From Acidimicrobiia bacterium (GTDB taxonomy: Bacteria > Actinomycetota > Acidimicrobiia > Acidimicrobiales > SZUA-35), in the NCBI GenBank assembly GCA_003231975.1, contig QIKW01000079.1:1-56620 (forward strand): 56,620 nt of DNA, written 5' to 3'. Each line of letters starts with the position of its first letter. Position 1 is the stretch's first letter. Positions 1 to 56,620 of the stretch are shown here, one piece after another. The position numbers and the translations under genes are program-made. The notes under the pieces were generated by a model. That model was not told the origin of the DNA and did not search any database. It saw only the letters and a list, made by a program, of their open reading frames with translations.

Positions 1-92
1 CCCAATGCAATCGTGCGTGGTCGCCGTCGGCGACCAGCGAGTATGAGGTGACCCGGATGGGGCGAAGCCCGGTCTGCGGTAGCAGGCCCAAT
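1..92 (+). repeat. Modular palindromic extragenic repeat (REP/BIME-like), locus 1; array probably continues upstream of the window
   Basis: GCGTGGTCGCCGTCGGCGACCAGCGAG is identical to 7739-7765. It is followed by GGATGGGGCGAAGCCCGGTCTGCGGTAGCAGGCCCAAT. CCCAAT occurs at 1-6 and 87-92 (86-nt period). Confidence 0.85.
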
Positions 93-109
93 GTGACAGT
101 ATCGGTGGC

Positions 110-814
110 GTGTTTCGTCGAGGTGCGGTTGTTCTGGTGATGGCTCTGGTGGCTGCGGCTTGTGGTAACTCTGGCGATTCGGAATCCTCGATTGATATTT
201 TTTGTGAGGAAGCCAGGGCCTTCCAGCAGTTTCAGCAGACCATCGAACTTGTTTTGTTCGACCCAGCAGAGACCCAGCAGTTCTTTGTCGGGTCAATGGA
301 GCGAATTAGTCGGCTGGCTGAGATTGCCCCACCAACCGTGCGAGGAGATGTTGAGACTGTCCGTCTAGGGTTCGAGGCCTTGGACAAGTCAATGGCAGAA
401 GCGGGCTACAACGTGTTGCTGGTGCCAGAGTCTGCGTTGGACAACAGCGGCACCGAGGCAGCTGCGGGCCGAATTGATGATTTCTTGGGTTCGGCCTGTA
501 GGGGCGATGGCGATCCGATAGCCGGGTTTGGCGACGATCCGTTTGCCCCGTCGGTGCTTAGTCTCGACGAGATCGAAGATCTTCAGTCTGCGGTTGACGA
601 AGATGGAGACGACCTGGAGCAGCTGGTGGCGGTTCAGTTGGAGGAAGAGTTCGGTCTGACTGGGAACGAGGCCAGCTGTATCGTGTCCGGCTTGGACATC
701 AGCCTGATCACCTCGCTGGCTGGGGGCGATCCCATAACGGCTGAGGCGACGGACCGGTTTGTAGCGGTGTTGGAAACGTGCGGAGTTGATATGAACCGGT
801 TGGGCGGCCGGTGA
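110..814 (+). CDS. Putative lipoprotein, Cys-paired helical family (paralogue of 12494 and 13424 genes)
   Basis: Signal peptide with lipobox-like VAAAC; acidic mature region; C-terminal L-T-x3-A-x-C...C motif shared with two other ORFs. Confidence 0.75.
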   Translation: MFRRGAVVLVMALVAAACGNSGDSESSIDIFCEEARAFQQFQQTIELVLFDPAETQQFFVGSMERISRLAEIAPPTVRGDVETVRLGFEALDKSMAEAGYNVLLVPESALDNSGTEAAAGRIDDFLGSACRGDGDPIAGFGDDPFAPSVLSLDEIEDLQSAVDEDGDDLEQLVAVQLEEEFGLTGNEASCIVSGLDISLITSLAGGDPITAEATDRFVAVLETCGVDMNRLGGR

Positions 815-850
815 CCTGATGTTGAACGAGGCAGCTAAAGGAGTGAGATC

Positions 851-1261
851 TTGAGAAACAGAGTTGTGATTTGGGGAGGGGCGCTTGGGCTTTGGACCCT
901 GTTGGTGTGGGTTGGGCGGATCCGAAATGTGGTTGGCGCCGACGACATTGGCGGTTTTGGAAAGTTGTGGAGGTTGGTTGTTGCTGTCGGTTTCGTGGTT
1001 GTAGGAGCAGCAGTGACCATTGGCGTGCTGTCCTCGGTCAAGAAGGCCACCAAGCCGGCTGCGGTTGGCAGCTTGGTTGTTGGGCTGGCCGTTGTTGGTT
1101 CTGGCTGGTGGCTGATCCGCGGAGGGCAGATTCTGATAGGAGATTGGGACACCAGTTTCAAGGTGGTTCACACCCTGCTGGCAACAGCAACATTTGGATT
1201 CAGCGCGATGGCCTGGCGGGCAGTGCGGTCACAGCAGCTAGCATCTGTCAGCCATGGGTGA
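851..1261 (+). CDS. Small hypothetical membrane protein (about 4 TM)
   Basis: Four hydrophobic segments; overlaps the next gene start. Confidence 0.65.
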   Translation: MRNRVVIWGGALGLWTLLVWVGRIRNVVGADDIGGFGKLWRLVVAVGFVVVGAAVTIGVLSSVKKATKPAAVGSLVVGLAVVGSGWWLIRGGQILIGDWDTSFKVVHTLLATATFGFSAMAWRAVRSQQLASVSHG

Positions 1262-1574
1262 ACCAGTCAGCGTTATCCAGAAGTCGTCAAGTAATCATGG
1301 GGTGATTCGGCTTGAGACGAATCGCACTTTCACAGGAATGGGCCATGAGCGCTACAAGGCATCAGATGTCATTGTCGGTGACCGCCCGCCGGATGTGGCG
1401 GCTCGTGCTTTGTTCGCAACCGGACAGGTAGACCAGGTTCACGTTTACGCCCAAACCATCACAGTCACCCTTGGCCAAGGTGCTGATTCGGATGGGTTGA
1501 AGGAGATTGTCGAGAATCTCTTCATCCATTATCTGCCAGGCGTAGAAGTCCCAGACGAATCATCTTTCGATTGA
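1254..1574 (+). CDS. Small protein resembling Nfu/NifU N-terminal scaffold domain
   Basis: 106 aa with pattern RLETNR...ARALF..GQV..VHV....ITVT, reminiscent of Nfu_N domains. Confidence 0.5.
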   Translation: MGEPVSVIQKSSSNHGVIRLETNRTFTGMGHERYKASDVIVGDRPPDVAARALFATGQVDQVHVYAQTITVTLGQGADSDGLKEIVENLFIHYLPGVEVPDESSFD

Positions 1575-1580
1575 CTCGAG

Positions 1581-1612
1581 TTGACCAGTATCGAACAAAT
1601 GTTCGATACTGG
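1581..1612 (+). promoter_or_regulatory. SOS promoter of imuA-imuB with LexA box
   Basis: TTGACC (1581-1586); TCGAAC-AAAT-GTTCGA (1591-1606) inside a perfect 12-bp-arm palindrome (1585-1612); GATACT -10-like (1605-1610); ATG at 1617. Confidence 0.9.
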
Positions 1613-1616
1613 CTGA

Positions 1617-2336
1617 ATGGCGGAGCTTGAAACCAAAAGACGGCCGGCACTGAGCGCCGACATCATCCAGCGAATAAAGCCGGTCACATTGGCGACCAGG
1701 CAAGTGATGGACGTCCCTGAGATGCTCAAGCCGCTCTTTCCATTGGGCGGAGTGCAGCGAGGCACCAGCCTTGCCTTTGCCGGCAACAGCGGCTGGGCAC
1801 TCGCCATGGCAATCATGGCTGAGGCATTGGGCACCGAAGGATGGCTGGGCTTGGTTGGGGCACCCGACTTTGGTCTGATGGCAGCAGCAGAGTACGGGGT
1901 TCGACTTGATCGGATCCTTGTGGTTGAGACGCCTTCGCTGAAGTTGTGGCCAACAGTGGTTGCATCACTTCTTGAGTCAGTTGATGTGGTTGCTGTTGCT
2001 CCAGTAGGGAAGGTTGGCTTAAGGGATGCCCGCCGTCTGACCGCCAGAGCCAGGGAACAGTCGTCGGTACTACTTCATCTGGACGGTGCTGCCACCTGGC
2101 CAACTGCGGTTGATGTGGTGCTTGCAGCAAGAGCGCGAGATTGGAGCGGCCTTGGTGATGGCCATGGGCATCTCGTTGCCCGACGGGTTGAGGTTGAATC
2201 AACCGGCCGTCGCTCTGCGGCGCGCCAAACAAAGGTTGAGGTTCTTCTGCCTGGCCCCGATGGGTGCATTGGTGAAGTTGTGCCGGAAGCAGCCGTTGCT
2301 GTCAGCCGTGGTGGGTCAGAACCGGCGCTGTTGTGA
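1617..2336 (+). CDS. imuA: ImuA/ImuA'-like RecA-family mutasome accessory protein
   Basis: Degenerate RecA fold (LFPLGGVQRGT; ARRLTARAREQSSVLL); LexA box upstream; GTGA overlap with imuB. Confidence 0.85.
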   Translation: MAELETKRRPALSADIIQRIKPVTLATRQVMDVPEMLKPLFPLGGVQRGTSLAFAGNSGWALAMAIMAEALGTEGWLGLVGAPDFGLMAAAEYGVRLDRILVVETPSLKLWPTVVASLLESVDVVAVAPVGKVGLRDARRLTARAREQSSVLLHLDGAATWPTAVDVVLAARARDWSGLGDGHGHLVARRVEVESTGRRSAARQTKVEVLLPGPDGCIGEVVPEAAVAVSRGGSEPALL

Positions 2337-3922
2337 CTGCTGTTCGAATGGCTGTGTTGTGGTGCCCAGACTGGCCAGTGGTTGCATGGGGGGTACCGCT
2401 TGACGAACCAGCAATTGTGGTTGTCGGCAACCGAGTGGTCGCTTCTTCGCCGGCCGCGAGAGAAGAAGGCGTGGCGCGTGGGCAGCGACGGCGTGACGCC
2501 CAGAGCCGTTGCCCGGATGTTGCGGTGCTGGAGCGAGACGTAGGCCGCGAAGTGAGATTGTTCGAGCCAGTTGTTGACGCCATTGTTGAGGTTACGCCAA
2601 GGGTTGAGGTGGCTGGGCCGGGCATTGCCGGATTCCCGACCAAAGGCCCGTCTCGATTCTTCGGTGGAGACAAAGCGCTGGCCAGCACCGTTTTGGACCG
2701 AATCGTCCCGGTGCTTGCCAAGAGAGGGGAGGGCCGGATTGCAATTGCCGACGGAATGTTCGCCGCCCGCTTAGCTGCTCGCTCGGCCAACTTAAAGAAC
2801 GGACCCGTGATAGTGCCGGTGGGGGAGAGCCCGGCCTTTCTTGGTGGCTTTCCCATTGCTGCACTGGAACAGCCAGACCTCACCGATGTGCTTGGGAGGC
2901 TTGGGTTGAGCACCTTGGGTGCGTTCGCGAAGTTGGCCTCGGCAGACGTTGTTGGCCGTTTCGGCAAAGTCGGGCAGTTGGCCCATCGATTGGCAAGAGG
3001 GGAAGACGATCATCCGCCAGACCTCAGAAGGCCTGCCCCAAACCTTGCTGTTACCTGGGTGTTCGAGCCGGTAGCGAACCGTATCGACCAGTGTGCCTAT
3101 GCGGCAAAAGCTTTGGCCGATGAACTCAACGCGTCACTTGTGGCCGACGGTTTGGCTTGCATCAGGGTTGCGATCGAGGCCGAGACGCACAGTGGAGAAG
3201 AGCATGTTCGTTTGTGGAGACACGACGGAGCCTTGTCTTCTGCTGCCATAGCAGAACGGGCCCGCTGGCAATTGGAGGGATGGCTTGGGATGGCTGTTCG
3301 CACTTCCGGAAAGACGGGAGACCAGGCAGACGACGACCGTGGAATTCGACGCCTGACGCTTGTTCCTGATGAAGTGGTTCCAGCCGACGGTCGCCAACTT
3401 GGATTGTGGGGTGGAAGAGCCGAACGGGCAGATGACGTAACCCGGGTTGTTGCCAGAATCCAGGCCTTGATGGGAGCCGAGGCGGTGCTTGTTCCAGAGT
3501 GGCGGGGCGGTCGCGGGCCAGCGGATCAGATCACACTGATCCCAGCCGCCGCAGTTGATCTTGGTGAAGAACGAGTTGCCACAGGCATTGGTTGGGTTGA
3601 TGAGCCGTGGCCGGGGAAGGTGCCTGCACCCGCTCCATCAAAAGTGCTTCTCGATCAGCCAGAGATTGAAGTTGTTGACACAGCAGGTAAATCAGTGGTG
3701 GTAGGTGGGCGGGGCGAGCTGTCTTCGCCACCGGCAATAGTGATCATGGCAAAGAAGCAATGGGCGGTTTCGGCCTGGGCTGGCCCATGGCCTGCAGACG
3801 AACGGTGGTGGGATCCCCTGACACAACGCCGCAGGGCCCGCCTTCAGGTGAAGCTTGAAGACCAGTCGGCCCATCTTCTGATCGTTGAACGCCAGGCTTG
3901 GTATTTGGAAGCAACCTACTAA
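2333..3922 (+). CDS. imuB: ImuB, Y-family polymerase-like mutasome subunit
   Basis: WCPDWPVVA start; GV.RG.RRRDAQ.RCP; clamp-binding-like QLGLW; C-terminal WAGPWP.DERWWD. Confidence 0.9.
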   Translation: MTAVRMAVLWCPDWPVVAWGVPLDEPAIVVVGNRVVASSPAAREEGVARGQRRRDAQSRCPDVAVLERDVGREVRLFEPVVDAIVEVTPRVEVAGPGIAGFPTKGPSRFFGGDKALASTVLDRIVPVLAKRGEGRIAIADGMFAARLAARSANLKNGPVIVPVGESPAFLGGFPIAALEQPDLTDVLGRLGLSTLGAFAKLASADVVGRFGKVGQLAHRLARGEDDHPPDLRRPAPNLAVTWVFEPVANRIDQCAYAAKALADELNASLVADGLACIRVAIEAETHSGEEHVRLWRHDGALSSAAIAERARWQLEGWLGMAVRTSGKTGDQADDDRGIRRLTLVPDEVVPADGRQLGLWGGRAERADDVTRVVARIQALMGAEAVLVPEWRGGRGPADQITLIPAAAVDLGEERVATGIGWVDEPWPGKVPAPAPSKVLLDQPEIEVVDTAGKSVVVGGRGELSSPPAIVIMAKKQWAVSAWAGPWPADERWWDPLTQRRRARLQVKLEDQSAHLLIVERQAWYLEATY

Positions 3923-4036
3923 CCAGAAAAAACCAAGTGACAACAGACCACAGTTCTCAGTTCGAGCGGAAAAGCTCAGCGGGATATGCTTTGAGTTTCT
4001 AACTATGACACGCCAAGATGAACACTCACCGATGAA

Positions 4037-5311
4037 ATGAACACCCCACGCGAAGAATTCTCAGCAGCCTTCAAATCCTTGCAGATCCCGAACTACCGGA
4101 TCCTCTGGTGGGCCGGGGTCTTCTCGTTCATGTCTGTTCAAGGCCAGTTTGTGTTGCGTGGCATCCTTGCGTGGGACCTGACCGGCCGAGAAGGGGCGCT
4201 TGGGCTTGTGTACCTGGCCTTCGGCCTTGCTCTGTTGGTCTCAACCCCACTTGGAGGGGTGGCCGCAGACCGCTTTCCTCGTCGAACGGTGCTGGCCGCA
4301 AGTCAGGCAATGATCTTCTGTAGCGCGGCCGTGATGGGGGTGGTGGTACTCGCAGGCCTAGTTGAGTTCTGGATGGTGCTGGTTGCCGGAACGGTCCAGG
4401 GAGTTTCGTTTGGTTTCTACGGGCCAGCCAGGGTTGCTTTTTCGGCCGATCTGGTTGGGCGAAAGCAACTGGGTAACGCAATCACGCTCTCCCTCCTCAG
4501 CATGAACGCAACCAGGATTTTCGCTCCGGCGCTGGCCGGTGTTCTTGCAGGCGTATGGTTCGTCGGGATCGGTGGTGCCTACCTGATCTCCGCTTTTTTT
4601 TCGTTCTTCAGCTTGGTGGGAGTGCTGAGGCTCCCCAAGATTCAGATCGAAAATCCAAGCAGCCGCAACCCGTTTGCCGACATCGCCGACGGTGTCAGGT
4701 ACGTGGCAGGCAAACCAAAACTACGTCGGCTGGTGCTCGCTTCCTTTTTCATCATCATGTTCGGATTCAACTACGTTGCGTTTCTCCCAGCCCTTGTGAA
4801 GGACGTGTTCAACCGTGGTGATGGAGCACTTGGGGTTTTGAGTTCTGCCAGTGCCATCGGCGCGTTGGTCATCTCGATTCCGCTAGCCAGCCGAGCCGAC
4901 TCTGCAAAGGCCAAACCGGTGATGGCCGTGTCGGGTGCAGCATTTGGAGCTCTTGTGATGCTGCTGGGAGCCGCCCCAACATTCTGGACGGCGTTCGCGG
5001 TGTTGATTGTGGTTGGAGCATCAACTGCGACATACATGTCGTTGTCGAACACAATTGCACTGCAGATGGCAAGCGATGCCCAACGTGGTCGCGTGCAGTC
5101 GCTAATGCAGCTGTCGTTTGCTGGTTTCGGAATAGCCGCTGCGCCCCTTGGCCTGTTGGCCGAGGCGGTTGGCCTTCGCCTCGCGATAGGAGTTATGGGC
5201 GGCGTGGCGCTGGTGGTCTCAGCGCTCTATTTTGCCTTCGAGGTTGCAGGCAGCAACGAAGCGGCGCCGGGCCTGGTCGGCCAGGAACGAGCCAATGTCA
5301 GAAGAGGATGA
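4037..5311 (+). CDS. MFS transporter (transmembrane secretion effector/DHA3-like)
   Basis: About 12 TM; GGVAADRFPRR motif A; NYRILW N-terminus; RGRV near C-terminus. Confidence 0.85.
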   Translation: MNTPREEFSAAFKSLQIPNYRILWWAGVFSFMSVQGQFVLRGILAWDLTGREGALGLVYLAFGLALLVSTPLGGVAADRFPRRTVLAASQAMIFCSAAVMGVVVLAGLVEFWMVLVAGTVQGVSFGFYGPARVAFSADLVGRKQLGNAITLSLLSMNATRIFAPALAGVLAGVWFVGIGGAYLISAFFSFFSLVGVLRLPKIQIENPSSRNPFADIADGVRYVAGKPKLRRLVLASFFIIMFGFNYVAFLPALVKDVFNRGDGALGVLSSASAIGALVISIPLASRADSAKAKPVMAVSGAAFGALVMLLGAAPTFWTAFAVLIVVGASTATYMSLSNTIALQMASDAQRGRVQSLMQLSFAGFGIAAAPLGLLAEAVGLRLAIGVMGGVALVVSALYFAFEVAGSNEAAPGLVGQERANVRRG

Positions 5312-6383
5312 CCGAGCGGGCAACGTTGCCGGCCTTCATGTCGGCGAAGCCCTCGTTTACCTCTTCAAGCGTGATGGTCTTTGACACCATCTCATCAAGC
5401 TTGAGCCTGCCGTCGAGGTACATCTCGACGTAGCGGGGCATGTCTGTCCGAAACTGGTTGGAACCCATGTTTGACCCGGTCAGCATCTTTTCGTCAAGCA
5501 GGTCTGCGCCGTGAACCTCAATCATCGTGCCGACGGGGATCAGGCCGATCACGGTTGCTTGGCCGCGCCGCCTCAGCATCTTGAACGCCTGCTCGGCGGT
5601 TGACTTCAGACCGACGGCTTCGAAGCTGTAGTGCACGCCTCCGTTGGTGATGTCCTTCACCGCCGCAACCGGGTCGTCATCTGCACCGTTTACCACGTGG
5701 GTGGCACCGAGCGATTGTGCCAACTCCAGCTTTGAGCCGACGGTGTCTACCGCAATGATCTTGTTGGCGCCGGCAATTCGAGCCCCCTGCACGGCAGCCA
5801 GGCCAATTCCGCCACAGCCAATTACAACAACGGTGGTGCCTGCCTGCACCTTTGCGGTTCGAAATACTGCTCCTAGGCCCGTGGTGACGCCGCAACCAAT
5901 TAGCGAGGCCTTGTCAAGCGGCATGGCCTCGTCGATCTTCACCAAGGCGTGCTCATGAATCAGCATCTTCTCGGCGAAGGACGATAGATGCATGAACTGT
6001 TCAACCGGCTCGCCGTTTCTGGTGATCCGGGGCGGCTCGCCAGGCTGGCGGACCAGCTCTTCATTCTTCAGTTCGCAAGTGCTCATGTGGCCGCTGAGGC
6101 ATTGCTCGCAATGGCCGCAAAAGGCGCTGAGGCAGGTGATCACGTGATCACCCGGCTTGACATGGTGAACCGCAGAGCCAACCTCTTCCACCACACCCGC
6201 TGACTCATGACCGAGAACGGCCGGGCACTCCTGCGGATAGAGACCTTCCATGAAATGCAGGTCGCTGTGACAGACACCGGCGGCAACGACGCGTACCAGC
6301 ACCTCGCGAGGGCCGGGCGAATCCAGCTCGATGTCTTCGATTTCCAATTGGCCGGGGACAGAGTTGAGGATGGCTGCTTTCAT
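5298..6383 (-). CDS. Zn-dependent alcohol dehydrogenase (class III-like MDR)
   Basis: GVCHSD, GHESAG, structural Zn C-x2-C-x2-C-x7-C, GCGGIG. Confidence 0.92.
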   Translation of the reverse strand: MKAAILNSVPGQLEIEDIELDSPGPREVLVRVVAAGVCHSDLHFMEGLYPQECPAVLGHESAGVVEEVGSAVHHVKPGDHVITCLSAFCGHCEQCLSGHMSTCELKNEELVRQPGEPPRITRNGEPVEQFMHLSSFAEKMLIHEHALVKIDEAMPLDKASLIGCGVTTGLGAVFRTAKVQAGTTVVVIGCGGIGLAAVQGARIAGANKIIAVDTVGSKLELAQSLGATHVVNGADDDPVAAVKDITNGGVHYSFEAVGLKSTAEQAFKMLRRRGQATVIGLIPVGTMIEVHGADLLDEKMLTGSNMGSNQFRTDMPRYVEMYLDGRLKLDEMVSKTITLEEVNEGFADMKAGNVARSVILF

Positions 6384-6395
6384 AGGCAGCGAACC

Positions 6396-6893
6396 CTACT
6401 TCTCGTCTGACCTGATTTCCTGACTGTCGACGTAGTCATCTATTGACCGGGCGAAGCGCTCGAGAAAGTCTGCAAGCACGATCTGGTCGTCGTTGCTGAA
6501 CTCGCTGAGAATCTGAGTGAGACCAAACTGCACCCGTTCAGCGATTATGTCGTTCCGCTCGCGACCCATTCGCGTAACCGACACCAGAACCGAGCGTTGA
6601 TCGTCTTCAGCTTTGACCCGTTCGGCGTAGCCCTTCACCACCAAGCAGCTGACCGCTCTGGTTGTTGACGCAGGCGTGATGCGAAGCGCTTCTGCCAATT
6701 CGCCCATTCGAAGCGGGCCCTGTTGGGCCAGCACGCTGAGGGCGTCGGCCAGCGCCATGTCGAGCCCCTCGTCGCCCATTCCGTAGAACAGGTCTTTGAT
6801 GCGGCCTGCCGATGCCCCTCGTCGGATTTCGCGCCATGCTCTGCCGACCCTGCGGCGCACGTCGGTGGGTATCACGATGCCGGTCATCGGCAA
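6396..6893 (-). CDS. MarR-family transcriptional regulator
   Basis: wHTH GPLRMGELAEALRITPASTTRAV; DQRSVLV.VT..G motif. Start may be the ATG at 6887. Confidence 0.88.
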   Translation of the reverse strand: MPMTGIVIPTDVRRRVGRAWREIRRGASAGRIKDLFYGMGDEGLDMALADALSVLAQQGPLRMGELAEALRITPASTTRAVSCLVVKGYAERVKAEDDQRSVLVSVTRMGRERNDIIAERVQFGLTQILSEFSNDDQIVLADFLERFARSIDDYVDSQEIRSDEK

Positions 6894-7048
6894 CGAGTCT
6901 GGCCGCTGGTCGAGGGCAATGTCATATTCGAGTGTGAATTACCTAGAGCGCACTGGTCAATCTGAACCCCGCAACAATGGATCTGTTCGTCCGATAGGAC
7001 TTGTGGGTTGGAGCTTCTTCCATTCCTGACCGCCCAAAGGGAGATGGC

Positions 7049-7546
7049 ATGAGTCCTAGAAACGTGGTCGGAATCCTGGTTGGGTTTGCCCTCTTTGCCA
7101 GCGCCTGCACTGCAACATCTGAAGTTGACGAAACAGTACGTGACGACAGGGGAGCGGTTGTCGAGGGAGGCGAAGTTGGTGTGTTTGCGCTGAACGTCGG
7201 AGACTGCTTTACCGATGTGCCGACGGGCACCGTTGAGTCAATCGAGGCCGTCCCGTGCGCCGGGGAACACGGTGTTGAGATCTACCACCTCTTCGATGTG
7301 AGCCTGGACTCCTTCGATGAAGAAGAGGTCTCAACCTCGGCGGGAGACGGTTGTCTTGCCGCCTTCGAAGGCTACGTGGGGACCAGTTATGCCAATTCGA
7401 TCTACTACTCCAGCAGCCTGAACCCGTCGGACCAGTCGTGGAAGCAGGGTGACCGAGAGGTTGTTTGCATGCTGTTCCCCGTAGCGGCCGAGGGCGAGCC
7501 CGAACCTGCCACTACGAGTGGCACCGCAAGGGGATCCAAGCTCTAG
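7049..7546 (+). CDS. Septum-formation-family lipoprotein
   Basis: Lipobox FASAC; L.VGDCF...C...H..E...C...FE.YVG...P...SW..GDREVVC; ATG at 7049 after GGGAG. Confidence 0.8.
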   Translation: MSPRNVVGILVGFALFASACTATSEVDETVRDDRGAVVEGGEVGVFALNVGDCFTDVPTGTVESIEAVPCAGEHGVEIYHLFDVSLDSFDEEEVSTSAGDGCLAAFEGYVGTSYANSIYYSSSLNPSDQSWKQGDREVVCMLFPVAAEGEPEPATTSGTARGSKL

Positions 7547-7596
7547 CGCGATCGTTCGAAAGGGGACCCTTTCGACCGAGACTTATTCGTGCGCGT

Positions 7597-7998
7597 CGTT
7601 CCTCGGCCTTGCGGCCTCGTCTCTTCCCGAGTGTTTGTCGCTTCGCGCCAAAACTCGCCGGCGCCTGTTTGTTTCATTCAGGACCAGCAAAGCCGGACCC
7701 TGCTTGGCCCAGGGGCTCTGCCCCTGGAACCCCGTCTTGCGTGGTCGCCGTCGGCGACCAGCGAGAATCGCGTGACCAGGATGGGCGGAGCCCGGGAGGC
7801 GGTAGCCGACCCAATATGATCGCCCGGGAGGCGGTAGGCCACCGCCGTTCCTCGGCCTTTGGGGCCTCGTCTCTTCGCAACTTTTTCGCTTCGCTCAAAA
7901 CTCGCCCTTGGCTTGTGACGCGTTGCCGACGGCGTCGGCACGCTGCGAGCGGGTGAGTTGGATGGGCGGAGCCCGGGAGGCGGTAGCCGACCCAATAT
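7597..7998 (+). repeat. Modular palindromic extragenic repeat mosaic, locus 2
   Basis: Identical 39-nt module at 7779-7817 and 7960-7998; near-identical module starting at 7597 and 7846; hairpins at 7709-7727, 7742-7760 and 7924-7940; lies between convergent genes. Confidence 0.9.
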
Positions 7999-8831
7999 CA
8001 GAGCCCGGAGTCTCTGACCGAACCTCGCGTGGTTACTGCTTCTTGACCAATTAGGCACATGAAGGCTCGATCGCCTGCTTCCCATGAGGCCTCGATCGGG
8101 ATCAAGAAATCATAGATCAGCACAGATTCCTGATAGCTCAAGCCGACGAAGGGCTCGAATTCGGCAAAGCAGATCTTGTCCACGGCCAAGACAAGATCCG
8201 TTTCGGCCGGGTACGAGGCGCCGAATTCGGTGATCTCGCCCGTCTGGAATACCTCCCACTGATGGGTTTCGGCACAGTCCAGAATGTCGATCTCAAAGAT
8301 GTCCTCGACCCCAGGGTCATTCAAGCAGTCTCCAACAACCAAGTCGTCCACTGGCGTGGCTCCTGTTACTGAACGAACAATTGCGACAAGGATCACCACT
8401 GCCACAACAGACCCACGGACTGCGCGGCGTGACAAAGAGAATGACTTCTTTGCGGGTTGTCCCGAGCCGCTGTGCGGCGGTAGGGCTTGCTCTGGATGGG
8501 GGGCGAGGGGCGATCCTATTAGAGCGTGGTCGCTAGGGGCCAGTTGACCAACTGGAGCCGACATGTCGAACGTAGGGGGAACGGTGGGATTCGGAGGTGC
8601 GCCAATCGGAATCTGAGGGTCGGAGTTGGTTTCTGCCCCTTGGGCCCACGCGGGTGTGGTTGACGGTGTTTCGCCAATCCCGGGTTGGGCCGCCGGTTTT
8701 GGCCTCGGCTTCGGTTGTTGGGGCGGCGCCGGAAAGCCGGCCGGAGCGGGAGGGGCTGAAGATGCGGGAGGGGTCTGGGTGTTTGGAAGTTGCCCAAAGG
8801 CAGAATCGTGACCGGATTGCTGGTTGCTCAT
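7998..8831 (-). CDS. Septum-formation-family membrane protein with Pro-rich N-terminus
   Basis: Pro-rich disordered N-terminus, one TM, then LVVGDCL...C...H.WE...C...FE.FVG.SY...P...SW..GDR...C. Confidence 0.8.
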   Translation of the reverse strand: MSNQQSGHDSAFGQLPNTQTPPASSAPPAPAGFPAPPQQPKPRPKPAAQPGIGETPSTTPAWAQGAETNSDPQIPIGAPPNPTVPPTFDMSAPVGQLAPSDHALIGSPLAPHPEQALPPHSGSGQPAKKSFSLSRRAVRGSVVAVVILVAIVRSVTGATPVDDLVVGDCLNDPGVEDIFEIDILDCAETHQWEVFQTGEITEFGASYPAETDLVLAVDKICFAEFEPFVGLSYQESVLIYDFLIPIEASWEAGDRAFMCLIGQEAVTTRGSVRDSGL

Positions 8832-8880
8832 CCTGGTTCGTACGGTGCAAACCTGTTGTCGGTTGAGTTATCAAGGCCGT

Positions 8881-8910
8881 TTGACCCAACGAACAAACGT
8901 TCGATATATT
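8881..8910 (+). promoter_or_regulatory. SOS promoter of dnaE2 with LexA box
   Basis: TTGACC (8881-8886); CGAAC-AAAC-GTTCG (8890-8903); TATATT (8905-8910); ATG at 8917. Confidence 0.9.
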
Positions 8911-8916
8911 TAGAGG

Positions 8917-11900
8917 ATGGGTTGGGGCAATCCACCGGTGCCGTGGAAAGAAATAGAGCAAACGCTCTCAGATCATCGTCCGGCTGACAAGCCAATTGGC
9001 GACGGGGGTGACAGCCCGGCATGGTCTTACAAGCGGCCAAAGTATGAAGCTCCGGTACTCACCCGAAACAAAAGCAGGCATCAGTACGCCGAACTTCACT
9101 GTCATTCCAGCTTCAGCTTTCTTGATGGGGCATCGTCGCCGGAAGATCTGGTGGAAGAGGCCGCCAGGCTGGATCTGAAAGCGCTTGCCATCACCGACCA
9201 CGACGGTTTCTACGGCGTTGTCCGGTTCGCCGAGGCTGCGCGCGACGTTGGTATGCCAACCGTGTTTGGCGCCGAACTCACAGTTGACAAGCTCGACATC
9301 TCTCCGGCCCAACCAGATCCAGATGGCTCGCACCTCCTTGTTCTGGCCCGCAACCCCAGCGGCTACGCGGCATTGGCAAGGGTGATAAGCGAGGCCCAGT
9401 TGGCAGGCGAGAAGGGAGCCCCTCGTTTCACGATGAGCAACCTCAATCACTGGCTTCGTCCTGGCGAGGCAGCCAACTGGCTGGTTCTCACCGGTTGCCG
9501 GAAAGGTTCGGTGCCTCGCACCCTGGAGCGAGAAGGGCCTGCTCGGGCCGAACGAGAGTTGCGGTTTTTGGTGGATTGTTTCGGGGCAGACAACGTGGTT
9601 GTTGAGCTCTGGGATCATGGTGCACCACTTGACAGTGCTCGCAACGACGCACTGGTGAATCTGGCAATGCGGGTTGGCGTGCAGGTGATTGCCACAAACA
9701 ACGTGCATTACGCCGCTCCTGCCAACCGGCAGTTGGCAATGGCAATGGCAGCAGTGCGGTCTCGCCGCAGCCTTGATGAGATAGACGGCTGGCTGCCTGC
9801 TGCATCCGGGGCTCACCTTCGTTCTGGAGACGAGCAGAGCAGACGTTTCGCCCGCTACCCCGGCGTGGTGGAAAGGGCAGCTGCTCTTGGCCTGGAATGT
9901 GCATTCGACCTCCGCCTGGTCGCTCCAAACCTCCCACCCTTCCCGTGCCCAAACGGGCCGGACGGCAAACCGCTTACCGAGATTCAGTTCGTCCGCCAAC
10001 TGGTTGAAGAAGAAGGTGCGCTTCGTTACGGCAGGCGCAATGCGGAAACTGTTCCCGGAGCCTGGAAGCAGTTAGACCATGAGCTGGACCTAATCGAACA
10101 GCTTGGATTCCCTGGCTACTTCCTGGTGGTCTGGGACATCGTTCAGTTCTGTCAACGGGCAGACATCTTGTGCCAAGGGCGGGGCTCGGCTGCCAATTCG
10201 GCGGTGTGTTATGTGCTTGGCATCACCAAGGCAGATGCGGTCAGCCTCGGCTTGCTGTTCGAACGCTTTCTCGCCCCCGAACGAGATGGCCCGCCAGACA
10301 TAGACCTAGACATCGAGTCTGACCGGAGAGAAGAGGCAATTCAGTACGTCTATGAACGTCATGGCAGGCGTCACGCGGCCCAAGTGGCAAACGTGATCAC
10401 CTACCGGGCAAAGTCTTCGGTAAGAGACGCGGCAAAAGCTCTTGGTTATGCCCCAGGCCAACAAGACGCCTTTTCAAAAGGGGTTGACCGGTGGAGCGGC
10501 CTAGATACTCCTGACCTGCCAGACGACGTGATTCAACTTGCCACTCAGTTCGAGGGCCTACCTCGCCACCTCGGCATCCATTCCGGCGGGATGGTGATGT
10601 GTGATCGGCCGGTAATCGAAGTGTGCCCGGTTGAGTGGGGGAGGATGGAGAACCGCACGGTTCTGCAATGGGACAAAGATGATTGCGCCGCCGCAGGGTT
10701 GGTCAAGTTCGACCTCCTTGGCCTTGGCATGCTGTCTGCTCTTCACTACAGCGTCGACCTCATCCAAGCCAATCATCCAGAAACGCTTCCGAAGGGATCT
10801 GACGGGTTGCCAACCCTTGATCTGGCCGATCTTAAACAAGAAGATGCTGTGTACGACATGCTCTGCCTTGCCGACTCAATTGGCGTGTTCCAGGTAGAGA
10901 GCAGAGCCCAGATGAGCACTTTGCCTCGGCTCAGGCCGCGCACCTTCTATGACCTCGTTGTTGAAATTGCCCTCATCCGCCCCGGTCCAATTCAGGGAGG
11001 CTCCGTCCACCCGTACATCCGCCGCCGTAACGGCAAGGAAGCGGTTACCTACTTGCATCCACTGCTTGAAAACTCGCTGAAAAAAACCCTTGGCATTCCC
11101 CTGTTCCAAGAGCAGTTGATGCAGATGGCAATAGATGTCTCGGGGTTCACCTCAGCAGAGGCAGACCAGCTTCGTCGAGCCATGGGGTCCAAACGCAGCC
11201 TGGCAAAGATGGAACAGATGAAAGAGCGCTTCTTCACCGGAATGGGCGAGAGGGGAATCACAGAAGAGATTGGTGACCAGATCTGGCACAAGCTGGTTGC
11301 GTTCGCCAACTACGGGTTCCCCGAGAGTCACTCGATCAGCTTTGCCTACCTCGTCTATTCCTCGTCGTGGATCAAACTCCACTACCCGGCTGCTTTTTGT
11401 GCCTCGCTGCTGAACGCCCAACCGATGGGCTTCTATTCGCCGCACTCTCTGGTGCAGGACGCTCGGCGCCACGGCGTGCCAACGTTGCCTCCGTGTGTCA
11501 ATCGCTCAAGAGCGGTTGCCGGGCTCGAACGAACAGCCAATGGCGCAGCCGAACCAAAGATCCTGGTTGCCGGGGCAGACAACATCCGCAAGCAGCGTCG
11601 AGACGTTGGTTGGGCTGTGCGCCTTGGCCTGTCATCGGTCCGCCATCTTGGTTCTGAAGTGGCTGAATCAATTGAGAAGGGCGCTCCGTACACCTCCATT
11701 GAAGACGTCGCCCGCCGTGGCAGTCAAAAGCGGCCGTTGAGTGCAGAGCAGCTGGAGGCAATGGCAACAGCGGGCGCCTTCGACTGTTTCGCCACCTCAG
11801 CTTCAGCCCCATTTGATGCCACCTCTACCGCAACCAACAGCAGCTGGAGGCGGCAGGCACTGTGGACGGCCGGAGCCGTTGTGCACGGGGGCGACAACAA

Positions 11901-12381
11901 GCTGGCAGGCATCGTTACCGGCATGCACTCACCGCAACTTCCCGGCATGAGCGAAAGGGAAGAGGCACTGGCCGATTTGTGGTCAACCGGCGTTGCCGCA
12001 AACGGTCATCCAACCAAGTTTTTGCGAGAGAACCTTGACAAGATTGGGGTGATCCCAGCCAACGAACTGGCTGGTGTTATTGACGGGACACGGGTGCTGG
12101 TTGCTGGTGTGGTTACTCACCGTCAGCGCCCGGCAACCGCCGCCGGGGTCACGTTCATGGGCCTTGAGGACGAAACCGGTTTGATAAACGTTGTTGTTTC
12201 GGTTGGCTGTTGGGCTCGGTATCGCCGCTTTGCCCGCAATGCTCCGGCCCTGCTGGTTAGGGGAAAATGTGAACGGCAGGGCGAAGTTGTGAACATTGTT
12301 GCCGACAAACTTGAGCCGCTTCCGATCGGGCCAGATCAGGGGCACAATCCTGCCGCATCGATGAGCCGAGACTTCCGTTGA
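8917..12381 (+). CDS. dnaE2: Error-prone DNA polymerase DnaE2 (ImuC)
   Basis: PHP domain (ELHCHS.FSFLDG, ITDHDG); GRGSAANS; PDIDLD; KFDLLGL; C-terminal SRDFR DnaE2 signature; actinobacterial MGW.NP N-terminus. Confidence 0.96.
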   Translation: MGWGNPPVPWKEIEQTLSDHRPADKPIGDGGDSPAWSYKRPKYEAPVLTRNKSRHQYAELHCHSSFSFLDGASSPEDLVEEAARLDLKALAITDHDGFYGVVRFAEAARDVGMPTVFGAELTVDKLDISPAQPDPDGSHLLVLARNPSGYAALARVISEAQLAGEKGAPRFTMSNLNHWLRPGEAANWLVLTGCRKGSVPRTLEREGPARAERELRFLVDCFGADNVVVELWDHGAPLDSARNDALVNLAMRVGVQVIATNNVHYAAPANRQLAMAMAAVRSRRSLDEIDGWLPAASGAHLRSGDEQSRRFARYPGVVERAAALGLECAFDLRLVAPNLPPFPCPNGPDGKPLTEIQFVRQLVEEEGALRYGRRNAETVPGAWKQLDHELDLIEQLGFPGYFLVVWDIVQFCQRADILCQGRGSAANSAVCYVLGITKADAVSLGLLFERFLAPERDGPPDIDLDIESDRREEAIQYVYERHGRRHAAQVANVITYRAKSSVRDAAKALGYAPGQQDAFSKGVDRWSGLDTPDLPDDVIQLATQFEGLPRHLGIHSGGMVMCDRPVIEVCPVEWGRMENRTVLQWDKDDCAAAGLVKFDLLGLGMLSALHYSVDLIQANHPETLPKGSDGLPTLDLADLKQEDAVYDMLCLADSIGVFQVESRAQMSTLPRLRPRTFYDLVVEIALIRPGPIQGGSVHPYIRRRNGKEAVTYLHPLLENSLKKTLGIPLFQEQLMQMAIDVSGFTSAEADQLRRAMGSKRSLAKMEQMKERFFTGMGERGITEEIGDQIWHKLVAFANYGFPESHSISFAYLVYSSSWIKLHYPAAFCASLLNAQPMGFYSPHSLVQDARRHGVPTLPPCVNRSRAVAGLERTANGAAEPKILVAGADNIRKQRRDVGWAVRLGLSSVRHLGSEVAESIEKGAPYTSIEDVARRGSQKRPLSAEQLEAMATAGAFDCFATSASAPFDATSTATNSSWRRQALWTAGAVVHGGDNKLAGIVTGMHSPQLPGMSEREEALADLWSTGVAANGHPTKFLRENLDKIGVIPANELAGVIDGTRVLVAGVVTHRQRPATAAGVTFMGLEDETGLINVVVSVGCWARYRRFARNAPALLVRGKCERQGEVVNIVADKLEPLPIGPDQGHNPAASMSRDFR

Positions 12382-12493
12382 TCACTGCCGGATTCGGGAG
12401 CTTCCCCTGAAACGGTAGCCAGCCCATGCCTGCTACCGTCTTCGGGGCCCGTGATGCGGAAATCAACATGGGCAACAACTAGGAGGGATAACT

Positions 12494-13363
12494 ATGACAA
12501 TTTACGCGCCCAGGAAGTGGGTCTGTTTGCTGCTGGCCTTCTCGCTGACAGCCACAGCATGTCTAGACGGGGGTGATGATGAGAACTCGGCCGAGGAAGC
12601 GGTTGGTTCGGGCGAAGAGGCTGATGTCGGCGGGGCTCTTGGCGGTTCGGAAAGCGATGAGGCCGACACAACCACCACAACCGAGGTCACCACCACTACG
12701 ACCGAGGTCACCACCACCACAGCAGCTGTTGCCGATCCGGTTGTGTACTGCGCCCTTTCACACAAGGCCGAGTTGGTGGGAGACGGCTTCTCAGACGACG
12801 ATTTCGGCGATCCCGAAGCTCTTGAATCGTTCCTGACAGAGCTTCTCGGTTTGCTTGACTCAGCTGTGCCGCCAGCCGAGATAGCCGCCGATTTCGGAAC
12901 AACCAGGGACTTGTTCACAGAGCTGAATGACCTGTTGATCGACGTCGACTACAACATGGTTGCGATTGCCGATGCGCCCCTTTTCAGCGACGAGGAGCGC
13001 AGCTCGGCACAGGACCGACTCACCGAGTTCGACAATCAGTTGTGTGGGCCGCCACCGTCGCTGCCCGATGATGTGGCCGCCGATGACGAATCGACGCCAG
13101 ACATAGTTGCCGATGCTGTTGCCACCGGTGACTACGCACTCTTTGAAGCCTTGCTGCAAAGCGAGACCGGCCGAACCGCATTCATCGAGGGCCTTGCCGG
13201 CGACTCTGATCTCACAGACGCTCAAGGCGGCTGCTTCCTCGACAATATGCCGATCGAGTTGCTGGCTGAGATGGCGGTGAACGGCGCCGAGTCACCAGAG
13301 GTGATCAGCGGGTTCCTCGCTGCCCTAGATGCCTGCGACATTCCGCTCTCAGTGTTCGGCTGA
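12494..13363 (+). CDS. Putative lipoprotein with Thr-rich linker, Cys-paired helical family
   Basis: RBS AGGAGG; lipobox LTATAC; TTTTTEV repeats; two Cys-pair domains similar to the 110..814 gene. Confidence 0.8.
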   Translation: MTIYAPRKWVCLLLAFSLTATACLDGGDDENSAEEAVGSGEEADVGGALGGSESDEADTTTTTEVTTTTTEVTTTTAAVADPVVYCALSHKAELVGDGFSDDDFGDPEALESFLTELLGLLDSAVPPAEIAADFGTTRDLFTELNDLLIDVDYNMVAIADAPLFSDEERSSAQDRLTEFDNQLCGPPPSLPDDVAADDESTPDIVADAVATGDYALFEALLQSETGRTAFIEGLAGDSDLTDAQGGCFLDNMPIELLAEMAVNGAESPEVISGFLAALDACDIPLSVFG

Positions 13364-13381
13364 TTCCAAAGAATTTCGACA

Positions 13382-13423
13382 GGCAACCAGTATCGGGCAA
13401 TCCCTCCCCCGATACTGGTTGCC
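13382..13423. terminator. Perfect 16-bp inverted repeat between the two lipoprotein genes (terminator or mRNA-stabilising stem)
   Basis: GGCAACCAGTATCGGG (13382-13397) / CCCGATACTGGTTGCC (13408-13423), 10-nt loop. Confidence 0.55.
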
Positions 13424-14020
13424 GTGCTGTTCCTATCAGTTCTGTTTGGCCGTGGCCGATGCCGTGATCGACTTGGCTTCGTGGTCCTCGTTTTCGCGCT
13501 GCTGGCTACGGCCTGCACGGCTGGGCAGGTGCCTGATGTGGTTGTGGTTGAGGCCACCCCAAGTTCCACCAGCATCACGACCGAGGTTCCCAGCACCGTT
13601 GCTCCGTCAACCCAGCCACCGTCAACCCAGCCACCGTCAACCGAGCTGCCACCAACCGAGCTGCCACCATCATCAGAAACCGCGGCGTCGGCGACGCCCA
13701 CCACAACCGACGCCGGCCAGACGGGAACCAGCTTCAGCCTCGGAGCAACGGCAAGCAGCCTGCTGGCAGCTACAGACCTAGACGACCTGGAACAACTGTT
13801 GGCAAGCGACAGCGGGCGCCAAGACTTCATCGACAATGTCGTCGAAGCACTTCCCGGCCTTTCACAAGACCAGGCTGGGTGCTTTCTCGACAATCTTGAC
13901 CTGGGAATGCTTGCCGCGCTTGACGGCGATCTGGCCAGCCTCTCCTCAGAGCAGATCTCGTCGGTGTTGGCCGTGATGCTGACGTGCGAGATCCCTCTCG
14001 ACGCATTGTCTGGCAGCTGA
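13424..14020 (+). CDS. Putative lipoprotein with Pro/Ser/Thr-rich linker, Cys-paired helical family
   Basis: Lipobox LLATAC; STQPP/TELPP repeats; C-terminal QAGCFLDN...C.IPL shared with the upstream gene. True start may be further downstream. Confidence 0.75.
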   Translation: MLFLSVLFGRGRCRDRLGFVVLVFALLATACTAGQVPDVVVVEATPSSTSITTEVPSTVAPSTQPPSTQPPSTELPPTELPPSSETAASATPTTTDAGQTGTSFSLGATASSLLAATDLDDLEQLLASDSGRQDFIDNVVEALPGLSQDQAGCFLDNLDLGMLAALDGDLASLSSEQISSVLAVMLTCEIPLDALSGS

Positions 14021-14044
14021 GGCGAGATCGGCTGAGAAGGGGCC

Positions 14045-15907
14045 TCAGCCCGCTTCTGTAGCCAATCGTTCGGCTTTCAGTTCTTTTTGGCGACGGGCCC
14101 TGGCGTGAGGGTCCAGTTCGGCTTTGCGGAGCCGCGTGTGACTTGGAGTGACCTCAACGAATTCGTCGTCAGCAATGAACTCAAGAGACTGTTCGAGGCT
14201 CAGCACCTTCGGCGGGGTCAACTTCACGGTTGCGTCGGATGCCGCGGCCCGATGGTTGGTGAGTTGTTTCTCCTTGCAGACGTTTACTTCCATGTCTTCG
14301 GAGCGACTGTTTTCGCCAACGATCATTCCGTTGTAGACCGCAGTTGTTGGGGAAACCATCATTTGCGCCCGTTCCTGGAGGCTGATCAGGGCGTAAGCGG
14401 TGGCGGGCCCCTGTCTGTCTGCAATCAAAGATCCTGAGCGGCGGGTGCGAAGCTCTCCGAACCACGGTTCGAAGTCCTCAAAGGTGTGATTCAAAACGCC
14501 GGTTCCACGAGTCTCGGTGAGGAACTCGGTTCGGAATCCAATCAGACCCCGGGACGGGACCAAGTAGTCCAGCCGAACCCACCCCGTTCCGTGGTTCACC
14601 ATGTTTTTCATTCGTCCCTTTCGGGCTGCCAGCAGTTGGGTGACGGCTCCGAGGTGGTCTTCTGGAACGTCGATTGTCACCAACTCAACTGGTTCATGGA
14701 TCTGCCCGTCGATCTCCTTGGTTACGACCTGGGGCTTGCCAACGGTCAGCTCGAAGCCTTCGCGCCGCATTTGCTCAACCAGAACAGCAAGTTGAAGTTC
14801 ACCGCGAGCCTGAACCTCCCATGTGTCGGGCCGCTCGGTTGGCAGAACTCGCAGGCTCATGTTGCCGACCAGTTCCCGGTCAAGCCTGTCTTTCACCATC
14901 CGTGCGGTCAGCTTGGTGCCGTCCTTACCCGCCAACGGCGAGCTGTTCGTGCCAACCGTCATTGACAACGCAGGCTCGTCGACCGCTATTACCGGCATCG
15001 GCCGCGGGTCGTCTGGATCTACGAGGGTCTCGCCGATCAAGATGTCTTCTATTCCCGCCACCGCGGCCAGATCTCCGGGCCCGGCCGACTCAGACGGAAC
15101 ACGCTCGAGGTGTCTGGTGAGGTAGAGCTCTGTGATCTTGACGTTCTTGACAGTGCCGTCGACACGACTGAGGGCCAGATTCTGTCCCTTCGTGAACGTG
15201 CCGTTCATGATTCGACACATTGCCAGTCGCCCGACATACGGAGAAGAGTCGAGGTTTGTGACCCAGGCCTGAAGCGGGTGGCCGACTTCATAGGTTGGGG
15301 CCGGAATGTGTTCAATAAGAGCCTCGAACAATGGCTCGAGGCTGGTGCCAGCAACGGACGGATCGTTGGAGGCCCACCCATCGCGGGCAACGCAGTAGAG
15401 GATAGGGAAGTCAATCTGGTCGTCCCGGGCGTCGATGTCCATGAACAGTTCATAGACGTCGTCGACCACCGCTTCGATTCTGGCATCATGGCGGTCAACC
15501 TTGTTTATGACAAGGATCACGGGAAGATCCCTGGCCAGGGCCTTGCGCAGGACAAAGCGAGTTTGGGGCAGTGGGCCCTCAGCGGCGTCAACCAAAAGAA
15601 CAACACCGTCGACCATCGTGAGAGCCCGTTCAACCTCGCCGCCAAAGTCAGCGTGGCCCGGCGTGTCAACCACATTCACGGTGGTTCCGTTCCATGTGAC
15701 TGAGGTGTTCTTGGCCAGGATCGTTATGCCCTTCTCGCGTTCGAGGTCGCCGGAGTCCATCACTCGTTCGGCCACATTCTCATTGGCCCTGAAAGCGCCA
15801 GTCTGGCGAAGCATGGCATCCACCAGAGTGGTCTTGCCATGGTCCACATGGGCAACGATTGCCACGTTACGGATGTCGGAGCGCTCGGCCCGGGCGGTGT
15901 CAGTCAC
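14045..15907 (-). CDS. typA: Translational GTPase TypA/BipA
   Basis: IRNVAIVAHVDHGKTT, EKGITILAKNT, DTPGHADFGGEVER, NKVD, RGELQL...RREGFE, RGLIGFR. Confidence 0.97.
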   Translation of the reverse strand: MTDTARAERSDIRNVAIVAHVDHGKTTLVDAMLRQTGAFRANENVAERVMDSGDLEREKGITILAKNTSVTWNGTTVNVVDTPGHADFGGEVERALTMVDGVVLLVDAAEGPLPQTRFVLRKALARDLPVILVINKVDRHDARIEAVVDDVYELFMDIDARDDQIDFPILYCVARDGWASNDPSVAGTSLEPLFEALIEHIPAPTYEVGHPLQAWVTNLDSSPYVGRLAMCRIMNGTFTKGQNLALSRVDGTVKNVKITELYLTRHLERVPSESAGPGDLAAVAGIEDILIGETLVDPDDPRPMPVIAVDEPALSMTVGTNSSPLAGKDGTKLTARMVKDRLDRELVGNMSLRVLPTERPDTWEVQARGELQLAVLVEQMRREGFELTVGKPQVVTKEIDGQIHEPVELVTIDVPEDHLGAVTQLLAARKGRMKNMVNHGTGWVRLDYLVPSRGLIGFRTEFLTETRGTGVLNHTFEDFEPWFGELRTRRSGSLIADRQGPATAYALISLQERAQMMVSPTTAVYNGMIVGENSRSEDMEVNVCKEKQLTNHRAAASDATVKLTPPKVLSLEQSLEFIADDEFVEVTPSHTRLRKAELDPHARARRQKELKAERLATEAG

Positions 15908-15962
15908 CCCAAAAGGCTAGGGCCTCGCGACCGAAGTGCGGCTTCTTCGCATCAAGGTTCAC

Positions 15963-16811
15963 TTACTGTCGAACCCAGCCGGACTCCACATCCTGTGCCG
16001 CCCCTTCATAGCCATCGTCTCCCGGCAGAACCGCTCGGTAGGTCGCCTCTGGATCGAGCACCCTAACTTGGCTGTACGGGCGGCGCTCTGCTGTCGCGCT
16101 CAAGACATCGGCCCCGGATCCATGCCGCCCAAGCCACTCGATCATGAGAACCGTTGGTGAGATCATTTCGAACTGGCCGGCTGCTCGGCGAGCCAGCGCG
16201 TCGTGAGGTGTGACCCAAACCGACGCCACGATTTCGCCGCCGTCGACCTGGGCCACTTGACCGTGGGGCGCAGCGGCCACAAAGAATCGGGCGTCGAATC
16301 GGCGGGGCGACCCAACTGGAGTGATGAACCGGGCAACTTCGTGGATCCCGGCAGCATTCACCTGAATCTGGTGGTCAGCCAGGGTCTCTGAGAACGTGGT
16401 CCTGCCGCCAGCGATCTGGTCTCGCACGGCCGCCAGCTTGGGGGAGATCAGGTCTGCTGTCAGCAGAATTCCTGCTTCCTCAAAGGTCTCTCGACACGCA
16501 GCAAGCCACCAGGCCAGGCCACCTCTTGGCACGTCGAGGATTGCCGATGCCTCATGATCTGTTAGCCCGGCGCACAATTGGCCAAGGTCGCCCCGGTGAT
16601 CCTCGGGGTCAACGCGGCCGCCCGGGAAGACCCAGGCGGCTGGAGCGAAGGCAAGGCGGGCGGCTCGTTGGAGCATCAACACGTGCAGCTCCAACGGTCC
16701 ACCAGGGCCCGGGAGATCGGCGATCACCATCACGGTTGCCGCATGTTGTACTGGAACTGATTCGGCGTCGAAGTCCGTCTCGTTGCCGGGCGCGCTATTG
16801 GGCGGTGTCAC
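15963..16811 (-). CDS. NUDIX hydrolase (NUDT19-like)
   Basis: AATV; WVFPGGRVD; AACRETFEEAGILL Nudix box; TP....RRFDARFF. Confidence 0.88.
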   Translation of the reverse strand: MTPPNSAPGNETDFDAESVPVQHAATVMVIADLPGPGGPLELHVLMLQRAARLAFAPAAWVFPGGRVDPEDHRGDLGQLCAGLTDHEASAILDVPRGGLAWWLAACRETFEEAGILLTADLISPKLAAVRDQIAGGRTTFSETLADHQIQVNAAGIHEVARFITPVGSPRRFDARFFVAAAPHGQVAQVDGGEIVASVWVTPHDALARRAAGQFEMISPTVLMIEWLGRHGSGADVLSATAERRPYSQVRVLDPEATYRAVLPGDDGYEGAAQDVESGWVRQ

Positions 16812-16866
16812 TGGGTAGCGACGTTACCGGCCCGACTTCGCCATTGCCAAACGCACACTCTGGGTA

Positions 16867-17286
16867 TCAAACTTCCAGCAGACGGTCTGCTTCGGACTCG
16901 TCTTGAAGGTCCCGGGCAGTGACGAAGACAAAACGGTTCTGCAACGTTTCACCAGGATCGAGGTTAAGAGAACCCGGATCGATCGGGCCCGACGAGTTGG
17001 CGACGGTGTCGCCGGACGCTGGATCGTAGAGGCCGAACGGGCCGTAGATAAGGCTGCTGAGAGAACAGAGGAAAGCCGGCTGGCAAGCGTCGGGATAGGT
17101 AGCGCCGTCGCTGATTTTAGCCCCACCGGGCGAGGCGCACCTGAGCCCGAGGGAAATGTTGCTGACATCCAGCAGTCGTTGCTGAGCATCGCTGACGTCG
17201 CCCGACGGGCCCGTGGCCAGAGCCACCCCCGTCAGCATCGCGCCCGCAACGAGGCCAATAGCTGCCAATACTCGAGAAGCTTTCAC
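16867..17286 (-). CDS. Hypothetical secreted protein (possibly truncated)
   Basis: GTG at 17286 after a purine-rich stretch; signal peptide VKASRVLAAIGLVAGAMLTGVALA; no recognisable family. Confidence 0.5.
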   Translation of the reverse strand: MKASRVLAAIGLVAGAMLTGVALATGPSGDVSDAQQRLLDVSNISLGLRCASPGGAKISDGATYPDACQPAFLCSLSSLIYGPFGLYDPASGDTVANSSGPIDPGSLNLDPGETLQNRFVFVTARDLQDESEADRLLEV

Positions 17287-17840
17287 TGTCTTCCGCCGCT
17301 TTCTTGGGGCTTCGTTTCCGAATCCCCATGCCATCCGTTCGTACCCATACGAACTGCGCCATCATTGCCGCTGGATGTACATTGCCACGGAGAGTGAGTA
17401 TAGAGCCACTGAAAATTGTCGTTCGGTGAGTTCCATCGCGAAGAGAAACTTCAGGTAAAATCCACCAAGCGCTGGCCAACGGCCGCAAGAGGCGTTACTT
17501 TGTCTGAAGACCCCTTGGAGGGAGTCAACCGGTTTGGCGCCGGCGGTGGCCCAGCCTGGGCGAGTAAGCGGGAATGCGTCGGGAGTGATTCCGGCAAAGA
17601 TGCGGAGGGTAGAACTGTGGCGACAGCCGGTGTGAGCACGACCTTGCTGAGTGACGCGAGCGTGATTTGTCGCACAATTGGGCAAATCTTTTTGCCCAGT
17701 CGTACGGCTTACGGGGGATTGGGCGAATCGGTGCCCTTAGCTGTTGGGAACGGGTATCTTCTGAGATTTTCATATATTTCCATCAATAGTGCTCAAGGTT
17801 CGTCCGAGGCAGGCCGATAGACTATGAAACTGGGTATTGG

Positions 17841-18716
17841 TTGCGAACATTGGGCGATGTGCTCGCAGAAGGCGGAGGGAAACAAGTGTCTTCAATAGAA
17901 ATTGCTGGCATGGCTTCGTCGCGAAACGACCCGCCTGCCGTCAGAGTCACCTTTGTTGGCTCCAAGGGGCGGCGCTCGGCCGCGGGCCCTCAGCTGCTTG
18001 AGGAGCTGGAGGGAGAGCTACGCATAGACCATTCAGTCGAGCCCGCGGAACTCCGTTTCCGGGGTGTTGTTGAGGCACTTGATCCAGAGCCTCAGTCTCT
18101 TCCACGGCGGCTGGCGGTCCGGGTTTTTGATCTGTTGTTCGCCATACCCGCAGCATTGTTTCTCTTGCCTGTCATGTTGTTGGTTGCAGCGGCTGTTGCT
18201 TTCAGTTCATCAGGCCCATTGATCTATCGATCGAGGCGAATCACGAGAGACGGCCGCTACTTCGACATGTTTAAGTTTCGGTCCATGGTGCAAAACGGCG
18301 ATGAAGTCCTTGATGAGTACTACGCGCTGAATCCTCGGGCCAAGGAGCTTTACAAGCAGCACATGAAGTTGCCCGAAGACCCGCGGCTAACCACGGTTGG
18401 TCGGTTCCTCCGCAAGTGGAGCTTGGACGAGCTACCTCAGTTGTTCAACGTAATCCGTGGCCAGATGAGCATTGTGGGCCCCCGTCCGCTGCTTGAAGAG
18501 GAATTCCTTCGTTTCGGCGAAGCTGTCAGAACGGTCCTGCGGGTCAAGTCCGGGATGACCGGCCTCTGGCAGGTTGGCGGACGAAATCTCCTAACCTTCG
18601 AAGAACGAGTTCCGCTTGACGTGCGGTACGCAAGGACTCGTTCGCTGAGGGGTGATTTGAAGATCATTCTCAGAACCATCGCTTCCTTTTTCAGAGGAAA
18701 CCCCGGTGCATTCTGA
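17841..18716 (+). CDS. Priming sugar transferase (bacterial sugar transferase/polyprenyl-phosphate hexose-1-P transferase)
   Basis: R.FDL TM segment; FKFRSM; DPRLT.VGRFLRKWSLDELPQLFNV..G.MSIVGPRP; GMTGLWQV. Start uncertain. Confidence 0.9.
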   Translation: MRTLGDVLAEGGGKQVSSIEIAGMASSRNDPPAVRVTFVGSKGRRSAAGPQLLEELEGELRIDHSVEPAELRFRGVVEALDPEPQSLPRRLAVRVFDLLFAIPAALFLLPVMLLVAAAVAFSSSGPLIYRSRRITRDGRYFDMFKFRSMVQNGDEVLDEYYALNPRAKELYKQHMKLPEDPRLTTVGRFLRKWSLDELPQLFNVIRGQMSIVGPRPLLEEEFLRFGEAVRTVLRVKSGMTGLWQVGGRNLLTFEERVPLDVRYARTRSLRGDLKIILRTIASFFRGNPGAF

Positions 18717-18877
18717 GTCAATTGGCTGAATGGGTCAGCCAGCAGTTGGGTATTGGAGCGCAAACTAGGAGGAAACGGCGGTACCGGGGCAGGTCGGGAA
18801 CGACTGGGTAATTGTCCCCGGGGCACTAGGGGGACATCCCCCATCAAAAAGTAAACAATCAAAGACAAGATGTACTC

Positions 18878-19744
18878 GTGGTGGCTCGCCCAACGGCGTG
18901 CGGGCAACCCATGGGATGCGGGCACGCGCGCTTGTGCGGTGCGGTGTGTTCGCTTGGCAACGGAGCGCGAAAGGGTTGGGCATTGTCATCTGTAAGAGTG
19001 GTTGACGACCTCACAGTAATAGGTTCGTCTGCTCCACCTCTTCGGTTGGTGCCGTCTCCGGTGGAGACGGCACCCGCTGAAGTTGTGGATCTCAGAGATT
19101 TGGAGGCTGGGTCTTCGGCCCTAACTTCGGCGCAACGGGCAGCAGTCAGGATTTTCGATCTTGCGCTGGTCACTCCGGCGTTGCTTCTGGCGCTTCCCGT
19201 GATGCTCATTGTTGGGCTGGCGGTGTTGGTGTCTTCAAAGGGCGCTGTCATTCACAGTGGGACCCGGGTAACAAGAGACGGCGTCCGGTTCAAGATGTAC
19301 AAGTTTCGCTCGATGCATCAGAATGGCGATCAGATCCTGGCAGCTCACTTTGCTGAGAACCCAGAAGCTCGCCTGCTGTATGAGCGTGACAGAAAGCTTC
19401 GCGATGATCCACGACTAACCGCGGTGGGTCGAGTGATCCGCCGGTGGAGCCTCGACGAACTGCCTCAGCTGTTCAACGTGCTGGTTGGCCACATGAGTGT
19501 GGTTGGGCCAAGGCCCATGCTGCTTGATGAGGTCGATCGATTCGGAGCCGCCTACGCCACCGTGGTGAAGGTGAAGGGTGGCCTAACCGGGCTATGGCAG
19601 GTCAGCGGCCGCAGCTTGATGACATTCGATGACCGGGTTCCTCTCGACGTTCGTTACGTCTCAACCCGATCCATCCGCAGTGATTTTCGTATTGTTCTGC
19701 GCACGGTGTGGCACTTCATTAGAGGTTGCCCCGGCGCTTACTGA
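18878..19744 (+). CDS. Second priming sugar transferase, tandem paralogue
   Basis: YKFRSM; DPRLT.VGR.IRRWSLDELPQLFNV; MSVVGPRP; GLTGLWQVSGR. True start probably near 18983-18998. Confidence 0.9.
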   Translation: MVARPTACGQPMGCGHARLCGAVCSLGNGARKGWALSSVRVVDDLTVIGSSAPPLRLVPSPVETAPAEVVDLRDLEAGSSALTSAQRAAVRIFDLALVTPALLLALPVMLIVGLAVLVSSKGAVIHSGTRVTRDGVRFKMYKFRSMHQNGDQILAAHFAENPEARLLYERDRKLRDDPRLTAVGRVIRRWSLDELPQLFNVLVGHMSVVGPRPMLLDEVDRFGAAYATVVKVKGGLTGLWQVSGRSLMTFDDRVPLDVRYVSTRSIRSDFRIVLRTVWHFIRGCPGAY

Positions 19745-19751
19745 GGTCCCC

Positions 19752-19797
19752 GTATCGGCTGAGGCTGTTTCGTTCCGCCGCGAGCGTCAGCCGATAC
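19752..19797. terminator. Inverted repeat between convergent genes (probable terminator)
   Basis: GTATCGGCTGA (19752-19762) / TCAGCCGATAC (19787-19797). Confidence 0.5.
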
Positions 19798-19815
19798 CGC
19801 GGGTCTTACTGTGGG

Positions 19816-20802
19816 TCAGTTGATACCGCGAGCATTCGCATAGTTGTCAATGAACCAACGGTAGGTACTGCTGATCCCCTCGGCCAGTTCAACGCGGTGC
19901 TTCCAGCCCAAGTCGTTCAGCTTGGAAACATCAAGAACCTTTCGGGGGATCCCGTCTGGCTTCGAGCTGTCAAAGACCAACTGTGCGTCTGGGTGAACTA
20001 TCTCGCCAATCAGCTCGGCCAGGGACCGAATTGAGAGGTCTTCGCCGGTGCCAACGTTGATGTGCTCGTCGTCGCTGTAGTGCTTCATCAGGAAAAGGCA
20101 GGCGTCTGCGAGGTCATCAACGTGCAGGAATTCTCTCATTCCCGAGCCGGTTCCCCAGATGGAGACCTCGGGTCTACCTGCAAGCTTTGCCTCGTGGAAC
20201 TTTCTCATCAGCGCCGGGATCACATGGCTGGCCTCAAGGTCGAAGTTGTCTCCTGGGCCGTAAAGGTTGGTTGGCATTGCCGAGATAAAGTCGGCCCCGT
20301 ACTGGCGGCGGTAGCTGCTGCACAGCTTGATGCCAGCTATCTTGGCCAGCGCGTAGCTTTCATTTGTTGGCTCCAGAGGGCCGGTGAGCAAAGCACTCTC
20401 GGTGATCGGCTGGCTGGCATGGCGGGGATAGATGCAGCTGGAGCCCAGGTAGAGGAGCTTCTTGGTGCCAGCGTTGTTTGCCGCATGGACCACGGTGCCG
20501 TGGATCATCAGGTTGTCGTAAAGAAATTCGGCTGGCCTGGTTGAGTTGGCGTAGACGCCACCCACTGTGCCAGCAACCAGGTAGACATAACTTGGCGAGT
20601 GCTCGGTGAACCAGGCGTCGACAGAAGACTGGTCTCGGAGGTCCAGTTCTTCCCGGGTTGCAGTGAGAACGTTCTGAAACCCGGCCGAAGCCAGAGCCCG
20701 CATGATCGCCGAGCCAACAAGGCCTCGGTGGCCGGCGACGAACACGGTTTCGTCTCGGGCGATGTCTGCTGTTTTGCTCATAAGGGCCGTTTCTGGGTTC
20801 AT
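19816..20802 (-). CDS. fcl: GDP-L-fucose synthase
   Basis: VAGHRGLVGSA; LGSSCIYP; LEPTNE.YALAKIAG; MPTNLYGP.DNF; SHVIPAL; WGTG...REFLHVDD. Confidence 0.95.
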   Translation of the reverse strand: MNPETALMSKTADIARDETVFVAGHRGLVGSAIMRALASAGFQNVLTATREELDLRDQSSVDAWFTEHSPSYVYLVAGTVGGVYANSTRPAEFLYDNLMIHGTVVHAANNAGTKKLLYLGSSCIYPRHASQPITESALLTGPLEPTNESYALAKIAGIKLCSSYRRQYGADFISAMPTNLYGPGDNFDLEASHVIPALMRKFHEAKLAGRPEVSIWGTGSGMREFLHVDDLADACLFLMKHYSDDEHINVGTGEDLSIRSLAELIGEIVHPDAQLVFDSSKPDGIPRKVLDVSKLNDLGWKHRVELAEGISSTYRWFIDNYANARGIN

Positions 20803-20964
20803 CAGAGGTGCTCCTTTGTCGCGATCAGGTTAGCTGCTGCTCGGCTAACCTTCGGATCGTCTGCCAAACCTGGCTAGCCTTCTCAGTCCGCGGCGGCGCC
20901 GGCCGATGGCTTGACGAACGCCCGAGCCCGGGGCCCATCCTCGATCCCCAGAAAGAGCTGATTG

Positions 20965-22005
20965 ATGCAGGCCAAGAGCCAATACGGCGGCAAACGAGTG
21001 CTTATCACAGGCGGGACTGGATCCTTTGGCAAGAAGATGACTCGACGCCTGCTGGATCAGGGCTGCGGCCAGATCCGGATCCTCAGCAGAGACGAAGCCA
21101 AACAGCACGAAATGCGAATCGAGTTTGAGGACTCCAGGCTGGAATTTCACGTTGGCGACGTTAGAGATCGGCGCAGCGTTGACTACGCAATTGGCGGAGT
21201 AGACCTAGTTTTTCACGCCGCGGCTCTGAAGCAAGTTCCATCGTGTGAGTTCTTCCCGATACAAGCAGTCCTCACGAATGTCCTGGGCAGTGCCAACGTA
21301 ATTGAGTCAGCCCAAGGTGAAGGGGTGCAAACCGTAGTCTGTCTCAGTACCGACAAAGCGGTTATGCCAATCAACGCCATGGGGATGTCGAAGGCCTTGA
21401 TGGAAAAGGTTGCCCAGTCCTCAGCCAGACGGAGCCTCGACGGCACCACCGTGTGTTCTGTTCGGTACGGCAACGTGATGTACTCCAGAGGTTCGGTGAT
21501 TCCCCTTTTTGTCCAGCAGTTGCTCGACGGGAAACCGCTAACCGTGACAGATCCCGCGATGACCCGATTTCTGCTGCCGCTGGAAGTTGCTGTGGAGCTT
21601 GTCGAGTACGCGTTCGTAAACGCCCAGCCCGGCGACACATTTGTGCGAAAAGCTCCTGCGGCAACCATGGGCGTTCTGGCCGAGGCGATGCGGCAACTGT
21701 TCGACGTCGACGTGCCAATCGAGGAAATCGGTGTCCGCCACGGCGAAAAGCTGTTCGAAACCCTGGCAACCAGGGAAGAACTGCGTCACGGCCAGGACAT
21801 GGGCGACTATTGGCGCTTGCAAATGGATCAGAGGGGCCTCGACTACGCCAGCTACTTCAGTGAGGGCGAGCAGGTTGGGCTTGAGACAGAGAACGACTAC
21901 CACAGCCACAACACCGAACGGCTTGACATTGACGGCACTATTGCTCTGCTTCGCCAACTTCCTGAGATCCAGGCGGTTCTGTCCACCGCGGGTCTGCCGC
22001 AATGA
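20965..22005 (+). CDS. fnlA: UDP-GlcNAc 4,6-dehydratase/epimerase (FnlA/CapE/WbjB)
   Basis: TGGTGSFG; SRDE.KQ; HAAALKQVPSCEFFP; LSTDKA; RYGNV..SRGSVIP; GVRHGEK; DYHSHNT. Confidence 0.9.
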   Translation: MQAKSQYGGKRVLITGGTGSFGKKMTRRLLDQGCGQIRILSRDEAKQHEMRIEFEDSRLEFHVGDVRDRRSVDYAIGGVDLVFHAAALKQVPSCEFFPIQAVLTNVLGSANVIESAQGEGVQTVVCLSTDKAVMPINAMGMSKALMEKVAQSSARRSLDGTTVCSVRYGNVMYSRGSVIPLFVQQLLDGKPLTVTDPAMTRFLLPLEVAVELVEYAFVNAQPGDTFVRKAPAATMGVLAEAMRQLFDVDVPIEEIGVRHGEKLFETLATREELRHGQDMGDYWRLQMDQRGLDYASYFSEGEQVGLETENDYHSHNTERLDIDGTIALLRQLPEIQAVLSTAGLPQ

Positions 22006-23144
22006 TCGTTGGTGTCACCGGCGCCAATGGTTTCCTGGGCTGGCACCTCCGCTGCCGGCTCCTCATCGGTGGGGTCCAAACCATAAGTGCCACCCGTCAG
22101 ACCTTCGCCAGCCCCGAGATGCTCGATCAGTTCGTCCGCTCGGCTGATGTGATCGTTCACGCAGCCGGGGTCAACCGGGCGAACAGCGAGGCCGAGGTCG
22201 TTGACGGCAACAAGAACCTGGCGGCAGATCTTGTGGCCGCCATGAAGCGAACCGAGTCTGTAGTTCCGGTCATTTATACCAACTCCGTCAAGTCCGAGGA
22301 GGGCGGCGTCTACGGTCAAGCCAAGCAGGCTGCGTCCGATCTCCTCCGACAGTTCCTGACCGCGGCGCAAACCCCGTTTGCCGACCTTGTGTTGCCTCAT
22401 TTGATCGGAGAGTTCGGTCAGCCGTTTTACAACTCGGCCGTTACGACCTTCGCTCATCAACTCGCCATTGGCCAGTCGCCTTCGGTCAACGGCAGCGCAG
22501 AACTGGAGCTACTGCACGCCCAAGACGTCTCGGGCGAAATACTTGATCTGGTGAACGGCTTCGCCAGCGTGCGCCGACGCATTCCGGGCCGGAAAATCCT
22601 GGTTGGCGAAGCCTGGGATCTCCTCGAGCATCAGCACCGCCGTTATGTCACGGAACAGACCATCCCGGCGTTCGCCTCAAGATTCGAACAGCTGATGTTC
22701 AACGTGCTTCGCTCCCAGCTCTATGTTGGCGGTCACTACCCGCGAAAAATCACCCGCCACGAAGACGCTCGTGGCGCATTCTCCGAGCTTTGCCGGGCCG
22801 ACGGGCTTGGCCAAACCTCAATCTCAACCTCGGCGCCGGGTGTAACCAGGGGAGACCATTTCCATCTTGAAAAGATCGAGCGTTTCGTGGTCGTCGGGGG
22901 CTCGGCCCGGATCCGACTGCGGAGGCTGCTGACAGACGAAGTGCAGTCGTTCGACGTCAACGCCAACTCGCCGGCTCTGATCGACATGCCGCCGCTGGTA
23001 ACCCACAACATCACAAACATCGGTGATGGAACCCTTACCACCATGTTCTGGGCCGGCGACCACTTTGACCCCGCCGTTCCAGACACCTACCCCGAGGCGG
23101 TAAGCCCAACCGCTGAGCCTGCACAAAGCGGGGCCAGCCGATGA
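22002..23144 (+). CDS. fnlB: FnlB/CapF/WbjC: SDR plus C-terminal cupin (UDP-L-FucNAc pathway)
   Basis: TGANGFLG; H.AGVNR; P.YNS.V.TF; cupin D.RG.F.E, RG.HFH..K.ERF; ATGA overlap with fnlA. Confidence 0.88.
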   Translation: MIVGVTGANGFLGWHLRCRLLIGGVQTISATRQTFASPEMLDQFVRSADVIVHAAGVNRANSEAEVVDGNKNLAADLVAAMKRTESVVPVIYTNSVKSEEGGVYGQAKQAASDLLRQFLTAAQTPFADLVLPHLIGEFGQPFYNSAVTTFAHQLAIGQSPSVNGSAELELLHAQDVSGEILDLVNGFASVRRRIPGRKILVGEAWDLLEHQHRRYVTEQTIPAFASRFEQLMFNVLRSQLYVGGHYPRKITRHEDARGAFSELCRADGLGQTSISTSAPGVTRGDHFHLEKIERFVVVGGSARIRLRRLLTDEVQSFDVNANSPALIDMPPLVTHNITNIGDGTLTTMFWAGDHFDPAVPDTYPEAVSPTAEPAQSGASR

Positions 23145-24253
23145 AAGTAATGACCATCCTGGGAACCAGGCCCGAAATCATTCGCCTCAGCAGGGTGATG
23201 GCGAAGTTGGATCAGGCGCCAAGTGTGAAACACGTGATTGTTCACACCGGCCAGAACTACGACTACGAGCTCAACGAGGTGTTCTTCGCCGAGCTTGGGC
23301 TGCGCCAACCCGACCACTTCTTGAAAGTCGACACCACTTCGCTAGGCACTGTCTACGGAGAAACGCTGATCAAGTCTGAAGCCGTGCTACTTAGCGAGCA
23401 ACCAGACGTGGTTCTGATTCTGGGAGACACCAACTCCTCGATTGCCTCGATCATCGCCAAGCGGATGCACATTCCTGTAGTGCACATGGAAGCCGGAAAC
23501 CGTTCGTTTGACTGGCGCGTGCCAGAGGAAGTGAACCGCCACATCGTCGACGCCATTGCCGATATAAACCTGGTGTACACCGAGCACGCAAGAAGGAACC
23601 TGCTGGCCGAGGGGCTAGCCGCAAACACCATTTATTTGACGGGGTCGCCAATGGCTGAGGTGATCAGCCACAACCGAGATGCCATAGACGCCAGCGAGGT
23701 GCTGGTGCGCGAAGGCGTTGAGCCTGGCGGGTACTTTGTTGTTTCGCTTCACCGTGAAGAGAACGTTGACAACGTCACAACGCTGGCCAACCTGATGCAG
23801 GCGCTTGAGGAACTTGGGCGACGCCACCAACTGCCCGTTCTGGTCTCGCTCCATCCCCGCACAAAGAAGAGGCTAAGCCAGTTCGGCCTCGAGGTGGATC
23901 CTGGGATCGTGCGCTTCCACCCCCCTTACGGCTTCTGTGACTACGTGAAGCTCGAGCTTGATGCTCGTTGCGTCATCTCAGATAGCGGCACGCTCTCTGA
24001 GGAGAGCTCGCTTCTGGGGTTCCCCGCGGTGCATCCGAGACGCAGCATGGAAAGACCCGAAGGCCTGGATGCCGCCAGCTTGGTGCTCAGTGGAACCCAG
24101 CCGAAGGCCATCATTGCCGCCGCGGAACACGTGATGTCACGAGATCGCTCGGATTTCACTGTTCCCTCTGATTACGCCGTTCTTGACTGCTCTGATCGGG
24201 TGTTGGGCATCTTGTTGTCTAGGCCGTTGCTGCAGGTTAACGAGGGTCCTTGA
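23141..24253 (+). CDS. fnlC: UDP-sugar 2-epimerase (FnlC/CapG/WbjD)
   Basis: LGTRPEIIRLS; HTGQNYDYELN; LGDTNS; HMEAGNR; HREENVD; SDSGT..EE; follows fnlAB. Confidence 0.88.
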   Translation: MKVMTILGTRPEIIRLSRVMAKLDQAPSVKHVIVHTGQNYDYELNEVFFAELGLRQPDHFLKVDTTSLGTVYGETLIKSEAVLLSEQPDVVLILGDTNSSIASIIAKRMHIPVVHMEAGNRSFDWRVPEEVNRHIVDAIADINLVYTEHARRNLLAEGLAANTIYLTGSPMAEVISHNRDAIDASEVLVREGVEPGGYFVVSLHREENVDNVTTLANLMQALEELGRRHQLPVLVSLHPRTKKRLSQFGLEVDPGIVRFHPPYGFCDYVKLELDARCVISDSGTLSEESSLLGFPAVHPRRSMERPEGLDAASLVLSGTQPKAIIAAAEHVMSRDRSDFTVPSDYAVLDCSDRVLGILLSRPLLQVNEGP

Positions 24254-25497
24254 CTGCCAGGCGGGTGGTTGTGGTCTCAGAAGTCTTCCATCCCGAAGAC
24301 AGCGCAACCGGGCACGTGATGACCGCCATCGCCGAAGGACTGGCGGAGACCTATCCGGTAACAGCCATCTGCGCCCAGCCCTCGTACTCCAACCGGGGGA
24401 GGGTTGCCCCTCGCAAAGAGCGGTACAACGGCATCGACATAATTCGGGTTCGCTCAACCACCTTCAACCCTCATTCTGCTTTCCTTCTGAAGCTACTGAA
24501 TGTCCTCAGCGTCGGCCTGTCTTCGTTCTGGGCGGCCATGCGAAACCTTGGCCCCAACGATCACGTCTTCACAGTTACGAACCCTCCTGTGGCGCCCTAC
24601 CTGATCCTGCTGGCAGCCCGCTTGCGGGGCGCCCATTGCTCGGTGATCGTGCACGACCTGTATCCCGAGGCTTTGGCTCCGGCCGGGATGATTCGAGCTA
24701 CCTCTCTTTCCTATCGGGTCATGGCGTGGTTTGCCAGACAGCTCTTTCGCCGCGCCGATGATGTGATCGTTGTTGGCCGAGATCAGGCTCAGCTAGTGCG
24801 TTCCAAACTGCAAGCTGGTGACGCGCCGAAAGTTCGAGTGATCCGTCAGTCAGCAGACTTGGAATCGATCACAAACAGATCCAAATCTGGGAACGCTCAC
24901 CTCCGAGCTTTGAATCTCGATGACCCCAACATGGTGATCGTGCAGTTCGCAGGCAACATCGGGCCGCTTCAGAACATTGACCGGTTGATTGAGATGATCT
25001 CGAAGTCGGCCCACATTCCCAAAGTGCATTTCCTGTTCTTCGGCTCTGGGCGCAGCCGCGAGAAGCTGGAGCGAGAAGTAGCAGACCGCGGCTTGACGAA
25101 CGTGACCGTGGCCGACCCTGTGCCGAGGAGCGAGGCAGACGAAATGCACGCCGCCTCCGACGTTGCCTTGATCTCACTCACCCCGGGGATGCTGGGGGTG
25201 TCCGTGCCAAGCCGAATCGGAAACGCGCTGGCTTCAGGCAGGCCGATAATGGGAGTTGTGGAACAGGGTTCAGAGCTTCAACAACTGATTGCGGAAACGG
25301 GTTGCGGGTGGTGGATTGACCCGACCGACGTTGCCGCCTTTGTGAAGACCATCGACACGATCGCGCTTGATCCCGAGATGGTTGTGACCCGTCAAGAACT
25401 GGCCAGCAACGTGGCCGAGCGCCTGTTCGGGTTGGACACCATGATCGAGGAGTACTTGGAAGTTGTTAGGGATAACGACCCAGCTTTGGTGTCGTGA
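24250..25497 (+). CDS. GT4 glycosyltransferase (WbuB-like, probable L-FucNAc transferase)
   Basis: SEVFHPE...TG; TNPP; HDLYPE; AGNIG..Q; SVPSR....LASGRP; follows fnlABC. Confidence 0.85.
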   Translation: MTARRVVVVSEVFHPEDSATGHVMTAIAEGLAETYPVTAICAQPSYSNRGRVAPRKERYNGIDIIRVRSTTFNPHSAFLLKLLNVLSVGLSSFWAAMRNLGPNDHVFTVTNPPVAPYLILLAARLRGAHCSVIVHDLYPEALAPAGMIRATSLSYRVMAWFARQLFRRADDVIVVGRDQAQLVRSKLQAGDAPKVRVIRQSADLESITNRSKSGNAHLRALNLDDPNMVIVQFAGNIGPLQNIDRLIEMISKSAHIPKVHFLFFGSGRSREKLEREVADRGLTNVTVADPVPRSEADEMHAASDVALISLTPGMLGVSVPSRIGNALASGRPIMGVVEQGSELQQLIAETGCGWWIDPTDVAAFVKTIDTIALDPEMVVTRQELASNVAERLFGLDTMIEEYLEVVRDNDPALVS

Positions 25498-25542
25498 TGC
25501 CCGGCTGACCAAAAGCTGAATAGCGCGGCCCCTGGTCTGGTT

Positions 25543-26091
25543 TCACTGGCTTCGGCGAATCCGGTCTATCCGGTGCAGGATGTGAGGCATGAAGTGGCGC
25601 CCATATCGCGTCTGCAGCTCTGGCAGTCGCCAGTCTTCGTTTGTTACCGTTCCCCGACACAACGCGGTGCCGCACCGGCATTGCTCAATCCGATACGGCG
25701 CGGTGCGAGCCATCGCGTAGTCGTGACATAGCTCTTCGTTCACCGCGATGTTGCGCAAAGCCACGTAGCTGACCTGGCCGTCGAAGCCAACGTTCGCATC
25801 ACACGAGTGATTGATCATCACTGCCATCTGCTCGACTTCGGCCGCGGTGCGCGGCGTCAAGAACGTGTCTTCGTGGATTTGAAGCCCGAAGTCTCCGATC
25901 TCTTCGGTGAGCCTCTCCATCTCGGAAGTGTTCACCACATGCCCAACTTTGGTGGCAACCAGCTCTCCGGCCGCGATTGGCTCGATCGCAAAGATTCCGC
26001 GCCCGGAAAGAGATCGACTGCGAACCTCAAGCTTGGCCGAGCGCCAGACCCGAACGCCGCTCGACGAGGAGTGCTCATTTGAGGTGTTCAC
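25543..26091 (-). CDS. SET-domain protein-lysine methyltransferase with post-SET Cys cluster
   Basis: GRGIFA; INHSCDAN; EELCHDY; CRCG..LCRG. Confidence 0.9.
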   Translation of the reverse strand: MNTSNEHSSSSGVRVWRSAKLEVRSRSLSGRGIFAIEPIAAGELVATKVGHVVNTSEMERLTEEIGDFGLQIHEDTFLTPRTAAEVEQMAVMINHSCDANVGFDGQVSYVALRNIAVNEELCHDYAMARTAPYRIEQCRCGTALCRGTVTNEDWRLPELQTRYGRHFMPHILHRIDRIRRSQ

Positions 26092-26111
26092 AGCTGGCGC
26101 CCTCCACCGCT

Positions 26112-26729
26112 CTAGCCAATTTGCATCAGTAGCGTTGCGGACTCAATCGAAACTGCGGTGAGCGTGTCCCACGATTCGTTCCCGGGAGCGTTCTCCTCCA
26201 GACCCGAGGCCTGAGGCAGGACGTACAGTCGAAACTGGAGGTCTCGGCTGCCGCTTTGGAAGGTTTCGAGGCACGGGTTGCCGTAGCCAGGTTGGCCGTA
26301 GTCGTTCAGCGTTTCGACGGCCCCGTCGTTGGGGAAGGTTCCACTGTTGATGTTGGTAACCCCTGGGTCTATGCCTGCCATCAGCCAAAGCAGCAACGGT
26401 TCTTTGGGGTCGGTCTGATCGCTGAGAGTGATGGCTAGTTCGCCCGCTCCCAGGGAGGCGTCAATATCTGTCCACGCTAGGTTCGGGAACCTGTTAGCCC
26501 CGTCACACCTGGCGATTGCAGGCACCCTTCCGCCGGGCTCAAAGTCTGGGCTGAACAGGGTGAGGCCGCTTTCTCCTTCTTGTTGGGGCGGGGCCGACGT
26601 TGGCGGCGGGGGCCGGGTTGTTGTTGTTTGCCAGTCCTGAGGGTCGGCCAGGGCCCTCCCGTCGCTGGCACACGCCGACGATGCAATCGCGAGGCTGAAC
26701 AGGATTGTGAGGAGCCGGGCCGAACGCAC
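26112..26729 (-). CDS. YbhB/YbcL (PEBP/RKIP-like) lipoprotein, divergent
   Basis: Lipobox SSAC; SPDF..G..P....CDG.N..P.L.W; NDYG.PGY..PC; FRLY.L. Confidence 0.75.
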   Translation of the reverse strand: MRSARLLTILFSLAIASSACASDGRALADPQDWQTTTTRPPPPTSAPPQQEGESGLTLFSPDFEPGGRVPAIARCDGANRFPNLAWTDIDASLGAGELAITLSDQTDPKEPLLLWLMAGIDPGVTNINSGTFPNDGAVETLNDYGQPGYGNPCLETFQSGSRDLQFRLYVLPQASGLEENAPGNESWDTLTAVSIESATLLMQIG

Positions 26730-26749
26730 CAGTGAAGGTTACTGCCTGG

Positions 26750-27931
26750 TCAAGCTGTGTCAGTGGCAACCAGGTCTCTGCTGATGGCAGAGTCGGGCTT
26801 GGAAGCCTGTCGCCTGGCGGCTGAGGCTGGCCCGGCCGTGAAGGCAGCGGCAAGGATCAATAAGACGAGCGAAGGCTCTCTCACCAGGTGCTCGGTAATC
26901 CCGATCAAGAACAGTGCAAGTACCATTGCGTCACGATCAGATTGAGGTTGTCGCCTGCTTGACAACCCGTACGCCCCAAAAGCAGCAACGAACAGCACTG
27001 CCGGCACCCAGCCGCCGTGCACCGCCATCTGAACCGCGGCGTTATGGCCGTGAGTAGGGCCCCAACTGACCCGGCTGTCTCCTGAGCCCGCGGTTAGGAG
27101 ATCCTGAGTGCTCTCGGGTCCGAACCCGGTAAACGGGCGTAGGGCAATCTCTTCAGCCAGGAAGCTCCACGCGTCGGTGCGACCGGTGAGGGTTGTTATG
27201 TCATCAAGCTGGCCTAACTCGGCGGCCCTCTGCCCGAGGCTTTCTGTCGACAAGAGAACGACCCCGGATATTACGCCAAGTGCCATCAGAGCTGACGGGA
27301 AGCCACGACCGAGAAGTGGTCGGAGGGCCAGCGCAACTCCGAACAAGGCAGCAATGGCAGGCATTCGAGCTTCAGTTAGAACCAGGATCACAGCACCCAA
27401 GGGAAGAATCGGCAGCATCCACCAGCGGCGCTGCACCAGAGCGCTAGCGCCCGCGATCACTCCAAGGGCCGCGATTGTGCCGAGCCCGTTCGGCTCCTCG
27501 GCCCAGCCGTGCCAGCGGAAGCCGGACTTGTTCAACTCCATCGCTGCGGCTGCCAACAAGAGCAGCATCAGAACCCGTTCCAGCACGCGACCAAACCAGG
27601 ACCAGCCCAACTCTGAGCCAACAGCTGCGCCAATGGACACGGTGGCAAGTAGGGCGGCGGCCACCAGCGTGCCTCGGATCGGATTGGTGCCGAGCGGGCT
27701 GACGAACAAGATCCAAACGAACGATGAGGCCAGCAACCAGCCCGCCGGTCGTTGCACCGCCCTTGGGCGTTGCCTGCCCCAAATCGTCAGGCAAAGCCCA
27801 GCGGCAACCACTATCAGGAAAAGCAGGACCCTCGTAGGGCTCCTGAGCCCTACGCCGAGCCGGGGCAAGTCAACTGCCAACACGATGCCAAGCACCGCAA
27901 CCGCGGGCCAAGCTCGTGGGTGCAAGATCAC
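26750..27931 (-). CDS. O-antigen ligase/polymerase (Wzy_C) family membrane protein
   Basis: Multi-TM; G....PN.LG; TLTGRT.AW; RPFTGFG; HGHNA. Confidence 0.85.
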   Translation of the reverse strand: MILHPRAWPAVAVLGIVLAVDLPRLGVGLRSPTRVLLFLIVVAAGLCLTIWGRQRPRAVQRPAGWLLASSFVWILFVSPLGTNPIRGTLVAAALLATVSIGAAVGSELGWSWFGRVLERVLMLLLLAAAAMELNKSGFRWHGWAEEPNGLGTIAALGVIAGASALVQRRWWMLPILPLGAVILVLTEARMPAIAALFGVALALRPLLGRGFPSALMALGVISGVVLLSTESLGQRAAELGQLDDITTLTGRTDAWSFLAEEIALRPFTGFGPESTQDLLTAGSGDSRVSWGPTHGHNAAVQMAVHGGWVPAVLFVAAFGAYGLSSRRQPQSDRDAMVLALFLIGITEHLVREPSLVLLILAAAFTAGPASAARRQASKPDSAISRDLVATDTA

Positions 27932-28908
27932 TCCTGAGGCTGCCGGCGGCGTTCGCCGACGAGCACCACAGCAGGCGTTTGCGCCCCCAACCGGTCAAGA
28001 CGGCGAAGCACGCGGTCGAGGTCGCGTCTTCGAGTCGTCGACTTCGGCGTAGCTACTACCACTGACACCGAGTCCACAACCGCCCTGGCCGCTTCCGGCT
28101 GGTCCACAGCCCCGCCATCCACCACATCGACAAGAAGCTCGGACGACAGAGCCTTGGCCACATCTGTTGCCAGATGAGGCGACTGAGTTGATACAACCGC
28201 AATTGGCCCGGCGAGGCCCCGTAGTGCCGCGGCCAGTCTTTGATCTCGGCCCTCCAGCGGCAGGAGATCTTTTTTCGGGCCGCTTGGGTCGACCCAACGC
28301 CCCACTCTGCCTGCGAACTCAAAGTGATTGGTTGAGCGCAGCCTGCCGAAGAATCTGTCTAAGGAAGGCACAAGGGCCAGCCCGGTGAGCAAGCCGACAA
28401 CACCGCCGGCGATAGCGCTTTTTCCTGCGTCCTCGTCTAAGGCGTCTGCGCGGTTGAGGAACGCAACGGGAGCCTCTGCCGGGGCCGCGGCCAGCATTGC
28501 TTCGGCCACACCATTGGCGAAACCTGCGGCCTCTTCGCTGGTTGAGGCGGTGGCTGTGATTGTGAGGGTGGACCGGGCCCCGCCGTTTCGTCGGTTCAGT
28601 TCGATCCGTGCCACGCCCTCAGGTACCCCGAGACGACCGGCAACCTCGGCCTCCAAGGCGCCGCCGTCTAGGGTGCCGCCGAGCGTGGCCAGCCAGGCAT
28701 CTTGAAGCGGCCATTCTGCCTCTGGGGTGAGCCCCAGGATTGCGTCGGCTGTGGCGGTTGACGGCAGCCTGGAAGCCCCGGCGGGTGCCAGCAGTAGCCC
28801 GAGTGCCACCACGGCGGCCACCATTGGGCTCCACCTGGCAACCGCTGTGAACGACTCGCGCCAGCCACTGTCAAGTTGTGCCACGCTGGCGTGCTCTCCC
28901 TCTACCAC
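27928..28908 (-). CDS. Wzz/CapA-like chain-length regulator with degenerate tyrosine-kinase-like tail
   Basis: Two TM segments flanking an extracellular domain (A...ANGVAEA); C-terminal TTRRRDL...L..L.....PAVVL resembles a CpsD tail but lacks Walker A; overlaps the wzy-like gene. Confidence 0.6.
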   Translation of the reverse strand: MVEGEHASVAQLDSGWRESFTAVARWSPMVAAVVALGLLLAPAGASRLPSTATADAILGLTPEAEWPLQDAWLATLGGTLDGGALEAEVAGRLGVPEGVARIELNRRNGGARSTLTITATASTSEEAAGFANGVAEAMLAAAPAEAPVAFLNRADALDEDAGKSAIAGGVVGLLTGLALVPSLDRFFGRLRSTNHFEFAGRVGRWVDPSGPKKDLLPLEGRDQRLAAALRGLAGPIAVVSTQSPHLATDVAKALSSELLVDVVDGGAVDQPEAARAVVDSVSVVVATPKSTTRRRDLDRVLRRLDRLGAQTPAVVLVGERRRQPQE

Positions 28909-28995
28909 CGGCTAAACGTACGTGATTACAGCGGTGGTAGCGACCCTGCGGGTAGATCCGCCCTAACAGAAGCCTCCGAGCGTCACTTCACTACG

Positions 28996-30267
28996 ATGCC
29001 CGGGGTGACCGAACGCAGACGCTCCAGGGTTGGCGGGCTGGCAGTGCCGCGGCTTGCGTGGCGGCCGCTAGGCGGCTTCTTTGGTCCGGATACCGCAGAC
29101 GCTAGGCAGAGCCTGACCGCCCTGGCCTTTTCGGCTCTCACCAGCGTGGTGGCAGGTCTCACACTGGCGTCCCGCGAGGATCAGCTGCGACAGCTGCCTG
29201 GCCTTCTGCTGTTCATTCCAGCCACAATTGGCCTGAGGGGAAACGTGTTCGGGCCCTTTGGCGCCCGCCTATCCACAGCCATTCAGACAGGGCAGTTTTC
29301 ATGGAGTTGGCGGCCAGATTCTGTGCTTGGTCAGAACTTGATTGCCGTTTTTGTGAATTCGCTGGCCGCCGGGCTTGGTCTGGCTGGTGCAGCAGAACTG
29401 CTCGCTCTTGCGATCGAGACAGAGGGAATCATTCCGATTGGTTTCAGCGATTTCATCATCGTTTCGATTATCGGCGGCATGCTGGCCTCGGTTGTTGTTC
29501 TGGTGGCCACCCTCGGGCTCACTGTCGCCTCGGTCCGCTTCAACTGGGATCTCGACAACGTTACGGCCCCTATGGTCACCGCGGTTGGAGACCTGGTAAC
29601 CCTGCCGGCGCTCGTTGTCAGCACAGTTTTGGTAAGACGGGGCGATCTCACGGTGGCTGTGGCAACAGTGGCCGGGGTGGTAACCCTTGCGGTGCTTGTT
29701 GGGTTGTGGCGATCAACCCTGAACACGGCTCGCCGCATCGTGCAAGAGTCGATCCCCGTACTGCTAGCCGCAGGCATGCTCAGCTTGGTGGCCGGTCTCG
29801 CGATCGAGCGGTTCGAGGCTCGTTTGTCCTGGGTGCTGCTGGTTCTGCTTCCCGGCTACCTTGGCTCAGCGGGGGCCCTCGGGGGCATTCTGGCCAACCG
29901 GCTTAGTACGCGGGTTCACCTTGGCCTGGTGGAGCCAACGAGGCTGCCTACAGGGCTGGCACGGAAGGACATGGGCGTAACCCTTGCGCTCGCGGTCCCC
30001 ATCTTTATCCTTCTGGCCATTATTGCGCAGGGCACAGCTCTATTGAGTGGCGAGGCAAGCCCCGGCCTGGCGCTTCTGGTTGCGGTTGCTCTTACCGGCG
30101 GTGTTGCGGCCACGCTCCTGGCGTTGGCCATTGCCTACTATGGAACATTGCTTGTGGTTCGCTTCGGCCTTGACCCCGACAACCTGGCCATCCCGATGGT
30201 GACGGCAAGCCTCGACGTGGTTGGTGCCCTCACGCTGGTTGCCTCTATTGCATTGTGGCGCTTGTGA
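28996..30267 (+). CDS. MgtE/SLC41-type membrane cation transporter (two internal repeats)
   Basis: P...GLRGN..G..GARLST and D.DNV..P..T..GD repeated as GALGGI.A.RLST and DPDN..IP..T...D. Confidence 0.82.
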   Translation: MPGVTERRRSRVGGLAVPRLAWRPLGGFFGPDTADARQSLTALAFSALTSVVAGLTLASREDQLRQLPGLLLFIPATIGLRGNVFGPFGARLSTAIQTGQFSWSWRPDSVLGQNLIAVFVNSLAAGLGLAGAAELLALAIETEGIIPIGFSDFIIVSIIGGMLASVVVLVATLGLTVASVRFNWDLDNVTAPMVTAVGDLVTLPALVVSTVLVRRGDLTVAVATVAGVVTLAVLVGLWRSTLNTARRIVQESIPVLLAAGMLSLVAGLAIERFEARLSWVLLVLLPGYLGSAGALGGILANRLSTRVHLGLVEPTRLPTGLARKDMGVTLALAVPIFILLAIIAQGTALLSGEASPGLALLVAVALTGGVAATLLALAIAYYGTLLVVRFGLDPDNLAIPMVTASLDVVGALTLVASIALWRL

Positions 30268-30325
30268 GCGAAGCGCAGCAGACCGTTCGTGGCATGATTT
30301 CTCAAACAAGGAAGCGATCGCCCTG

Positions 30326-31543
30326 ATGGAATCTCGAAACTTGCGGGAAATGCTGGCCGAGGCCAAGGACACCAGCGAGCTGATGGTTGATCTCGCCTAC
30401 GCCGCGGTCTACTTCGATGACCCCGAGATGGCAGACGAGGTTGACCGCCTCGAAGGCCAGATCACCGAGCTCGTTCACCAGATGCGGGCACTTTCCATTA
30501 TCGCGGTTCGCAACCCTCGTGAGGCCGACGCAATGTCTGCGGTTCTTCAGGTGATCTCGGCAGTGGAGCGCATTGGAAACGACGCGGTTGACATTGCCCG
30601 AATCGTCACTCGTCGCCTTGGCATACCCCGCGAGCTGGTTTTGGATCTCACTGATGCCGAAGAAGTCTCGCATCGGGTTGAGGTGGCGGACGGCTCGCAC
30701 TTCGCCAACCGGCCCCTTTCCTCCTTCGAACTTCCAGTGGTAACAGGCATGCGGGTAATGGCTGTGCGCCGCGGTCGAAGCTGGATTGTTGATCCTGGCG
30801 GAAGGGACATTTTGGCCCCCGGAGACGTTCTGTTTCTGCGTGGCTCACCAGACGGAATCGCCCGGTTACGAGAACTGGCGGGGATGGCAGAGTGGATCCC
30901 CCCTGAGATCCACGAACCGTCTGAACTCACCGACCTTGACCGGGCCGTCGACACTCTGGTTGAGATGAAGAACCTCAGCGAGGTCGCCGTTGGTCTTGCC
31001 TACTCGGCCCTTGTTTTCAGAGATCGGAGCCTCGCCGCTGAGGTGCGCCATCTAGAAGACCGTCTGGACGAGATGAAGTATCGTCTCGAAATGTGGGTGC
31101 TGAGGGCTGCGGCCGATGGGGCTGATCCCTCTCCGCTCCGAGGGCTGCTTCACCTGGGTCAGGCGGCTGAAGACCTCGGCGACCAGGCCCAATCCATGGT
31201 GTGGTTGATCGAAGAATCCTCCGACCTGCATCACCCTGTGCTTGGAATTGCCTTAGGTGACACAGACGACATCGTGGTCCGACTGCCGGTTGGGGAAGGC
31301 TCACAGGTTGTTGGCAAGTCCCTTGCGCAGTTGGAGTTACCGATTGAGCCGGGATTCGATGTGTTGGCGATCGAGAGTGATGGCCGCTACGCCTACCGCC
31401 CGCGCAGCTCAGCCGTGCTCAAAGTTGGTGACCAGATTCTTGCCAACGGACCAGAAGAGGGTCGTGTCGCCCTTGCCGAGATGCTTGGCTGGAACCTTGT
31501 CGAGGACGACGAGGGTGAAATTGAGTTGTTGCCGTTGCAATAG
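30326..31543 (+). CDS. PhoU plus TrkA_C (RCK_C) duplicated-domain regulatory protein
   Basis: EAKDTSELMVDLAYAA and EMKNLSEVAVGLAYSA helical repeats, each followed by a TrkA_C-like segment. Confidence 0.8.
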   Translation: MESRNLREMLAEAKDTSELMVDLAYAAVYFDDPEMADEVDRLEGQITELVHQMRALSIIAVRNPREADAMSAVLQVISAVERIGNDAVDIARIVTRRLGIPRELVLDLTDAEEVSHRVEVADGSHFANRPLSSFELPVVTGMRVMAVRRGRSWIVDPGGRDILAPGDVLFLRGSPDGIARLRELAGMAEWIPPEIHEPSELTDLDRAVDTLVEMKNLSEVAVGLAYSALVFRDRSLAAEVRHLEDRLDEMKYRLEMWVLRAAADGADPSPLRGLLHLGQAAEDLGDQAQSMVWLIEESSDLHHPVLGIALGDTDDIVVRLPVGEGSQVVGKSLAQLELPIEPGFDVLAIESDGRYAYRPRSSAVLKVGDQILANGPEEGRVALAEMLGWNLVEDDEGEIELLPLQ

Positions 31544-31602
31544 TCAGTAACTAGCGGGCCCCAGCGTCGGTCGGTCACCGGGCTTGGTAGTAACGTTCGC
31601 TG

Positions 31603-32430
31603 ATGGCAGGGATCAAGTCAATGGGGCTATATCGCAACACAGATCGCATTCTGGCCGATCTCGCCGCCGACGGTTTTGGTGCCGGTCAACCGCTCACGGT
31701 TGCCGATCTCACCCCGTATGACCAGTACCACTACGAGGGCACCAGTGCAGTTGACAAGGCATGCCACATGCTGGGTGTTCGGCCCGGTTCTAGAGTTCTC
31801 GACATCGGATCTGGGTTGGGAGGCCCGGCAAGATACATCGCCAACCGGACCGGGGCGATGGTCACAGCTCTTGAGATCCAGGCCGATCTGCACGCCACGT
31901 CTGAGGAGTTGACAGCTCGTTGCGGGCTTGGCGATTTGGTCGAGCACGTCAATGGAGACATGTTGCTTGGCGCCGCAGGCAAAGGCCGGTTCAGTGGCAT
32001 CGTGTCAATGCTCTGCTTCCTTCACATCCCAGACCGCCAAACTCTGTTCGACCAGTGCGCTGCTGCCCTTCAGCCTGGAGGAGCGATGTTTGTCGATGAC
32101 TATTACCAGAAGCAGCCGCTTACTGAAACCGAACAGGCCGAGCTGGCCCAGAAGGTTTACTGCCCTTACCTGCCCGATCGAGAGACCTATGCAGCCGACG
32201 TTGAGGGCGCCGGTTTTGTGGGTCTTGAGATCATTGACAAAACGGCAGACTGGGCCAGCTTTGTTGTTGACAGGTTGGCGAAGTTCAAGCTGGCAACTCC
32301 CGGTCGCATCGACCGTTACGGAGCTGACACCGTTCGCTCACTCGACGATTTCTATTCAAGCGTGGCCCAGCTGTTTACCAACGGAGGGTTGGGTGGCCTC
32401 CGCCTCGTTGCCCGACTTCCTGACGAGTAG
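31603..32430 (+). CDS. Class I SAM-dependent methyltransferase (small-molecule N/S-methyltransferase-like)
   Basis: VLDIGSGLGGPARY; DQYHY.G; FLHIPDR; L.PGG. Confidence 0.85.
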   Translation: MAGIKSMGLYRNTDRILADLAADGFGAGQPLTVADLTPYDQYHYEGTSAVDKACHMLGVRPGSRVLDIGSGLGGPARYIANRTGAMVTALEIQADLHATSEELTARCGLGDLVEHVNGDMLLGAAGKGRFSGIVSMLCFLHIPDRQTLFDQCAAALQPGGAMFVDDYYQKQPLTETEQAELAQKVYCPYLPDRETYAADVEGAGFVGLEIIDKTADWASFVVDRLAKFKLATPGRIDRYGADTVRSLDDFYSSVAQLFTNGGLGGLRLVARLPDE

Positions 32431-32482
32431 CCGGGGGCAGTTTGGGTCCTCAGCCGCTGTAAGCGGCCTGTGGTGATCTAGA

Positions 32483-33568
32483 TCAGTTTTGAGGGGGAGG
32501 TGGCAGCGGCGGCGACGGTGCCTGCGGGGCCCTGGTGGTTTGGCGCCGAGCCGGGGCCGGCTGGGACTTTGGGGCCGCTGCTCCGGCCGCTTTTGGCAGC
32601 TCGGCAACTGCCCCGTTTGAATCGTCGCCGTCGCCACGGAGCATTTCGGCAATGCCGCCGATGGCTCCGAGGGTGGCGCTCATGTCGGCAGGCACAAAGA
32701 TCTTGGTTGCTGTTCCGTTGGCGATCGCTTCGAGTGTCTCGAGATACTTGATGGCAATCACCCGGTCGTCCGTGCCGGAATTGATGATGGCGCCGAACAC
32801 CGACTCTATGGCTGTGGCTTCGCCGGCGGCCACCACTTCCTGACGGAACTGTTCAGCTTCGGCTCGGGTTCGAATCGATTGGGCTTCACCTTCGGCCCGA
32901 AGGATGTCTCGTTGACGCTGGCCTTCGGCTGTGAGGATGGCGCTCTGCTTCTCGCCCTCGGCTTCGGTAATTGCCGCCTCGCGGGTACCTTCGGCCTGGG
33001 TGACCACCGCTCGACGGGTTCGTTCGGCTTTCATCTGCTCGTGCATTGCGCTCATCACGTCGGCCGGCGGGTCGATCCGTTGGATCTCGACCCGGACCAC
33101 ACGAACGCCCCACTTATCAGTTGCTTCGTCGAGAATCTCGCGAAGTGTGGTGTTTACCCGCTCCCGGGAAGTGAAGGCCTCGTCGAGGGTCATCTCACCA
33201 ACAACGTTACGGAGGTTGGTCTGAGCCAGCTTGGTGACAGCCAGCATGAAGTTGGAAACGTTGTAGAGGAGGCGCTGGGGATCGGTTGCCTCGAAATAAA
33301 CAACAGCATCAACCGCAGCGGTCACATTGTCCTGGGTGATGACCTCCTGGGGCGGCACGTCGATTACTTGCTCGCGCATGTCTACTTTGCGCAGTTTGTC
33401 GACCAAAGGCACGATCAGCCTTAGGCCGGGGCCGGCGGTTTGTTTGTACTTTCCAAGTCTTTCGATTACCCCGTTCTGATAGGGGCTGACGATCTTTACT
33501 GCCATCGCCACGTAAACGATGGCGAAAAAGATCAGGATCAGAAGAATGGACCCGAGTGCGGCTGCCAT
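32483..33568 (-). CDS. SPFH/stomatin-like (QmcA) membrane protein
   Basis: N-terminal TM; ERLGKY; VIT.DN; [11 protein letters not shown]; WGV.V.RVEI; AEG repeats. Confidence 0.93.
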
Positions 33569-33631
33569 TGAAATCTGGTCTCGCTTTCTTTGTCGGTGGG
33601 GATTTTGGTTTGGAGGTCTTGGGGCGGGGTA

Positions 33632-34111
33632 CTAGGTATACCGGTCGAGGCCCGCCTCGACCGCCGGAGTAACCATAACTTTTGTGCCACGTACTTGAAC
33701 GATCTGGACCGCGGTGCCAACAGGTAGGCCCAGCTCGGTTGCGCTCAGAGCAGTCCAGGTTTCGCCACCGGCCTTGATCATTCCGGTTTGCTCAGCACCA
33801 GCCGGGATCCCCTCGGTCACGGTGGCCTCCTGGCCGATCAGCCGGTTGGCGCCGATGCCGGGAATGGGGGGAACGTCAATGTCAAGCCGCTTTGCCAGCG
33901 GGCGAATACCGAGGAAAGCAAGGACCGAACCCACCAGGAACACGATCCACCCAACCGCTATTGGTAGGCCGATGAAGCTGACGATGGCAGCGGGCACGGC
34001 AGCGATGGCGAAGGGCGCCAACCAGAATGTTCCGGCAGCTAGCATTTCACCGATACCAAGCGTGGCGGCGGCCGCCAACCAAATGCCACCCCAAACAACC
34101 GGGTCGTCCAT
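33632..34111 (-). CDS. NfeD-family protein (SPFH partner)
   Basis: TM segments, then OB-like RLIG..A.V...GE.W.A...G..V.IV.V.G; ATG at 34111 after GGAGGA. Confidence 0.88.
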   Translation of the reverse strand: MDDPVVWGGIWLAAAATLGIGEMLAAGTFWLAPFAIAAVPAAIVSFIGLPIAVGWIVFLVGSVLAFLGIRPLAKRLDIDVPPIPGIGANRLIGQEATVTEGIPAGAEQTGMIKAGGETWTALSATELGLPVGTAVQIVQVRGTKVMVTPAVEAGLDRYT

Positions 34112-34191
34112 CGTTCCTCCTAATCGTGTAGACGTGACACTACTAACGACGGAGGGCACCTGCCGGGTTCCCGGCCGATAGCGTTTTCGAA

Positions 34192-35037
34192 ATGGCCCGG
34201 TTAATCACGATTCATGCCCACCCAGACGACGAGGCTTCCAAAGGTGCCCCAACCGTTGCGAAGTACGTGGCCGAGGGCCACGAGGCGTACCTCGTGTGCG
34301 CCACTGGCGGTGAAGAGGGTTCAATTCAGAATCCGGCAATGGACCGGCCAGAGATTCGGGACAACCTCACCCAGGTGAGGGCTGATGAGTTGGCCCGATC
34401 GGTGAAGGCGATTGGCTTTCATGAGTGCATCATGTTGGGTTTCCGTGACTCGGGGATGGACGGGGAGGAGGCGAACAACCACCCTGAAAGCTTCTGGCAG
34501 GCGGATCTCGACGACGCCGCGGGCCGGCTGGTTCAGATCATCAGGCGGCTCAGGCCGCACGTGATGATTACCTACTCAGACGACCAGCAGGGGTATCGCC
34601 ATCCCGACCATCTGAGAGTGCATGACATAAGCCTGCTGGCATTTGACCGAGCCGGGGATCCTGCCTGGTATTCCGACTTGGGAGATCCTTGGGTTCCCCA
34701 GAAGCTCTATTATTCCAGCTGGAGCCGCGCCCGCCTCAGCGCTTGGCACAAGAAGTATCAAGAGCTCGGGCTGGAGTCCCCGTTCGACGAGAAATGGTTC
34801 GACCGACCAGACACAGACCACCGGATCACAACCAAGGTTGAGATATCTGAGCACTGGAGCGCCAGGCGTGAAGCTCTGCTGGCTCACGCCACCCAGATTG
34901 ACCCAGCCGAGAAGTTCTGGTTTGGCTTACCTGAGGATGCGGCGGTTCAGGCCTATCCGTATGAGGACTACATCCTGGCCAAGTCGGTTCGCCCAGTTCA
35001 CAGGCCAGAGTCCGACTTGTTTGCCGGAATTGTCTGA
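34192..35037 (+). CDS. mca: Mycothiol S-conjugate amidase (PIG-L/LmbE family)
   Basis: HAHPDDEASKG; TGGEEG; LGFRDSG; GYRHPDH; ALLAHATQIDP; DLFAGI. Confidence 0.88.
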   Translation: MARLITIHAHPDDEASKGAPTVAKYVAEGHEAYLVCATGGEEGSIQNPAMDRPEIRDNLTQVRADELARSVKAIGFHECIMLGFRDSGMDGEEANNHPESFWQADLDDAAGRLVQIIRRLRPHVMITYSDDQQGYRHPDHLRVHDISLLAFDRAGDPAWYSDLGDPWVPQKLYYSSWSRARLSAWHKKYQELGLESPFDEKWFDRPDTDHRITTKVEISEHWSARREALLAHATQIDPAEKFWFGLPEDAAVQAYPYEDYILAKSVRPVHRPESDLFAGIV

Positions 35038-35396
35038 TGGCGGCCTTTGGTGCTGACCCGTTTGGGTCTGAGTGGGTGGAGGAGGTGGTTGCGCTTTCGG
35101 CAGGACGAGAGCCAATCCCCGGCATGACTGGGGTGGTGGCGCTTGGGATCGGATCCAAGGTTGACACCACCAACGCACACGTGTTCTTGTCGATCACCGA
35201 TGGCATTGCCGACGGGTCGACGTCTAACACCCCAGACGTCACGTTGCCCTTCACCAAACGCCAGGTCGAGCGATGGCTGGAAGGCGAGCTTGTTCTGACA
35301 GAGGCATACATGAAAGGCGACATCAAGCCGGTTGGTGCCAGCGGCCCCTTGTTCGCCGCCCTCGAGCTTCTGGACTGGTTGGCTTCCGGAGCGTGA
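35037..35396 (+). CDS. SCP2 sterol-binding-domain-like protein
   Basis: F.S.EW; PDVTL; AYMKGDIK..G motif. Confidence 0.65.
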   Translation: MAAFGADPFGSEWVEEVVALSAGREPIPGMTGVVALGIGSKVDTTNAHVFLSITDGIADGSTSNTPDVTLPFTKRQVERWLEGELVLTEAYMKGDIKPVGASGPLFAALELLDWLASGA

Positions 35397-35521
35397 GCCT
35401 TGCGGCCGAGCCCGTGTTGCAGATTGCTCGCTGGAAGCGCCAAAGATCAGAAGTTGCCCATGGATATCTCGTCGATCGTGGTGTAGCTTCTGCTCTTGCA
35501 AGATGCGGGAGGGTTGGGCTA

Positions 35522-36445
35522 GTGACGTACATTGCGGTGTTCGGGGCGCTGATTCCAGCGCTGTATGTCCTGGGCCGTCAGAATGCCATCGTTTTCCGGC
35601 TGGCGGCAGCTGGCCTGGCGGTTGGAGCATTGGCTGTGGCGTCTCGTCCGGCGCTCGTTCTTTCCGGTTCTTTGATTCTGGTGCTTCTTTTGATCTGGTT
35701 TCGGCGGTCAAGTTGGCCCTCGCCTCCAGAACGGTCGCTTCGGCTCAACGCAATGTGGGCAGCAGCCAGAATTCTTGTGATGCCGCTGCCCTTTGGCGCA
35801 GGTTTCCTCGTCGCCCTTGGCCTTCCCCGCGGCCTAGACGTGATTCCGGTGCCAAGCCTGGGATGGCGAACGATAATCGTTGGCTTTGTTTCATTTCTGG
35901 CAGCGGATCTCACAAACTACTGGAGCCACCGGCTCCGCCATCGGGTGCCTGCCCTGTGGAACTTCCACGAGATTCACCATTCCGATACTACCCTTGGCCC
36001 AATCACCACCAGGCGTCAGCACGTGGTCGACTATCTTCTTGCCAGAACAGTGAGGATCATCCCGGTCATGTTGATTGGCCCCCAGTATCTCGCTGGATTC
36101 CTGCCATGGGCGTTGATCCGAGGAGCGGCGGGCTACTACCACCACTCGGCAACCACCGTTGAGTTCGGCCCGCTGAGGTACCTGATCACAACCCCGGCTG
36201 CTCATCGGCTCCATCACTCAACCAACCCCGCGCATTTCGGTTGTAACTTCTCGCCGGTGCTGATCATTTGGGACCGAATCTTCGGAACATACCTGGCGCC
36301 AACCGGCCAGCCCGTCTCCACCGGTGTTGTGGATTCTTCCTTGCCAAACGAAACTGACGACGACCGAGCTTTGATCGCCGTTTTCTTCGCCCAGTTCATC
36401 CACCCCTTCCGCAAGCTTGGACTGGCCAGAGTTCTGCCAACGTGA
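35522..36445 (+). CDS. Sterol desaturase/fatty acid hydroxylase family membrane protein
   Basis: His boxes YWSHRLRH, FHEIHHS, YYHHS, HRLHHS; NF......WDRIFGT. Start uncertain (ORF open from 35273). Confidence 0.85.
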   Translation: MTYIAVFGALIPALYVLGRQNAIVFRLAAAGLAVGALAVASRPALVLSGSLILVLLLIWFRRSSWPSPPERSLRLNAMWAAARILVMPLPFGAGFLVALGLPRGLDVIPVPSLGWRTIIVGFVSFLAADLTNYWSHRLRHRVPALWNFHEIHHSDTTLGPITTRRQHVVDYLLARTVRIIPVMLIGPQYLAGFLPWALIRGAAGYYHHSATTVEFGPLRYLITTPAAHRLHHSTNPAHFGCNFSPVLIIWDRIFGTYLAPTGQPVSTGVVDSSLPNETDDDRALIAVFFAQFIHPFRKLGLARVLPT

Positions 36446-36456
36446 TTACCTAGAAA

Positions 36457-37827
36457 GTGGCCGCAGTTTCGGTTTTCCTCGTTCTTGTCTCGCTGGTCGC
36501 AGCCCTTGGCGCCCTACGAGTGCTTGGCCCAGACCCGCTTCAGGCCTCATTCGTGGCAACGGTGCTGCTAGCCACGGATTTCGCGATCCGCCCATTGGAG
36601 CTGGTTCTTGGCCTTGACAAGCCCTTTCCCGACGAAGCGTTTGCCGCCAGGTCGGTAAACGACGCCATCATCAAGGCTCAGCTGGCCTACCTTTTGTGGG
36701 TTCTGCTCTTCACTTTGTCTGTGATCTTGACCCGCGGCGTCAAGCCTCGACGCAAGCCATCTCGGAACTGGTTCCCCACCGATGAAGGCGTGCGTCGCCT
36801 CCTGCCGCTGCTGGCGGTTGTGGCTGTTGGGGCCAGCGCCGTGGTTTGGCAGCGCTACGGACTATCAAGCCTTGGGCGGGTTGCCAAATCCCGCGACGTC
36901 GACATTCCAAACTTCCTGCGGGCTCCGGCTGTTCTCTTGGCCTATCTGGGGGTGGCAACCGCGGTGGTTGGGCATCGAGACCGTTCGACCAAAACTCTCT
37001 GGTGGGGCTTGCTGGCCTTCTTGTTAGGTGCTGCAGTGAGTTTCAGCTGGGGGGCCCGAAGCACAGCCCTGCTACCGCTAGCAATCGTCGTTGGCTGGGC
37101 CTGGATCCGACGGCAAAGGGTGCGGTCCTTGAAGGCCCTATTTCGCCAGGTTGGCGTGGCGGCGTTGGTCGTGTTGGCGGTTGCTGGCGCCGGGTTGGGG
37201 CTGCGGGCCTTGCGTGAAGTGATCGCCTATGGCGAAACCAACGACCGCACAACGCAAGGGTCGCTGGTTAGACGCCTGGCGGTAACTACAAACCACACCC
37301 GCTATGACGCAAACCTGTTGCTGTTCGACGACGGTCAGCCTCAAGTGGAACAACCAGGGCTTGGGGTCTTCGTGGATGCTGTCGAGCGAAGCTTTTGGCC
37401 CGTTGGGACAGAGCGCTCGGGTCTTTTGATTCCGGCCCTCGAGGTGAGGCAGACCTTTGAGCCTGCAGCCCGCAACGGTTGGCCGCTAACAGCCCTAGGC
37501 GACTGGTTCTTTGCCGCAGGGTGGGCAGGCCTCTTTGTCGGTGCCACTCTTTCTGGGGTCTTGTTCGGCGCCATCGACAGGTGGCGCAACGCCAACAGGC
37601 AGAATGCGTGGGTGGCAGCCACGGCTCTCACAACCCTGTTTGCCACAACAGTCACTTGGGGCGGCTTCGGCGTTACCACTCCTGCTCGAGCTCGTTCGCT
37701 GTTGGTGATCGGGGTTTTGCTGCTGCTGGCCTGGTCTGTCGCAGACCGGATGTTTTCCCGTTGGCTCAGCTTGCGCGCCGGTGGAAAGGCCCAGTTTGCC
37801 TGCGAGAGCCAAAGCAGCAAGGCATGA
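36457..37827 (+). CDS. Polytopic membrane protein, probable polysaccharide polymerase (Wzy-like)
   Basis: About 11 TM with a large loop; G.R motif; P.TALGDW....G..G; lies upstream of glycosyltransferases. Confidence 0.6.
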   Translation: MAAVSVFLVLVSLVAALGALRVLGPDPLQASFVATVLLATDFAIRPLELVLGLDKPFPDEAFAARSVNDAIIKAQLAYLLWVLLFTLSVILTRGVKPRRKPSRNWFPTDEGVRRLLPLLAVVAVGASAVVWQRYGLSSLGRVAKSRDVDIPNFLRAPAVLLAYLGVATAVVGHRDRSTKTLWWGLLAFLLGAAVSFSWGARSTALLPLAIVVGWAWIRRQRVRSLKALFRQVGVAALVVLAVAGAGLGLRALREVIAYGETNDRTTQGSLVRRLAVTTNHTRYDANLLLFDDGQPQVEQPGLGVFVDAVERSFWPVGTERSGLLIPALEVRQTFEPAARNGWPLTALGDWFFAAGWAGLFVGATLSGVLFGAIDRWRNANRQNAWVAATALTTLFATTVTWGGFGVTTPARARSLLVIGVLLLLAWSVADRMFSRWLSLRAGGKAQFACESQSSKA

Positions 37828-38972
37828 GGCTTGGATTCTTCGACGATCGTTTTCAGATGGTCTATGGGGCGCAACGGAACATGTTGCTGCTGGCCCAACT
37901 GGCCGCAACAGAGGATCACGATGTGTGTTTTTACACAACCTATGCTGGGCCTTTGGCCGACGAGGCCAGACAGCTCGGGTTAAAGGTAAAAGTGGTAGGG
38001 GCACCGCTTGAACTTCGGCTCTTTGACAGAGCTGCGGTGACGAACGGGTTCGGCCAGATCCTGCGAACAGCGATTGCGGTCGCGGGGTATGGCGGCGAAT
38101 TGGCGGCCGTGCTTCGCCGGGACCAGCGGGAGGTTGTTCTGGCCTCCGGGATACGGTCTGCGGTGTTGTTGGGGAGATGGCAAGCAAACCGCGGAACCAA
38201 GCTGGTTCTGTATGCCCAGAACAACACCCCATTTGGAGTGGTGGCAGCCGTTGCTGGTTTGTTGAGCACCAGAATCGGCCTAATCGGGCCTAACGCCATG
38301 GCCACATTTCCGAGACGAACCCATCGCGTTCTTGCCGGCCGCTGCCGCCCACTTGCATCGGGCCGAGACCTGGGTGTTTACTCCGTCAAGCGTGTTCCCG
38401 GCCATCGGGGTGCCCGGTTGCGGGTGCTGACCGTGGCAGCAATCCAACGTCGGAAGGGTTTGCATTTGCTAATCGAAGCGGTTTCGGGAATTGACGTGGC
38501 CCATCGGCCAGTTGTCACAATCGTTGGCGGCGCCAGTGGCGAGCCCGCCGACCGCTATTTGGAGGAACTCCGGTCTCAGGCCGGCGACCAGCAGGTGGAT
38601 GTGGAGTTTGCCGGGTGGCAAGAAGACGTTATGCCGTTCCTGACCCGGTCCGACCTGTTCGTTCTGGCATCGTATGAGGAAGGCCTGCCTGGTGTGCTGA
38701 TTGAGGCGATGGCCAGTGGCTTGGCCTGCGTTACAACCGAAGCGGGCAACGCGGGCGACCTAGTTCGGCAGTGTGAGGGAGGCAGTGTTGTTGGAGTTGG
38801 AGACGTTGCCGGTCTTCGCCAGGCGATCGAGAAGTTTGATGGCGATCGAGACTTGTGTCGCAGAACTGGTGAGCGGGCCGCAGTCGCTGTTTCGAATCTC
38901 TACGGGCTCGACTCCTTTATCCGCCGGTTCGACGCCGTTCTGGCCGAGCTCTCAACCGATGCGGCCACGTGA
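37824..38972 (+). CDS. GT4 glycosyltransferase
   Basis: ATGA overlap at 37824; RKGL..LIEA; DLFVLAS.EEGLP.VLIEAMASG. Confidence 0.9.
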   Translation: MRLGFFDDRFQMVYGAQRNMLLLAQLAATEDHDVCFYTTYAGPLADEARQLGLKVKVVGAPLELRLFDRAAVTNGFGQILRTAIAVAGYGGELAAVLRRDQREVVLASGIRSAVLLGRWQANRGTKLVLYAQNNTPFGVVAAVAGLLSTRIGLIGPNAMATFPRRTHRVLAGRCRPLASGRDLGVYSVKRVPGHRGARLRVLTVAAIQRRKGLHLLIEAVSGIDVAHRPVVTIVGGASGEPADRYLEELRSQAGDQQVDVEFAGWQEDVMPFLTRSDLFVLASYEEGLPGVLIEAMASGLACVTTEAGNAGDLVRQCEGGSVVGVGDVAGLRQAIEKFDGDRDLCRRTGERAAVAVSNLYGLDSFIRRFDAVLAELSTDAAT

Positions 38973-40102
38973 AAGTGCTTCAGGTTGTTGAGGCCAGCTT
39001 TGCCGGCGTTGGCCGTCATGTGATGGATCTTTCCCGCCATCTGATCGCCTCAGGCTTAGAGGTTCACCTGGCCTATGGCTCGGCCCGCGTCGACGGCACC
39101 TTCCTTGCCGGAGCCAGAGGCCTTGGGTTTTCTTCGGTTGTGACTTTCAACGCAGGGGGGCCAGCGGGCGTTGGCCACCTCAAAATTGTCAGGCGCCTGC
39201 GTTCGCTTGTGGCCAGCCTGGGAGTCGACGTGGTGCACGGTCACGCAGCCAGGGGTGGGGCCTTGGCGCGCCTTGCAGCAACCGGGACGCAATCGCGGGT
39301 TGCCTACACCCCAAACGCCCTGATAACCCAAGCGCCGCACATTGGCAGATCCCAGTACTGGTTCTTCCGAGGGTTGGAGGTGGCAATGGCCCCCCGAACC
39401 GACGCCTTGATATATGTGTCCGACGAAGAAGAGAGGCATGGGCTCAGCCTTGGCCTCCGTCCAAGGGCCCAGTATGTAATTCCAAACGGCATAGACCGGG
39501 TTGGGGCCCCCGACCGAGAAAAGGCCAGAGCTGGCTTGGGTTTGGTTGGAGATGCTTTGACGATCGGTTTTGTCGGCCGATTGAGCCCCCAGAAGAACGT
39601 GGGTTTGCTGCTTGACGGGTTTGAGAAGCTGACGGCTCTGCCAGGTTTAGCTGGTGTCGAACTGGTGATTGTCGGCGAGGGCCAGGAGGAATCCATGTTG
39701 AGGACAATGGCCAGGAATGCGGCAGCTGGCTCTGGCTCGAAGATCCACTTTCTCGGCCACCAGGACGGACCAGCCGCTATGCGGGCCTTCGACGTGTTTG
39801 CTCTGCCGAGCAAGTACGAAGGCTTCCCCTATGTGTTGCTTGAGGCTTTGAGCGCCGGGATTCCATGCGTGGCCACCACGGGATGTTCGGCCGAGAGGTT
39901 GCTTGGTGACGGGGCAGCTGGGCTAATCGTCGACGACCACGCCTTTGCCCTCGCTGATGGCCTGGCTTCCCTTCTGAGAAACGAGAGCCGAAGGCGATCA
40001 GCCAGCCTCGCAGCCGAGACGGTAGCTGCCAAATTCTCGGCCGCCGGCATGTCCAGTGGTGTGATCGATGTGTATCGCTCCTTGTGTAGCGGACCCGGAT
40101 GA
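38969..40102 (+). CDS. GT4 glycosyltransferase
   Basis: GVGRHV; IPNGID; VGRLSPQKN; PSKYEGFPYVLLEAL. Confidence 0.92.
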   Translation: MKVLQVVEASFAGVGRHVMDLSRHLIASGLEVHLAYGSARVDGTFLAGARGLGFSSVVTFNAGGPAGVGHLKIVRRLRSLVASLGVDVVHGHAARGGALARLAATGTQSRVAYTPNALITQAPHIGRSQYWFFRGLEVAMAPRTDALIYVSDEEERHGLSLGLRPRAQYVIPNGIDRVGAPDREKARAGLGLVGDALTIGFVGRLSPQKNVGLLLDGFEKLTALPGLAGVELVIVGEGQEESMLRTMARNAAAGSGSKIHFLGHQDGPAAMRAFDVFALPSKYEGFPYVLLEALSAGIPCVATTGCSAERLLGDGAAGLIVDDHAFALADGLASLLRNESRRRSASLAAETVAAKFSAAGMSSGVIDVYRSLCSGPG

Positions 40103-41034
40103 GCCTGCAACGGCATGATGTTGCCAGCAGCCTGAACGCCACGCCAAATTTGTTGCTGGCTGGTGTGCCGCGAGCCGGAACAACCGCTCTGGCCCATGTG
40201 CTTGGCAGGCATCAAGAAATCCATGTGGGGCCCTCGAAGGAACCCCATCACCTGGCCTATGGCGGGCGGGTCAGTGGTTTTGCTGGCCCGGGCGACGATG
40301 TCACAGTGAACCGCCAACTTGTTCTGAATCAGAGCGACTATCTCAATCTCTATCGGCCCGGCAGTGGCTTGGCCTATCGCTGCGATGCGTCGGTTTCCAC
40401 CCTGTACCAGTGGGTAGAAAGTCGGGCTCGCCATCATCTTCTGGCCTCCGACACAAAGGTTGTGATTTGTCTTCGCGAACCACTGGCGCGGGCACATTCC
40501 GCCCACCTCTACCTGACCGGCCGAGGCTTCGAGACAGCGTCGTTTGTCGACGGTCTGGCCCAAGAGGACAATCGGGTTGGGTCAGACTGGCATCACATGT
40601 GGCACTACAGGAGATGCAGCCAGTACAGCTCGCAGCTGGCGGCACTGGCTGAAGATGTGGGCCCAGGCCGCGTCCATATCGTGATAACTGAGGAGCTGAG
40701 AAGGGATCAGTCAGCAGTGATTGCACGCCTGTTCCAGTGGCTCGAGCTTGAGACCAGCCCAGAGGTCCTAACCCCGGTCGGACCCACAAATAGGGGAGGG
40801 GTTGGCCGCAGCCGCTCAGCGAGGGCTCTGCTTGGAGGCCTTTCTCGGATGCCGCTGGCGCAAAAAGCCGCCCGCCGACTGGTGCCGTTCGAGAAGCGTC
40901 ATCGGCTTAGGTCAAAGCTGCTGGTGCAACCCGAGCTGTCCCCAGGTCTGGTTGAAGAACTAGGTCCTCAATTTCGGCCTGATCGAGACGCCGTGTCTGA
41001 ACTGTTGGGTCGGGTGCCGTACGGCTGGCAGTAG
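40099..41034 (+). CDS. PAPS-dependent sulfotransferase
   Basis: 5'-PSB GVPRAGTT; HQEI.....KEP; 3'-PB LREPLARAHS. Confidence 0.88.
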   Translation: MSLQRHDVASSLNATPNLLLAGVPRAGTTALAHVLGRHQEIHVGPSKEPHHLAYGGRVSGFAGPGDDVTVNRQLVLNQSDYLNLYRPGSGLAYRCDASVSTLYQWVESRARHHLLASDTKVVICLREPLARAHSAHLYLTGRGFETASFVDGLAQEDNRVGSDWHHMWHYRRCSQYSSQLAALAEDVGPGRVHIVITEELRRDQSAVIARLFQWLELETSPEVLTPVGPTNRGGVGRSRSARALLGGLSRMPLAQKAARRLVPFEKRHRLRSKLLVQPELSPGLVEELGPQFRPDRDAVSELLGRVPYGWQ

Positions 41035-41196
41035 GCGGGATCGGCCGGGCTGTAGGCGGAGGTGCCCAGTCGGCTTCTGTCCTTGGTGTTGTCTACTAAT
41101 ATGGGACGCCAGGCAGCCTTTGCAATAGAGCGGCAGCCGGAGGGAACCCATGCTTCAAGGTACGGCCTGCTTTTGCGATGCCTCAGTGAGGTCGCG

Positions 41197-42204
41197 GTGA
41201 GCCAGATCCTGATCACAGGCGCAGCTGGCTACATCGGCAGTCACATGGCGGCTCGCTTGGTCGCGGCGGGCCGCGATGTGGTCGGTGTCGACAACTGGAG
41301 CAACTCTCACCGCAGCGTTCCCAAACGGGTTGAAGCGTTGTCGGGACAGTTGGACTTCGTTGAGCTTGACCTTCGTGACCGGGACGGCCTGCAGCTGCTG
41401 TTTGCTGAACGAGACGTCGGAGCCGTGATGCATTTCGCTGGCGTCAAATCGGTCGCAGACTCGGTCAGCGATCCCGTGTCTTACTACGACGTCAATGTGG
41501 GAGCAACCCTTTGCCTGCTTGCAGCAATGGCTGATGCCGACGTCCACGATCTGGTGTTTTCATCGTCGTGTACCGTCTACGGAGAGGGCGATGGTGGTAG
41601 CAGCGCTATCAATGAGCTCTCGCCAATCGCACCGACCAGCCCATACGGTCATTCGAAGCGGATGGTGGAACAGGTACTGGTCCATGCCGCTGAAGCGAAT
41701 CCCCACCTGCGTCTCGTCTCGTTGCGATACTTCAACCCCGGAGGAGCCCACCCAAGTGGCCTGTTGGGCGAGGCCCCAGTTAGGCCGGCACGAAATCTGG
41801 TGCCGCTTCTTGCCCAAGCGGCGTTTCACGGCAGAACAATTCCCGTCTGTGGCACCGATCTGGGTACACCCGACGGCACCTGTGTGCGGGACTACATCCA
41901 CATCGAAGATCTTGTGTCCGGTCATTTGGCGGCACTGGATCATTTGAAGCCCGGCCACGAGGTGATCAACTTGGGCACTGGCACCGGATCTTCGGTGCTG
42001 GAGGTTGTTCAGGCGATGGAACGAGCCTCAGGCCGATCGATCGCCCTTGACCCTCAGCCACCCCGAGCCGGAGATGCGGTTGCGCTCTGGGCCAATCCTG
42101 GCTTGGCTGGCGCGCGGCTTGGGTGGAAAACCGAGCTTGGCCTGGACGACATCTGCCGCAGCCAGTGGCGCTTCCAGATGACCCACCCGAACGGGTACGC
42201 CTGA
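41197..42204 (+). CDS. galE: UDP-glucose 4-epimerase
   Basis: TGAAGYIGSH; HFAG.KSV; FSSSCTVYG; PYG.SK; LRYFNP.GAH.SG; DGT.VRDYIH. Confidence 0.93.
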   Translation: MSQILITGAAGYIGSHMAARLVAAGRDVVGVDNWSNSHRSVPKRVEALSGQLDFVELDLRDRDGLQLLFAERDVGAVMHFAGVKSVADSVSDPVSYYDVNVGATLCLLAAMADADVHDLVFSSSCTVYGEGDGGSSAINELSPIAPTSPYGHSKRMVEQVLVHAAEANPHLRLVSLRYFNPGGAHPSGLLGEAPVRPARNLVPLLAQAAFHGRTIPVCGTDLGTPDGTCVRDYIHIEDLVSGHLAALDHLKPGHEVINLGTGTGSSVLEVVQAMERASGRSIALDPQPPRAGDAVALWANPGLAGARLGWKTELGLDDICRSQWRFQMTHPNGYA

Positions 42205-42206
42205 GA

Positions 42207-43034
42207 TCAGGCTCGTTGGGCGTCTCGCAGCGCCCTGAACCCGATGAGTTCTGCTCCGCTTCGTTCCAATGCCGCCCGAAAGCCCCAATCCAGGGTTACG
42301 AGGTGGGCGTCAGACACCCGAGCGGCCCAAAGCTGGGTGATTGCCCGCAACTCAGGGGTGTCTTCAGCTGGCCGAACATGCAGTTCGGTTAGGCCCGGCG
42401 GCAAATCTCGGATGATCTCATCGATCGGGGCTCTTGCGGACAGGGGCAACGGCACTGCAACTTCGGTGTCTGGCATCAGGATGCCCTCAGCTGCGGCCAG
42501 CTGCCTGGCCTCAAAACCTAGATCCACCGTCGGATCTGGCAGGCTGACCGGGAGGTCGAACTCCAGCGCAAGATCCAAAAAGATGTCGAAGAATTCAGGC
42601 CGGGAGCAAAGTGCTCCCAGATGAGCCGAGAGATGAGTTACGTCGAACCCCCAAAGAATCGCCCTTTCGATCTGAGCCCGGCATTCGCGTCGGGTCTCTT
42701 CGAGATCGGCGTGTTCCCAGAGGTCTGCGACGGTAGTTGGAAAGCCTCCGTTGCCGTCCAGCAGCGACGGTGCCTGGGTAAGCGGCCCCCAGCGGTATGC
42801 CTGATATTCGGAGTTGACGGTGAGGGCAACCCCGGTGTCTTCGTTGAGATACTCAGCCGCCGCGCCCCGAGCCCAGGGGCACGGAACCTGGAGGCCTGCC
42901 GATGTGGCAACACCGTCTCTCAAGCTTCGATACACGGCCAGGTTTGCGGCGTTGGAGGATCCGAGCCCATCGGCAACGATGATCAGAAGGCGGGCGTCTG
43001 CTGGCTTGCCTAGTCGTTGGAGCGCGGCCGACAT
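42207..43034 (-). CDS. ChbG/YdjC-family carbohydrate deacetylase-like protein (metal-site residues partly degenerate)
   Basis: LIIVADGLG (DD in typical members); AQIERA...G.D.THL..H; TEL.V.P. Confidence 0.75.
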   Translation of the reverse strand: MSAALQRLGKPADARLLIIVADGLGSSNAANLAVYRSLRDGVATSAGLQVPCPWARGAAAEYLNEDTGVALTVNSEYQAYRWGPLTQAPSLLDGNGGFPTTVADLWEHADLEETRRECRAQIERAILWGFDVTHLSAHLGALCSRPEFFDIFLDLALEFDLPVSLPDPTVDLGFEARQLAAAEGILMPDTEVAVPLPLSARAPIDEIIRDLPPGLTELHVRPAEDTPELRAITQLWAARVSDAHLVTLDWGFRAALERSGAELIGFRALRDAQRA

Positions 43035-43044
43035 TGGGCCAACG

Positions 43045-43623
43045 CTACTCCAACGGCTGGTCTGGTCCATCACAGGCAGACCAGAGCCCCCTACCTTGCG
43101 CCCTGGCCTCGTTGCGCACCCCGACAAATTCTGATTCGAATGTTGTGTTCGGCTCCAGAAACAGCACGTCGGCGAATCCCTGCTCCACCAACCACCGGTT
43201 GACGTTGAGCCCGTCTGTGGCCCGCGTCACGTACAGAAGCAGACGTCCGAACCGATCTCGTGGTTCGGTATCCCGCTGGATTTGCACCTCGGAGCCAACC
43301 GGCAACAACCCGGCGAGGGCGTCTGCTGCCTCTTGGCCATAACACTGGACCGGCACGCTTTCGCTCTTGGTTTCAGGGGTGTCTATCCCAATCAGGCGCA
43401 CCCGCTCTTCTTGGCCGTCGATGATCAAGTCCAGCGTGTCTCCGTCGACTATGAACTCGACTTCGGCAACGAGGGCCCCACCCTCCAGCTCAGTAGGCGT
43501 CGCTGATGGTGAGCCTGTGCAAGCGGACGTGAACAGCAGCGCCACGGCGCCGATCTGCAGAAACCATCGTGACCGAGGCCCGGAACCAGAGGAGGGCAAT
43601 GGCCTACGCCGCCAGACTTTCAT
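43045..43623 (-). CDS. Thermonuclease (SNase) family lipoprotein
   Basis: Lipobox FTSAC; VDGDT; VRLIGIDTPE; DRFGRLL.Y; LVEQGFA; GRGLW. Confidence 0.92.
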   Translation of the reverse strand: MKVWRRRPLPSSGSGPRSRWFLQIGAVALLFTSACTGSPSATPTELEGGALVAEVEFIVDGDTLDLIIDGQEERVRLIGIDTPETKSESVPVQCYGQEAADALAGLLPVGSEVQIQRDTEPRDRFGRLLLYVTRATDGLNVNRWLVEQGFADVLFLEPNTTFESEFVGVRNEARAQGRGLWSACDGPDQPLE

Positions 43624-43818
43624 CCTCGACAGGATCCAGGTGCGGCTCGAGGGCCGCCCTGGCCTTGCGGAGACCGGCAATTCCCACCCGACGGGTAGTG
43701 CTGCTGAGCTGCCAGCTGCGTTGTTCGGTAACCAGGGTTAGTTGAGCATTCTTCATGAGAACCATTATGAGAAAGGGGTATGACACTCATTCGCCAACAG
43801 CCCAAAGAGTGGGGGTTT

Positions 43819-44757
43819 TCATGTCTGATCGTCGGTGAAGGTGGCTGGTTCACGGCGCCGACGGTCAACGCTCAGCCCAAGAACGTCAGGTCGGCTGTAA
43901 TGACCCGCAGGATCGAAGTTCTGCCGCTCCCGCTCAACCAGAGTTAGATCCAGATCTGCACAAAGGAGGATCTCTTCATGGCGCTCGGCCTTGGCCAAAA
44001 CATGGCCGTCCGGCCCAACGATGATTGACCCTCCGCTGGCGAATCGATTGTGAACTGCCAACATTTCGTCACGAAGAGGGAAGTCTTCCGGAATGTGCTT
44101 CTCTTGAAGTACCGCTCCGGCGCTGACAACGAACAGTCTTCCTTCCATCGCAACGAATCGGCTGATGTCGTGAGAGATTGCCGGCGACCCGGGCCAGGTG
44201 GCAATGTGAATGTGCGGCCCCTGGGCGTACAAGGCGGCCCTGGCCAGCGGCATCCAGTTCTCCCAGCAGTTGAGACCGCTGAGCTTGGTACCACCAAAGT
44301 CGTGCGCCACCAGCCCGGCACCATCGCCGTCGGCCCACATGAGCCGCTCGCCGTAAGTTGGCTTGAGCTTTCGGTGGGTGCCGACGATGCCTCTTTCGGG
44401 GTGAATGGCAACCAAAGTGCAGTAAATCGAGGTGGCGGACTGTGACCGCTCGGCTATTCCGAGGTAGACGAAGATGCCGTTCTCGGCGGCGGCCCGGACA
44501 ACGTCGTCCAGGTCTCCTCGGCCCACGTCAACAGCTGAGCTGAGGTAGTAGGCGAAGGCTGCCTTCTGCTTCTCGTCGTTAAATTGGGAGGCAGGGGTGA
44601 TATCGGCCCAAAAGGGGTACCCGGCAACGAAGGTCTCGGGGAACGCAACCAATTGGGCGCCCAACGCCGCGGCCCGCTCCAAAACCTCAACCACCTTTGT
44701 TATTGAGGCCTCCCTGTCCAGGAAGACGGGGGCCATTTGGGCGGCAGCAACTCGCAT
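43819..44757 (-). CDS. Nitrilase (carbon-nitrogen hydrolase)
   Basis: Catalytic triad FPE, HRKL.PT..ER, LNCWENWMP; FD.AGHYSRPD. Confidence 0.92.
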   Translation of the reverse strand: MRVAAAQMAPVFLDREASITKVVEVLERAAALGAQLVAFPETFVAGYPFWADITPASQFNDEKQKAAFAYYLSSAVDVGRGDLDDVVRAAAENGIFVYLGIAERSQSATSIYCTLVAIHPERGIVGTHRKLKPTYGERLMWADGDGAGLVAHDFGGTKLSGLNCWENWMPLARAALYAQGPHIHIATWPGSPAISHDISRFVAMEGRLFVVSAGAVLQEKHIPEDFPLRDEMLAVHNRFASGGSIIVGPDGHVLAKAERHEEILLCADLDLTLVERERQNFDPAGHYSRPDVLGLSVDRRRREPATFTDDQT

Positions 44758-44828
44758 CCCAGAACGCTACCCGTTACACGGGGTGATGTCGGCCCTCATT
44801 TCGCCGGGTGTGGCAGCGGCTGGTTTGG

Positions 44829-45866
44829 TCAGCAGGAAAGCGAGCCAGAGTCGATCAGCGGGCCCTCTTCCTGCTCGGCTGACGAGGGGGTGTTTATGAA
44901 TTCCCAATCAAAGCTGTCTGGCCACAAAGTGAGCTGGAGGACTCCCCGGTTCTTGTCGGCGCGCATGGCAGACCCCGGCCGAGGTTCACCAAAACCGGTA
45001 AGCGGACCGCCGCCAACGCCTACCGTGAAATTCGTGATCCCACCCTCGGCGGGCTGACCATTGGGTGCCAGGGGGTCGAACCGTTCGTAGTGATGGGAAT
45101 GGCCAACAATCAGAACGTCAGTACCGGCCCCGTGCAACCGCCCGTACATGGCAGACAGGGCGTCGAGCCCGCGGTAGTTAGGCGAGGAGGTGAAACGAGG
45201 CATGTGCCACATTGCAAGTCGGCACTCGTACTTCTTCTCTTTGAGGGTGGCGTCCAGCCATAGGTATTGCTCTGATTCCGTGCCGCAGCCACCAATTTCT
45301 GAACAGTTCGAATTGAGGACAATCACTTGCCAGGCGCCAAGCTCAACTGCATACCAACCCTTCCCGGTTTCGCCTGGCTGGTCTTTCATTGCGGCGAAGT
45401 AGGGAGCGGCCCCGGGTGTGTTGTACTCGTTGTCGCCTATGGCACTGAGAATCCGTGGGAGGTCGTCTTCGTACAGCGGGAAGAAGCAGTCGTCGAAGTC
45501 CTGCTGGGTTGCGTCTGGATAGGCCAAGTCACCCGCAATCAGAATAGTGCCTTCGAGGCTGTCAATAAGTTCCGCAACCTCGGCGGCGGGCGGGCGGCAG
45601 TCTGCCATGTCGGCAACGGCCAGCACGGTGACTGGTTCCTGGATGGCCGTAGTAGGCAGCGCTGCCGTGCTTGACGGTTCGGATGAAGTGGTGCTTGGCG
45701 GTTCGGATGAAGTGGTGCTTGGCGGTTCGGATGAAGTGGTGCTTGGCGCTTGAGCCTCGCCAGCTTGCGCGGTGGCTGTGCTTGTCTGGGCCGCCTCGTT
45801 TGGTCCTGCCGCGCACGCAGCCAAAATCAAACCCGCGACAGCAGCAACTACAAGTCCGTTTCGCAC
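44829..45866 (-). CDS. Metallophosphoesterase lipoprotein (calcineurin-like)
   Basis: Lipobox LAAC; AD, AGDLAY, GDNEY (degenerate GNHEY), WH.PRF, GHSHHYER. Confidence 0.85.
   Translation of the reverse strand: MRNGLVVAAVAGLILAACAAGPNEAAQTSTATAQAGEAQAPSTTSSEPPSTTSSEPPSTTSSEPSSTAALPTTAIQEPVTVLAVADMADCRPPAAEVAELIDSLEGTILIAGDLAYPDATQQDFDDCFFPLYEDDLPRILSAIGDNEYNTPGAAPYFAAMKDQPGETGKGWYAVELGAWQVIVLNSNCSEIGGCGTESEQYLWLDATLKEKKYECRLAMWHMPRFTSSPNYRGLDALSAMYGRLHGAGTDVLIVGHSHHYERFDPLAPNGQPAEGGITNFTVGVGGGPLTGFGEPRPGSAMRADKNRGVLQLTLWPDSFDWEFINTPSSAEQEEGPLIDSGSLSC
45667..45748. repeat. 24-bp in-frame tandem repeat encoding PSTTSSEP linker
   Basis: GTGCTTG(A/G)CGGTTCGGATGAAGTG x3 plus a partial unit. Confidence 0.9.
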
Positions 45867-45905
45867 CAGCTAGATGGAAGCACAGATTGATGCCAGAGTG
45901 AGGCC

Positions 45906-46892
45906 ATGACGAAACTGAATCGGTACGGCATCTCTATTCCGTTCGGCGGGCTGTCGTTGGCTGATCACAAAGAAGCCTTTCGGGAAGTGGTTGACCTGGG
46001 CTACACCGATGTGTGGTCCTCCGAGGCGGACGGGGCAGACGGGTTCACGCCGTTGGCGTTGGCCTCGGCTTGGGCACCCGAGCTGCGGCTGGGCGTTGCC
46101 ATCATTCCTGCCTTCACCCGCGGGCCCGCGTTGCTGGCCCAAAGCGTGGCGTCGCTGGCCGACATGGCGCCGGGCCGGTTTGTAATGGGGGTTGGCTCTT
46201 CGTCAAACGTGATCGTTGAACGGTGGAACGGTATTGACTTTGACCAGCCGTATTACAGGACCCGAGACGTGGTTCGGTTCCTGAAAGCGGCGCTGACGGG
46301 CGAGAAGGTAACTGAGCAGTACCAGACATTCAAGGTTGGCGGATTCCGCCTAGGGATCGTACCGGCCGAGCCGCCGCCCATTCTGGTGGCAGCCTTGCAG
46401 GAGGGAATGCTCCGTATGGCAGGCAGAGAAGGCGACGGGGCCATCATCAACTGGTTGTCGGCCGACGACGTGCGAACGGTGGCCCCCATTGTTCACGATG
46501 CGGCTGCGGCCGCCGGCAAGCCGCCCCCCGAAATTGCGGCGAGGATCTTCGTGTGCCCAAGCGACGATGCTGACACGGTGCGTGAGCAAGCCAAGTTTGC
46601 CATTGCGGCGTATCTGAATGTGCCGGTCTACGCTGCCTTTCACCGATGGTTGGGGCGGGGCCACCAACTCGACGCCATGTGGAGTCACTGGCAGGCTGGC
46701 GACCGCAAGGCCGCTCTGAGTGCGATCCCAGACTCAGTGGTCGATGACCTGGTCGTCCACGGGACTCCAGAAGCCTGCAAAGAGCACATTGAGCGTTACG
46801 TCCAGGCCGGTGTCGACACCCCTGCTCTTTCGGTACTGCCACTTGCCGGAGTTGACACACGCCAGGCGGTGCGGGATCTGGCCCCGGGTTGA
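45906..46892 (+). CDS. LLM-class (probably F420-dependent) oxidoreductase
   Basis: GYTDVWSSE..G.D.FTPL; TRGP.LLAQ; GRF..G.G.SS; AAL...ML..AG...DG. Confidence 0.88.
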   Translation: MTKLNRYGISIPFGGLSLADHKEAFREVVDLGYTDVWSSEADGADGFTPLALASAWAPELRLGVAIIPAFTRGPALLAQSVASLADMAPGRFVMGVGSSSNVIVERWNGIDFDQPYYRTRDVVRFLKAALTGEKVTEQYQTFKVGGFRLGIVPAEPPPILVAALQEGMLRMAGREGDGAIINWLSADDVRTVAPIVHDAAAAAGKPPPEIAARIFVCPSDDADTVREQAKFAIAAYLNVPVYAAFHRWLGRGHQLDAMWSHWQAGDRKAALSAIPDSVVDDLVVHGTPEACKEHIERYVQAGVDTPALSVLPLAGVDTRQAVRDLAPG

Positions 46893-46893
46893 T

Positions 46894-49317
46894 CTATTCG
46901 GCTTGCCCCGGCAGCCAAACAACGAAGAAGTCGTCGACGGTGATGTCGGTCCTTTCGAGGGGAATTTCGGCCGCTTGAATGTTCAGGGCCTTGTCGGTCC
47001 ATTCGTCGTCGATCTCGATCACCGCTTCCCGAAGGTCGGCCTCTAGTTCCTCCAGATCGTCAACCCTTTCGTCGACGCGATTCTGAGCAGTTTGCAAACG
47101 GGCTTCCACCCCTCTTGCCTGGCGGCTGCCCGAAGCCATCCGCCTGGCGGCAGCTCCCAGGGATCGGGCGGACTTCCGGCCGCCGAACAGCCCGCCCAGA
47201 ATTGACGTGCCCATGTTGATCAGGTTCTGGTTCTTGCGACCCTGCTGCTGGCCCTCTAGTTCCACAACTCTGTCTTCCGCCTTGGCCAGAGCAACTTGAA
47301 TGCGGTCGTACTTGGCCTCCAGTTTTGTGCGGAGTTTCTCGGCGGCAGCATCGGCACCGTCGTCTGCGGCCTTCTTGCATCGCAACGCGAAGGCCTCTTC
47401 GGACTCGCCGGGCCTGCTCCACAGCTTGAGGTCTGGATTGTTGAGGAGCGCAACGGTTTGGTCGGTGTACAGCTTGGTTTTGAGCGCGGCCTGAGCTTTC
47501 TTGAAAGCAGTTGCTGTGAGACTGAACTGTGGCACGAGATAGATCGGGTTCGGCGGGGCGTCCACCACGAAGTCCCTGTCGTCGAAGTCAACCGGAATGG
47601 CTTCGTCGATGTCTATCTCGGGCCCGGTCAGTGGCACGATTGCTTCCCATTCCTCAACATGGCGAAGTTTGGCCTTTGTGTCGTCAAACAGCAGGCTGAC
47701 CCGAGCCGCCAATGCGGGCGTGAGCCGGGCGCCGGTGGTTAGTGCCCCCACCTCCTCGAGCCAGGGGGCAGTGGAATGCACATACCGCATCTTTGCTCCC
47801 TTTGGCACCTTCGGCGGAACGGACGACTCGTCGTCGGCCAACTGGGCGACTTCGTCCGGCACGGGATCGGTCGAGGTGCCTCCGGCGAGAGTGGTCGCTG
47901 AATCGGCGGCCCCGGAATTGGCGGATCGGTACTCTTCCATCAAACCACTGATCTGGTCGCGGGTTAGTGGGCCGGCCAGGTAGCTCATCGCCCAGCGGGT
48001 CGTGAGAAGAGGAAGTTGGCCGGACCGGGCCGAACGAAGCACAAACTGGCGTTTCCCGAGCCCGCTGATGATGCGCTCGATCTCCTTGACGTCGACCTCG
48101 CCGTCAGCAGACCGCAGACCGTCAACCAGCCGGTTCTTGTCCTGCTCGGTTTGAAGCCTGCCGATCATCCATGTGCCCGCGTTGCTGATGGCCTTGTAGT
48201 CCAGGTCAACCGGGTTTTGTGTGCTGAGCACCAAGCCAACGCCGTAGGCCCTTGCCTGTTTCAACAGCGTGAGGATGGGCGCCTTCGTTGGCGGATTGGC
48301 CGTTGGTGGGGCGTATCCCGCAACTTCGTCGATATACACCAGAACCCTGAGTTCGCCGGTGCCCGACTGGGCCCGCATCCAGCTGATCAGCTTGCTGAGC
48401 ACGAGGGTGACCGCAAACTTTCGCTCGGTCTCATCCAGATGGCTGAGGCTGACAACCGCCGCTCGCGGCTGACCAGAGCGATCCCACAGCATCGACTCGA
48501 TATCTAGGGGTTCGCCTTTGGTCCATGCCGCAAAACTGGGCGAGGCCAGCAACCCATTCAACTTCATTACCAAAGCCTGGCGGTCGTTCGGCGGGAAGAA
48601 TGAGTCCAATTCCAGAACACCGAGCTTGCGAATGGGCGGGTCCATCAATTGGCCAAGGAGAGTTGGGAGATCCATCTCGGCCCCGCTGTTCCAGGCCCGT
48701 GTAATGAGGTTGGCCATCAGAATGTGTTCACGGCCGGACAGCGAATCACTTTGCACTCCAACGAGGCTCAGTAGCCCGGCGACCGTGCTGTCGACCTCAT
48801 CTTGAAGAACCTGGGGGTCATCGCTTGACGGTTTGGCAAGCCTCCCGAGCGCGTTCAGCGGAACGCCACTGGTTGAGCCTGGGGTGTAGACGACTGGCTT
48901 GGCCGCAGTTCTCAGAACTTCGATGTCTGAGCCGTCGAGATTCCAGGATGCCAGGCCGCTCTTCCACAACTCTGCGGTGTCGGCGGCCAGTGCCGCAACC
49001 GTTGTTTGCTCTACGCGGGCTGCACCCTCGTCAACCCAGGGCTCGAAGTCTTGTGGGGCAAGCGAGGGGAAGGTGAGACAGAGATTGGCGAGGTCGCCCT
49101 TTGGGTCGATCGCCAGAACGGGGATGCCCGAAAGAAGGGCTTCCTCCAATAAGACGATCCCAAGCCCGGTTTTGCCGGACCCCGTCATTCCAACAATCAC
49201 GCCGTGAGTGGTGAAATCAGCGCTGTCAATAAATACGCGGTCGCCCGTCCGATCACCGGACGTTGGGGCTATCTGCTCACCAACGAAGAGCTCTCCTGGG
49301 GCACGTTCAACTGCCAT
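46894..49317 (-). CDS. HerA/FtsK-superfamily ATPase (DUF87-like) with C-terminal coiled coil
   Basis: THG.IVGMTGSGKT Walker A; IDPKGD; VYIDE Walker B; KQARAYGVG..LSTQNP.D. Confidence 0.85.
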   Translation of the reverse strand: MAVERAPGELFVGEQIAPTSGDRTGDRVFIDSADFTTHGVIVGMTGSGKTGLGIVLLEEALLSGIPVLAIDPKGDLANLCLTFPSLAPQDFEPWVDEGAARVEQTTVAALAADTAELWKSGLASWNLDGSDIEVLRTAAKPVVYTPGSTSGVPLNALGRLAKPSSDDPQVLQDEVDSTVAGLLSLVGVQSDSLSGREHILMANLITRAWNSGAEMDLPTLLGQLMDPPIRKLGVLELDSFFPPNDRQALVMKLNGLLASPSFAAWTKGEPLDIESMLWDRSGQPRAAVVSLSHLDETERKFAVTLVLSKLISWMRAQSGTGELRVLVYIDEVAGYAPPTANPPTKAPILTLLKQARAYGVGLVLSTQNPVDLDYKAISNAGTWMIGRLQTEQDKNRLVDGLRSADGEVDVKEIERIISGLGKRQFVLRSARSGQLPLLTTRWAMSYLAGPLTRDQISGLMEEYRSANSGAADSATTLAGGTSTDPVPDEVAQLADDESSVPPKVPKGAKMRYVHSTAPWLEEVGALTTGARLTPALAARVSLLFDDTKAKLRHVEEWEAIVPLTGPEIDIDEAIPVDFDDRDFVVDAPPNPIYLVPQFSLTATAFKKAQAALKTKLYTDQTVALLNNPDLKLWSRPGESEEAFALRCKKAADDGADAAAEKLRTKLEAKYDRIQVALAKAEDRVVELEGQQQGRKNQNLINMGTSILGGLFGGRKSARSLGAAARRMASGSRQARGVEARLQTAQNRVDERVDDLEELEADLREAVIEIDDEWTDKALNIQAAEIPLERTDITVDDFFVVWLPGQAE

Positions 49318-49430
49318 TTGTGGTCATCCGATCTGCCGGAAACGTCGTTTCCCGCCCGAAAGTAGGGCACACTAGTCGCCGTTGCCCACGAGTCGTGGGG
49401 ACAACCGTTCCCGAAAGAGGAGAAAAGCTC

Positions 49431-49727
49431 ATGGGTATTTTGGACAAGATCAAGGCGCTGTTCGGTGGTGCCTCCGGTGCCGCGTCAGGAATGGCAGACA
49501 AAGCTGGCGTCGGCGGCATGGTCGACAAGGTTGGCGACGTTGCAGGCAGTGCCCGTGAAACCGTTGGCGGCGTTGTTGAAGGCGCGGTCGACAAGGTTGC
49601 CGACGTCGCAGATTCTGCCACTGGTGGCAAGTTCAGCGACCAGATCGACAAGGTCCGCGATGTTGCAGACAAGATCGACGGTGAGGACGACGGCGGAACC
49701 GGCGGTTCCGGAGCCAGCCAGGCCTGA
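49431..49727 (+). CDS. Small MT0933/Rv0909-like antitoxin-family protein
   Basis: RBS GAGGAG; MGILDKIK start; VDKVAD..D..TGGKFSDQID motif. Confidence 0.7.
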   Translation: MGILDKIKALFGGASGAASGMADKAGVGGMVDKVGDVAGSARETVGGVVEGAVDKVADVADSATGGKFSDQIDKVRDVADKIDGEDDGGTGGSGASQA

Positions 49728-49766
49728 TCGGCCAAAGGCCAATCCCACAATTCAGACTCTGTGGCC

Positions 49767-49791
49767 AAGCCGCCGGTAGGCCCGGCGGCTT
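49767..49791. terminator. Probable bidirectional terminator hairpin
   Basis: AAGCCGCCGG-TAGGC-CCGGCGGCTT perfect 10-bp stem between convergent genes. Confidence 0.65.
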
Positions 49792-49828
49792 CTGGCGTTG
49801 GGTTGCCGGGCGTTGCGCTGAAGAGCGC

Positions 49829-50413
49829 TCAGTTGGGGGCGTCTGAGGCCAGGGCCCTCAACAGGGCCAGTTGCTCCGCAGTTGGCGGCGGGGCCAGTTC
49901 GCCGCGGTAGTCGGCATCGCCAACCAACAATGCGGCGAAGGCCTCAGCGAAGTCACCTGCGCCACTGGAAAAGTCGGCGGCCCCACTCTTTGGCCACCAT
50001 TGCGCCCCGGCCGCGTTCCGAGCCTCCAACCAGCGGGTTCGCTCTTCACTGGTGTTCATAGTCAGGTCAACTGCGTGCCCGAGCTCGTGGGCCAGAATGC
50101 GGGCTAGTTCGTTTGGGGTTGCCCCGGGCCGCACGAAGACTTCAATGCGTTTCTCGAAACTCCACGTGTAGCCCGCAACCGATCCCTCGCCTGAGACGAA
50201 TTCCAGGGTCCAGCCAGGTAGCCCGTCCTGCCAGGCGAACGTGATCTGGTCGAGGGCGGCGGTGCCCAACCCCTCGATCCGGGGCGTCTGGAAAACAGCA
50301 ACCGCCGGTGCCGGGGCCGGGGCTGCCAGTGGCAACCAGATTGCGTACGCGCCGACGGCGGTTGCCCCGGCGCAGAGCAGAGCCTGCGCAGTCCTCAAGG
50401 CGGCGTAGATCAT
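49829..50413 (-). CDS. Exported zincin-like metallopeptidase-domain protein
   Basis: N-terminal hydrophobic segment; AHELGHAVD (HExxH); downstream DFAEAF. Confidence 0.65.
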   Translation of the reverse strand: MIYAALRTAQALLCAGATAVGAYAIWLPLAAPAPAPAVAVFQTPRIEGLGTAALDQITFAWQDGLPGWTLEFVSGEGSVAGYTWSFEKRIEVFVRPGATPNELARILAHELGHAVDLTMNTSEERTRWLEARNAAGAQWWPKSGAADFSSGAGDFAEAFAALLVGDADYRGELAPPPTAEQLALLRALASDAPN

Positions 50414-50431
50414 TGCAAAGGCAAATCGACG

Positions 50432-51199
50432 TTACTTCGGCCCCTCTTGAGCAACGCTCAGGTGCTTTGTGAGAGAGCCAAGGCTCTCCCGGGTGTTGAG
50501 CCCGCTGGTATTCGGCATCAAATAGACGGGGCGGCCACCAAATGTTTCCGCCTGCCATCCGGCGGTCGCCTGTCTGTCAACCGCAATCCGCCAACCTCCA
50601 AGGCCAACCATGACCAGAACCTGAGGACTCAACCAGTTCACAAGGCGCTCAACTCGGGCGGCTCCGGTTCGGAACTCGGCGGGCTTCACCTCGTCTGCCT
50701 TTGTGCTTGGTCGCTTGGCCAAATCTGTGAATCCAACACCGTGCTCGGCCAAGGCGTGATCAATTGCCCGGTCTTCAGAAACGATGCCAGCGCGGAGCGC
50801 GGCGGGCCAGAAACGGTTGCCGGGCCTGGCAAAGCTAACCCCTGCCTCGGCCGAATAGTGACTTGGATTCAGACCACAAATCAGCAACTTCATATTCGGA
50901 CGGACGGTGTCTGGAAGGGTGGGAAGGCGCACTGCTGACGGCGCGGCGGACCTGAAGCCTGCACCCTCGAAGAGGTCATCTTGAGTTACCGGAAGGGTGC
51001 CTGAGATGCTCAGCTGAACCGACGCCCCAACAGGCAGCGAGCGGTGCACCCTTGCCAACCACATTGGAATCTCCCCGGCCTCAACCGCGGACTCTCGCCG
51101 CAGACCGACTTCGCTGCTGGATGCCTTTACCAAATGCCCGCCTGAGACCATCGGCCAGACCATATCGGTCACACCGGCTGACCAGTTCTGGGCTCGCAA
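50432..51199 (-). CDS. mug: Mismatch-specific uracil/thymine DNA glycosylase with N-terminal extension
   Basis: LPD......LLICGLNP; FARPGNRFW; GFTDL.KR; MPNTSGLN. Start uncertain. Confidence 0.82.
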   Translation of the reverse strand: MRAQNWSAGVTDMVWPMVSGGHLVKASSSEVGLRRESAVEAGEIPMWLARVHRSLPVGASVQLSISGTLPVTQDDLFEGAGFRSAAPSAVRLPTLPDTVRPNMKLLICGLNPSHYSAEAGVSFARPGNRFWPAALRAGIVSEDRAIDHALAEHGVGFTDLAKRPSTKADEVKPAEFRTGAARVERLVNWLSPQVLVMVGLGGWRIAVDRQATAGWQAETFGGRPVYLMPNTSGLNTRESLGSLTKHLSVAQEGPK

Positions 51200-51283
51200 T
51201 ATGGTTACGATGTTGTAGTGCGTCCCCGGCCGGTGGGTACCGGTCGGGTCAAGATTTTGAAAGTCGTCGGGAGGCGAGCGGGG

Positions 51284-51457
51284 ATGACAGAAGTTCAGGA
51301 GCGAGAATCCATAGAAGAAGCGCTGGAAATGATCGACGCCGGACTGGGTGGCCTAACAGACAGGCGGCTGGTGTCCAGCGATGAGATCACCGATCTTCTT
51401 CTAGATGTGCGGGCCCTACTTGCCGTGCCAACCAATGAGGTGGTTGGCCAGGGCTAG
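51284..51457 (+). CDS. Small hypothetical protein
   Basis: GGGAGG RBS; amphipathic 57-aa product (ID.GL..L..R.LVS..E..DLLLD.R). Confidence 0.55.
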   Translation: MTEVQERESIEEALEMIDAGLGGLTDRRLVSSDEITDLLLDVRALLAVPTNEVVGQG

Positions 51458-51476
51458 CTGCCCAAATTACTGGCTT

Positions 51477-51510
51477 CCGCGGTGTTCATTACCGCGGTGT
51501 TCATTACCGC
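51477..51510. repeat. 15-bp tandem duplication at the PAP2 stop codon
   Basis: CCGCGGTGTTCATTA x2 plus CCGC. Confidence 0.8.
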
Positions 51511-52034
51511 AGTGGCCTGATCGCCTTGACCGCGAGCCCAAAGGCGGCCCCCAGAACAGCGCCCGCCGCTACGTCGGATGCGTGGTGCATCCTTGTGTGT
51601 ATCCGGCTGGTTGCCACTATCGCAGCGGCTCCGAACCAAAGCGGCTTCAAGGCTGGCACGGCGTTGCTCAGAAGCACGGCTGCCATCGTTCCCGAGCTGG
51701 CATGGCCGCTGGGAAAGCTGGCGGTGCGAGGCCGCCTGAGGTGCGGGGCGCCTTCGATCAGGTCAGGCCGCTTCCTGTCGAAGATCGGCTTGATCATCAC
51801 GTTCACCAGCACCGATTCAACCCCAAGGGCCACCGTCATTCGCAGGGCGTGGGGCCTCAGCGTCGGGGAAATTGCGGCGCCCACAAGCGACAGTGCGTGC
51901 CAGCAAAATGACATCTCAGCAGCCTTGCTTGCATTGTAGAACATCGCGTCGGCCACGGGGTGGCCCCGCAGCTTGGCGAACGTTCGGTCCAGCTGATGGT
52001 CGAACTTGTCAGTGTTTGGAATCTGCACCGGCAT
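51504..52034 (-). CDS. PAP2-family phosphatase
   Basis: K....RKRP; SFPSGH; SRI....HHASDV. Confidence 0.92.
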   Translation of the reverse strand: MPVQIPNTDKFDHQLDRTFAKLRGHPVADAMFYNASKAAEMSFCWHALSLVGAAISPTLRPHALRMTVALGVESVLVNVMIKPIFDRKRPDLIEGAPHLRRPRTASFPSGHASSGTMAAVLLSNAVPALKPLWFGAAAIVATSRIHTRMHHASDVAAGAVLGAAFGLAVKAIRPLR

Positions 52035-52058
52035 TCAGATGAGCCTACGGTCAACCCG
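52035..52058. promoter_or_regulatory. Putative bidirectional leaderless promoter with overlapping -10 hexamers
   Basis: TAGGCT on minus (52042-52047) and TACGGT on plus (52046-52051), each 7 nt from an ATG. Confidence 0.55.
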
Positions 52059-52859
52059 ATGAACAACGAGGAGTCAACCATTCGCTACGAGGTGCGCGGC
52101 ACCACCGCCGTTGTCACCATTGATCGACCCGAGGTGCGCAACGCCGTTGACGGGCCAACGGCCACTGCTCTGGCCGATTCATTTAGGCGGTTCGAAGCAG
52201 ACCCCTCATTGGTGGCGGCCGTCCTTACCGGCGCTCCGGGGCCAGATGGCCTGGGTGGTTTCTGCGCGGGGGCAGACCTCAAAGCGATTTCCGGCGGCTC
52301 CGGCAACCGGGCCACTCCCGAAGGAGATGGCCCGCTGGGGCCAACCCGGTTGGCGCTGTCCAAACCGGTGATAGCTGCTGTTGAGGGCCATGCAGTTGCA
52401 GGAGGCCTGGAACTGGCGCTTTGGTGTGACCTCAGAGTTGTGGCCTCGAACGCGGTGTTCGGGGTGTTCTGCCGGCGCTGGGGCGTGCCGCTGATAGACG
52501 GAGGCACCGTTCGTTTGCCCCGTCTGATCGGGCAGTCACACGCGCTGGACATGATCCTCACCGGTAGGCCGGTTGACGGTGCCGAGGCCTACGGAATGGG
52601 CCTGGCCAATCGGTTGGTCGAACCTGGCACCGCGCTGGAAGCTGCTGTTGCGCTTGCCGATTCCCTGGCCCAGTTCCCCCAAGGCTGTCTCCGATCCGAC
52701 AGGCAGTCCTGCATCGAGCAGTGGGAGCTTGGCCCCGGTGAGGCAATGGCCAACGAGTTTACCCTGGGTTTCGAAGCTCTTCGCTCTGGCGAAAGCCGAG
52801 AGGGCGCCAGCCAATTCGCCGGAGGCGCAGGCAGAGGCGGATCTTTCGCAGACGAATAG
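52059..52859 (+). CDS. Enoyl-CoA hydratase/crotonase family
   Basis: RNAVD; FCAGADL; KPVIAAVEG.AVAGGLELAL.CD; RRWGVPLIDGG. Confidence 0.92.
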   Translation: MNNEESTIRYEVRGTTAVVTIDRPEVRNAVDGPTATALADSFRRFEADPSLVAAVLTGAPGPDGLGGFCAGADLKAISGGSGNRATPEGDGPLGPTRLALSKPVIAAVEGHAVAGGLELALWCDLRVVASNAVFGVFCRRWGVPLIDGGTVRLPRLIGQSHALDMILTGRPVDGAEAYGMGLANRLVEPGTALEAAVALADSLAQFPQGCLRSDRQSCIEQWELGPGEAMANEFTLGFEALRSGESREGASQFAGGAGRGGSFADE

Positions 52860-52862
52860 AGG

Positions 52863-53243
52863 TCAGATGGCCTGGCGTCGTTGGCGGAATGCCAGCACCG
52901 CGGTAAGCCTGACTTTGCGATTGAGGCCAACCTGTTCGTAGGGGATCTCGCCTGCTGCTAATAGTTCGGCGAAATCCTGGGGCGAGATGTCCAGCAGGTC
53001 GGCCGCTTCGCCGGTTGTAAGAACCTCTCGAACCGGAGCAACCGTGATGGCCTGGCCATCAGCCATGGCTGAAACAACGTTTCGCAGTACTTCAAACACC
53101 TCGGGCGGCAACGCAACCGTCTCTCCCGACTCGGCGCCAAGCGTTGTTGGCGACCCGTCTCGAACCCCCTCAACCAGGGCCACCAACTCGTCGAAGGGAA
53201 CGCTTGGGGGAAAGACGGTGCGATCAAGGGACCACTTGGCCAC
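52863..53243 (-). CDS. Excisionase-like (HTH_17) DNA-binding protein, orphan/degenerate
   Basis: LP.E.F..L..V..AMA.G.A.T..P....LTT.EAADLL; GEIP....G..R.V. Confidence 0.75.
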   Translation of the reverse strand: MAKWSLDRTVFPPSVPFDELVALVEGVRDGSPTTLGAESGETVALPPEVFEVLRNVVSAMADGQAITVAPVREVLTTGEAADLLDISPQDFAELLAAGEIPYEQVGLNRKVRLTAVLAFRQRRQAI

Positions 53244-53278
53244 AATTCAGCTCCGCGGTCGGCCCGCCAGAGCCGGGA

Positions 53279-54172
53279 TCAGCTCCACTGGGCCATCAGC
53301 TTGGCGAACTCGTCTGCCGGGCCGTTTGGAACCACGTAGCCCTCTTCAGCGTTGATGGCTTCCCAGTCTTCGGCAACGGTTTCCACCGTGATGTCGGCGC
53401 CGCGGTGAGTGCCAGGGGTTAGCCCGATGAAGTAGCGGGCAATGGTGCCGCCCGCCGCGCTGTAGACACAGCCGCTGGTTTCGTTGCTCTGGTGGGCCAG
53501 GTAAACCACAACCGGAGTTACCAATTTGGGATCAAGTTGATCAGACATTCCACCAAGCAGGTCTTCGGTCATCCGGGTGGCGGCAACCGGAGCGATTGCA
53601 TTTACCAGAATGTTGTACTTCGCCCCTTCCGCGGCCAGAACCCGGGTGAGGCCAACGAGGCCCATTTTGGCTGCCCCATAGTTGGCCTGGCCGAAGTTGC
53701 CGGTGAGGCCGGAGTTGGACGATGTGTTGATCACCCGGCCATAACCCTGCTCTCGCATGTGAACCCACGCAGGCTGAGTGACGTAGAAGGCGCCCCTGAG
53801 GTGCACGTCAAGTACCGAGGTGATCTCGGCAGCCGACATCTTGTGAAAGGTCTTGTCCCGCAGGATCCCCGCGTTGTTGACAACAACGTCGACCTGACCG
53901 AAAGCGTCGATGGCCGCCTGAACAATTGCCTTGCCGCCCTCCTCGGTGGCCACGCTGTCTGCATTGGCAACAGCCTCTGAGCCCAGGGCTTCAATTTCGG
54001 CGACAACAGCCTCGGCCGCCGTTTTCGAGCTGCCGCTGCCATCGACTGACCCACCAAGGTCGTTGACAACCACGCGGGCGCCCCGCTTGGCGAACTCCAG
54101 CGCATGCTCTCGACCCAGCCCTCCACCGGCTCCGGTGATGATCACAACCTTGCCGTCGAATCCCAGTTCCAT
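53279..54172 (-). CDS. SDR oxidoreductase (3-hydroxyacyl-CoA dehydrogenase/MFE-2-like)
   Basis: TGAGGGLG; VVVNDLG; NNAGILRD; GNFGQANY.AAK; NAIAP.A.TRMT. Confidence 0.92.
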   Translation of the reverse strand: MELGFDGKVVIITGAGGGLGREHALEFAKRGARVVVNDLGGSVDGSGSSKTAAEAVVAEIEALGSEAVANADSVATEEGGKAIVQAAIDAFGQVDVVVNNAGILRDKTFHKMSAAEITSVLDVHLRGAFYVTQPAWVHMREQGYGRVINTSSNSGLTGNFGQANYGAAKMGLVGLTRVLAAEGAKYNILVNAIAPVAATRMTEDLLGGMSDQLDPKLVTPVVVYLAHQSNETSGCVYSAAGGTIARYFIGLTPGTHRGADITVETVAEDWEAINAEEGYVVPNGPADEFAKLMAQWS

Positions 54173-54277
54173 TTTCTGATTTCCTGCCTGTTCAGTGATT
54201 TGGGTCGTATGTGTATCGGACGGCGCAGAGCATACGGGAGCCAACGGGCGCCGCCAAAGCCGACGGACCGTTCAGCT

Positions 54278-55219
54278 TCAGTTTTGGTTGAACAGCTCCT
54301 GGTCTTCGGGAGACTGCCACTGGGGTTGGTCGCTTCGATCGCTGCGGGTATCGGCGTGCTCTGCTCCTGAAGCGCCTGCCGCTTCTTGGCCCCTGCTCCA
54401 GCTCATCGGGCTGGCCTTCCACGAATCTTGGCTCCATTTAACCCCAATGTCTGCAATAGGCCCGGGCTCGCCAGGCTGTGGCTTCTCCATGGCAACCGCA
54501 AGCTCAAGGGCGTCTTGCACAATCTTTCGTTGCAGCACGGGATCGTTTGGCGGCCCGGCAGTGTGACCAAGCGGAAGATCCACAAATGCAGACCTTGGGG
54601 GGTTCGCCCTTTTTGTGATTGACATGGCGGAAGTAAGCCCAATCGTTGGGAATCCCGCCTCTTCGAGGCTGCGAGCGATCAGACCGATCGACTGGTGGCA
54701 AACCGGTCAAACCGGCACCAGCAACACAAGGTCGGGCTCTTCAGCCTTGCAGTGCTCCAGCAGGGCAGGCACTGTGTCTTCGCCAAGTCGGCGGGTGCTG
54801 TAAATGCCTCCCATGAACGCCGCGGCGGTCGGCGTGACAGCACCGATTGTGCCGTCGGCGGCCAGCTCGTTCAATCGATCAAGGGGGAACACGCAGTTCG
54901 GGTCGACCCGGGCGTCGGTCTGGTCATACGCGAAATGGGCGGTTCGCAGCTGGCTGGTTGGTGAGTTCGACGCGATGGAGCGAATTGAGGTGTCGTCTTT
55001 GGTGTGGAAGGCCTGCTGGCCCGCGAGGTAAACACCGCCGGAACCAATGAGGGTTACCTTGCATTCGTTCAGCGGCTTAGAGATTGGAGCCCAGGGCGGA
55101 GTCTCGTGCCTTTCGGCCCACCTGTACGCGTCGTAACCAAGGCCGCTGTAGAGCCGCCGGGTTTCATCTATGTAGTCGGCTGGCGGAAGGGCGCAAGCGC
55201 CAACCGCGGCGTCGCTCAT
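54278..55219 (-). CDS. PrdB/GrdB-family selenoprotein (Sec at in-frame TGA 54707-54709), 313 aa
   Basis: The two track ORFs are in the same frame; read-through gives LLVPV-U-PVCHQSIGLIARSLEEAGFPT (UxxCH). Both sides resemble D-proline reductase PrdB (D.NC.FP.DRL.ELA..G.I; FMG; P.G..AG.PN). A SECIS-like hairpin follows the TGA. Confidence 0.88.
54674..54693 (-). promoter_or_regulatory. Bacterial SECIS-like hairpin
   Basis: mRNA AG-U(bulge)-CGAUC-[GGUCU]-GAUCG-CU; loop at nt 22-26 downstream of the UGA. Confidence 0.72.
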
Positions 55220-55653
55220 TCAGACTCCAAACGTTGCTGCATTCGTTCTGCCTCTTTGTCTATCCCCGATTCCAGCACCTTGCCAAGTGCGCTGGCCAAT
55301 GGGCCGGTCAAGAATGTTGTGCCCTCGGCGTTAATGGCAAACAGCGCCTCAGTCGCTGCTTCGCCCCGTGGGTCAAGGCTGAGGGTCACCGTTACCTTGA
55401 TTCCCTTGGCTTGGGCCCGCACCGCCATGGACTGGCGGCCCGCTCGCCCAGTGGGGCTGACCGTTGCCTCGTCGTTAACCGTTCCAAGCGGGGTCTTGAG
55501 GCTGAACATGAATGCAGTGAGGTCGCCGGAAACGTCGTGGACCGGGTCTCGAAGTTTGTGAAGCCCGCCAATGCCTTCCCAGGTGCGCACCTTCTGGAGG
55601 CGCTCCCACACCTCATCCACCGGGCGGTTGATCCTCAAGGTTCTCTCTGCCAT
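55216..55653 (-). CDS. SRPBCC/CoxG-like ligand-binding protein
   Basis: I..PVDEVWE.L N-terminus, beta-rich core, C-terminal helix; ATGA overlap with the selenoprotein start. Confidence 0.6.
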   Translation of the reverse strand: MAERTLRINRPVDEVWERLQKVRTWEGIGGLHKLRDPVHDVSGDLTAFMFSLKTPLGTVNDEATVSPTGRAGRQSMAVRAQAKGIKVTVTLSLDPRGEAATEALFAINAEGTTFLTGPLASALGKVLESGIDKEAERMQQRLESE

Positions 55654-55667
55654 AGAGCAACTATTAC

Positions 55668-55928
55668 ATTGGTTCGGCTATCGCCTCACCGGCTTCGCCG
55701 GATCTGGGTCTTTTGCTCGCGGCGTGCCGACGCCGTCGGCAGCGCGTGGCTGTTGTATTGGTTCGGCTATCGCCTCACCGGCTTCGCCGGATCTAGCTCA
55801 GTCGCTCAAAGCTGGTCGCCGATGGCGACCACGCGTGGCTGTTGTGTTGGGACCTGCTTTGCAGGTCCGCCTTCGGCCAATCCAGCTCAGCCGCTTAAAG
55901 CTGGTCGCCGATGGCGACCAGCCGTGGC
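55668..55928 (-). repeat. Modular palindromic extragenic repeat, locus 3 (three units, 89-nt period, inverted relative to loci 1 and 2)
   Basis: Units start at 55668, 55757 and 55846; the reverse complement matches the modules at 1-92 and 7739-7998. Confidence 0.9.
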
Positions 55929-55945
55929 AGGCTGGGGCCGAGCCG

Positions 55946-55992
55946 TTCTGGAGGCCTGTACCCCTAGAAAAGCACAGTACAGGCCTCCAGAA
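55946..55992. terminator. Perfect 16-bp inverted repeat downstream of the ureohydrolase gene
   Basis: TTCTGGAGGCCTGTAC / GTACAGGCCTCCAGAA with 15-nt loop. Confidence 0.55.
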
Positions 55993-56071
55993 TCTCCCAA
56001 AACCGGAACTGGCGTCAAGCTGTTTCGCGAACAACCGCCGGATCCAAGCCTGGGTTTGGTGCAAGCGAAAT

Positions 56072-56620
56072 CTAGGACCTAGAGCGCACGCCTGGGAGGA
56101 CGCAGAGCATCTCGTACAGCAGGTTGGCTGCCACCAGTGAGGTGTTGCCGGTTGGGTCATAAGCTGGCGCAACCTCAACCAGGTCGGCGCCAACGATGTT
56201 GAGGCCAGCGCAGCCCCGGATGATTTCGATGCCCTGAATCACTGTGAGGCCACCAATCTCAGGTGTTCCGGTGCCTCCGGCAAAAGCTGGATCCAAGCCG
56301 TCAATGTCGAAGCTCAGATAGACCGGGCCGTCGCCTAGCTGTTCCCGTACCTCCGCCATCAGGGGCGTCAGAGACTTGTGCCAGCACTCCTCGGCCTGGA
56401 CCACGCGGAAGCCCTGATCCCGGGACCAGTCGAAATCGTCAGCGGCATAGCCAGTTGCCCGCACCCCTATTTGCACCACCCTGTTTGGGTCAAGCAGGTT
56501 TTCCTCAACCGCCCTTCGGAACGGAGTGCCATGGGTGATTGCCTCGCCAAACATGGAGTCGTTGATGTCGGTGTGGGCATCAACATGAACCAGGCCAACC
56601 GGGCCGTGCTTTTTCTGCAT
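56072..56620 (-). CDS. speB: Agmatinase/guanidinobutyrase-type ureohydrolase (5' part lies beyond the window)
   Basis: HVDAHTD; HGTPFRRA; SFDIDGLDP..A.GTGTPE.GG; DLVEVAP.YD. Confidence 0.8.
   Translation of the reverse strand: MQKKHGPVGLVHVDAHTDINDSMFGEAITHGTPFRRAVEENLLDPNRVVQIGVRATGYAADDFDWSRDQGFRVVQAEECWHKSLTPLMAEVREQLGDGPVYLSFDIDGLDPAFAGGTGTPEIGGLTVIQGIEIIRGCAGLNIVGADLVEVAPAYDPTGNTSLVAANLLYEMLCVLPGVRSRS

What the first reader, a model, noticed from the sequence alone, without database searches (positions are those of the whole stretch)
54278..55219. Hidden selenoprotein: PrdB/GrdB-like gene split by a UGA in the ORF track
Seen: ORFs 54707-55219 and 54278-54625 are in frame and separated by a single TGA. 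Read-through gives V-U-P-V-C-H-Q-S and a continuous 313-aa protein. Established: D-proline reductase PrdB and glycine/betaine reductase GrdB carry Sec in a UxxC motif and are classically from anaerobic Stickland fermenters. Inference: this actinobacterium makes a Sec enzyme that standard gene calling would break into two hypothetical proteins.
Basis: partly seen in the sequence, partly recalled or inferred. Interest (0 to 1): 0.85.

Follow-up and report, generated by a model that had tools for sequence, protein, structure and literature searches.

The report
Orphan PrdB-like selenoprotein gene
The two open reading frames are one gene for a selenocysteine-containing relative of proline reductase subunit PrdB, a protein family already known to be common in marine microbes, here found without its usual enzyme partners.

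Summary
On the minus strand, 54707-55219 and 54278-54625 are in frame and separated by one TGA (54707-54709). Read-through gives 313 aa with V-U-P-V-C-H-Q-S.

It is a genuine selenoprotein gene:
- The genome has selD (itself with Sec), selA, selB and tRNA-Sec.
- The TGA is at the same codon in 36 of 36 related loci.
- Cys replaces it in 25 of 26 full-length database homologues.
- The frame after the TGA evolves as coding sequence.
- A hairpin 14-32 nt from the UGA covaries across 60 family members. The window's own copy of it is weak (5 of 7 pairs).

The protein is closest to PrdB but scores below NCBI's cut-off (164 vs 300 bits). No PrdA/GrdE or GrdA was found in the genome, and positive controls for both searches worked. 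It is therefore probably a stand-alone selenol/thiol reductase, not a Stickland enzyme.

PrdB-type UxxC selenoproteins have been listed among the most abundant marine selenoprotein families since 2005-2008. This is a new member of a known kind. Public gene calls do truncate it.

The parts
54278..55219 (-). PrdB-like selenoprotein gene, 313 aa, including the terminal TGA at 54278-54280. The ATG at 55217-55219 overlaps the stop of the upstream gene (ATGA).
   Evidence: frame. (PF07355 30.8 bits; TIGR04483 164.3 bits, E 3e-48). (orthologues at 44-74% identity over nearly the full length, each with 1 TGA). (AlphaFold2 pLDDT 96, pTM 0.94 for the read-through protein).
54707..54709 (-). UGA codon read as selenocysteine (U171).
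   Evidence: TGA at this codon in 36 of 36 loci. Cys in 25 of 26 full-length database homologues; aligns with Cys151 of a true PrdB.
54698..54700 (-). TGC codon for Cys174, the second residue of the UxxC motif.
   Evidence: Cys in 22 of 26 database homologues (Asp in 3, Gly in 1) and in all 12 orthologues aligned.
54670..54709 (-). Candidate SECIS region (positions 1-40 counted from the U of UGA). Family-consensus hairpin: stem 14-20/26-32 (54678-54696), loop 21-25 (GAUCG). Alternative hairpin: 20-24/30-34 (54676-54690), loop GGUCU. A third hairpin includes the UGA: 2-8/22-28 (54682-54708).
   Evidence: The consensus hairpin covaries family-wide (84.0% of cells paired; 5 of 7 pairs change on both sides; 0 of 500 shuffles and 0 of 2000 synonymous-codon resamplings reach it). 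In the window only 5 of 7 pairs form (-0.4 kcal/mol). The alternatives give -4.6 and -7.8 kcal/mol and show no covariation beyond shuffles.
55216..55653 (-). Upstream gene for a 145-aa SRPBCC/polyketide-cyclase-like protein. Its stop overlaps the selenoprotein start.
   Evidence: PF10604 22.3 bits, below the 27.4 cut-off, E 1.7e-4; found upstream in 6 of 6 genus-level loci (L041-L046, 46-52% identity; separated by another ORF in L045) and in 0 of 10 more distant loci (L047-L056).

Best explanation
One gene (54278-55219, minus strand) encodes a 313-aa selenoprotein of the PrdB/GrdB superfamily in an uncultured Acidimicrobiales bacterium. The in-frame UGA is decoded as selenocysteine by the genome's own SelA/SelB/SelC/SelD system, helped by an mRNA hairpin just 3' of the UGA. 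Sec171 and Cys174 (U-P-V-C) lie where a beta-strand runs into a helix. They most likely cycle between selenol/thiol and selenenyl-sulfide while reducing a small-molecule or protein substrate. The oxidised pair would be re-reduced by a cellular thiol system such as thioredoxin. No PrdA/GrdE or GrdA was found, so the protein probably acts alone and not as a subunit of a Stickland D-proline or glycine reductase. Shown: gene continuity, conservation of the UGA, Sec/Cys pairing, the Sec machinery, a family-level hairpin, and the lack of any partner match. Inferred: actual Sec insertion, the redox cycle, the reductant and the substrate.
For: Frame and motif.

Sec machinery:
- selD, 364.7 bits, with one in-frame TGA in the motif SHGAG-U-GCK.
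- selA, 397.8 bits, and selB, 293.4 bits, adjacent on contig C16.
- tRNA-Sec, 66.4 bits, anticodon TCA.

TGA is not reassigned: it ends 1151 of 1990 long ORFs.

Conservation:
- 35 of 61 related genomes have matches.
- 109 of the 116 listed matches carry an in-frame TGA.
- The 27 best matches (44-100% identity, near full length) carry exactly one.
- TGA is at the same codon in 36 of 36 loci.

Sec/Cys pairing: Cys in 11 of 11 and 25 of 26 full-length homologues, and Cys151 of a true PrdB.

Coding after the TGA: against three genus members, differences at codon positions 1/2/3 are 16/17/63, 21/19/53 and 22/20/56 over 91 codons. Amino-acid identity is 57-75% over residues 172-262 against 63-78% over residues 1-170.

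Hairpin:
- 84.0% of cells paired against 75.3 +/- 1.0 in shuffles, and 61.1 +/- 1.8 under synonymous-codon resampling.
- Slid controls give 12.6-41.4%.
- Compensatory changes occur, for example CCAGAC/GUCUGG to GCGUAC/GUACGC.
- Spacing (17 nt), loop (5 nt) and a G in the first two loop positions fit the published bSECIS model (passage read).

Fold: pLDDT 96, with strand 164-168 followed by helix 172-187.

No partners: PF09338 and PF04723 give no match in the genome, which is 95.5% complete. The same searches find GrdE/PrdA in 10 of 301 genomes of the phylum (this count includes the unpublished genome G207), and GrdA plus a true GrdB in 5 of 5 of those tested. No family recurs next to the gene in 14 orthologous loci; the best is ECH in 4 of 28 neighbours.
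Against: - The window's own copy of the family hairpin is poor: 5 of 7 pairs, -0.4 kcal/mol. That is no better than synonymous resampling of its own codons (P = 0.51).
- The two alternative hairpins (-4.6 and -7.8 kcal/mol) lack covariation support. Folding 76 nt gives z = -1.1. The SECIS of this particular gene is therefore not pinned down.
- The three Cys forms examined also keep 5-6 of 7 hairpin pairs. Part of the pairing may come from the H-Q...L-V peptide.
- Sec incorporation is not shown by any experiment.
- The genome is a 275-contig draft, so a partner gene could lie in the missing ~4.5%.
- No solved structure resembles the model. The redox mechanism rests on the motif and on analogy.
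Confidence: 0.8

Rival explanations
1. It is the B subunit of a real D-proline, glycine or betaine reductase, and works with a partner that was missed. The partner could lie in the unassembled part of the genome, or be a carbonyl-bearing protein that is not homologous to PrdA/GrdE.
For: The best family match is PrdB (TIGR04483, E 3e-48). There is 34% ungapped identity over 199 residues to a true PrdB, with the Sec site aligned. The genome is only 95.5% complete.
Against: The score of 164.3 is far below the equivalog cut-off of 300. PF09338 and PF04723 give no match, while the same searches succeed elsewhere in the phylum. In those genomes grdE, grdB and grdA are clustered. Here no neighbour recurs across 14 loci. 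The genome has three such paralogues and relatives have up to seven matches, which would be odd for a single complex.
Confidence: 0.1
2. The UGA is a stop some or all of the time. The cell makes a 170-aa N-terminal protein. Alternatively, the UGA is read through with Cys or Trp by a near-cognate tRNA, without selenium.
For: The window's own SECIS is weak. TGA is the main stop codon of this genome.
Against: The sequence after the UGA is under purifying selection in the same frame and folds with the N-terminal half into one confident domain. The UGA is kept in all orthologues, although one base change would give Cys. The full Sec machinery is present.
Confidence: 0.06
3. It is a pseudogene with a nonsense mutation, or two unrelated small genes.
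For: Standard ORF calling gives two pieces.
Against: TGA is at the same codon in 36 of 36 loci, and 109 of 116 family matches carry a TGA. The 27 codons before the second ORF's ATG encode the most conserved motif of the family, PVCHQS.GL.AR. Substitutions downstream are biased to the third codon position.
Confidence: 0.02

Closest known systems
'Proline reductase PrdB' selenoprotein family of marine metagenomes (Zhang, Fomenko & Gladyshev 2005, PMC1088965; Zhang & Gladyshev 2008, PMC2398784)
   Same: Pfam PF07355 domain and a UxxC motif with Sec first. There are many Sec forms and fewer Cys forms (235 vs 110 in GOS Table 2; 42 vs 1 in the Sargasso Sea), and the sequences come from oxic environmental samples (passages read). 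The window protein fits this description.
   Different: I could not compare it directly with those metagenomic sequences, because the supplements are closed. In the passages I read, those papers give no host taxon, no partner analysis and no paralogue counts. Here the hosts are Acidimicrobiales, with 3 copies in this genome and up to 7 matches in relatives.
D-proline reductase subunit PrdB of Clostridia (NCBIfam TIGR04483)
   Same: Best-scoring family (E 3e-48). There is 34% ungapped identity over 199 aa to a true member, and Sec171 aligns with its active-site Cys/Sec position in a U/C-x-x-C motif.
   Different: The score is 164 against a cut-off of 300. The protein carries about 40 extra N-terminal and about 70 extra C-terminal residues. 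No PrdA was found in the genome. The host belongs to the Acidimicrobiales, not to a Stickland fermenter.
Glycine/sarcosine/betaine reductase selenoprotein B (GrdB, GrdF, GrdH; TIGR01917, TIGR01918)
   Same: Same superfamily. Pfam GRDB is over its gathering score (30.8 vs 22). The UxxC Sec site is shared.
   Different: Only profile positions 214-317 of 347 match. TIGR01918 scores 32.6, below its cut-off of 65.45. No GrdA or GrdE was found, whereas true grdE-grdB-grdA clusters exist in other members of the phylum.
Bacterial SECIS consensus (bSECISearch model, as summarised in PMC13188914)
   Same: [quoted passage not shown] It lies 17 nt after the UGA. Its free energy is at or below -7.5 kcal/mol in 28 of 60 sequences.
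   Different: In the window's genus two stem pairs are mismatched (C15.A31, U19.U27), which gives -0.4 kcal/mol. This copy therefore fails the energy criterion, unless a shifted 5-bp hairpin with a GGUCU loop is the one used.

Membership tests
Bacterial selenoprotein gene (Sec-decoded UGA) | In-frame UGA aligned with Cys (or Sec) in homologues | tested here: met
   Cys in 11 of 11 and 25 of 26 (one Ser) full-length homologues. Aligns with Cys151 of a true PrdB.
Bacterial selenoprotein gene (Sec-decoded UGA) | UGA conserved in orthologues, with coding conservation on both sides | tested here: met
   TGA at the same codon in 36 of 36 loci. The 27 best genome matches each carry 1 TGA. Differences downstream are biased to the third codon position.
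Bacterial selenoprotein gene (Sec-decoded UGA) | selA, selB, selC and selD in the same genome | tested here: met
   all four are over their curated cut-offs, and the tRNA-Sec anticodon is TCA.
Bacterial selenoprotein gene (Sec-decoded UGA) | SECIS hairpin just 3' of the UGA that fits the bSECIS model | tested here: inconclusive
   Supported by covariation at family level. The window's own copy forms 5 of 7 pairs at -0.4 kcal/mol, and the alternative hairpins are unsupported.
Bacterial selenoprotein gene (Sec-decoded UGA) | Selenium actually incorporated at the UGA | not testable with these tools
   Needs 75Se labelling or mass spectrometry.
D-proline reductase PrdB (TIGR04483 equivalog) | Score over NCBI's curated cut-off | tested here: not met
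   164.3 bits against a cut-off of 300. A true member, P0151, scores 453.2.
D-proline reductase PrdB (TIGR04483 equivalog) | Pyruvoyl proprotein partner PrdA (PF09338) in the genome | tested here: not met
   No match in the genome, which is 95.5% complete. The same search is over the cut-off in 10 of 301 genomes of the phylum (includes the unpublished genome G207).
D-proline reductase PrdB (TIGR04483 equivalog) | U/C-x-x-C active site at the homologous position | tested here: met
   U-P-V-C aligns with C-G-T-C of P0151.
D-proline reductase PrdB (TIGR04483 equivalog) | prd operon context (PrdC, PrdD, PrdE, PrdF) | not tested
   Those families were not searched. The neighbours here are SRPBCC-like, SDR, HTH, ECH and PAP2 genes.
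Glycine/sarcosine/betaine reductase protein B (GrdB family) | Pfam PF07355 over its gathering score | tested here: met
   30.8 bits against 22, but only profile positions 214-317 of 347 match.
Glycine/sarcosine/betaine reductase protein B (GrdB family) | TIGR01918 subfamily cut-off | tested here: not met
   32.6 bits against 65.45.
Glycine/sarcosine/betaine reductase protein B (GrdB family) | GrdA (PF04723) and GrdE (PF09338) present | tested here: not met
   No match. Positive control: GrdA found in 5 of 5 GrdE-bearing genomes of the phylum.
Marine 'PrdB' UxxC selenoprotein family (GOS and Sargasso Sea) | pfam07355 domain with Sec in a UxxC motif | tested here: met
   compared with the table rows read. 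No direct sequence comparison with those data was possible.

The most novel reading that the evidence does not exclude
The Acidimicrobiales PrdB-like proteins are a separate enzyme class. They would be stand-alone, pyruvoyl-independent selenocysteine reductases, diversified into 3 to 7 paralogues per genome. Nearly all keep Sec and share a covarying SECIS. Each paralogue would reduce a different small substrate in aerobic heterotrophs, with no link to Stickland fermentation.
Probability: 0.3. Interest if true: 0.55.

Novelty: new member of a known kind. Interest (0 to 1): 0.3.

Why it matters
The finding gives a clean, checkable example of a selenoprotein that public gene callers cut in two. 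Of the 120 closest database entries, 93 are N-terminal halves, some of them named 'selenoprotein B family protein'. Annotation of Acidimicrobiales genomes therefore understates their selenoproteome.

The abundant marine 'PrdB' selenoprotein family has been known since 2005. These results assign a lineage of it to a host group, and that lineage has no match to PrdA/GrdE or GrdA. Its function is therefore open and probably not proline reduction.

The covarying hairpin gives a usable SECIS model for this family. None of this overturns current knowledge.

Tried and rejected
- **Fold and structure.** A PDB sequence search with the read-through protein found nothing at E <= 1. Foldseek against the PDB gave a best E of 0.012 with unrelated proteins. 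VIA-align wide gave a best Z of 8.0, to LacI or periplasmic-binding-type alpha/beta folds. That is within the range the tool calls common, so no fold assignment was made.
- **Rfam.** A scan of 53000-56620 at E <= 1 gave two chance-level hits and no SECIS family.
- **Gene neighbourhood.** The window's neighbours are unrelated housekeeping-type genes. The neighbours of the two other paralogues in this genome show nothing in common. The immediate neighbours of 14 orthologous loci show no recurrent family.
- **SRPBCC gene as a partner.** I considered it because of the ATGA overlap. I did not pursue it, because it is adjacent only within the genus. No complex prediction was run.
- **Alternative SECIS registers.** A 5-bp hairpin with a GGUCU loop, and a long hairpin that includes the UGA, have no covariation beyond shuffles.
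- **Regex losses.** Six of the 40 fetched paralogue loci (L057-L061 and L084) gave no match to my motif regex. They are absent from the hairpin counts.
- **Crude genome-wide screen for in-frame TGA.** It listed 111 places. Most are adjacent genes in the same frame. It missed the three PrdB-like genes and selD at my score threshold, so it is not a census.
- **Literature.** These searches found no paper placing this family in Acidimicrobiales: 'PrdB-like' (0 papers); 'selenoprotein + PrdB + Actinobacteria' (1 paper, seen only in the listing); 'Acidimicrobiia + selenocysteine' (2 papers). Of those two, I read passages of the Actinomarina preprint and saw the other only in the listing. Supplementary tables of the selenoproteome papers were closed and may hold such assignments.

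Full report
**Observation.** On the minus strand, ORFs 54707-55219 and 54278-54625 share a frame. The sequence reads ...CTG GTG CCG GTT TGA CCG GTT TGC CAC CAG TCG.... Translation of 54278-55219 with TGA=U gives a continuous 313-aa protein with U171 in LLVPV-U-PVCHQS, ending at a second TGA. The start ATG overlaps the stop of the upstream gene (ATGA).

**Family.**
- Pfam places the read-through protein in GRDB (PF07355; 30.8 bits, gathering score 22; only profile positions 214-317 of 347 match).
- NCBIfam gives D-proline reductase PrdB (TIGR04483) as by far the best match (E 3e-48, 164.3 bits). This is well under the equivalog cut-off of 300.
- The broad 'selenoprotein B' subfamily model TIGR01918 scores 32.6, under its cut-off of 65.45.
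- A database protein that is a true PrdB by that model (P0151, 453.2 bits) aligns without gaps over 199 residues at 34% identity. U171 and C174 of the window protein fall on C151 and C154 of P0151.

**Is the UGA read as Sec?** The window's genome is a draft of 3.71 Mb in 275 contigs, 95.5% complete.
- Sec machinery: selD (364.7 bits), selA (397.8 bits) and selB (293.4 bits), the last two adjacent on one contig, and a tRNA-Sec (66.4 bits, ARAGORN anticodon TCA).
- SelD itself has an in-frame TGA in SHGAG-U-GCK.
- TGA is the commonest stop: 1151 of 1990 ORFs of at least 300 codons, a rough count that includes spurious frames. The code is therefore not globally changed.
- A search of 61 related genomes found matches in 35. 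Of the 116 listed matches, 109 contain an in-frame TGA. All 27 near-full-length matches with 44-100% identity have exactly one.
- Of the 7 matches without a stop, 3 are Cys forms (PH-C-PVCHQ). The other 4 are fragments that do not reach residue 171.
- In 36 of 36 loci fetched by two routes, the TGA is at the same codon. The named records among them are uncultured Acidimicrobiia or Acidimicrobiales MAGs.
- Full-length database homologues at 28-48% identity carry Cys at this column in 25 of 26 cases and Ser in one. Those with source names come from Proteobacteria. C174 is Cys in 22 of 26.
- Downstream of the UGA, three genus members differ from the window at codon positions 1/2/3 by 16/17/63, 21/19/53 and 22/20/56 over 91 codons.
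- Residues 172-262 are 57-75% identical in 12 orthologues.
- AlphaFold2 folds the whole read-through protein as one confident unit (pLDDT 96.0, pTM 0.94). U171 lies between strand 164-168 and helix 172-187.

A pseudogene, two separate genes, or a purely truncated product are all hard to reconcile with these results.

**SECIS.** I aligned 51 nt around the UGA from 60 distinct Sec-containing orthologues and paralogues; the alignment has no gaps. Positions below are counted from the U of UGA.
- A hairpin with stem 14-20/26-32 and loop 21-25 forms in 84.0% of cells. Shuffles give 75.3 +/- 1.0% (0 of 500 reach the observed value), and slid partners give 12.6-41.4%.
- Five of 7 pairs change on both sides, in 40 cells. 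Examples are CCAGAC/GUCUGG, GCGUAC/GUACGC, ACGUGUC/GACACGU and CCAAAC/GUUUGG.
- Resampling synonymous codons with the genome's codon usage gives 61.1 +/- 1.8% paired, and 0 of 2000 resamplings reach 84%.
- Codon choice agrees. The Gly codon at 25-27 is never GGC (0 of 36), although GGC is half of all Gly codons. Ser there is AGT in 18 cases and AGC in 5, although AGT is the rarest Ser codon.
- The 17-nt spacing, the 5-nt loop and a G among the first two loop bases fit the published bacterial SECIS model (passage read).
- The hairpin alone reaches -7.5 kcal/mol or lower in 28 of 60 sequences.

The window's genus is the weak case. With CAC...GGT...ATC it has two mismatches, giving 5 of 7 pairs and -0.4 kcal/mol. 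That is no better than resampling its own codons (P = 0.51). Relatives with CAT and GGA restore all 7 pairs.

Two alternatives exist in the window. One is a shifted 5-bp hairpin with loop GGUCU (-4.6 kcal/mol). The other is a longer hairpin that includes the UGA (-7.8 kcal/mol; it is the minimum-free-energy structure). Neither covaries beyond shuffles.

The three Cys forms also keep 5-6 of 7 pairs. The family has a supported SECIS, but which structure serves this gene is open.

**What it is not.**
- PF09338 (PrdA/GrdE) and PF04723 (GrdA) give no match in the genome.
- The named control genomes were silent, so I ran my own controls. PF09338 is over its cut-off in 10 of 301 genomes sampled from the phylum (one of them, G207, is unpublished). 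In 5 of 5 of those tested, GrdA (each with one TGA) and a true GrdB (345-383 bits) are found, next to GrdE in four of the five.
- The window's neighbours are an SRPBCC-like gene, an SDR, an HTH protein, an enoyl-CoA hydratase, a PAP2 phosphatase and others.
- The SRPBCC-like gene is adjacent only within the genus.
- No family recurs among 28 neighbours of 14 orthologous loci.
- The genome's two other paralogues (contigs C38 and C68, each with one TGA) have unrelated neighbours.

The protein is thus an 'orphan' PrdB-like selenoprotein. My mechanism is a U-x-x-C selenol/thiol redox couple at a helix N-terminus, re-reduced by a thiol system, acting alone on an unknown substrate. This is an inference from the motif, the fold position and the behaviour of related reductases.

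**What is known.**
- The Sargasso Sea selenoproteome lists 'Proline reductase (PrdB)' with 42 Sec sequences and a UXXC motif, the third most abundant known family (passages).
- GOS Table 2 lists 'Proline reductase PrdB, pfam07355, UxxC' with 235 selenoproteins in 38 samples and 110 Cys homologues (passages).
- Genome surveys count it in Deltaproteobacteria and other groups (passages).
- A 2026 review lists D-proline reductase (TIGR04483, UxxC) among confirmed selenoproteins (passages).
- A 2026 preprint reports Sec machinery and a Sec-containing SelD in Actinomarina (passages); the search retrieved it under 'Acidimicrobiia'.

The kind is therefore known. This gene is a new member, with some added detail: the host lineage, the lack of any partner match, the number of paralogues and a SECIS model.

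**Verdict.** The implied Stickland function is unlikely and the novelty is modest. Public gene calls do split or truncate the gene. Of the 120 best database hits, 93 are 172-281 aa and cover 51-54% of the protein. The representative library also holds separate C-terminal halves that begin at residue 173 or 178.

Noticed in passing
window 55661-55928 (also 7739-7816 and 15-38): Three tandem copies of an ~89-nt unit with short GC hairpins lie between the SRPBCC-like gene and the arginase-family gene. blastn of one unit gives 155 hits on 75 of the genome's 275 contigs, often in tandem and at contig ends. This looks like a genome-wide REP- or MITE-like intergenic repeat. It is not specific to the selenoprotein genes.
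   Followed up: partly
window 55946-55992: A perfect 16-nt inverted repeat (TTCTGGAGGCCTGTAC / GTACAGGCCTCCAGAA) with 15 nt between the arms, in the same intergenic gap.
   Followed up: no
own genome, contig C95:2515-3432 (locus L001): The selD gene has an in-frame TGA in the motif SHGAG-U-GCK, so selenophosphate synthetase is itself a selenoprotein here.
   Followed up: partly
own genome, C38:472-1254 (+) and C68:13567-14325 (-) (loci L097-L100): Two further PrdB/GrdB-like paralogues, each with one TGA in L/V-U-PVCH and a perfect 7-bp hairpin at the family position (-12.0 and -10.3 kcal/mol).
   Followed up: partly
own genome, loci L110 (C174), L111 (C114), L112 (C14), L113 (C141): Four more candidate selenoproteins from a crude screen. 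One is DsrE-like with U-P-N-C. Two are AhpC/TSA- or thioredoxin-like lipoproteins with W-x-x-(W/L)-U-P-x-C. One is AhpC/TSA-like with W-U-G-C. In each, the Pfam domain spans the TGA. I did not check them against homologues.
   Followed up: partly
loci L028-L036, L038, L040, L047-L053, L055, L056 (3' end of the orthologous gene): Most orthologues outside the window's genus end in an extra conserved tail, W-(D/A)-x-Q-C-L-(V/T/S)-C-(I/L)-G, which is a second CxxC. The window's genus, L037, L039 and L054 lack it. It may be a shuttle dithiol for the active site.
   Followed up: no
loci L072, L074, L075, L093, L094: A paralogue subgroup has the motif U-P-L-C-T-R-T-V-(S/G)-T-L-A instead of U-P-V-C-H-Q. 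Its hairpin stem is fully re-coded (GCGUAC/GUACGC) with the same loop, CGUGA or CGUGG.
   Followed up: partly
window 56072-56620 (-): An arginase-family gene (PF00491, 205 bits) is cut off by the end of the contig.
   Followed up: no
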